Part shown: piece by piece, positions 1 through 26,370 of the stretch
Layout: every line of letters starts with the position of its first letter
Position numbering within the stretch: position 1 is the stretch's first letter
Assembly: GCA_050177605.1 (NCBI GenBank)
Contig: JBFXGX010000024.1
Coordinates: forward strand, 1-26,370
Reading direction: 5' to 3'
DNA length: 26,370 nucleotides
Origin: Candidatus Izemoplasmatales bacterium
Lineage (GTDB): Bacteria; Bacillota_I; Bacilli_A; Izemoplasmatales; Hujiaoplasmataceae
Position numbers and translations under genes: made by a program
Notes under the pieces: model-generated
Databases searched by the model: none
The model's input: the letters and a program-made list of their open reading frames with translations, nothing else
What the model was told of the DNA's origin: nothing

Positions 1-18
1 GAATTGTTTGGCACCTTT

Positions 19-27
19 ATTATACCA
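19..27 (-). promoter_or_regulatory. Extended -10 element (TGGTATAAT) for a gene beyond the left edge
   Basis: TGnTATAAT on the minus strand with AT-rich upstream DNA, followed by AAAGGTG. Confidence 0.5.
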
Positions 28-127
28 TGATTCACTATTTATATTTTTTTAAATTATAAAATTTGTTATTTTACCTATATTTCTCGGCCTGATGAATTAT
101 CCAACAACACTCTTCACCAAACGTCAG

Positions 128-154
128 AAAAAAAAAGCAACCGAAATCGGCGCT
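128..154 (-). terminator. Intrinsic terminator after pncA-pncB-lacI'
   Basis: Imperfect GC stem (AGCGCCGATTTCGGTTGC) followed by a T9 tract on the minus strand, directly at the stop codon. Confidence 0.7.
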
Positions 155-830
155 ATTTTACTGTTGAGTTACGAAGAACTAATTCAACGGGTATTTTTCT
201 AACAATATTTCGCTTTACCGTTTTGCCCTGAATCACTGCGAGCAAAATTTTTGCGGCACGTATCGCTATTTCTTCTTTATTTTGACGAATTGTCGATAAT
301 GAAGGCGTATATTGTTTTGCAAAATGAATATCATCAAAACCAATGACACAGATGTCATCTGGTACAATATATCCTTTCGCTTCAATCGCACGGATTACAC
401 CGAACGCAATATCGTCTGAAAAAGCTAAAATAATTTGTGGAATCTCTTTAACGCGCTCTAGCATTCTCGTGGCTGCGTTAAATCCACTGGTATAACCGAA
501 GGATTCTCCCTCTTGAAAATAATGTTCATAGAGCATTGTATGGTGTTCTCTCATAATATGATCAAAAGCACTTAAACGTTCAGAGAACGCTCTTGATGTC
601 AGAGGACCTGTTATACAAGCTATTTTGTTAAAGCCTTTTGAAAACGCATAATCTAATCCAAGTTTGATTCCTTGATAATCATCAGATAGTACTGAATTTA
701 AATTTGGCATAATAATATCGGTGGAAACGGATGGAATATCACTTTCAACTAATTCTTTAATATTTGCATTGTTGATGTTTCCCGAAACAATCAAAACACC
801 ATCTACTTCAACTTGAATTCGGATATTAAA
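153..830 (-). pseudogene. LacI/GalR-family regulator, effector-binding domain only (N-terminal HTH missing)
   Basis: LacI C-terminal motifs: SDDIAFG, VPDDICVIGFDDI, PSLSTIRQ, VELVLRNST. The frame continues upstream of the TTG at 794 as ...EVDGVLIVSG, then runs into pncB and a stop. No HTH and no clear RBS. Confidence 0.7.
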
Positions 831-835
831 TATTA

Positions 836-2287
836 TTATTTTAACGATTTTGTGCTCATTTCTATGATTAGGTCACTTTTTAATTGATAAAGTTTTTCTG
901 AATAGTCGACAATATATTTTTGAGGGTTATTCAAACGAAGAACCTCATCCCACATCAATGCTTTTTGTTCTTCTACATATTTTCTAATTGTAGTAATGGA
1001 AGGAAGATCATTCACTAATTTTCCTTTTGATATTTTCAGTTCTAATAAAGGAATCGCTTCATACTGACTGACATTCTTTTCTTTCCAAGGATAAAGAGGA
1101 TCGAATAATCGATATGGTTTTTCTGTATCAATGACTTCATCATATAAAGTAATGACATCGCCAATTGCTTTCTTCGATAATTTATCGATGAATCGATAGA
1201 CTTGTTTAAAGGAAGGTAGTGTTACTTTTTCTGGATTTTCACTTAATTTAATTTTTGGAATAATCTTACCTTGATCTTCTACTGCAACAAGTTTATAGAC
1301 GCCACCAAAGACGGGACTAGACGCGGAAGTGATAAGTTTTTCACCAATTCCAAAAGAGTCAATTGGTGCACCGTCATCGAGCAAAGAAGTCAGTAAGAAT
1401 TCATCAAGAGAGTTTGATACAGTAATTTTACAATCCTGTAACATCGCATCATCCAGCATCTTTCTTGCTTGTTTTGAAAGATAACTTAAATCACCAGAAT
1501 CTATTCGGATACCGTAATTTTTTATCCCCAGCGGAACTTGAATTTCTTTAAATACTTTGATGGCGTTGGGTATACCACTTTCGAGAACATGATAGGTATC
1601 CACTAGTAATGTCGTTTGATAAGGATATTGTTTGGCATAAGCCAAGAATGCTTCATATTCTGTATCAAACATTTGAATCCATGAATGCGCCATCGTTCCA
1701 AGTGCTGGAACTCCAAATTGATAGTCTGCTTCAACGTTACTGGTGCCATCTACACCACCAATATAGGCTGCGCGAGCCCCATAAACAGATGCATCTTTCC
1801 CATGTGCTCTTCTTGTCCCAAATTCGAGGATTTTCTTTTCCTTCGCAACAAACTTCATTCTTGAAGCCTTGGTCGCAATCAGCGATTGATGGTTCACGGT
1901 TAATAATAAGAATGACTCAACGAGCTGTGCTTCAATGAGTGGTGCTTTCACAGTTAAAATCGGTTCATAAGGAAAGCAGAGTGTTCCTTCTTTCATCGCA
2001 TACAACTCTCCGGTAAAAGAAAATGTTGATAAGTATTCAAGAAACAATTCACTAAATAGTTGTTTAGATCTTAAAAACGCTATTTCTTCTTTTGTAAAAG
2101 ATAATTTTGTTAAATAGTTAATTACTTGTTCGAGCCCACTTGACACTACATATCCGCCGTGATCTGGAATCGTTCGATAAAACAAATCGAAGTATACGAT
2201 TTTTTCTTCGAATCCTTGTTCAAGATAACCACCAGCCATCGTTAACTCGTAAAAATCTTGAACCAATGCATAAGTCGATTGTTCCAA
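836..2287 (-). CDS. pncB: Nicotinate phosphoribosyltransferase
   Basis: DFYELTM, EFGTRRAH, GTMAHSW, LLVDTY and GIRIDSGDL motifs; TTG start with GAGGTGA RBS. Confidence 0.96.
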   Translation of the reverse strand: MEQSTYALVQDFYELTMAGGYLEQGFEEKIVYFDLFYRTIPDHGGYVVSSGLEQVINYLTKLSFTKEEIAFLRSKQLFSELFLEYLSTFSFTGELYAMKEGTLCFPYEPILTVKAPLIEAQLVESFLLLTVNHQSLIATKASRMKFVAKEKKILEFGTRRAHGKDASVYGARAAYIGGVDGTSNVEADYQFGVPALGTMAHSWIQMFDTEYEAFLAYAKQYPYQTTLLVDTYHVLESGIPNAIKVFKEIQVPLGIKNYGIRIDSGDLSYLSKQARKMLDDAMLQDCKITVSNSLDEFLLTSLLDDGAPIDSFGIGEKLITSASSPVFGGVYKLVAVEDQGKIIPKIKLSENPEKVTLPSFKQVYRFIDKLSKKAIGDVITLYDEVIDTEKPYRLFDPLYPWKEKNVSQYEAIPLLELKISKGKLVNDLPSITTIRKYVEEQKALMWDEVLRLNNPQKYIVDYSEKLYQLKSDLIIEMSTKSLK

Positions 2288-2809
2288 CTAAATCACCTCT
2301 ATCTGCATACCTTTCATGACTTCCAAAGACAAATTATTCAAGTTTGAATCATAACTATCGGTTAATTCATGGTTTACGATAATTCTGGCGTTTGGTAAAG
2401 CCGATTTCACCATAACTGCATTGGATATTACACAAATATTGGATACAAGACCACATAGTTCTACTTCGTCGTAGGGATGAGTACTTAAATAATTAGCTAA
2501 TTCTAGGGAAGGGAACGTTGGTTTATAAAATACTTTATTTGCTTTATCTAGAAAATTGGCCACTGTACCAAACAGTTGATGTCCAAATGACCCACGAAGA
2601 CAGTGCTCTACTGGAAGATTCTTTCCTTCATACGTTTCTAGGTAGTTACTTTCATGTGTATCAAATGTAAAATAAAGATCTTCATGTCGCTGTATAGCTT
2701 CTTCAATTCTGTTATGAATTCTCGTATCTAAAAGAGAAGCATTTTCAAAGCCTAGACTTCCAGACACAAAATCATTTTGAAAATCGATAACGATTAGTGC
2801 TTTTTTCAT
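2288..2809 (-). CDS. pncA: Nicotinamidase (isochorismatase-family cysteine hydrolase)
   Basis: IDFQNDF, DTH, EHC, K, GLVSNICV catalytic pattern; abuts pncB. Confidence 0.85.
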   Translation of the reverse strand: MKKALIVIDFQNDFVSGSLGFENASLLDTRIHNRIEEAIQRHEDLYFTFDTHESNYLETYEGKNLPVEHCLRGSFGHQLFGTVANFLDKANKVFYKPTFPSLELANYLSTHPYDEVELCGLVSNICVISNAVMVKSALPNARIIVNHELTDSYDSNLNNLSLEVMKGMQIEVI

Positions 2810-2827
2810 CTTTTCACCTCATCCATT

Positions 2828-2836
2828 ATTATATCA
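2828..2836 (-). promoter_or_regulatory. Extended -10 promoter of pncA-pncB
   Basis: TGATATAAT just upstream of the GAGGTGA RBS. Confidence 0.7.
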
Positions 2837-2852
2837 CAGGTAAAACTGCGAA

Positions 2853-2883
2853 TAAAAAAAGAAACCTCAAAAATTTGAGGTTT
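2853..2883 (-). terminator. Intrinsic terminator of the ldh-vor-ptb-buk operon
   Basis: Inverted repeat AAACCTCAAA/TTTGAGGTTT plus a T7 tract on the minus strand, at the buk stop. Confidence 0.8.
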
Positions 2884-3952
2884 AATAACTTTGCAGTTTT
2901 TCTTCTTTATTTAATACTGATAATGTTCCTTCCGCAAGAGCACGCATTTCATCCTCACCTGGATACACTGCAATCGGAGAAATCTGCGCTAAATATTCTT
3001 TGATATATTCAACGAACGTTTTGTTATAGGCAAGACCACCTGTAATGACAATCGCATCGATATTTCCACCTGCCACAAAATACAAACTACCGATTTCTTT
3101 GACAACATTATAAGCCATAGCTTTGAAGTAAAATGCTGCTTCTTCATTGCCACCTTTGATCATTTTATCAATTTCTAATCCGCTTGACGTGCCCAGGTAG
3201 GAATAGAGTCCACCTTTGCCGACTAGCATTTTTTTAACTTCTTCTTTTGTGTAATTACCAGAGAAACAAATGTCGATTAGCGGAAAACTAGGTACTTGCC
3301 CACATCTTTCAGGTGAAAACGGACCATCTCCGCCGAGCGCATTATTCACATCGACGACTTTCCCGTTGATATGAAGGCCAACCGATACACCACCACCTAA
3401 ATGGCAGACAATGATATTCATCTCTTCATATTTTTTGCCGACTAACTTTGCGTGTCTTTTCGCAATTGCCTTCTGATTTAAAACGTGATAGACAGAAGTT
3501 CTTTCAACACCTTTTAGTCCAGATACTCTAGCAATATCCCAGATTTCATCTACGGAGACTGGATTGACAATATATGCGCTTCTGTTGAGCGGATGCGCAA
3601 GACTATAAGCGATGAGTGCTCCTAAGTTAGAAGCATGAGATCCATATTTACATGATCTTAAATCATCTAACATTTGATCGGTTACGAGATAGGTTCCGCC
3701 TTGTTTTAAAGCTTTTAGCATTCCACCTCTTCCGACAAATACATCAATATCCTCGACTTTATAACGATGTTCATGTAAAAAATCTAAAATGATGTTTTTT
3801 CGAAAGTCGAGTTGATCAATAATGGTCGGAAACTGATTTAGGTCCGCTGTATCATGTTTTAATACCGTTTCTTGGATTAATTTATCATTTACAAAAATAG
3901 CTACTTTGGTCGAAGTCGAGCCAGGATTAATGACGAGAAGCAAGTATTCCAT
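2882..3952 (-). CDS. buk: Butyrate / branched-chain carboxylate kinase
   Basis: INPGSTSTK, GRGG, HASNLG, HLGGGVSV, GPFSPER, TGGLA and YPGEDEM motifs. Confidence 0.96.
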   Translation of the reverse strand: MEYLLLVINPGSTSTKVAIFVNDKLIQETVLKHDTADLNQFPTIIDQLDFRKNIILDFLHEHRYKVEDIDVFVGRGGMLKALKQGGTYLVTDQMLDDLRSCKYGSHASNLGALIAYSLAHPLNRSAYIVNPVSVDEIWDIARVSGLKGVERTSVYHVLNQKAIAKRHAKLVGKKYEEMNIIVCHLGGGVSVGLHINGKVVDVNNALGGDGPFSPERCGQVPSFPLIDICFSGNYTKEEVKKMLVGKGGLYSYLGTSSGLEIDKMIKGGNEEAAFYFKAMAYNVVKEIGSLYFVAGGNIDAIVITGGLAYNKTFVEYIKEYLAQISPIAVYPGEDEMRALAEGTLSVLNKEEKLQSY

Positions 3953-4835
3953 CTAAGTTCACCACCGCTAATAAAATTGAGTTTAGTTTCGCATTCATCG
4001 TGTCCGCACGAGAAGTTACGATAATTGGAACTTTCGCTCCCATAACAATACCTGCAGAATCCCCTTTTGCAAGAAATACAGCCGTTTTGTAAAAGATATT
4101 TCCACCATCTAAATTAGGAAATACTAGCACATCTGCTAAACCGGCAACAGGACTTTCAATATTTTTATGTTTCACAGATTCAATGGAAACAAGATTATCG
4201 ATTGCAAATGGACCGTCAATCAAGAACGATACTTGTTTATCTTTAAAATAATCTACGATTTCTTTTGCATCCACAGTTGATTTGATTTTCGGATTTACTT
4301 TTTCAACTGAAGAAACGATTCCAATCTTTGGTTCATCGTATCCTAACGACTTCAGTAAATCAGCAGCATTTTCAACCAACCCGATTTTTTCTAGAACAGT
4401 AGGTTCAATCATCATCGCGCCATCTGTTGCGAATAATACACGATTCATCCCTGGAACACTGACAAGACCAATGTGAGATAATAAGCTCTTGGCTTTTATG
4501 CCATACTCATTACTTACAACAGCTTTCAGCAAATATTTGGTATCAATTAAGCCTTTCATAATAATGTCAGCTTTTCCTTGATTCACAAGATCCATTGCTA
4601 ATTTTGGTGCTTCAATCACATCTGTATTATGAATAACTGTTGCCTCAATGTTATATTGATGACATAAATCCTCAATCACTGGTTGATCACCAATTAATAT
4701 CGGATTGATCACGCCAAAATTCACTGCTTTCGCTACAGCATCAATGACATACTCGTCATGAGCAAATACGACAACAAGATTATATTTTTTGGATTTCTTT
4801 ACAAGGTTTTTTAGATCATCAACATGTTTAAGCAT
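3927..4835 (-). CDS. ptb: Phosphate butyryltransferase / branched-chain phosphotransacylase
   Basis: MKGLIDT, DGPFAIDN, GNIFYK, GAKVPIIVTSRAD; overlaps buk. Confidence 0.92.
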   Translation of the reverse strand: MLKHVDDLKNLVKKSKKYNLVVVFAHDEYVIDAVAKAVNFGVINPILIGDQPVIEDLCHQYNIEATVIHNTDVIEAPKLAMDLVNQGKADIIMKGLIDTKYLLKAVVSNEYGIKAKSLLSHIGLVSVPGMNRVLFATDGAMMIEPTVLEKIGLVENAADLLKSLGYDEPKIGIVSSVEKVNPKIKSTVDAKEIVDYFKDKQVSFLIDGPFAIDNLVSIESVKHKNIESPVAGLADVLVFPNLDGGNIFYKTAVFLAKGDSAGIVMGAKVPIIVTSRADTMNAKLNSILLAVVNLDGILASRH

Positions 4836-5391
4836 AGGTCACCCCAGAATCAAGGATATATTGTCTTCCTTTCTCGAGGGCCTCTTTATTGATGTCTAAC
4901 ATATGTGCTTTTCTTTCACCTAGTAGCTTTGTCAGCACTTTGATAAGCGTAGATTCTTCAAATAATCCCGTTAGTTCAAGATATGCACCCATCATGACCA
5001 CATTGGCAACTTGCATACTGCCAAGGTCATTCGCGATGTCATTGATAGGGACACCGATGCAGACTGCTTGATCTGAAATGACTTGGTCTTTTATTAAAGA
5101 CGAATTATATAAAACCAATCCGCCATCTTTCATTTTTGGTTTGAATTTATCTAATGATGGTGCGTTAAATGCAACTAAATGATTTGCTTTTTGAAAGACT
5201 GGAGAGTTAATTGTTTTTTTAGATACAATGACACTACAGTTCGCAGTTCCCCCTCTTGTTTCTGGTCCATATGATGGAAACCATAAGCCATTAAGGTCTT
5301 CGATTGTTGCGCTATAAGCAAGAAGTTGTCCAAAGAGCATCACTCCTTGACCACCAAATCCTGCTACTTTAATATTGACTGTATCATACAT
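4828..5391 (-). CDS. 2-oxoacid:ferredoxin oxidoreductase gamma subunit
   Basis: AGFGGQG and PSYGPETRGG motifs; start moved to ATG 5391 (MYDTV), which overlaps the beta-subunit stop. Confidence 0.92.
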   Translation of the reverse strand: MYDTVNIKVAGFGGQGVMLFGQLLAYSATIEDLNGLWFPSYGPETRGGTANCSVIVSKKTINSPVFQKANHLVAFNAPSLDKFKPKMKDGGLVLYNSSLIKDQVISDQAVCIGVPINDIANDLGSMQVANVVMMGAYLELTGLFEESTLIKVLTKLLGERKAHMLDINKEALEKGRQYILDSGVTYA

Positions 5392-6133
5392 TTTCTTCAC
5401 CCGCATCCTTGAATACACCAAGAGGATAAACTGGTGTCATATTTGTTTCAACCCATTTTAGAGCATCAATCGGAGTCATACCCCAGTTGACTGGGCAAGT
5501 GGATAATACTTCGATGAGTGTGAATCCACGTTTTTCTTTTTGATATGTAAAAGCTTTTTTAATCGCTTTTTTTGCTTTTATTAATTGTTTTGGATTGGTA
5601 ACACTTACGCGTTCAAGATAAGCGACACCATCAATTTGTGAAAAGATTTCACTAATTTTAATGGGTCCTCCTGCAAGTTCTTTGTTTCTGCCATCTTGAG
5701 AAGTCGTCGTACGTTGCCCTAAAAGCGTCGTTGGAGCCATTTGGCCACCAGTCATACCATAAATCGCATTATTAATAAATATAACGGTAATGTTTTCGCC
5801 TCGATTAGCTGCATGAATGGTTTCAGCGATACCAATCGATGCTAAGTCGCCATCTCCTTGATACGTAAAGACGATATTATTAGGACGAACACGTTTAATT
5901 CCCGTTGCTTCGGCACAAGCTCTACCGTGTGGGGCTTGTTGCATATCGGTATTAAAGAATTCATAACTGAATACGCTACATCCAACGCTTGCTACACCAA
6001 TTGCATCTTCGACTAAACCAAGTTCACTTAAAGATTCTGCGACAAGTTTATGAATAATACCGTGTGTACAACCAGGACAGTAAGATAATTTTTTATCGGT
6101 TAGTCCAGATGATTTTTTATACTTAATTTCCAT
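5384..6133 (-). CDS. 2-oxoisovalerate:ferredoxin oxidoreductase TPP-binding (beta-type) subunit
   Basis: YCPGCTHG, VGCS, HGRA, GDGD..NN TPP motif, YGMTGGQMAPTT. Confidence 0.93.
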   Translation of the reverse strand: MEIKYKKSSGLTDKKLSYCPGCTHGIIHKLVAESLSELGLVEDAIGVASVGCSVFSYEFFNTDMQQAPHGRACAEATGIKRVRPNNIVFTYQGDGDLASIGIAETIHAANRGENITVIFINNAIYGMTGGQMAPTTLLGQRTTTSQDGRNKELAGGPIKISEIFSQIDGVAYLERVSVTNPKQLIKAKKAIKKAFTYQKEKRGFTLIEVLSTCPVNWGMTPIDALKWVETNMTPVYPLGVFKDAGEENV

Positions 6134-7204
6134 CTATTCCACCACCTTATCTTTGAAATTCTTAATCGCGTCAACAACTTCTTCTGGTTCTGGTACGATA
6201 CCACCTACTCTGCCATAGAAACCAACATCAAAACGCCCTTTATTTGCGATTTGTACATCATCAAGCATTTGGCCCATACTCATTTCAACACAAAGGATAC
6301 CTTTGGTTGTCGAAGGGATTAAATCAAATGCTTTTTTAGGATATGGCCATAATGTAATCGGACGAATCATTCCGACTTCAATTCCATCTTCTTTTAACAT
6401 TTCAATCGCTGATCGACAGATTCTTGCCATCGTTCCATAAGCAACGATTACATATTCAGGATTTTCCATATTGATTAACTCGTAAGAAGTTTCGTTATTT
6501 TTAATTTGAAGGTACTTCTTTTGTAATTCAATATTATGATTTTCAAGTTCATTTGGATCTAAAAATAAAGAGTTGATAATATTTCTTGTTCCAGGATGAT
6601 TTCTTGTTCCTGTTGTTGCCCAATCTTTTTCAGGTAAAAATCTTTTTTTTATAGGACGATCAAAATCGACAGATTCCATCATTTGACCAATTAATCCATC
6701 GACAAGCACCATCACTGGATTGCGATAATAATCGGCAATTTCAAAGGATTCTTTAATTGTATCAATCGTTTCTTGAATCGTTTCTGGTGCGAAAACAATT
6801 ACTTGATAATCTCCATTTCCGCCGCCTCTTGTTGCTTGATAATAATCAGCTTGAGAAGGTTGAATTCCACCAAGTCCTGGTCCGCCACGCATTACACTAA
6901 CAATGAGACAAGGTAGTTCAGCGCCAGCGATATAAGTAATTCCTTCTTGTTTTAAAGCAATTCCAGGTGAACTAGAACTAGTCATAACTCTTGCTCCTGC
7001 ACCAGCAGCGCCATAAACCATGTTAATTGCTGCTACTTCAGATTCAGCTTGAACGAATACTTTCCCAGCGGCGAGTAGATGTTTTGATAAATATTCTGGA
7101 ACTTCATTTTGAGGGGTTATTGGGTAACCAAAGAATGCATCTACGCCGCCTTTTAAAGCAGCTAAAGCAATAGCTTCGTTCCCTTTCATTAATACTTTAG
7201 CCAT
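6134..7204 (-). CDS. vorB: 3-methyl-2-oxobutanoate dehydrogenase (ferredoxin) alpha-type subunit
   Basis: KGNEA, GYPITPQ, QAESEVAA, SSSSPG, RGGPGLG. Confidence 0.9.
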   Translation of the reverse strand: MAKVLMKGNEAIALAALKGGVDAFFGYPITPQNEVPEYLSKHLLAAGKVFVQAESEVAAINMVYGAAGAGARVMTSSSSPGIALKQEGITYIAGAELPCLIVSVMRGGPGLGGIQPSQADYYQATRGGGNGDYQVIVFAPETIQETIDTIKESFEIADYYRNPVMVLVDGLIGQMMESVDFDRPIKKRFLPEKDWATTGTRNHPGTRNIINSLFLDPNELENHNIELQKKYLQIKNNETSYELINMENPEYVIVAYGTMARICRSAIEMLKEDGIEVGMIRPITLWPYPKKAFDLIPSTTKGILCVEMSMGQMLDDVQIANKGRFDVGFYGRVGGIVPEPEEVVDAIKNFKDKVVE

Positions 7205-7422
7205 TATTTATCTACCTCCACTGTGATGACACTATCTGGACACATCATTGCACAAAATGCACAACCGATACATTTTTCAGGTTCACTTACCTTGATGATG
7301 TTATAGCCAGACTTATTGATATCAGCTTTGTCTTGATAAAGAATATGCTGTGGGCAAAATTCAACACATAGTGAACAGCCTTTGCAAACTTCTCTTGCAA
7401 ATGTTACTTTTCCTTTTGGCAT
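7204..7422 (-). CDS. 2x[4Fe-4S] ferredoxin, delta subunit of the oxidoreductase
   Basis: Two CxxCxxCxxxCP motifs; AAGGAGG RBS. Confidence 0.92.
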   Translation of the reverse strand: MPKGKVTFAREVCKGCSLCVEFCPQHILYQDKADINKSGYNIIKVSEPEKCIGCAFCAMMCPDSVITVEVDK

Positions 7423-7435
7423 ATTGTCCTCCTTA

Positions 7436-8080
7436 TTAATACCATTTTTTTCTTAAATAAATCGTAAGTGGGAGTGTTTCTCCCTCGTAGTGATACATTG
7501 GATTCAGAAGTCTTTTTTCAATACAGGTATATTTTATCGGTAAGCCCGTGTTCTTCGCAACAGCTTTTACAATTTTTTCCCCTTCTAAAACGGTTTCATT
7601 CGTCGTTTCTTTCAGTAGATTTGTGTTATTAATTAATCCAGTTACTTTTCTTCCACCCATCGACTCAATTTTACGAATTAAATCTTCAATTTTTTCAACG
7701 TTATCAGTTTCGGGACGGAAAATATTGATGGCTAAAAGCAAGTCTATTTCTTCTTCGAAAGATTCAAATTGACGTAATAATTTTGCGCCAATATCATTTC
7801 CACCAAGATCATATATTGCAGATGTACTTTGCTCAAAAAAAGGAGCGAATACTTCACCAGAGATATAGGGTAAGTCAGTGTATTTTGATTTTTCTTTTCC
7901 TGAAGATAAAACTTGTATATGATGTTCTTTTAATAATTCTTCCGTTTCTCTTGAACGAAAATAAGGGTTAATTATATCTAAATCAATGACGAATGGTATC
8001 TGTTTTAAAATGGCAAGATTGATCGCAACTTCCGTTTTTCCTGAGCCGTAATATCCTGTAATGAACGTGATTCGATTCAT
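7436..8080 (-). CDS. P-loop NTPase (MinD/ParA/CobQ-like), function unknown
   Basis: GYYGSGKTE Walker A, DLDIINPYFRSR, DLGG; TAATG-coupled to ldh. Confidence 0.8.
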   Translation of the reverse strand: MNRITFITGYYGSGKTEVAINLAILKQIPFVIDLDIINPYFRSRETEELLKEHHIQVLSSGKEKSKYTDLPYISGEVFAPFFEQSTSAIYDLGGNDIGAKLLRQFESFEEEIDLLLAINIFRPETDNVEKIEDLIRKIESMGGRKVTGLINNTNLLKETTNETVLEGEKIVKAVAKNTGLPIKYTCIEKRLLNPMYHYEGETLPLTIYLRKKWY

Positions 8081-9150
8081 TATCTTTTGATATAATTTGA
8101 ATGTAATTTATTAATTGTTTCAATACGGTTTTTAGCGAATACTTTGGCTGCAGCGTGTGTTGAAATGTCTTCTTCTTTTGCGATTTGGAAAATATCGAGT
8201 AAGCGATCATAGATCTTTTCGATGTCACGTACTGCTTTTTCTTTTACGTAGTTGGATAACTCATGATAAACATTTATAAGTCCACCAGCATTAATGACAA
8301 AGTCAGGAGCGTATAAAATGTCTCTTTCTTTAATCATCATACCATGTTTTTCTTCGTCAGCTAATACATTATTTGCAGAACCAGCAATGACTTTTGCTTT
8401 AATTTGAGGAATGGTATCATCATTTAATTGCGCACCTAAAGCACAAGGACTGAAAACATCTACATCAAGGGAGAAGATGTCGTCTGGAGATACAAACTCA
8501 ACATTTGGTAATTCTTTTTGCATTCTTTGAATATGAGAAGGATTAATTTCTGTAAAATAGATTTTTTTTGCTTTGGCTTCAACAAGATATTTCACTAAAT
8601 AATAACCAGTTTGACCAGCACCTTGTATTGCAAATGAATATTTAGAAATGTCATCATCACCAAATTTTTCTTGTAATGATGCACGAATACCATGGAAAAC
8701 ACCTAATGCAGTGAGTGGAGATGGATTTCCACTTTTACCTTCTAGCCCAACAACGTAATCCGTTTCCATATGAACATAGTCCATATCTTTCGTTGATGTA
8801 TTGACATCTTCAGCCGTAATATAACGACCATTTAAACTTTGTACGTAACGACCTAATGCACGGAAATATGCTTCGCTTTTCACTTTGGATGCGTCACCGA
8901 TTAAAACTGTCTTACCGCCACCTAAGTTTAATCCAGCTGCTGCTGCTTTGTACGTCATACCACGTGCAAGTCTTAATGCATCTAATACTGCATCTTCTTC
9001 GGATGCATAGTTCCAAAGTCTTGTTCCTCCAAGTGCAGGACCAAGTGTTGTGTTGTGAATACAAGTAACTCCTTTTAAGCCCGTTGTCTTGTCATAGAAG
9101 TAAACAATTTGTTCGTAACCGTGTTTTTCCATGTAATCAAATTTATTCAT
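8080..9150 (-). CDS. ldh: Leucine (branched-chain amino acid) dehydrogenase, Glu/Leu/Phe/Val family
   Basis: LGPALGGTR, GMTYK, LGGGK, TAEDV, PCALG, GSANN, PDFVINAGG; GGAGG RBS. Confidence 0.93.
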   Translation of the reverse strand: MNKFDYMEKHGYEQIVYFYDKTTGLKGVTCIHNTTLGPALGGTRLWNYASEEDAVLDALRLARGMTYKAAAAGLNLGGGKTVLIGDASKVKSEAYFRALGRYVQSLNGRYITAEDVNTSTKDMDYVHMETDYVVGLEGKSGNPSPLTALGVFHGIRASLQEKFGDDDISKYSFAIQGAGQTGYYLVKYLVEAKAKKIYFTEINPSHIQRMQKELPNVEFVSPDDIFSLDVDVFSPCALGAQLNDDTIPQIKAKVIAGSANNVLADEEKHGMMIKERDILYAPDFVINAGGLINVYHELSNYVKEKAVRDIEKIYDRLLDIFQIAKEEDISTHAAAKVFAKNRIETINKLHSNYIKR

Positions 9151-9190
9151 TTTTTCCTCCTTAAAAATAGTACGTTTCTAGTTTATTATT

Positions 9191-9204
9191 AGAAAACGCT
9201 TACA
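9191..9204 (-). promoter_or_regulatory. cre-like LacI/CcpA-family operator TGTAAGCGTTTTCT
   Basis: Matches the TGWAANCGNTNWCA consensus at 13/14 and overlaps the predicted transcription start. Confidence 0.7.
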
Positions 9205-9209
9205 TCAAC

Positions 9210-9218
9210 ATTATATCA
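9210..9218 (-). promoter_or_regulatory. Extended -10 promoter of the ldh operon
   Basis: TGATATAAT. Confidence 0.75.
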
Positions 9219-9264
9219 TTATCCGCCTTAAAACACAAAGAAAATTATCAGATTTTTTGAAAAT

Positions 9265-9301
9265 AAAAAAAGCCGAAAAATCTTTAAATCTCGGCTTTTT
9301 T
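9265..9301. terminator. Intrinsic terminator ending the proline-oxidation operon (potentially bidirectional)
   Basis: AAAAAAGCCGA...TCGGCTTTTTT inverted repeat with A/T tails. Confidence 0.85.
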
Positions 9302-9345
9302 AGTCCTTTATAATGATAAAGTAGTAGCAACCCAAAAGTGGAAAA

Positions 9346-10329
9346 TCATTTTTTGTATGAAATCCCTTCCAAATCAATTTCAAATCGACAAATAAGATCA
9401 CCGTCTAAACAATTATTGATTACTTTAATGGGTAGTTTTTGACCTAAAATAATCTCAAATGGAAACTTTGCAAAGCCAGCTGAGCAATAACACCATCTTC
9501 CAGATACAGGAGCGTTATTTCCCCGAATGGATTCTTTTGCAAAGGAACAATGACAACCATGATATCTTTTTTCTGTATCTGTTTTTGCTTTTAGATAAGC
9601 ATCGGTGTCATAGGGTATTTTCGTAATATAAAGCTTCTCATTTTCTATTTTTGCGGATAATATTTCTTGATTTGAAGATACATAATCAATGACATCCTGT
9701 GTAATCCATTGTTCAAACCACACCTTTTTTTCTTGATAATGATGAGTTAACTCTTCAATTTTGCGAAGGTGTCGTTCTTTTAAATATACTTCAAGCGAAG
9801 GAGCGGCCTCATATAACAACTTTTCGGGAAGAACACTTTTTTCACTTAGGGAATGATTGTTTCCAGTGAGAATTTGTTCTACCTCTACTTCAGAGTAGTG
9901 TTGCTCAAGACGGTTCATGAATTCTTTGGTGAATCCAGGAATATCCTCTGGGTCCATTCCTAGTCTCGGAATAGATAAGTCTTTCAAGAGTGCTTCATAT
10001 TCGCTTGTTGAATGAAGAGAACGAAAACGAGCAAAAATATTTTCTAAGACATCAATCATCCCTGTATATCTCGTAAGGAATATATAACTATCATGGTCCT
10101 TTTTCACGGAGGTATACCTTAATAGGGCAAGAAAGAAATCAATTGTAGTTTCCTTTTTTTGATAACTTGACTTGATAAATCTTCTCAAAAGTTCTTTTTG
10201 GGATATTTCTTCATTAGGTAGTGTTTTCTCTTCAAGCCATAACTTTTCTAAAATCTTTATCGTTTCGTTATATGTTTCATCTGATAGATGATTGAGAGTA
10301 AAGTATTCTCTCAGTTCATCAAGTAACAT
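9346..10329 (-). CDS. Hypothetical protein with a Cys-rich C-terminal V4R/DUF6144-like domain
   Basis: GCHC...WCYCSAGF...CLDGDLICRFEI; start moved to ATG 10329, 1 nt after the pruA stop. Confidence 0.6.
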   Translation of the reverse strand: MLLDELREYFTLNHLSDETYNETIKILEKLWLEEKTLPNEEISQKELLRRFIKSSYQKKETTIDFFLALLRYTSVKKDHDSYIFLTRYTGMIDVLENIFARFRSLHSTSEYEALLKDLSIPRLGMDPEDIPGFTKEFMNRLEQHYSEVEVEQILTGNNHSLSEKSVLPEKLLYEAAPSLEVYLKERHLRKIEELTHHYQEKKVWFEQWITQDVIDYVSSNQEILSAKIENEKLYITKIPYDTDAYLKAKTDTEKRYHGCHCSFAKESIRGNNAPVSGRWCYCSAGFAKFPFEIILGQKLPIKVINNCLDGDLICRFEIDLEGISYKK

Positions 10330-10330
10330 A

Positions 10331-11887
10331 TTATAATGCTTCGGATACAGATTTTCCTTGCATATGAAGTACAAGATAATCTGGACCGCCGGCTTTAGAA
10401 TCTGTACCACTCATATTAAAACCGCCAAATGGTTGATAACCAACGATTGCTCCAGTACATTTGCGGTTGAAATAGAGGTTTCCAACATGAAATTCTTCTC
10501 TCGCTTTTTCAAGATGATTACGGTTATTCGAAATCACTGCACCTGTTAGACCAAATTCGGTATCATTGACGACGTTTAGTCCTTCTTCAAAAGAAGCCAC
10601 TTTTGTTACTGCTAAAACTGGCCCAAAGACTTCTTCTTGCATTAATCTAGCTTTTGGATCTAAGTCAGTAATGATGGTTGGCTCAATAAACCAACCAGTT
10701 TCATCATGCCCGATACCTCCACATAATAACTTGCCTTCTTGTTTCCCAATTTCAATATAATTCATGATTGATTTGTACGCTGAAGCATCATTGACTGGAC
10801 CCATGTTATTTGAAAGATTGATAGGATTTCCAAGTTTGATTTCTTTTGTGAGTTTCACCATTTCTGCAATGACTTCATCATACACTAATTCATGAATAAT
10901 TGCTCTAGAACAAGCACTACATTTTTGTCCGCTAAAGCCAAATGCACTTTTTACGATCGATTCGGCTGCTAGGTGAAGGTCACAATCTTCATCAACTAAA
11001 ATTGCGTCTTTACCTCCCATTTCTGCAATGACACGTTTTAACCAAATTTGTCCAGGTTGTACTTTTGCAGCATTTTCATAGATATTCATTCCAACTTCTT
11101 TACTTCCAGTGAAGGAAACAAATCGCGTTTTAGGATGTTTTACAATGAAATCACCAATTACAGATCCTTTTCCAGGTAAAAAGTTCACCACACCATCTGG
11201 TAACCCAGCTTCGCGTAATACCTGAATAAAATGATAGGCTATCACTTGTGTTGTCATCGCAGGTTTTAAAATCACGGTATTTCCAGAAACAATGGCCGCA
11301 GATGTCATTCCTGTTAGTATGGCAAGCGGAAAGTTCCAAGGTGTGATGATTGCGCCAACACCAAGTGGAATATAGAAGTATTCATTTCTTTCAATATTTG
11401 GTCTGGATAAAACCACGTCATCAATTCTAGATAGTGATAAGATTTGTCTTCCGTAATATTCTAAAAAGTCGATTGCTTCCGCGGTATCCGCGTCAGCTTC
11501 TGCCCAAGGTTTTCCAGCTTCTAGTGTCATTAATGCACTAAATTCATGTTTGCGTCTTCTAATTATGTTCGCTGCTTTAAATAGCACATCAGCTCTCATT
11601 TTTGGAGAGGTCTTTTTCCAAGTTTCAAATGCTTTCAATGCACTATCCATCGCTAGACGAGCTTCATCCATTCCTGCTTGATGAATATTGCCAATGACTT
11701 CTTTAAAATCAGCTGGATTTAAAGAAGAATACACTTGGTTTGTGAAAACATCTTTTCCACCAATCCAAAGCGGATAGGTTTGCCCTAGACTTGTTTTGAC
11801 TTTGGCTAAAGCTTCTTCATAAAGTTTCACATTTTTAGGGTCATTAAAATTGGTTAATGGTTCAGTTACATAAGAATAAATACTCAT
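10331..11887 (-). CDS. pruA: 1-pyrroline-5-carboxylate (L-glutamate gamma-semialdehyde) dehydrogenase, RocA/PruA type
   Basis: [61 protein letters not shown]. Confidence 0.95.
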
Positions 11888-11907
11888 TTTTCATCTACCT
11901 TTCTATA

Positions 11908-13053
11908 TTAGACAACAGAGGATTCAACTGTTGCTTGTTTCATTTCTTTGAAGCGTTCTAAATCATATAATGCTTTATCAACGGTTGTTTCTTGATTCAA
12001 TATCAACTCTTTCATTAAGCGTCCCGTCATTGGAGAAAACATAAACCCATGTCCTGAGAAACCACAAGCTGTAAAGAAACCATCTACTTCTTTCACTTTC
12101 GAAATAATTGGTTGTTTATCAGGACTATTATTATAACTGCCACCCCATTGTCTGATTACTCTTAATTCACCGATAATCGGGGCAATGTCACATATCGTCT
12201 TTGACATTTCATCGAGGAATGACCATGAAGAGGATATATTGTGGTCGTGAAGCTGATGAGGTGTCGTTCTTCCCATTAAGAAACTACCGTGTGGAACTTG
12301 TTGGCAATAAAGGTTTTTGCTGAAAGACATCACCATCGGGCCTTGCATTTTCTCAATCGGTTCTGTTACTAATATCTCATGATTCTCAGAATACACAGGA
12401 ATATCAACACCTACCATCAATCCAATTTCATGAGCAAATCCACCTGCCGCATTGACGACAATATTGGCTTCATAATATGATTTGTTGGTTTGAACACCAA
12501 CTATTTTATTAGATTCTGTAGTGATCGAAGTGACTTCTTCAAAGAAATGGAAAATCACGCCGAGTCTCTTTGCGGCTAAATAAAAGGCTTCTGTCATTTT
12601 AAAAGGATTCAAATGTCCATCAGTATGACAAAATGTTGCACTGATGAAAGAATCAGGATTCAAGTAAGGAACGATCTCTAAAGCTTCCTTAACTGAGAGT
12701 TTTTTAGCTGGAATTCCAAGTCGATTTTGCATTTCAACATTTTTTGTAAATTGTTGGTCTTCTTCTTTTGTTGTAGCTAAGATTAGATAGCCTTCTTGCT
12801 TGAACTCAATATCACCATCATACTCGAGTTCTTCTTTCGCAGTGGAGAAAAATTCCATACTTTTCTTGGCTAAGATACAATTAGCCTCAGTTGCCCATTG
12901 TTGTCTTATTCCTGCGCCACATCTTCCAGTAGCCCCACTCGTGAGATAACTAGAATCAAGCACTAAAATATCTTTTACGCCAGTTTTTGCCAAATGGTAT
13001 GCGATTGAACAACCAGAGATACCTGCACCAATAATGACAACTTTACTCTTCAT
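11908..13053 (-). CDS. FAD-dependent oxidoreductase, sarcosine oxidase beta / dye-linked proline dehydrogenase beta-like
   Basis: IIGAGISG, GATGRCGAGIRQQW, RQWGG, GFSGHGFM; start moved to ATG 13053 behind GAAGGTG. Confidence 0.88.
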   Translation of the reverse strand: MKSKVVIIGAGISGCSIAYHLAKTGVKDILVLDSSYLTSGATGRCGAGIRQQWATEANCILAKKSMEFFSTAKEELEYDGDIEFKQEGYLILATTKEEDQQFTKNVEMQNRLGIPAKKLSVKEALEIVPYLNPDSFISATFCHTDGHLNPFKMTEAFYLAAKRLGVIFHFFEEVTSITTESNKIVGVQTNKSYYEANIVVNAAGGFAHEIGLMVGVDIPVYSENHEILVTEPIEKMQGPMVMSFSKNLYCQQVPHGSFLMGRTTPHQLHDHNISSSWSFLDEMSKTICDIAPIIGELRVIRQWGGSYNNSPDKQPIISKVKEVDGFFTACGFSGHGFMFSPMTGRLMKELILNQETTVDKALYDLERFKEMKQATVESSVV

Positions 13054-13321
13054 GCTTGGCACCTTCCTTAATCGACTTCAGTTTGACTCCAGTCGTAAGT
13101 GGTCGTACTTTTGGTAATGCAATTTCTTCCATATCTTTCTTTAAATACTTTGCTAATTCTCGTTGAATAATCTCAGTACAGGTTTGACCTTGACAAGGTC
13201 CCATTCCTACCCGTAATTGTCTTTTTAAGTCCTCAAAATTGGTATAGCCTTGATCGAAAGCTTGATAGATTTCTTCAAGGGTAATATCTTCACACCTACA
13301 AATAATTGTTTTATTTTCCAT
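13043..13321 (-). CDS. BFD-like [2Fe-2S] protein (split alpha-subunit C-terminal domain)
   Basis: ICRCEDIT...GMGPCQGQTC...RP; start moved to ATG 13321. Confidence 0.88.
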   Translation of the reverse strand: MENKTIICRCEDITLEEIYQAFDQGYTNFEDLKRQLRVGMGPCQGQTCTEIIQRELAKYLKKDMEEIALPKVRPLTTGVKLKSIKEGAKHEE

Positions 13322-13796
13322 TTTTACACCTGATTGCTCGAAAATCATATAGATATTTCCCGTCTATTTCAATTGTAACAACTTTGGTTTTATCATTTTT
13401 AACTGTGTCAATAACCGAAATAATGAGAACATCAGCAATGTAATTTCCCTCACGGTCAAGTCCTTCCCATTGTTCATTCTTGACTGGGAATGGATAAAAC
13501 TCATAGGGTATTTTGAATCTTGCTTTGTCTTGGTTCATTTCGACCATCATGATTGCTTGTCCTGGACAGACACTAATACATTTCGTACATGAAGTGCATA
13601 ACGCTGCATCATAAACAGGAACCTTGTTGATATCCTCGCCTACGACGATGGCCCCAACAGGACAAACACTTTCACAAGGATTACAGGGTATTTCTTCATA
13701 ACACTCGATGACAACTTTGGGTTTAGTAAGGAGTGAAACATCTGGGAATTTGGAGAGAACTTGTTCTTTCAACGGAACACCCGTTTGTTTAAGCAT
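13311..13796 (-). CDS. [4Fe-4S] dicluster protein (dehydrogenase gamma-like subunit)
   Basis: ECYEEIPCNPCESVCP and CTSCTKCISVCPG. Confidence 0.88.
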   Translation of the reverse strand: MLKQTGVPLKEQVLSKFPDVSLLTKPKVVIECYEEIPCNPCESVCPVGAIVVGEDINKVPVYDAALCTSCTKCISVCPGQAIMMVEMNQDKARFKIPYEFYPFPVKNEQWEGLDREGNYIADVLIISVIDTVKNDKTKVVTIEIDGKYLYDFRAIRCKNGK

Positions 13797-14880
13797 GATC
13801 TTCCCTCCCTAGTTTTTCCATTCCTATTCTTGTTTTAGCACCAAAAGGTCCATTTCTTAAAGAATCTAGTTGTTGATGCAATTCAATCAATTTTGCTTCA
13901 TCATCCTGCCCAGGTTTATTTAAATAAATTGAGGCGTATATTCCAGTTAAACTACCTTCCACCATCGCTGAGCTAGCCTCTTCAATTCCTGATACATCGC
14001 CACAGACATATACACCTTTCATCGAAGTTTGGTGGGTTTCATCGATCACAGGAACTTTTCCGCCCAGTTCCTTAATATATTTCATTTTAATTCCTACCAT
14101 TGATAGTAGTTGATGCATTGGAGAAAGTCCAACGCTGATACAAAGTGTATCCGCATCAAAAGACATTTCAGTGCCAGGAATCTGTGCCCAAGTACGATCG
14201 AGTCCGATCGTTTCTACACGTTCAATTTTGGATGTTCCTTCTGCTCGTTTAATCGTTCTAGAAGTATAAATAGGTATCCCTAGTCGACGAATTTTAGAGG
14301 CATGTACTGAATATCCACCAATTTGACTGGATGCTTCGATGATACACATTACTTTCACACCTGCTTGTACAAGTTGATAACTTACAATGAGTCCTATATT
14401 CCCAGACCCAACCATAACGACTTTTTTCCCTGGCATCACACCATATTGATTCATTAAAGTTTGAACTGCACCAGCTCCATAAATACCGGGTAAATCATTG
14501 TTTTCAAAAGCAAGATACTTTTCACTTGCACCTGTCGCAATGATAAAAGCATCTGCAGTATATTTTTCATATTTGTCAAAACGAAGTGTCGTAATTACCC
14601 GATCTGGGTAAAATGCAATGACAGTCGTATCCGTCAGCACATCAATATATTGATGATTAGAACTGACTTTATCTATTAATATTTTGGCAATATCAAATCC
14701 TCGAACAGAAGCGAATTGTAATGCAGAGCCAAAGAACTTATGCGTTTGTTTGAGGAGTTGACCTCCAAGTTCATGACTTCGTTCAATTATTAATGTTTTG
14801 ACCTCATGTGACGCAGCTTCTAGGGCAGCTCTTAGTCCCGCAGGTCCGCCACCGACAATGATTAAATCATATTTTTTCAC
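13789..14880 (-). CDS. NAD(P)/FAD-dependent oxidoreductase (sarcosine oxidase / proline dehydrogenase alpha-like)
   Basis: VGGGPAG, GGQLLKQTHKFFG, ATGA, GSGNIG, GD..GIEEASSAM; GTGA overlap with the upstream gene. Confidence 0.88.
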   Translation of the reverse strand: MKKYDLIIVGGGPAGLRAALEAASHEVKTLIIERSHELGGQLLKQTHKFFGSALQFASVRGFDIAKILIDKVSSNHQYIDVLTDTTVIAFYPDRVITTLRFDKYEKYTADAFIIATGASEKYLAFENNDLPGIYGAGAVQTLMNQYGVMPGKKVVMVGSGNIGLIVSYQLVQAGVKVMCIIEASSQIGGYSVHASKIRRLGIPIYTSRTIKRAEGTSKIERVETIGLDRTWAQIPGTEMSFDADTLCISVGLSPMHQLLSMVGIKMKYIKELGGKVPVIDETHQTSMKGVYVCGDVSGIEEASSAMVEGSLTGIYASIYLNKPGQDDEAKLIELHQQLDSLRNGPFGAKTRIGMEKLGREDHA

Positions 14881-15182
14881 TTGAGTACGCCTCTGTCACT
14901 TTGGGTAGATACATTCATACCCTCTTCAAGTAAAGTGACACATGTTCTTACATTTGGTACGCCATTGACAACCATATTACAGGAACCACAGTTCCCTATT
15001 GCACAATAAAATCCCCTACTACGATGATGTTTACTACTCTTGGAATACTCATATTTTCCATTATCATGAAGTGCAGATGCTATCGTGTCTCCTTGTTGAC
15101 CAAATAATAATTCTCCGTTATAAAAAAAACGAATTTGATCTTTTTTTTGAAACGTTAGTATTGGATGATGCTCTACTCTCAT
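14877..15182 (-). CDS. [2Fe-2S] protein (Fer2_4-type, split alpha-subunit N-terminal domain)
   Basis: GDTIASAL, RGFYCAIGNCGSC, NVRTC. Confidence 0.88.
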   Translation of the reverse strand: MRVEHHPILTFQKKDQIRFFYNGELLFGQQGDTIASALHDNGKYEYSKSSKHHRSRGFYCAIGNCGSCNMVVNGVPNVRTCVTLLEEGMNVSTQSDRGVLK

Positions 15183-15214
15183 ATCTTCACCGCTTTCCCA
15201 TGTACTATATTAAC

Positions 15215-15228
15215 ATAAAGCGCTTACA
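15215..15228 (-). promoter_or_regulatory. cre-like LacI-family operator TGTAAGCGCTTTAT
   Basis: Central-CG pseudo-palindrome about 33 nt upstream of the first gene; same TGTAAGCG half-site as 9191-9204. Confidence 0.65.
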
Positions 15229-15248
15229 TAATAAAGAATAAAAAAAAG

Positions 15249-15275
15249 AAAAAAAGGACAAATATAATTTGTCCT
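15249..15275 (-). terminator. Intrinsic terminator of the ABC exporter operon
   Basis: AGGACAAAT-3nt-ATTTGTCCT plus a T tract on the minus strand. Confidence 0.85.
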
Positions 15276-15281
15276 CAACTG

Positions 15282-16073
15282 TTACACCATAAATTCTCTT
15301 TTTTGATATCTAAGATATGAAAATATCATAAGTATAATCGAGAGACCAATAAATATAAGAAGCGTTATCCACTCGAAATCAGCTCCTTCTTTCAATATTT
15401 GAACAGGATCTGCGAATGTAAAAGGCGTTGCATATTTGAATTCTTTTAAGAGATCATTATTGGTCATTTGACTTATGATACTAATGATATATAACACTAA
15501 AGGTAGTGCGATAGCGCCCATCGATTTTTGTGTTGGTTTTAAAAAACATGCTAGTACAAAACCAAATAGAGCCATCACTAAGAATAAAGCGGTATTAAAT
15601 AAATTAAATTGAATGAATAACCATTGGTCAATCGATTCTTTTAACATGGCAAAGGCTAAAATGCTTAATAAATAATTAAATAATGAGAATAAAATAACAT
15701 TAACCATCACTCTTATCCATTTTGTAATAAAAAATACATTTCTTCGGTAAGGAAGTTGATAAATGCTTTCTACTGTCTTTTCTTTGTCATCACGATTGAT
15801 TGCCCCAAATCCTTCCATAACTGCATATATTCCACCAAAAAGTTGTAACATCATTACACCTTCTGTAGCGTAATATTCTAGGATATTATTTGGAACGCCA
15901 CCAAATGAATTTAAGAAATCCATATACTCTGCTGGAATGGATGAATACATATCTTTCACCATTGGATAAAGAACGATTACCAGCAACATCGAAAGTCCAA
16001 TACTTAATGACCACCCTAACAAACTTTTAAAACTACGTCTAAATTCAAAAGCAAAGAGCACACTAGAGAACAT
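15282..16073 (-). CDS. ABC-2 type exporter permease
   Basis: About six hydrophobic segments, KY.TPF motif; start moved to ATG 16073 (AAGGA RBS). Confidence 0.85.
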   Translation of the reverse strand: MFSSVLFAFEFRRSFKSLLGWSLSIGLSMLLVIVLYPMVKDMYSSIPAEYMDFLNSFGGVPNNILEYYATEGVMMLQLFGGIYAVMEGFGAINRDDKEKTVESIYQLPYRRNVFFITKWIRVMVNVILFSLFNYLLSILAFAMLKESIDQWLFIQFNLFNTALFLVMALFGFVLACFLKPTQKSMGAIALPLVLYIISIISQMTNNDLLKEFKYATPFTFADPVQILKEGADFEWITLLIFIGLSIILMIFSYLRYQKREFMV

Positions 16074-16947
16074 TGTCTTGTCCTTCTTTCTGATAGTAGC
16101 CAATAAAGATTTCTTCTAAAGAAGCATCTTTAATTTGTACGCTTGTAAATGAAAAACCAGATAAATAAGTAAGCAACTTATTAATGTCACCTTGGTAATC
16201 ATAAAAACCTGTTTCTTCTTTCACTTCTGCTAATGTAAGTCCTGCAATCAATTTTTTGGTGATGATTGGAGAAAGAATCACTTTCTTCGTAATCTTGTCG
16301 CTGACATCTTTCATTTCAAACACGGCTTTAATCTCGCCTTCTCGAATCAGCGCAACTCTATCACAGATTTTTTCAACTTCAGATAAGATATGAGAAGATA
16401 GAAATATGGTGACGCCTTTTTTCTTTTCTTCAAGAAGTAATTCTAGAAACGTTTGTTGCATCAAAGGGTCTAAGCCTGTGGTCGGTTCATCTAGAATGAG
16501 CAATTTTGGTTGATGCATTAAAGCAACAACGATGCCAAGTTTCTTTTTATTTCCGAAAGAAAGTTCAGATACCTTCTTTGATAAGTCTAAATCAAAACGT
16601 TCTATGAGTTCCATTTCTCTCTCTGAAGATATTTTTCTCATTGCACCGTAAAACTTCAGTACATCTTTCACTTTCATTTCAGGAAAGAAAAAAGCCTCAC
16701 TTGGTAGATACCCTATTTCTTTGTTTAGTTGTGGAGAATCTTTCCCTGGGAGTTGATTAAAGATAGATACTTCTCCAAGTGTAGGATGAATGAGACCAAG
16801 TAAAATACGAATAAGAGTGGTTTTCCCTGCTCCATTTGGTCCAACAAATCCAAAGATTTCTCCTTCACGGACTGAAAATGTTGCGCTTTCAAGTCCTCTC
16901 GATTTCCCATAATACTTTTTTAAGTTTGTAATTTTGATTGCATCCAA
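16063..16947 (-). CDS. ABC exporter ATP-binding protein
   Basis: GPNGAGKTT, LSFGN signature variant, LILDEP, SSH; TTG start with GAGGTGA. Confidence 0.94.
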   Translation of the reverse strand: MDAIKITNLKKYYGKSRGLESATFSVREGEIFGFVGPNGAGKTTLIRILLGLIHPTLGEVSIFNQLPGKDSPQLNKEIGYLPSEAFFFPEMKVKDVLKFYGAMRKISSEREMELIERFDLDLSKKVSELSFGNKKKLGIVVALMHQPKLLILDEPTTGLDPLMQQTFLELLLEEKKKGVTIFLSSHILSEVEKICDRVALIREGEIKAVFEMKDVSDKITKKVILSPIITKKLIAGLTLAEVKEETGFYDYQGDINKLLTYLSGFSFTSVQIKDASLEEIFIGYYQKEGQDNVL

Positions 16948-16969
16948 GTTACGTCACCTCTTTCTCTCC

Positions 16970-16978
16970 ATTATAGCA
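16970..16978 (-). promoter_or_regulatory. Extended -10 promoter of the ABC operon
   Basis: TGCTATAAT just upstream of the RBS. Confidence 0.65.
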
Positions 16979-17000
16979 CAAGGTCATCCCTATGGATGAT

Positions 17001-17507
17001 TTATTTCTTAATCCAGTAACGATAGACATAATGTCCTTGATCAAGCACTTCATTTTCTTTGATACCACCACAAGATTCAATCGTTTTATAACTTGCTGGA
17101 TTATCATCGTCTGCCGTAACTAATATATCTTCTATTCCTAACGCTCTTGCTGCTACACAAGCCAGTTTCAACATTTCTTTCGCTTTGCCTTTCCCTCTTT
17201 GTGAAGGTCGGATTCCATAGCCAATATGTCCGCCAACAAAAAGGAGATAATCATTTAGAATATGACGAATATGGACTGCTCCAATGATTTCATTATTTTC
17301 CATAAACAAATAGAAGGATGCTGGAACATTTCCTTCTTTACAAGTCTCGCTCTTTTCTTGATTCATTGTAAAAAGTAACCACTCTTGATAGGACATTTCA
17401 AATAAACGCATACTTCCTGGGACCATTTTTTCTTCGCCCCATTCATGTAAATAATCTAATATCATAGTTTCATCTTTCGTTGTTGGTTTTCTTAAGTAAT
17501 AAGACAT
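17001..17507 (-). CDS. GNAT-family N-acetyltransferase
   Basis: GGHIGYGIRPSQRGKGKA and N.AS..TIE..GG. Confidence 0.9.
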   Translation of the reverse strand: MSYYLRKPTTKDETMILDYLHEWGEEKMVPGSMRLFEMSYQEWLLFTMNQEKSETCKEGNVPASFYLFMENNEIIGAVHIRHILNDYLLFVGGHIGYGIRPSQRGKGKAKEMLKLACVAARALGIEDILVTADDDNPASYKTIESCGGIKENEVLDQGHYVYRYWIKK

Positions 17508-18900
17508 CTTCTACCACCCTTTCTAGTATAGAAACGATTTTCATCATATTTTCTTTTGTTAAATGCGCATACCCAAATACAAATTTATTTTGAAACCTTT
17601 TTTCATTTTCAAAACAATACTCAGAAAGTGGATATAAACGCAAACTTTTTTTCTTTGCTTCTAGCGTCATCAATTCTTCACTTAATTCCTTGTCAAACCT
17701 GACAATAAAATGAAGCCCAGCACTTTCCCCTTCAATTTGAATTCGGTCATGTAATATAGGACTTCTTTCAAGGATTTCTATAAAATCATCTCTTTTCGAT
17801 TTATAGAGCTGTTTCATCCGATTTAAATGGCGTTCGAAATGGCCATCTTTCATAAAGAGGTATAGACCGATTTGTTCGCTCATTGTCACTGGGTTTGAAA
17901 AGAATTTATATTGCTCTTCGAGAATTTTAAGAAGTTCAAGTGGTAGAATCATAAAACTAATACGTTTTGTAGGAGATAAACTTTTCGAGAAACTATTCAT
18001 ATAAATGACTTTATCATATTGATCAAGTCCTTTTAGTGCTGGTATGGGATTGCCGATAAAGCGAAACTCTGAATCATAGTCATCTTCAATAATATAGTGT
18101 TTAGCATCCTCATTGGCCCACTTGAGTAATTCTATTCTTCTTGAATAAGGCATAACAATCCCTGTGGGAAATTGGTGCGAAGGACTCACATGAACAACAG
18201 AAGCACCATGGGAAATTAAATCATGAGTGCTCAGTCCATTTTCATCTAGATTTCCAAACTTCACCGAACATCCGAAGGATTCATATAATCTCTTTGTTTT
18301 AACAAAACTTGGATTTTCAATCATATAGTGCTCTTCTTTTCCAAGAATCAAGGTGATGAGTTGTAATAGATAGTCACTTCCAGACCCAACGATAATCTGT
18401 TCGGGTAAAACAGAAATACCTCGATACGAAAGGACATACTTCGCTATTTCTTTTCTTAGTGGATAATACCCTTCAAAAGGAATATCATTTAGTTCACTAG
18501 CATATTCTGGTTGGTAAACATTCTTCATTATTTTATTCCATACTTGATAAGGGAAATGAGTATCATCCACAAGGTTTGTTTTTAAGTCAAATTCGTAAGT
18601 AAAACGTATATTTTGTTTCACTACTTTTAACTCTTTTTGATTTGAATGGAAGAAAGGATCAATTTCCTCGACGAAATAACCACTTCTTGGGACACTTCGA
18701 ATAAATCCTTCTGCCATCAATTGTAAATAGGCGCTTTCTACTGTAACCTCAGAACACTTAAGGTGTGAAGCGAGTTTTCGTTTTGATGGCAATTTATCAG
18801 ATGCCTTTAAAGTAGAAGATAAAATCATTTCTTTTAATTTTCGATAAAGTTGTTCATATAGAGGTGTACTTGACGCCTCATCGAAGAAAATAGTTATCAT
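17470..18900 (-). CDS. pdxR: MocR/GabR-family PLP-dependent regulator, PdxR
   Basis: GntR HTH (LPSKRKLA) plus aminotransferase domain (PSHQFPTG, IIEDDYDSEF, SFSK); divergent from pdxST. Confidence 0.88.
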   Translation of the reverse strand: MITIFFDEASSTPLYEQLYRKLKEMILSSTLKASDKLPSKRKLASHLKCSEVTVESAYLQLMAEGFIRSVPRSGYFVEEIDPFFHSNQKELKVVKQNIRFTYEFDLKTNLVDDTHFPYQVWNKIMKNVYQPEYASELNDIPFEGYYPLRKEIAKYVLSYRGISVLPEQIIVGSGSDYLLQLITLILGKEEHYMIENPSFVKTKRLYESFGCSVKFGNLDENGLSTHDLISHGASVVHVSPSHQFPTGIVMPYSRRIELLKWANEDAKHYIIEDDYDSEFRFIGNPIPALKGLDQYDKVIYMNSFSKSLSPTKRISFMILPLELLKILEEQYKFFSNPVTMSEQIGLYLFMKDGHFERHLNRMKQLYKSKRDDFIEILERSPILHDRIQIEGESAGLHFIVRFDKELSEELMTLEAKKKSLRLYPLSEYCFENEKRFQNKFVFGYAHLTKENMMKIVSILERVVEDVLLLKKTNNER

Positions 18901-18902
18901 AT

Positions 18903-18961
18903 CTGACCTTATAAAATAGATTAAAACTGATTATTGTAATAATATCAGTTTATTCTATAAT
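18903..18961 (+). promoter_or_regulatory. pdxST promoter with PdxR boxes
   Basis: CTGACC 18903, CTGATT 18927, inverted ATCAG 18944; -35 TTGTAA 18934, 16-bp spacer, -10 TATAAT 18956. Confidence 0.75.
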
Positions 18962-19002
18962 AAAGGTAGATAAGATATTTGTCAAGAAAGGTATTAATAA
19001 TA

Positions 19003-19872
19003 ATGAGTCGTAATCAACTAAATAAAGAATTAGCCCAAATGTTAAAGGGTGGCGTCATTATGGATGTGACGAATGCAGAGCAAGCAAAAATAGCGGAAGC
19101 CGCTGGCGCTTGTGCTGTAATGGCATTAGAAAGAATTCCTGCAGATATTCGTGCTGCTGGAGGAGTTTCAAGAATGAGTGATCCAAAATTAATCAAAGAG
19201 ATTCAAGCTGCTGTTTCGATTCCTGTCATGGCAAAAGTAAGAATTGGTCATTTTGTTGAGGCAGAAATTTTAGAAGCTTTGGAAATAGATTATATTGATG
19301 AATCTGAAGTTTTATCCCCTGCAGATGATATCTATCATATCAATAAAAACAATTTTAAAGTTCCATTTGTATGTGGGGCAAAAAACCTCGGCGAAGCTCT
19401 TCGTCGTATTGAAGAGGGTGCTTCCATGATTCGTACAAAAGGCGAACCTGGTACAGGTGATGTAATACAAGCTGTACGTCATATGCGTATGATTCAGTCT
19501 GAGATTCGCCGCATTTCTTCTTTAAGAGAAGATGAACTTTATGAGGAAGCAAAAAAAATGGGTGTTCCTATTCATCAACTTGAATTTGTTCATCAAAACA
19601 AAAAATTACCTGTAGTCAATTTTGCCGCAGGTGGCGTTGCGACTCCAGCGGATGCGGCACTCATGATGAAACTTGGCGCAGAAGGCGTATTCGTTGGATC
19701 TGGAATCTTTAAATCAGGAAATCCAAAACGCCGTGCAGAAGCGATTGTAAAAGCAGTGACCAATTTTAATGACCCTAAAATCCTAGCGGAGGTTAGCGAA
19801 GATTTAGGAGAAGCTATGGTTGGAATTAACGAAGAAGAAATCGCATTATTAATGGCTGAACGAGGAGAATAA
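19003..19872 (+). CDS. pdxS: Pyridoxal 5'-phosphate synthase lyase subunit
   Basis: [41 protein letters not shown] 19003 preferred over TTG 18979. Confidence 0.97.
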
Positions 19873-19875
19873 ACC

Positions 19876-20478
19876 TTGAAGATAGGCATACTTGCATTAC
19901 AGGGAGCATTTATCGAGCATAAACATATGCTTGATAGATTAAAAGTAGAATCATTTGAAATTAGGCAGTACGCTGATTTAGAAAAAGAAATGGACGGCAT
20001 TATACTCCCTGGGGGAGAATCAACAGTTATGTTAAAACTCCTTCATGATTTAAGAATGTATTATCCACTTAGAAACCTAATTCTATCAGGATTGCCGGTA
20101 TTTGGAACTTGTGCTGGACTCATTTTGCTAGCAAAGACAGTCAATAATGATGATCGTACTTTTTTAAATGTAATGGATATCACGGTAAAAAGAAATGCAT
20201 TTGGTAGACAGTTAGGTAGTTTTCGCCAAATGGGAACTTTTAATAATTTAGAACTAGAATTAGTCTTTATACGAGCACCTTATATTGAGTCTGTTAGTGA
20301 AGAAACTGAGGTTTTAACTTCATTTGATGGGATGATTTTAGCAGCAAGAGAAAATAACATGCTTGCGACTGCATTTCACCCTGAATTATCAAATTCAACA
20401 CTCGTCCATGAATACTTCATTCAAATGGTTCTACGACATAAAAATAAAAGTCACTTTCGAGTGACTTCAAACTGTTAA
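19876..20478 (+). CDS. pdxT: Pyridoxal 5'-phosphate synthase glutaminase subunit
   Basis: ALQGAF, PGGEST, GTCAG, FIRAP, FHPE; TTG start with AGGAG. Confidence 0.96.
   Translation: MKIGILALQGAFIEHKHMLDRLKVESFEIRQYADLEKEMDGIILPGGESTVMLKLLHDLRMYYPLRNLILSGLPVFGTCAGLILLAKTVNNDDRTFLNVMDITVKRNAFGRQLGSFRQMGTFNNLELELVFIRAPYIESVSEETEVLTSFDGMILAARENNMLATAFHPELSNSTLVHEYFIQMVLRHKNKSHFRVTSNC
20448..20467. repeat. Perfect hairpin AAGTCACT-TTCG-AGTGACTT
   Basis: 8-bp perfect stem within the last codons of pdxT; similar to 24875-24896. Confidence 0.7.
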
Positions 20479-20498
20479 TAAATAGAGTGTATCTATAG

Positions 20499-20535
20499 AA
20501 AAATCGATTATGATTCAAGTCATAATCGATTTTTT
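20499..20535. terminator. Bidirectional intrinsic terminator after pdxT
   Basis: 15-bp perfect inverted repeat AAAAATCGATTATGA / TCATAATCGATTTTT. Confidence 0.85.
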
Positions 20536-20895
20536 AATGTTTTTCGTATTTAACTAGATATTTTATATACATTAATACGATTAATGAAATAAAAGGGAAA
20601 TAAAGTAGATCTATAAAGAAAGGATATTTACAAACCAGTTTCTTTATATCAAAATAGTTAAAAAATTAGTATGATTCTAAACCCGCATCTTCAGGCAAAT
20701 AGGTTCTAAATTACATTTATGAAGAATAGATTTTTGGCCATCTATATAGCATATTATCATATTAGCTGGAATTAAGAAGTTCAACATATTGATAATTAAT
20801 CTATCAACAGTTTGTATTTTAAATATCTACTAGTCTATGATAAAATTTATAATCAATAAATTAAGTCTTTGGAAATACTGATCCACTAAAAAGCC

Positions 20896-20923
20896 AACGC
20901 TACTATCAGTCAAAAACAAACCT
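20896..20923. repeat. Dispersed 28-bp repeat, copy 1 (coding remnant)
   Basis: 25/28 identical to 23422-23449; minus strand reads GLFLTDSSV. Confidence 0.75.
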
Positions 20924-21017
20924 ATCTCAGTTCCACTAGCCTTAAACCCATACGTACTTTTTAAGATTTTTCCACCAAAAAAATCCAAAGTCCAATGATA
21001 TATTGATACAAATTAAA

Positions 21018-21509
21018 CTATCTATTTGGATAATGGTATTCTATTTTATTAGGAGCGAAGCGGTTATAACTTTGAATCACTTCTTTCGATGCATGCATTC
21101 GAATCAATGATTTGCTAATTAATTGATTTAAACTGTACTTGGATATATCAAAATTCGCGATAAACAACCATGGTTCTGTAGTAGACATAATTTTGTATTG
21201 TACATTTTCATCCCACGAAATAAATTTCTTTTTATAATTTTTGAATAAAGATACGTGAATACCAGTTTCGTCAAACTCAATAGTTGTATACCCCTTTATG
21301 GTAAGGTGAATCTGTAATCCAAGCGGTCCCACAACTCCTAAAGAATTCATCGTAATCAGTTCAAAAAGAGTAAGTTCAGCTAGTCTAGATACATTACTTA
21401 GTTCGAAAATTAACAATAAAATTGACAAAACTGTTAAGAAAATAAACATCTGAGCAAACTCTTTTGAAGAATAAAATTTATTAATATCTTTATTGGTATC
21501 TTTTTTCAT
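21018..21509 (-). CDS. Hypothetical two-TM membrane protein, separated from its RBS by IS110
   Basis: 163-aa ORF with two hydrophobic segments and a PH-like tail (IEFDETGI...ISWD); no SD next to the ATG in the present state. Confidence 0.65.
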   Translation of the reverse strand: MKKDTNKDINKFYSSKEFAQMFIFLTVLSILLLIFELSNVSRLAELTLFELITMNSLGVVGPLGLQIHLTIKGYTTIEFDETGIHVSLFKNYKKKFISWDENVQYKIMSTTEPWLFIANFDISKYSLNQLISKSLIRMHASKEVIQSYNRFAPNKIEYHYPNR

Positions 21510-21529
21510 AAGTCTTGTATAATCAAAAC

Positions 21530-21750
21530 GTCTTTAATAGATGATTTGATTATCCTTTCTTTATTTGTTTTTGATTTTTAATCGAATTGAGCACTGTGGA
21601 TTTGTTTCATATTTTTTATAGCTTTGACTATTATAGGAGACTCTTACCACAGTTCTTATTTTTTAATGTCAATCAGTAAGTTAGCGCTAGACGCTTCATC
21701 ACAAGACTAAATAAATAAGAATACTGTGACTTACCCAGTGCTAAATCTCA
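21530..21750 (+). ncRNA. Putative IS110 bridge (seek) RNA; ends approximate
   Basis: Nested stems AGCACTG/CAGTGCT (21590/21736) and CACAGTTCTTATTT/AAATAAGAATACTGTG (21648/21713), hairpin AGCG/CGCT; segments complementary to the donor junction and the empty target. Confidence 0.7.
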
Positions 21751-21765
21751 TAAGGAGGTGTTTCT

Positions 21766-22335
21766 ATGTATTATGTTGGAATTGACGTTTCAAAGTACAA
21801 GCATGACTGCTTCATAGCTACTGAAGCAAAAAGTATTAAAGCATTTCAGTTTGATAATAATCGTATAGGTTTCGATTTGTTTCTTACAACACTGAAATCC
21901 TTAGATCGATCACAAGAAATAAGAATAGGTCTTGAGGCAACGGGACACTAAGGCATGAATCTCAAACAGTTTATTTGCGCATCTGGTTATACTTATCTAG
22001 AATTCAATCCTTACTTAACACATCAGTTTTCGAAGGCTATGTCGTTACGTAAGACAAAAACAGATAAGGTAGACGCAAAAACTATTTCAAGTATGCTGGG
22101 TCCCGTTGACTACAAGACCTTACATACTTCATTTTATCACATTAATGAATTAAAACAATGTGTTCGTTATCGTGATCTTAAAATGAAACTCAGATCTAAG
22201 ATACTCGTTGAACTTACAAACGTCCTTGATCGGACGTTCCCTGAGTTCAAAGCATTCTTTAATCATCGATTAGTAGGTAGCGCCATGTTTATTTTGATCT
22301 TTCATTACTTAGATAACCTTATTGTGATTGTGTAG
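21766..22335 (+). pseudogene. IS110-family transposase/recombinase with an in-frame stop and C-terminal truncation
   Basis: YVGIDVSK, IGLEATGH*, FNP, KTDKVDA, LDRTFPE; TAA at 21949 where Tyr is expected (EATGHY); no second (Ser-containing) domain; AAGGAGGTG RBS. Confidence 0.93.
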
Positions 22336-22450
22336 CGCAATCAGTCAATCTATATCTTCTATATCTCTAAAATTACCTTATTTCTAATCCATTAAGGTTT
22401 TTTGTCATTTTTTCTATTTTTATTGATTTATCTATTGACTAAAGATAGTT

Positions 22451-22513
22451 AGTCACCTTATTTTTAACAGACTAGAGAAGTCTATTATACTGAAAAATAA
22501 AGCGCTTATGTAA
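22451..22513 (-). promoter_or_regulatory. Orphaned promoter and RBS, probably of the 21018-21509 gene
   Basis: -10 TATAAT 22484-22489, possible -35 TTACAT 22508-22513, SD AAGGTGA 22453-22459, cre-like CATAAGCGCTTTAT 22497-22510. Confidence 0.6.
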
Positions 22514-22550
22514 TTGGCAATTACTTTATATGTCGTATGCATATCACTTA

Positions 22551-22582
22551 TTAAATACAGCAGATATTTCTGTTGTATTTAA
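22551..22582. terminator. Long hairpin, possible terminator downstream of the lipoprotein gene
   Basis: TTAAATACAGCAGA-TATT-TCTGTTGTATTTAA (13/14 match); weak U tract. Confidence 0.5.
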
Positions 22583-22643
22583 TTGTTATGTAGTTTTATT
22601 CCTAGTCTGCATATTAATAATTTCTATTTAAGAAATCCCCATG

Positions 22644-23366
22644 TTATAACGGTTCATTCCAAGGAGAACTCTCCAAGAAATCAATTAAACCATCTTGATA
22701 TGTAAAGTAATCCGTAAATGTTCGATATCCCACTTCACTATCGTATGTTCCATCAGAATTAAACAACATTATTACCCACTCGTCACTCAATCTAGCTTCA
22801 GCCACAATTAATACCCTTCCATAGTCGTCTGAAATATAGTAATCTAAATTTCTATCATCAGGAAAATGTTCATCATCAGGAAATATGTACTCATATAGGG
22901 GAGCTATTTGCTCATAAGTTAATGGAGAATCTTGTTTAGTTCTTGCTATTTCTGAACATTTGATACGATTATTATCTATTTCGGAATTCCAGTCATTATC
23001 AATCTTTATTTCTTCAATTTCACTTTCACTAAACTCATTATCTGAAGAAGAAATGAAGTTAAGATTTGAATAATAACATACTTCATTTTCGTCTGAATAC
23101 TGCATAACTAATAAACTATAAGAACTAATATTATTACCCTCAAAATAAGTAAAAAGAATTTTACCATTGTCATCATATTCTAAAATATCAATCTCAGGAT
23201 CAAATCTAATTTCACTTTGAATAAATCCTTTTGTCCCTGGAATAACATTCAATGCCTGAGTATACAGGTTAGAATAATCTCCTTCATATTCAAATGAGTA
23301 ATTCCGACAACTCTGAATACCAAATATTACTAATAACATTGTAAAAATCATTATAAGTTTTCTCAT
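22644..23366 (-). CDS. Acidic predicted lipoprotein of unknown function (candidate immunity protein)
   Basis: MRK + hydrophobic core + IQS-C20 lipobox-like signal; D/E-rich; AGGAGA RBS. Confidence 0.75.
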   Translation of the reverse strand: MRKLIMIFTMLLVIFGIQSCRNYSFEYEGDYSNLYTQALNVIPGTKGFIQSEIRFDPEIDILEYDDNGKILFTYFEGNNISSYSLLVMQYSDENEVCYYSNLNFISSSDNEFSESEIEEIKIDNDWNSEIDNNRIKCSEIARTKQDSPLTYEQIAPLYEYIFPDDEHFPDDRNLDYYISDDYGRVLIVAEARLSDEWVIMLFNSDGTYDSEVGYRTFTDYFTYQDGLIDFLESSPWNEPL

Positions 23367-23421
23367 AGACTATATTCTCCTATATTAAAAAGATTCCACT
23401 TAAATAAGCAATTGACACATA

Positions 23422-23449
23422 AACGCTACTCTCAGTCAAGGACAAACCT
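23422..23449. repeat. Dispersed 28-bp repeat, copy 2 (coding remnant)
   Basis: Minus strand reads GLSLTESSV, continuing YVSIAYLSGIFLI* with the stop overlapping the lipoprotein RBS. Confidence 0.75.
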
Positions 23450-23512
23450 CAATAGGCTTAAAACCCTCTGAATCCATTCGTAGTTACGAATATTTTCACA
23501 ATGCTATTTCTA

Positions 23513-24238
23513 CTATATTCTGTTATAACCTTTATATTGACAAATAAAATAATATAAAAAATGTATATTACCATACAAAGGTATCATAAATTGTTGTTTA
23601 TAAAAACTTGCGATCATTTTATAGATTATTCCTAATTTAGGAGAAGATTTTTCGATTTGACATACCTTACAAATTAAAATCATATTACTATTCTTTTGAA
23701 ATATTACTCCATCTATACCATCACTAAATAAATCATCTACTATATTGTCTTCAACAAAGTCAAGCATAGCTATATTATACTCATTACGATTTAAATCTTT
23801 CTTCAAATCTTTATAACTTTTGGAATAAACAAAATTTACATGAATGGTCCCTTCCATAGGGAACGAGTAGTCTAACAAGTTCGAAAAACCTGTCGTTCTT
23901 GACATTGTATATAGAGTATTTTCTTGAAGATTTTTTTTAGCTACAAATTGAAAAAAATCCTTTGTGTTTCTATTTATAATTTTATAGACGATTCTTTCAC
24001 TATCTCCTGGTGATAAAAGACTTCTATTATTTTTTAATGTAGAAATGTTAGCAACCAGAATAATGAAAAGTAAAATTGGTTGTGAAATAATAGTAATTAC
24101 AATAAAGTAAAATGCTATCATAGCAAAACTCGGATAAAAAAATGACAAACAAATAAATGAAATAGTTAGTGCTCCTTCTATTGTAAAAATTATATTTCCT
24201 ACTTTTAATCGCTTTTTATATACTTCATAGACACTCAT
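23513..24238 (-). CDS. Hypothetical membrane protein with two N-terminal TM segments
   Basis: 241-aa ORF; GGAGG RBS within the end of the upstream ORF. Confidence 0.7.
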   Translation of the reverse strand: MSVYEVYKKRLKVGNIIFTIEGALTISFICLSFFYPSFAMIAFYFIVITIISQPILLFIILVANISTLKNNRSLLSPGDSERIVYKIINRNTKDFFQFVAKKNLQENTLYTMSRTTGFSNLLDYSFPMEGTIHVNFVYSKSYKDLKKDLNRNEYNIAMLDFVEDNIVDDLFSDGIDGVIFQKNSNMILICKVCQIEKSSPKLGIIYKMIASFYKQQFMIPLYGNIHFLYYFICQYKGYNRI

Positions 24239-24241
24239 AAT

Positions 24242-24720
24242 TTACCTCCAAATTTTAGCTAAAAAATAATCTTTATACCTATCTCCATAACTATAGATGA
24301 GTGAATCATATATTCCAGCTACTAAATATTCGTTCCATTGAACAACACCTTTTCCAGTAAAGAAATCGTTGGTTACCTTTGTTAATATATTGGCTATTGT
24401 GTATGCAGATGCATCATATGCAACTCCTGCCCAAGAGAATCTTTCAGTGTCATTGTCCCAAAGAATTTCATTCTCAAATTCATTTAAAATAGCGTTTGCT
24501 CCAGCAGCTAAAGGCTGAGCTAACCACAATGTCAAAGCAGACAAAAGTCATACGTAAATAGTATATCATATACACCATCTGTTTTTTTATAATATTTTTT
24601 TTTAGTTTAAGACATATATTCAATTCTTTGAAAAAAGGTTGTTTAATCCTTTGATATACTTCTTTGGATATTCTATATCCCATATCATCAAAAGAATATT
24701 TTTTCGCATTTACTATAAAA
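24242..24720 (-). pseudogene. Degraded RHS/YD-repeat gene: core fragments plus a variable C-terminal fragment
   Basis: YSFDDMGYRISK (24663-24698) fits YxYDxxGxRxxK; TDGVYDILFTYD (24547-24582) is in a second frame; a 100-codon tail (24242-24544) is in the third frame. Confidence 0.55.
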
Positions 24721-24797
24721 CCAAGTGCCAAAATCATCATGAATTTCTACCATTTCTTACATCTTTTATGACGTGTATCCACTTTTTCACTAGAACT

Positions 24798-24817
24798 AGT
24801 GATTCACGTGAATCACT
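24798..24817. repeat. Perfect 20-bp palindrome AGTGATTCACGTGAATCACT
   Basis: Directly visible. Confidence 0.8.
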
Positions 24818-24831
24818 TTGATTACTAACGC

Positions 24832-24863
24832 AAAAAAAGTACCCATCAAATGATGGATACTTT
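24832..24863 (-). terminator. Intrinsic terminator of the flotillin gene
   Basis: Minus strand AAAGTATCCATC-ATTT-GATGGGTACTTT followed by further Ts. Confidence 0.8.
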
Positions 24864-24874
24864 GTCAACAGTCT

Positions 24875-24896
24875 AAAATCACTCACTAGTGACTTT
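24875..24896. repeat. Hairpin AAAATCACT-CACT-AGTGACTTT
   Basis: Inverted repeat followed by a T tract on the + strand; similar to 20448-20467. Confidence 0.6.
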
Positions 24897-24915
24897 TTTA
24901 TTTGATATTGAATCG

Positions 24916-26352
24916 TTATTTCTTAGGTGCTTCTTTGACTTCTGCATCAACTACAGGAGCGGATTTTTCTTCCATTGTTTTACCTAAGAAAGAAGGTAAA
25001 TCCATTCCAGCCATATTGAATAATTCATTCATTGGAGGAATTGATTTCATTAAATTACTAACAAAGTTTGCAGTTTGAGTTGTACCTTCACCGTTGCTAG
25101 TGCCACCATCCCAAACAGTAATCTTATCAATCTTAAGATTTTTAATTGCTTCAACTTGAATACCAACAAGTGTTTCTAATTTATCGGCAATTAACATTTG
25201 AACTGCAGCAGTTGGATTTCCACCTGCGGCTTTAACCATTTGTAAGAAACCTTCAGCTTGTTTAGATAAGATTTCGAAAGTACCACGAGCTTCAGCTGAC
25301 ATTTTTGCATAAATCGCATCTGCCTCACCTTGTGCTTTTTGACGAGTTTGTTCGGCAATCGCTTCTGCTTCGATGACTAATTTTTGTTTATCAATTTGAG
25401 ATTTGACGATAACGTCAGCTTCTTGGGTTGCTTTTTCTCTGGCAGCACGAGCTAATTCGGCGTTTTGTTCCGCAACATAAGATTCTTCTAATGCTTTTGC
25501 GGCCGCAATTTTTTCGGCAGCCATTGCTCTTCTTAAGGATTCAGCTTGAATTTCACGACGAGAAGCATCTGTTTGAGAGATTTTTCCTAATGCCTCATTT
25601 TCACCGGCAACGGCTTCTTGGTTAGCACTAGCGACTTGAATTCTTTGATCTCTAACAGCATTCGCTTCACCAATCGAACCGTCTCTGTTCTTTTCAGCAA
25701 CTGTTTTCTTCGCATCATTGATGGCTTTTGCAGCTGCTTCTTTTCCTAGGGCTTCGATATATCCTGATTCGTCATTAATGTCGGTAACGTTAACGTTGAT
25801 GAGTCTTAAACCGATTTTTTTAAGTTCAGATTCAACGTTTCCCGAAACGGCTTCTAGGAATTTGTCACGGTCTGTGTTGATTTCTTCGATATCCATTGTC
25901 GCAATAACAAGACGTAATTGTCCAAAGATAATATCTTTAGCTAATTCTTGAACTTCATTTAAATGAAGACCTAACAAACGTTCTGCAGCATTTTGCATAA
26001 CGCCAGGTTCTGTCGATACACCGACTGTAAAACGAGAAGGTACATCGATACGAATGTTTTGTCTAGAAAGTGCATTCGTTAAGTCAACGCTAATTGACAT
26101 TGGTGTTAAATCTAAATATTGGTAACTTTGAATAAATGGAATGATAAACTTGACTCCACCATGCATACAGTTGGCACTTTTCTTTGAACCATCTTGGTTA
26201 CTACCTACTTTACCATAAACAACTAAAATTTTGTCTGAAGGACATTTACGTATACGAGATACGATGAACATAATGACTGTAAAGAAAATAATTACTAACT
26301 TAATAATTAATCCTAACCAGTCACTTGTTGCAGCAAATACAAATAAATTCAT
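24916..26352 (-). CDS. Flotillin-family (SPFH/band 7) membrane protein
   Basis: N-terminal TM, SPFH domain (AAERLLG...GQLRLVIATMDIEEIN.DR), A/E-rich coiled coil, KIDKITVWD; AGGAG RBS. Confidence 0.93.
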   Translation of the reverse strand: MNLFVFAATSDWLGLIIKLVIIFFTVIMFIVSRIRKCPSDKILVVYGKVGSNQDGSKKSANCMHGGVKFIIPFIQSYQYLDLTPMSISVDLTNALSRQNIRIDVPSRFTVGVSTEPGVMQNAAERLLGLHLNEVQELAKDIIFGQLRLVIATMDIEEINTDRDKFLEAVSGNVESELKKIGLRLINVNVTDINDESGYIEALGKEAAAKAINDAKKTVAEKNRDGSIGEANAVRDQRIQVASANQEAVAGENEALGKISQTDASRREIQAESLRRAMAAEKIAAAKALEESYVAEQNAELARAAREKATQEADVIVKSQIDKQKLVIEAEAIAEQTRQKAQGEADAIYAKMSAEARGTFEILSKQAEGFLQMVKAAGGNPTAAVQMLIADKLETLVGIQVEAIKNLKIDKITVWDGGTSNGEGTTQTANFVSNLMKSIPPMNELFNMAGMDLPSFLGKTMEEKSAPVVDAEVKEAPKK

Positions 26353-26370
26353 ACATTTTCTCCTTTATAT

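Follow-up and report, generated by a model that had tools for sequence, protein, structure and literature searches.

A hybrid remnant of two IS110 lineages in an Izemoplasmatales contig, and the targeting of translation-initiation sites by its relatives

The locus and the termini of the 944-base stretch

The window analyzed in this work is a stretch of 26,370 nt from Candidatus Izemoplasmatales bacterium (GCA_050177605.1, JBFXGX010000024.1:1-26370). Within it, 944 bases (21511-22454) are located between a minus-strand gene of the ORF list encoding a 163-aa protein (21018-21509) and a leader module of the same strand (22455-22583). The start codon of the 163-aa gene, which reads CAT on the plus strand (21507-21509), lies 5 nt from the left end of the element and constitutes the left half of the target. 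The right flank starts with a reverse-complement Shine-Dalgarno sequence (ACCTTA, i.e., TAAGGT), and a terminator-like hairpin (22550-22583) closes the module. Between these two flanks, a non-coding left end (LE), an interrupted recombinase gene, and a non-coding right end (RE) were distinguished.

For the comparative analyses, related loci were searched for in 60 genomes of relatives (29 loci) and in a genome collection (80 loci, 42-100% protein identity), and full-length copies were numerous among them. The loci come from Izemoplasmatales, Acholeplasmataceae, Clostridia, and other Bacillota, and it should be stressed that they are not independent: several originate from one genome or are close copies. 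A plasmid collection yielded one weak and uninformative match, a Lactococcus IS110 gene (68% identity, 27% of the query). It is also worth mentioning that the recombinase genes of L031 and L032, found in an Izemoplasmatales and a Bacteroidales metagenome-assembled genome (MAG), respectively, are 99-100% identical and have the same right flank, which reflects either a binning error or a very recent transfer. In another locus (L074), the right end stops after TTGACTTTTAAT, approximately 95-135 nt after the recombinase match, and the sequence that follows resembles the 3' end of an opposite-strand tRNA gene.

A first-pass annotation of the window had described the stretch as a reconstructable miniature IS110 with AGTC at both ends and a promoter formed only upon circularization. 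Reading of the bases confirmed AGTC at 21511-21514 and at 22451-22454. On the left side, the CAT is followed by a single A, AGTC, and TTGTATAAT (21515-21523, i.e., TTG plus TATAAT), and on the right side TTGACT (22435-22440) is followed by AAAGATAGTT, AGTC, and ACCTTA (22455-22460). When the ends are joined over one AGTC, TTGACT and TATAAT (21518-21523) are separated by the claimed spacer of 17 nt, composed of the 14 nt after TTGACT up to the end of the right AGTC and the three (TTG) before TATAAT. In the integrated element, GGTATC occupies the -35 position (21495-21500), in agreement with that annotation. A consensus scan of 21300-22700 listed no promoter-like site using the left-end TATAAT in situ, and the sole partner of TTGACT in situ was TATTTT at a distance of 18 nt (9/12 matches). 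For the right flank, a minus-strand sigma-70 promoter was considered as well and rejected: the best hexamers there were 25 nt apart or matched at 2/6 positions, and none appeared in the scan.

Taken by itself, a shared tetranucleotide is weak evidence. One reading of the locus is that no mobile-element end is present at all, i.e., that an IS110 gene fragment simply borders on AT-rich intergenic DNA in which AGTC and the split promoter arose by chance; repeats of 4 nt are to be expected at random, and the left end folded as a single sequence is unremarkable (z = -1.7), for which reason an alignment-based fold was used instead. We consider this reading practically negligible, since both end motifs are conserved at constant positions in 66-69 of the 80 relatives, within unrelated flanks, and they covary with the loops of the RNA described below. 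The pattern TTGAC[A/T/G]-N12-(T/C/A)C closes the right end in 69/80 related loci, with TTGAC[A/T/G] exactly 14 nt before the right terminus (69/80), and the left end begins with NNG-TATA(A/C)T, having the box at LE positions 4-9, in 66/80; in these counts, the regex picks for L050, L068, and L083 were left out as wrong and the coordinate of L080 was corrected. This conservation argues that the split promoter stands above chance, and the predicted halves described in the first-pass annotation, a -35 hexamer in the right end and a -10 hexamer in the left end with a joined spacing of 17 nt, are a feature of the whole family.

The same annotation placed the crossover core somewhere within AGTC, and this could be narrowed down. 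The final 2 nt of the left flanks (n = 56) are TC (29), CC (20), AC (4), GC (2), or TA (1), those of the right ends (n = 69) are TC (52), CC (15), or AC (2), and the complement of the core covaries in the RNA guides of the relatives. These data identify the crossover core as a dinucleotide, which is TC in the window (left copy at 21513-21514). The AG of the right AGTC is part of the element as its last two bases, in agreement with the family consensus ATAGTTAG-TC, in which the right terminus ATAGTTAG is followed by the core (22445-22454), and the AG of the left AGTC is target sequence.

The limits of homology to other copies were also checked. In all loci reaching the left end (12/12), homology stops at the same base, i.e., at (T/C)C|NTG-TATAAT, and the upstream flanks are unrelated, each with a CAT a few bases away. 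The right boundary is fixed by the flank homology to the uninterrupted sites L005, L015, and L017, which starts at 22450-22454. No inverted repeat is formed by the ends, TTGTATAAT... and ...ATAGTTAGTC, and the TC core is the sole flanking repeat occurring family-wide. With the end motifs, the homology stops, and the RNA covariation in agreement, both positions are IS110-family termini, and the proposal that these are the true ends of an element is upheld.

In IS621, a -35 in RE and a -10 in LE are joined on circularization, according to PMC11208160, and by analogy we infer that the junction promoter would fire only in the circle. Neither an RE-LE joint of a circle nor a joint skipping 21511-22454 was present among the contigs of runs X1-X4, a form of data from which rare forms are dropped.

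Bridge RNA and target sites of the family

The LE of the window (21515-21765, plus strand) represents an A-lineage IS110, and from its first base it is 88-91% identical to L032, L033, and L002. A consensus fold was built on an alignment of 62 non-redundant sequences, including that of the window, and it contains two stem-loops with internal loops; a sequence pattern for the RNA stem matched in 77/80 related loci. The target-binding loop (21594-21652) has an outer stem, CTGTGG/CCACAG, which is invariant in the 62 sequences, a 5' strand with TTTCATA (21605-21617), and the 3' strand AGGAGACT (21635-21642). The donor-binding loop (21668-21730) has the inner stem AGCG/CGCT, the 5' strand AGTAAGT (21675-21681), and the 3' strand ACAAGACTAA (21701-21710). 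Compensatory changes were found in the inner stems of both loops, i.e., in 24, 7, and 6 of the 62 sequences for the target loop and in 15, 10, and 20 for the donor loop. An Rfam scan of 20500-23500 with E up to 1 gave no match, so no curated bridge-RNA family was recognized there. It is worth mentioning that the summed contig depth of run X1 rises from ~28 to ~990 over the bridge-RNA region only (21603-21736), a conserved stretch common to many related elements in the community.

Guides were matched with the pairing rule given in section 7 of PMC11208160, in which left guides correspond to the top strand and right guides to the bottom strand, each with the 2-nt core included, and the same arrangement was found here. 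Across 55 unique elements, the median match between the 3' strand of the target loop and the right junction is 9 nt long for cognate pairs and 5 nt long for non-cognate ones. The 3' strand of the donor loop, which is the reverse complement of the right-end terminus plus the left-end start, fits the RE+LE joint over a median of 7 nt in cognate and 4 nt in non-cognate combinations (53 unique elements). For the left guide of the target loop and the left flank, the signal is weak family-wide (medians of 5 nt cognate versus 4 nt non-cognate). Guides and junctions covary: AGGAGAC occurs with TC|TCCT, GAGGTGAC with TC|ACCTC, AGAAAGGC with CC|TTTCT, and GAGGTGTC with AC|ACCTC, and the first three LE bases change together with the guide (TTG/CAA, TCG/CGA, ATG/CAT, and ACG/CGT). 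On the strength of this covariation, the LE encodes a bridge RNA whose loops match both the ends of the element and its flanks.

In a working relative, excision would join RE to LE over the core and rebuild TTGAC-17-TATAAT, from which the bridge RNA and the recombinase would be transcribed, and the target loop of this RNA would pair with the CAT-spacer-core on one strand and with the Shine-Dalgarno sequence on the other one.

The flanks of the related loci have a common layout, i.e., CAT, 4-10 nt, (T/C)C, and TCCTT/ACCTC, in a fixed orientation. The distance from the last base of a CAT to the left end is 4-10 nt in 48 of the 56 left flanks (38 of these having 6-7 nt), and in 54/58 right flanks a Shine-Dalgarno complement is present within the core plus 7 nt. 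Forty-four of the 48 ATGs open ORFs of at least 40 aa, and 35 of these 44 ORFs have Pfam domains, usually beginning at residue 1-10. The target genes include those of IleRS, TrpRS/TyrRS, GluRS (three aminoacyl-tRNA synthetases), UppS, Ddl, Fmt, and BacA. Judged from these sites, the whole family inserts into the gap that separates the Shine-Dalgarno sequence from the start codon.

The bridge recombinases of IS621 and the IS110 group are reportedly the subject of work by Durrant et al. in 2024 (PMC11208160) and by Hiraizumi et al. in 2024 and 2026. The target of IS621 is the REP sequence, whereas the family described here has the translation-initiation region as its target, and its core is TC/CC and not CT. 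A long non-coding left end and an RNA with two internal loops, encoded by it, are common to both.

Concerning the choice of target, the closest likeness is that of IS900 of Mycobacterium avium subsp. paratuberculosis, whose target motif CATGNNNNNNTCTCCTT, as given in PMC8141618, resembles the CAT/Shine-Dalgarno site in the same orientation; this likeness rests on the target motif, and the host of IS900 belongs to a phylum different from the hosts of the present family (Izemoplasmatales, Acholeplasmataceae, and Clostridia). The targeting behavior is, in consequence, already known from IS900, and what is presented here is its occurrence in another phylum, with a visible RNA basis. A paper of 1997 by Doran is said to bear the title 'IS900 targets translation initiation signals...'. 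Outside IS900, no report of IS110 targeting of Shine-Dalgarno sequences, ribosome-binding sites, or start codons was found in the literature; subscription papers and supplements (e.g., the target tables of PMC11208160 and PMC11187229) may hold one. The 80 loci extend the IS900-type preference to low-GC Bacillota and Mollicutes-like genomes, in which it is widespread, and the RNA offers a simple explanation of it, as one guide mimics the Shine-Dalgarno sequence and the other carries CAU.

Recombinase remnant, lineage switch, and probable history of the locus

Two ORFs (21766-21951 and 21955-22335), with a TAA codon between them, jointly span the whole PF01548 (DEDD_Tnp_IS110) profile (positions 1-155; E = 1e-8 and 8.6e-15), and their matches to NF033542 are below the cut-off because they are fragments. 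They represent an A-lineage recombinase pseudogene (21766-22295, plus strand) limited to the DEDD_Tnp_IS110 domain and ending after codon ~177. Aligned with the full-length P0001 protein (387 aa, locus L003), the window matches residues 1-177 with 95% identity and one stop. Position 21951 is C in other contigs of the same metagenomes, and therefore the TAA at 21949-21951 is a mutated Tyr codon. The full-length relatives P0001 and L051 have both the DEDD N-terminal domain and Transposase_20, as does the IS621/IS110 group, and they exceed the NF033542 cut-off. The C-terminal Transposase_20 domain (PF02371), which carries the catalytic serine, is absent from the window ORFs, and for this reason the copy is a remnant and not a functional member of IS110; lacking that domain, this broken hybrid also differs from IS621. 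A profile search of the genome (66 contigs, 89% complete) gave no PF02371 match, and DNA and protein searches of the same contigs found no second copy of the element, though at this completeness a full-length copy could be unassembled. The sequence data characterize the element as a broken, single-copy, and presumably immobile relic.

Comparison with the relatives indicates that 21511-22454 is a hybrid, made up of 785 bp of one IS110 lineage (A) on the left and ~160 bp of another (B) on the right, the recombinases of the two lineages being 47-52% identical. The A-lineage part (21515-22295) is 88-91% identical to full-length copies. The A-type locus L032 shows 90.5% identity over 21491-22295 and then diverges, and L033, also A-type, is 87.7% identical from 21491/21501 to 22295 and diverges at the same place. 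The B-type locus L051 shows the reverse picture, i.e., 83.8% identity over 22293-22458 and only 67-73% in the LE and the recombinase gene. The match to A extends to 22295 and that to B begins at 22293, which places the A/B joint at 22293-22295 with an overlap of 2-3 nt. The B-lineage tail (22293-22454, plus strand) begins with the last seven codons and the stop of the other recombinase gene (22293-22316), out of frame with the A reading frame, and continues as the RE of that lineage. Compared with the end of L051, this tail shows 84% identity (167 columns), and compared with L064/L006 77%, and it gave no significant match to A-type right ends; over the final 20 nt it agrees fully with L051 and with L064/L006, but not with the A-type right end. 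The joint is bridged by contigs of runs X1, X2, and X3, belonging to two studies, and thus it is not an assembly artefact; both outer junctions are bridged by contigs as well. Lineages A and B are both present in G002, a genome of the same genus. The joint was found in no other copy among the 60 relatives, and the flanks are the same in all bridging contigs of the four runs.

The two flanks of the hybrid differ in the guide that they fit. The right junction is matched over 9 nt by the target loop of L051, whereas the A-type target loop of the window itself fits over 5 nt. At the left flank, a side that is weakly discriminating family-wide, the match comprises 7 nt (TTTCATA) for the A-type loop of the window and 3 nt for the B-type loop of L051.

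The right flank is 95% identical to L005, which comes from another genus (G028), and similar to L015 and L017. In these three loci the leader continues without a break as far as the start codon of a serine-recombinase-like gene, which is absent from the window. Using tblastx, we compared the whole window with 7-10 kb around the three serine-recombinase loci, and only the 130-bp leader was shared, with no synteny. An uninterrupted allele of the left site was not found among 40 relatives searched through homologs of the 163-aa protein, which gave only 25-31% matches in two genomes.

Lineage switch, B-type guide fit of the right flank, and the missing serine-recombinase gene together suggest that the two junctions most likely stem from two insertions joined by a deletion. 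We regard it as probable that two IS110 insertions of the same orientation were followed by a deletion between them, which left the immobile relic at 21511-22454; the order of these events we infer. At the 163-aa gene, an A-lineage element would have entered the gap between Shine-Dalgarno sequence and ATG, giving the left junction CATAAG-TC|TTGTATAAT. A B-lineage element of the same orientation would have entered the corresponding gap of a gene of the serine-recombinase type, giving the right junction ...ATAGTTAG-TC|ACCTTA. Everything between codon ~177 in the recombinase gene of A and the last seven codons of that of B, including the serine-recombinase gene, would then have been lost in a deletion involving 2-3 nt of microhomology. 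The two AGTC would most likely come from these separate insertions, with TC as the shared core and AG matching by coincidence, and the empty site CATAAGTCACCTTA, predicted in the first-pass annotation, probably never existed, given that the right flank fits the B guide and precedes a serine-recombinase gene in relatives.

The switch of lineages at the deletion joint would also be expected if a full-length natural A/B recombinant had inserted once and later suffered an internal deletion across its A/B switch, a history requiring just one insertion and one deletion. Nevertheless, a full-length A/B recombinant was found neither among the 80 loci of the genome collection nor among the 29 loci of the 60 relatives, the right flank fits the window's own A-type loop only at the non-cognate level (5 nt, versus 9 nt for the B-type loop), and in L005, L015, and L017 the leader precedes the serine-recombinase gene and no homolog of the 163-aa gene. 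Such a single insertion seems improbable to us.

The designation as a miniature IS110 retains the ends, the core, and the split promoter, all typical of the IS110 group, but one miniature element is not what lies at the locus, as it combines two lineages and a truncated, stop-containing recombinase gene. A 944-bp hybrid mobilized in trans as a non-autonomous unit, which could have entered as such and might form a circle with an active junction promoter, is nonetheless conceivable: its termini, core, bridge-RNA loops, and both promoter halves are intact, the donor-loop 3' strand ACAAGACTAA matches the hybrid's own RE+LE joint over 10 nt, and full-length A-type copies are present in the same metagenomes (contigs that stop matching at 22292). 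In size, the copy falls into the class below 1 kb of the compact IS110s of Hu et al. 2026 (bioRxiv 10.64898/2026.08.14.744561), and natural IS110s down to 843 bp are reported as active in that preprint. That active 843-bp element, however, has an intact 201-aa recombinase, whereas the window copy has a stop-interrupted N-terminal domain and sequences of two lineages, and the preprint attributes no activity to elements with truncated recombinases. Moreover, the hybrid exists as one genome copy and at no other site in the relatives or the four metagenome runs, so that the multiple dispersed copies of one deleted form expected of MITE-like elements were not observed. The genome (89% complete) yielded no recombinase C-terminal domain, the left donor guide AGTAAGT and the B-type terminus AGTTAGT differ at one position, and the two flanks fit two different target guides. 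Mobilization of the hybrid as a unit is, in our opinion, unlikely.

The probable succession of two insertions and a deletion has parallels in the same preprint (bioRxiv 10.64898/2026.08.14.744561), which describes hybrid LT|RD and LD|RT junctions after insertion as well as repeated local insertions and rearrangements at IS110 loci. The importance of the relic itself, a fixed and broken remnant, is slight, and its value is that of a worked example: bridge-RNA loops assign each junction to an element, and this exposed a probable deletion between two neighboring insertions that end-to-end reading had missed.

The 130-bp leader module (22455-22583) was also identified in G013 and G034, upstream of serine-recombinase-like genes, and it always adjoins cassettes whose proteins carry a ...YCANNPVMYLDPSG... 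motif. Presumably, this motif is typical of polymorphic-toxin (RHS-type) loci. The module seems to be mobile or recombining on its own.

The left-end hairpin and a possible replacement ribosome-binding site

Unlike in IS621, the LE of the family starts with a hairpin overlapping the -10 hexamer (21519-21553 in the window; RNAfold of 54 unique LEs), followed directly by a CCTTTC motif (21554-21559; GAAAGG on the minus strand). The hairpin covers 5/6 bases of the -10 box, and its sequence varies with the pairing kept; in the L034 clade, for instance, TATACT goes with AGTATA. It is more stable on the plus strand in 41/54 unique elements, and its G-U pairs amount to 42 on the plus (recombinase) strand and 15 on the minus strand in the 54 unique relatives.

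A hairpin over the -10 box fits poorly with a transcript start ~7 nt after TATAAT. A transcript starting there would be devoid of the outer stem, so either the RNA starts elsewhere or the hairpin acts in another molecule. In relatives, a second TATAAT is located 8-9 nt before the bridge-RNA stem, which could also drive the RNA, and the window has a degenerate copy of this box, TTTAAT (21577-21582). In L047, L049, L050, and L054, a full TTGACT-N19-TATAAT was found in the LE, directly before the bridge-RNA stem and ~195 nt before the recombinase start, which suggests a predicted promoter for the RNA in the integrated state in one clade.

In 49/54 unique LEs (mean of 1.7 in shuffled sequences), positions 37-53 contain a CCTTTC-like motif at a distance of 0-5 nt from the hairpin, and 7-15 nt (median 10) separate the hairpin base from the host CAT. 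Read on the host-gene strand, the motif is Shine-Dalgarno-like and, measured across the hairpin, it lies ~10 nt from the host ATG. A tentative and, on balance, doubtful interpretation is that the LE supplies a predicted replacement Shine-Dalgarno sequence (GAAAGG-like) on the target-gene strand, which the hairpin would bring to ~10 nt from the ATG, so that insertions at essential genes would be tolerated and stubs kept as leaders. If this were true, the relic in the window would persist as the leader and ribosome-binding site of the 163-aa gene, and this IS110 subfamily would not simply destroy the ribosome-binding sites that it targets. Besides the motif and its spacing, the interpretation draws on the essential genes among the targets, on an IleRS gene of G032, and on short left-end stubs, both described below. 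The strand preference of the G-U pairs (42 to 15 in favor of the plus strand) speaks against it, and the CCTTTC motif could instead be an anti-Shine-Dalgarno sequence acting on the recombinase mRNA.

The expression of essential genes located behind insertions into the Shine-Dalgarno gap becomes a directly testable question. In G032, a full element separates the sole IleRS gene from its T-box leader, with the IleRS frame intact (930 aa), and this genome (90% complete) contains no other close IleRS match. The element, complete and 1.5 kb long (L004:1493-3266, G032:C29), has the T-box leader (Rfam RF00230, 117 bits) on one side and the IleRS start codon on the other.

Solo left-end stubs without a recombinase gene were also observed (approximate limits), i.e., L013:1456-1576 (~115 bp), L027:1510-1565 (56 bp), and L028:1505-1630 (~125 bp), each of them separating a Shine-Dalgarno-like sequence from the ATG of a host gene. 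The host gene of L013 is thrS, whose T-box leader precedes the stub. In L027, the shortest stub with 56 bp, nothing but the joint, the hairpin, and the CCTTTC motif is left.

What the first reader, a model, noticed from the sequence alone, without database searches (positions are those of the whole stretch)
21530..21750. Candidate bridge RNA with identifiable donor and target guides in a nested architecture
Seen: ACAAGACTAA (21701-21710) is the exact reverse complement of the reconstructed donor junction TTAGTCTTGT. GTGACTTA (21726-21733) is the exact reverse complement of the reconstructed empty target TAAGTCAC. Neither junction is contiguous at the present element ends. Weaker same-strand matches are AGTTAG (21679-21684) to the left donor and TTTCATA (21605-21611) to the left target flank. 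These sit inside nested stems (21590-96/21736-42 and 21648-61/21713-28). The order would be left-target, left-donor, right-donor, right-target, so the donor loop is nested within the target loop, unlike the tandem loops of IS621. Caveats: the short AT-rich matches could be chance, and the 21726-28 bases also fit the inner stem. If real, this is a programmable RNA-guided recombinase scaffold from a little-sampled lineage.
Basis: partly seen in the sequence, partly recalled or inferred. Interest (0 to 1): 0.85.

Follow-up and report, generated by a model that had tools for sequence, protein, structure and literature searches.

The report
Bridge RNA in a dead IS110
This stretch encodes a real guide ("bridge") RNA of an IS110-type jumping gene, laid out in the usual target-then-donor order rather than nested, and it sits in a broken element stitched from two different insertion sequences.

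Summary
It scores 160.6 bits against a covariance model of 79 homologues.

Covariation between the RNA and 57-77 element ends and flanks places the guides in the IS621 order:
- LTG 21608-16
- RTG 21634-39
- LDG 21675-81
- RDG 21701-05

- The right-donor guide is essentially right.
- The left-target guide is nearby but out of register.
- The left-donor guide is 4 nt off.
- The "right-target guide" GTGACTTA (21726-33) matches a target only in this window, 1 of 48.

Both stems covary. The inner ends of the two stems compete with a canonical target-loop closing stem that also covaries.

The element itself (21516-22453) is dead:
- The transposase has a TAA at codon 62 and lacks the whole Transposase_20 domain.
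- The part from about 22293 comes from a different IS110. It is 84% identical to L079, and the junction cores are CT on the left but CA on the right, unique among 62 elements.

The family inserts between Shine-Dalgarno and start codon, like IS900. This is a new member of a known kind, of moderate interest.

The parts
21018..21509 (-). Target gene (163 aa, unknown function). Its ATG (CAT 21507-09 on +) lies 4 nt from the insertion core.
   Evidence: ORF list; only a weak DUF2418 match below the cut-off. 56 of 68 family insertions have CAT within 14 nt left of the core.
21514..21515 (+). Left-junction core dinucleotide CT.
   Evidence: Junction table. 31 CT/CT, 30 CA/CA and 1 CT/CA (this window) among 62 elements.
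21516..21523 (+). Start of the left end, TGTATAAT (right donor). TATAAT 21518-23 would be the -10 of a junction promoter.
   Evidence: Independent insertions share sequence only from here rightwards. With TTGACT 22435-40 it gives a 17-nt spacer in a circle junction (read from the sequence; inference).
21519..21559 (+). Left-end hairpin (21519-53) followed by the pyrimidine motif TCCTTTC (21553-59). Role unknown.
   Evidence: Fold. The motif follows the hairpin in 64 of 70 distinct left ends.
21577..21582 (+). Putative internal -10 (TTTAAT here; TATAAT or TGTTATAAT in relatives), 7 nt before the RNA's first stem.
   Evidence: Sequence comparison. Inference; no transcription start was mapped.
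21590..21742 (+). Bridge RNA core, from the 5' arm to the 3' arm of the terminal stem.
   Evidence: Covariance-model hit window:21586-21758, 160.6 bits, E 5e-29. Conserved upstream of transposases 35-95% identical.
21590..21596 (+). Terminal stem, 5' arm (pairs with 21736-42).
   Evidence: 86% of cells paired; 5 of 7 pairs with compensatory changes. Distant elements change AGCACUG/CAGUGCU to AACGUUG/CAACGUU.
21594..21599 (+). CUGUGG. Alternative partner of CCACAG 21647-52 (a canonical target-loop closing stem).
   Evidence: 98.9% paired, 8 compensatory cells at 2 pairs. Overlaps the terminal stem by 3 nt.
21608..21618 (+). Left target guide (21608-16, same sense as the left flank) plus the two invariant core-position bases UA (21617-18).
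   Evidence: Same-sense identity 0.495 against 0.402 when flanks are shuffled, z 5.7, 0 of 500 shuffles, only at this register. 21617/18 are U and A in both core classes.
21618..21631 (+). Target-loop hairpin.
   Evidence: All 4 pairs show compensatory changes; 93.9% paired.
21634..21641 (+). Right target guide UAGGAG (21634-39, complementary to core + right flank) and handshake-like bases AC (21640-41).
   Evidence: Complementarity to c2, RT+1, +2, +3, +4 is 0.98, 0.96, 0.96, 0.91, 0.61. 48 of 57 perfect 5-mers with 14 guide variants, against a shuffled mean of 12.6 and maximum of 21. 21640 complements LD-1 in 97%.
21647..21652 (+). Nearly invariant CCACAG. Can pair with 21594-99 or with CUGUG 21724-28.
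21653..21661 (+). Donor-loop basal stem, 5' arm (pairs with 21713-21).
   Evidence: 9 of 9 pairs with compensatory changes.
21675..21683 (+). Left donor guide AGUAAGU (21675-81, same sense as the right-end tip) plus core-position UA (21682-83).
   Evidence: LD-5, -4, -3 identical to 21677, 78, 79 in 100%, 98%, 97%. 46 of 69 identical over 7 nt. The window is the only element with an internal mismatch.
21683..21695 (+). Donor-loop hairpin.
   Evidence: 4 of 4 pairs compensatory; 99.4% paired.
21701..21708 (+). Right donor guide ACAAG (21701-05) and handshake-like ACU (21706-08).
   Evidence: 21703 complements RD+1 in 100% (MI 0.88); 21704 complements core base 2 in 99%. A in 32 of 33 CT elements, U in 43 of 43 CA elements.
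21726..21733 (+). It is the 3' joining strand, not a target guide.
   Evidence: 8 of 8 complement only in the window; 2-6 of 8 in the 47 other elements. No matching covariation diagonal.
21766..22295 (+). Transposase remnant: DEDD_Tnp_IS110 domain only, with an in-frame TAA at 21949-51 in place of Tyr62.
   Evidence: Pfam PF01548 on both pieces. 94% identical to residues 1-177 of an intact 387-aa relative that also has Transposase_20 at 262-346.
22293..22453 (+). Right-end segment from a different (CA-core, L079-type) IS110, including the -35-like TTGACT (22435-40) and the tip AGTTAGT (22447-53).
   Evidence: 84% identical to L079:2647-2811; no hit to the elements that match the left part. The junction is bridged without differences by DNA contigs of two runs of one study (records 7 and 26).
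22454..22459 (+). Right-junction core CA and right target CCTT. The reverse complement AAGGTG is the displaced Shine-Dalgarno of gene 21018-21509.
   Evidence: Read from the sequence. The same pattern is seen at the G035 copy, where joining the flanks restores AAAGGAG-N6-ATG.

Best explanation
Window 21590-21742 encodes the bridge RNA of an IS110-group insertion sequence.

In intact relatives the predicted cycle is as follows. Only the sequence patterns are shown here; the chemistry is inferred from IS621.
1. The element excises as a circle whose right-end/left-end junction creates a TTGAC(A/T)-17-TATAAT promoter.
2. The left end produces an RNA of about 155 nt, probably also from its own TATAAT 7 nt upstream.
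3. The RNA has two guide loops in tandem.
4. The first loop reads the target. Its 5' side (21608-16) has the sense of the left flank. Its 3' side (21634-39, AGGAG or AGGUG type) is complementary to the core plus right flank.
5. The second loop reads the donor. Its 5' side (21675-81) has the sense of the right-end tip. Its 3' side (21701-05) is complementary to the core plus left-end tip.
6. One base 3' of each right guide (21640, 21706) complements the last base left of the core, like the IS621 handshake guides.

The right target guide looks like a Shine-Dalgarno sequence, so the family lands between the Shine-Dalgarno and the start codon of genes, in one orientation.

The window's copy is a relic. 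The RNA gene is intact, but the transposase is a nonsense-interrupted N-terminal fragment. The right end belongs to another IS110 with a CA core, so the RNA no longer matches its own ends.
For: Membership and context:
- The ORF pieces carry the DEDD_Tnp_IS110 domain.
- Intact relatives carry DEDD_Tnp_IS110 plus Transposase_20.
- The RNA lies in the left end, upstream of the gene, in 93 covariance-model hits.

Guide-to-DNA covariation:
- Core base 2 (T or A) is complemented at 21638 and 21704 in 98-99% of 57-71 pairs.
- RT+1 to +3 are complemented at 21637-35 in 96%, 96% and 91%.
- 48 of 57 right-target 5-mers are perfect across 14 guide variants (shuffled mean 12.6, maximum 21).
- RD+1 is complemented at 21703 in 100%.
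- LD-5 to -3 are identical to 21677-79 in 97-100%.

Left-target-guide register: z 5.7, 0 of 500 shuffles.

Structure: 88.3% of cells paired, 24 of 29 pairs with compensatory changes, 0 of 500 shuffles reach the observed values, and slid controls are far lower.

Agreement with IS621: strandedness and order match what is described for IS621 (PMC11208160 passages; PMC11208158 passages).

Relic status.

Not an assembly artefact: DNA contigs bridge the hybrid junction.

Weak hint of transcription: contigs from metatranscriptome libraries of two studies cover 21559-21747 and 21569-21743 of close relatives.
Against: - No transcript end, strand or level is shown. RNA-library contigs can contain DNA.
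- The sequences are related, so shuffle statistics overstate significance. Many agreements are inherited, and the CT and CA classes are partly clades.
- The left-target match is weak in absolute terms (0.495 identity). Several copies fit better one or two bases out of register.
- The core positions of the two left guides are invariantly UA in both core classes. This does not fit the IS621 statement that all four guides pair with the core.
- The base after the right donor guide complements its own donor (97%). In IS621 that arrangement was reported to block strand exchange.
- No Rfam family matches.
- Ends were located with sequence patterns, so elements with unusual ends were not scored.
Confidence: 0.85

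Rival explanations
1. The target loop encloses the donor loop, with the right target guide at 21726-33 (GTGACTTA) after the donor loop.
For: - The 8-mer is an exact complement of the joined window flanks, with about 0.007 expected in the left end (my scaling).
- The terminal stem really does enclose both loops.
- The fold with that stem is the more stable one for the free RNA in 87 of 93 sequences.
Against: - In 47 other elements the same columns complement their targets at only 2-6 of 8 positions.
- No covariation diagonal falls there, whereas 21634-39 gives a clean one.
- The segment is GACUUAC in close relatives whatever their target and is A-rich in the rest.
Confidence: 0.03
2. The conserved structure is a cis-regulatory leader of the transposase mRNA (translation or stability control), not a DNA guide.
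For: - It sits directly upstream of the transposase ribosome-binding site (21752-58).
- A pyrimidine motif (21553-59) could pair with that site (inference).
Against: A leader would not be expected to covary base for base with the element tips, the core dinucleotide and the flanking host DNA, on the strands and in the order known for bridge RNAs.
Confidence: 0.03
3. The window's RNA is still used, supplied in trans to an intact transposase of the same family elsewhere in the cell. On this view the locus is a working guide gene, not a relic.
For: - The RNA scores as high as those of intact elements (160.6 bits; range 51.8-169.5).
- IS621 bridge RNA works in trans (PMC11208160 passage).
- A related intact-looking copy exists in the same samples (record 8 runs on past 22292).
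Against: - No second copy was found in the window's assembly with the protein or the DNA. The assembly is 89% complete, and repeats are often unassembled.
- The internal -10 is TTTAAT instead of TATAAT.
- The junction promoter cannot form without excision.
Confidence: 0.1
4. The hybrid structure (left part of one IS, right end of another) is an assembly chimera at a repeat.
For: The genome is a 66-contig metagenome-type assembly, and insertion sequences often break or mis-join contigs.
Against: Contigs of two DNA runs cover 22116-22600 and 22160-22600 with no differences, across the 22293-95 joint and into the unique flank (records 7 and 26). Both runs are from one study and may include the source sample, so this is not fully independent.
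Confidence: 0.05

Closest known systems
IS621 bridge RNA (IS110 group; Durrant et al. 2024, PMC11208160; Hiraizumi et al. 2024, PMC11208158; passages read)
   Same: - Encoded in the left end, upstream of a DEDD/Tnp recombinase.
- The target loop comes before the donor loop, and each loop has a hairpin between a 5' and a 3' guide.
- The 5' guide has the sense of the left half (it pairs with the bottom strand).
- The 3' guide is complementary to the core plus the right half.
- The core is CT in half of the family.
- A promoter is split across the circle junction.
- Handshake-like bases lie 3' of the right guides.
   Different: - A covarying 5'-3' terminal stem encloses both loops.
- No separate 5' stem-loop lies inside the conserved RNA.
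- The invariant CCACAG can pair with either of two CUGUG copies.
- Core positions of both left guides are fixed UA.
- A second core class, CA, is read by U at 21638 and 21704.
- The base after the right donor guide matches its own donor.
- The target is a ribosome-binding region rather than a REP element (the REP target of IS621 is recalled, not checked here).
IS900 of Mycobacterium avium subsp. paratuberculosis (IS110 family)
   Same: The target motif CATGNNNNNNTCTCCTT is reported in PMC8141618 (passage). Here the pattern is CAT, mostly 5-6 nt, then C(T/A)-CCT. In both cases insertion falls between a start codon and its Shine-Dalgarno, in one orientation.
   Different: - Different phylum and only distant protein relationship (not measured here).
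- The spacing differs by about 2 nt.
- No hed-like antisense ORF was seen at the right end (read from the sequence; not systematically tested).
- That IS900 sits between ribosome-binding site and start codon is recalled from older literature. Only the motif was seen.
seekRNA of IS1111/ISEc11-type elements (Siddiquee et al. 2024, PMC11187229; passages)
   Same: A short non-coding RNA from the element's own non-coding region selects the target for a DEDD transposase.
   Different: In the IS1111 group the RNA lies downstream of the gene, in the right end, and the elements have long subterminal inverted repeats (PMC11208160 passage). Here the RNA is upstream, in the left end.

Membership tests
IS110 family, IS110 group (element) | DEDD (RuvC-like) N-terminal domain plus C-terminal Transposase_20 domain in one protein | tested here: not met
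   The window copy has only PF01548, split by TAA, and no PF02371. Intact relatives L004 and L079 have both. The window element is therefore a remnant of a member.
IS110 family, IS110 group (element) | Long non-coding left end, short right end, no long terminal inverted repeats, no target duplication beyond a shared core dinucleotide | tested here: met
   The left end is 250 nt (21516-21765). The right end is about 100-120 nt in intact relatives. The same core appears at both junctions in 61 of 62 elements.
Bridge RNA (IS110-group type) | Conserved structured RNA gene in the left end | tested here: met
   93 covariance-model hits upstream of the transposases. 24 of 29 pairs show compensatory changes, and 0 of 500 shuffles reach the observed values.
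Bridge RNA (IS110-group type) | [quoted passage not shown] | tested here: met
   The right target guide is clear. The left target guide is significant but weak: identity 0.495 against 0.402, z 5.7.
Bridge RNA (IS110-group type) | Second loop covaries with the donor (right-end tip and left-end tip) in the same strand pattern | tested here: met
   LD-5 to -3 are identical to 21677-79 in 97-100%. RD+1 is complemented at 21703 in 100%.
Bridge RNA (IS110-group type) | The core dinucleotide is paired by all four guides | tested here: inconclusive
   The two right guides track the core (A or U at 21638 and 21704). The two left guides carry invariant UA at the core positions in both CT and CA classes.
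Bridge RNA (IS110-group type) | Promoter reconstituted at the circle junction | tested here: inconclusive
   Joining the ends gives TTGAC(A/T)-17 nt-TATAAT (read from the sequence). No circle or transcript was observed.
Bridge RNA (IS110-group type) | The RNA binds the recombinase and directs recombination; specificity follows guide changes | not testable with these tools
   Needs a recombination assay with an intact relative.
   1 of 48 elements (the window) shows the complement; the rest show 2-6 of 8.

The most novel reading that the evidence does not exclude
In this family the bridge RNA may be a three-way junction closed by a 5'-3' terminal stem. The invariant CCACAG would toggle between two CUGUG partners. 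Pairing with 21594-99 closes the target loop; pairing with 21724-28 extends the donor-loop stem. That would make it a conformational switch able to gate which loop is presented. The left guides would not read the core at all (fixed UA), so only the right guides would specify CT versus CA.

Separately, the left-end hairpin with its abutting AGAAAGG (on the minus strand) might hand a substitute ribosome-binding site to the gene whose own site the insertion displaced.
Probability: 0.25. Interest if true: 0.55.

Novelty: new member of a known kind. Interest (0 to 1): 0.32.

Why it matters
Bridge recombinases are being developed as programmable genome-rearrangement tools, so well-resolved natural families are useful. 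This family has several helpful properties:
- 14 natural right-target-guide variants.
- Two core classes (CT and CA), each read by a single base in each right guide.
- Intact copies in complete genomes and in named cultured strains: L060, L089, L096, L097, L109.

The family also shows an IS110 lineage in Mollicutes-like and Clostridia genomes aiming at ribosome-binding regions, as IS900 does in mycobacteria.

The window's own copy is a non-functional relic and changes nothing by itself.

Tried and rejected
- Rfam scan of 21300-22700 at E up to 10: only two chance microRNA-model hits.
- Search of the window's own assembly: no second copy.
- Earlier-findings look-ups by place and by sequence: nothing held.
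- Single-sequence fold of the whole left end: z only -1.96, not informative alone.
- RNAalifold on the MAFFT alignment recovered only the terminal stem and the two hairpins. It missed the donor-loop basal stem because of alignment gaps.
- My first structure string for the covariance model mis-paired the terminal stem by one column, which gave 31% pairing. It was corrected. Model R1 was built with that error, so alignment A2 is fitted to a slightly wrong helix 1.
- I first took module 21513-21592 for a separate repeat that might be the IS target. I rejected this because intact elements in several genomes carry it inside their ends, and the flanks diverge exactly at TGTATAAT.
- I first read the core as TC or AGTC. 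CT (or CA) fits all junctions.
- Complementarity of 21728-34 (GACUUAC) to the left donor guide and right-end tip exists only in the closest relatives and does not covary in the group with AGUUAGU. I treat it as unproven.
- Covariation cannot decide between the two partners of CCACAG.
- Parts of the stretch without cover in the RNA-library contigs were not interpreted.
- Habitat labels of small-share runs were not used.

Full report
WHAT IS THERE

The ORFs to the right are two pieces of one IS110-type gene:
- 21766-21948 and 21955-22332 both match the DEDD_Tnp_IS110 domain (PF01548).
- An in-frame TAA at 21949-51 separates them, in place of Tyr62.
- The reading frame leaves homology after residue 177.
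- The Transposase_20 domain is absent. Intact 387-388-aa relatives carry it at about 262-349.
- No Rfam family matches the region.
- The window's own 66-contig, 89%-complete assembly holds no other copy.

RELATIVES AND TRUE ENDS

- Protein and DNA searches of 61 related genomes found homologues in 22 and 15 of them.
- A scan of the species-representative genome collection found 207 stretches encoding relatives, of which 80 were kept.
- By record title these are Acholeplasmataceae and Izemoplasmatales genomes, plus many Clostridia and Bacilli metagenome-assembled genomes and a few cultured strains.
- Independent insertions share sequence only from (C)(T/A)|(T/C)GTATAAT on the left to ...TTGAC(A/T)-N..TAG(T/C)(T/A)NG(T/C)|C(T/A) on the right.
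- Joining the ends gives TTGAC(A/T), a 17-nt spacer and TATAAT. This is the junction-promoter arrangement reported for IS621 (PMC11208158 passage). It is an inference from sequence only.
- In the window the core is CT at 21514-15, the left end starts at 21516, the right-end tip is AGTTAGT at 22447-53, and the right core is CA at 22454-55.

TARGET

- At the complete-genome copy L004/L057, the flanking ORF on the other strand starts at the CAT next to the left end. Joining the flanks restores AAAGGAG-N6-ATG.
- In the window, joining the flanks gives AAGGTG, then ACTT, then the ATG of ORF 21018-21509.
- Across the family, 56 of 68 left flanks have CAT within 14 nt of the core, and 43 of 68 have it at 5-6 nt. 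Right flanks begin mostly with CCT.
- That each such CAT is a real start codon was checked only for these two copies.
- IS900 has the reported target motif CATGNNNNNNTCTCCTT (PMC8141618 passage), so this target choice is known within the IS110 family.

THE RNA AND ITS GUIDES

I collected 88 instances of the conserved anchor and aligned 79 distinct RNAs (A1).
- Rows dropped: the three duplicate loci of the window, instances cut by contig ends or containing N, and one minus-strand anchor hit in L049.
- Ends were found with sequence patterns. For L075, L092 and L123 I chose among several left-end matches by hand.

Pairing each RNA with its own flanks and tips gave 57-71 distinct pairs. The results:
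- Core base 2 (T or A) is complemented at 21638 and at 21704 in 98-99% (MI about 0.9).
- RT+1, +2, +3 and +4 are complemented at 21637, 36, 35 and 34 in 96%, 96%, 91% and 61%.
- RD+1 is complemented at 21703 in 100% (MI 0.88).
- LD-5, -4 and -3 are identical to 21677, 78 and 79 in 100%, 98% and 97%.
- The base left of the core in the donor is complemented at 21640 and 21706 in 97%. The base left of the core in the target is complemented there in 81%.

Follow-up counts:
- 48 of 57 right-target 5-mers are perfect complements, with 14 guide variants and 10 distinct perfect pair types. Shuffled pairings gave a mean of 12.6 and a maximum of 21 in 1000.
- By core class, 21638 and 21704 are A in 32 of 33 CT elements and U in 43 of 43 CA elements.
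- For the left target guide, same-sense identity over 9 nt peaks at the register LT-1 = 21616. It is 0.495 against 0.402 shuffled, z 5.7, 0 of 500. Neighbouring registers are weaker.
- This signal is real but modest. Several copies fit better one or two bases away.

The resulting order is LTG (21608-16), hairpin, RTG (21634-39), LDG (21675-81), hairpin, RDG (21701-05). The strand pattern is as described for IS621 (PMC11208160). The bases at 21640 and 21706 behave like handshake guides (PMC11208158).

- ACAAGACTAA: the first eight bases are the right donor guide plus handshake-like bases. The last two are not conserved (21710 is C in relatives).
- AGTTAG (21679-84): 4 nt off the supported register.
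- TTTCATA (21605-11): overlaps the left-target-guide region, but in the supported register the window's own flank fits poorly by my own reading of the two sequences (not a tool count).
- GTGACTTA (21726-33): complements the target 8 of 8 only in the window. The other 47 elements score 2-6 of 8. In close relatives the segment stays the same whatever the target.
- The window match arises because this flank ends in TAAGT, which resembles the donor tip GTAAGT of the closest relatives.

STRUCTURE

Counts were made on the 93 covariance-model hits aligned as A2. That alignment is fitted to the model, and the model's helix 1 was mis-specified by one column.
- The corrected structure has 88.3% of cells paired and 24 of 29 pairs with compensatory changes. 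No shuffle of 500 reaches the observed values, and slid controls are far lower.
- The terminal stem (21590-96/21736-42), both hairpins and the donor-loop basal stem (21653-61/21713-21) are supported.
- It can instead pair with CUGUGG 21594-99 (a canonical target-loop stem): 98.9% paired, 8 compensatory cells from probably two events.
- The nearest-neighbour energy of the free RNA favours the first fold in 87 of 93 sequences.
- Covariation does not decide between the two. Either way the guide order is tandem. What differs from IS621 is a terminal stem that encloses both loops.

THE WINDOW'S COPY IS A HYBRID RELIC

- 21513-22295 is 88-93% identical to L058/L003/L059/L057-type elements. These have a CT core and the right-end tip AGTAAGT.
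- 22293-22456 is 84% identical to L079:2647-2811, a CA-core type with tip AGTTAGT. It gives no hit to the first group.
- Among 62 elements with both junctions, 31 are CT/CT, 30 are CA/CA, and only the window is CT/CA.
- The window is also the only element whose left donor guide mismatches its right-end tip at an internal position.
- DNA contigs of two runs of one study span the joint and the unique flank without differences (records 7 and 26). An assembly chimera is therefore unlikely, although those runs may include the source sample.
- How the joint arose is not shown. A deletion between two neighbouring elements is the simplest idea.

EXPRESSION

Contigs from metatranscriptome libraries of two studies (same year and habitat label) cover 21559-21747, 21569-21694 and 21675-21743 of close relatives. 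Contigs show neither strand, ends nor level, and DNA can be present in such libraries. This is only a weak hint.

VERDICT

This is a true bridge RNA with a canonical guide order, in a dead hybrid element of a widespread, IS900-like, ribosome-binding-site-targeting IS110 lineage. It is a new member of a known kind. The nested-guide idea is not supported.

Noticed in passing
window 21519-21559; left ends of L057-L136: Every left end starts with a covarying hairpin that includes the TATAAT box. In 64 of 70 distinct left ends the hairpin is followed at once by a CCTTTC/CTCCTT motif. On the minus strand this reads AGAAAGG(AG) + hairpin + about 10 nt + the flanking gene's ATG. It could be a substitute ribosome-binding site, or on the plus strand an anti-Shine-Dalgarno for the transposase.
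   Followed up: partly
window 21577-21582; e.g. L060 upstream region: A second TATAAT (TGTTATAAT in the 73%-identity group; TTTAAT in the window) lies 7 nt before the RNA's terminal stem. This suggests a junction-independent promoter for the bridge RNA.
   Followed up: no
window 21617-18 and 21682-83 (alignment A1): The positions of both left guides that should face the core are invariantly U-A, in CT-core and CA-core elements alike. Only the right guides track the core.
   Followed up: partly
window 21706 / 21640: Both handshake-like positions complement the last donor base (97%) and usually the last target base (81%). In effect the shared sequence is a trinucleotide (T/C)-C-(T/A). Cognate pairing at the donor loop was reported as inhibitory for IS621.
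   Followed up: no
L075 (CAZNOO010000050.1) upstream region: The contig shows the promoter-proximal segment of the left end twice, about 90 nt apart. This may be a tandem or nested arrangement of two copies.
   Followed up: no
L085:502-695: One relative carries an insertion of about 17 nt in the donor-loop hairpin (a longer stem-loop).
   Followed up: no
window 18979-20478: Upstream of the locus lie pdxS- and pdxT-like ORFs (names from my reading of the translations; not searched).
   Followed up: no
window 22550-22585: A perfect-looking AT-rich hairpin (AAATACAGCAGA...TCTGTTGTATTT) lies between the right flank and ORF 22644-23366(-). It is probably that gene's terminator.
   Followed up: no
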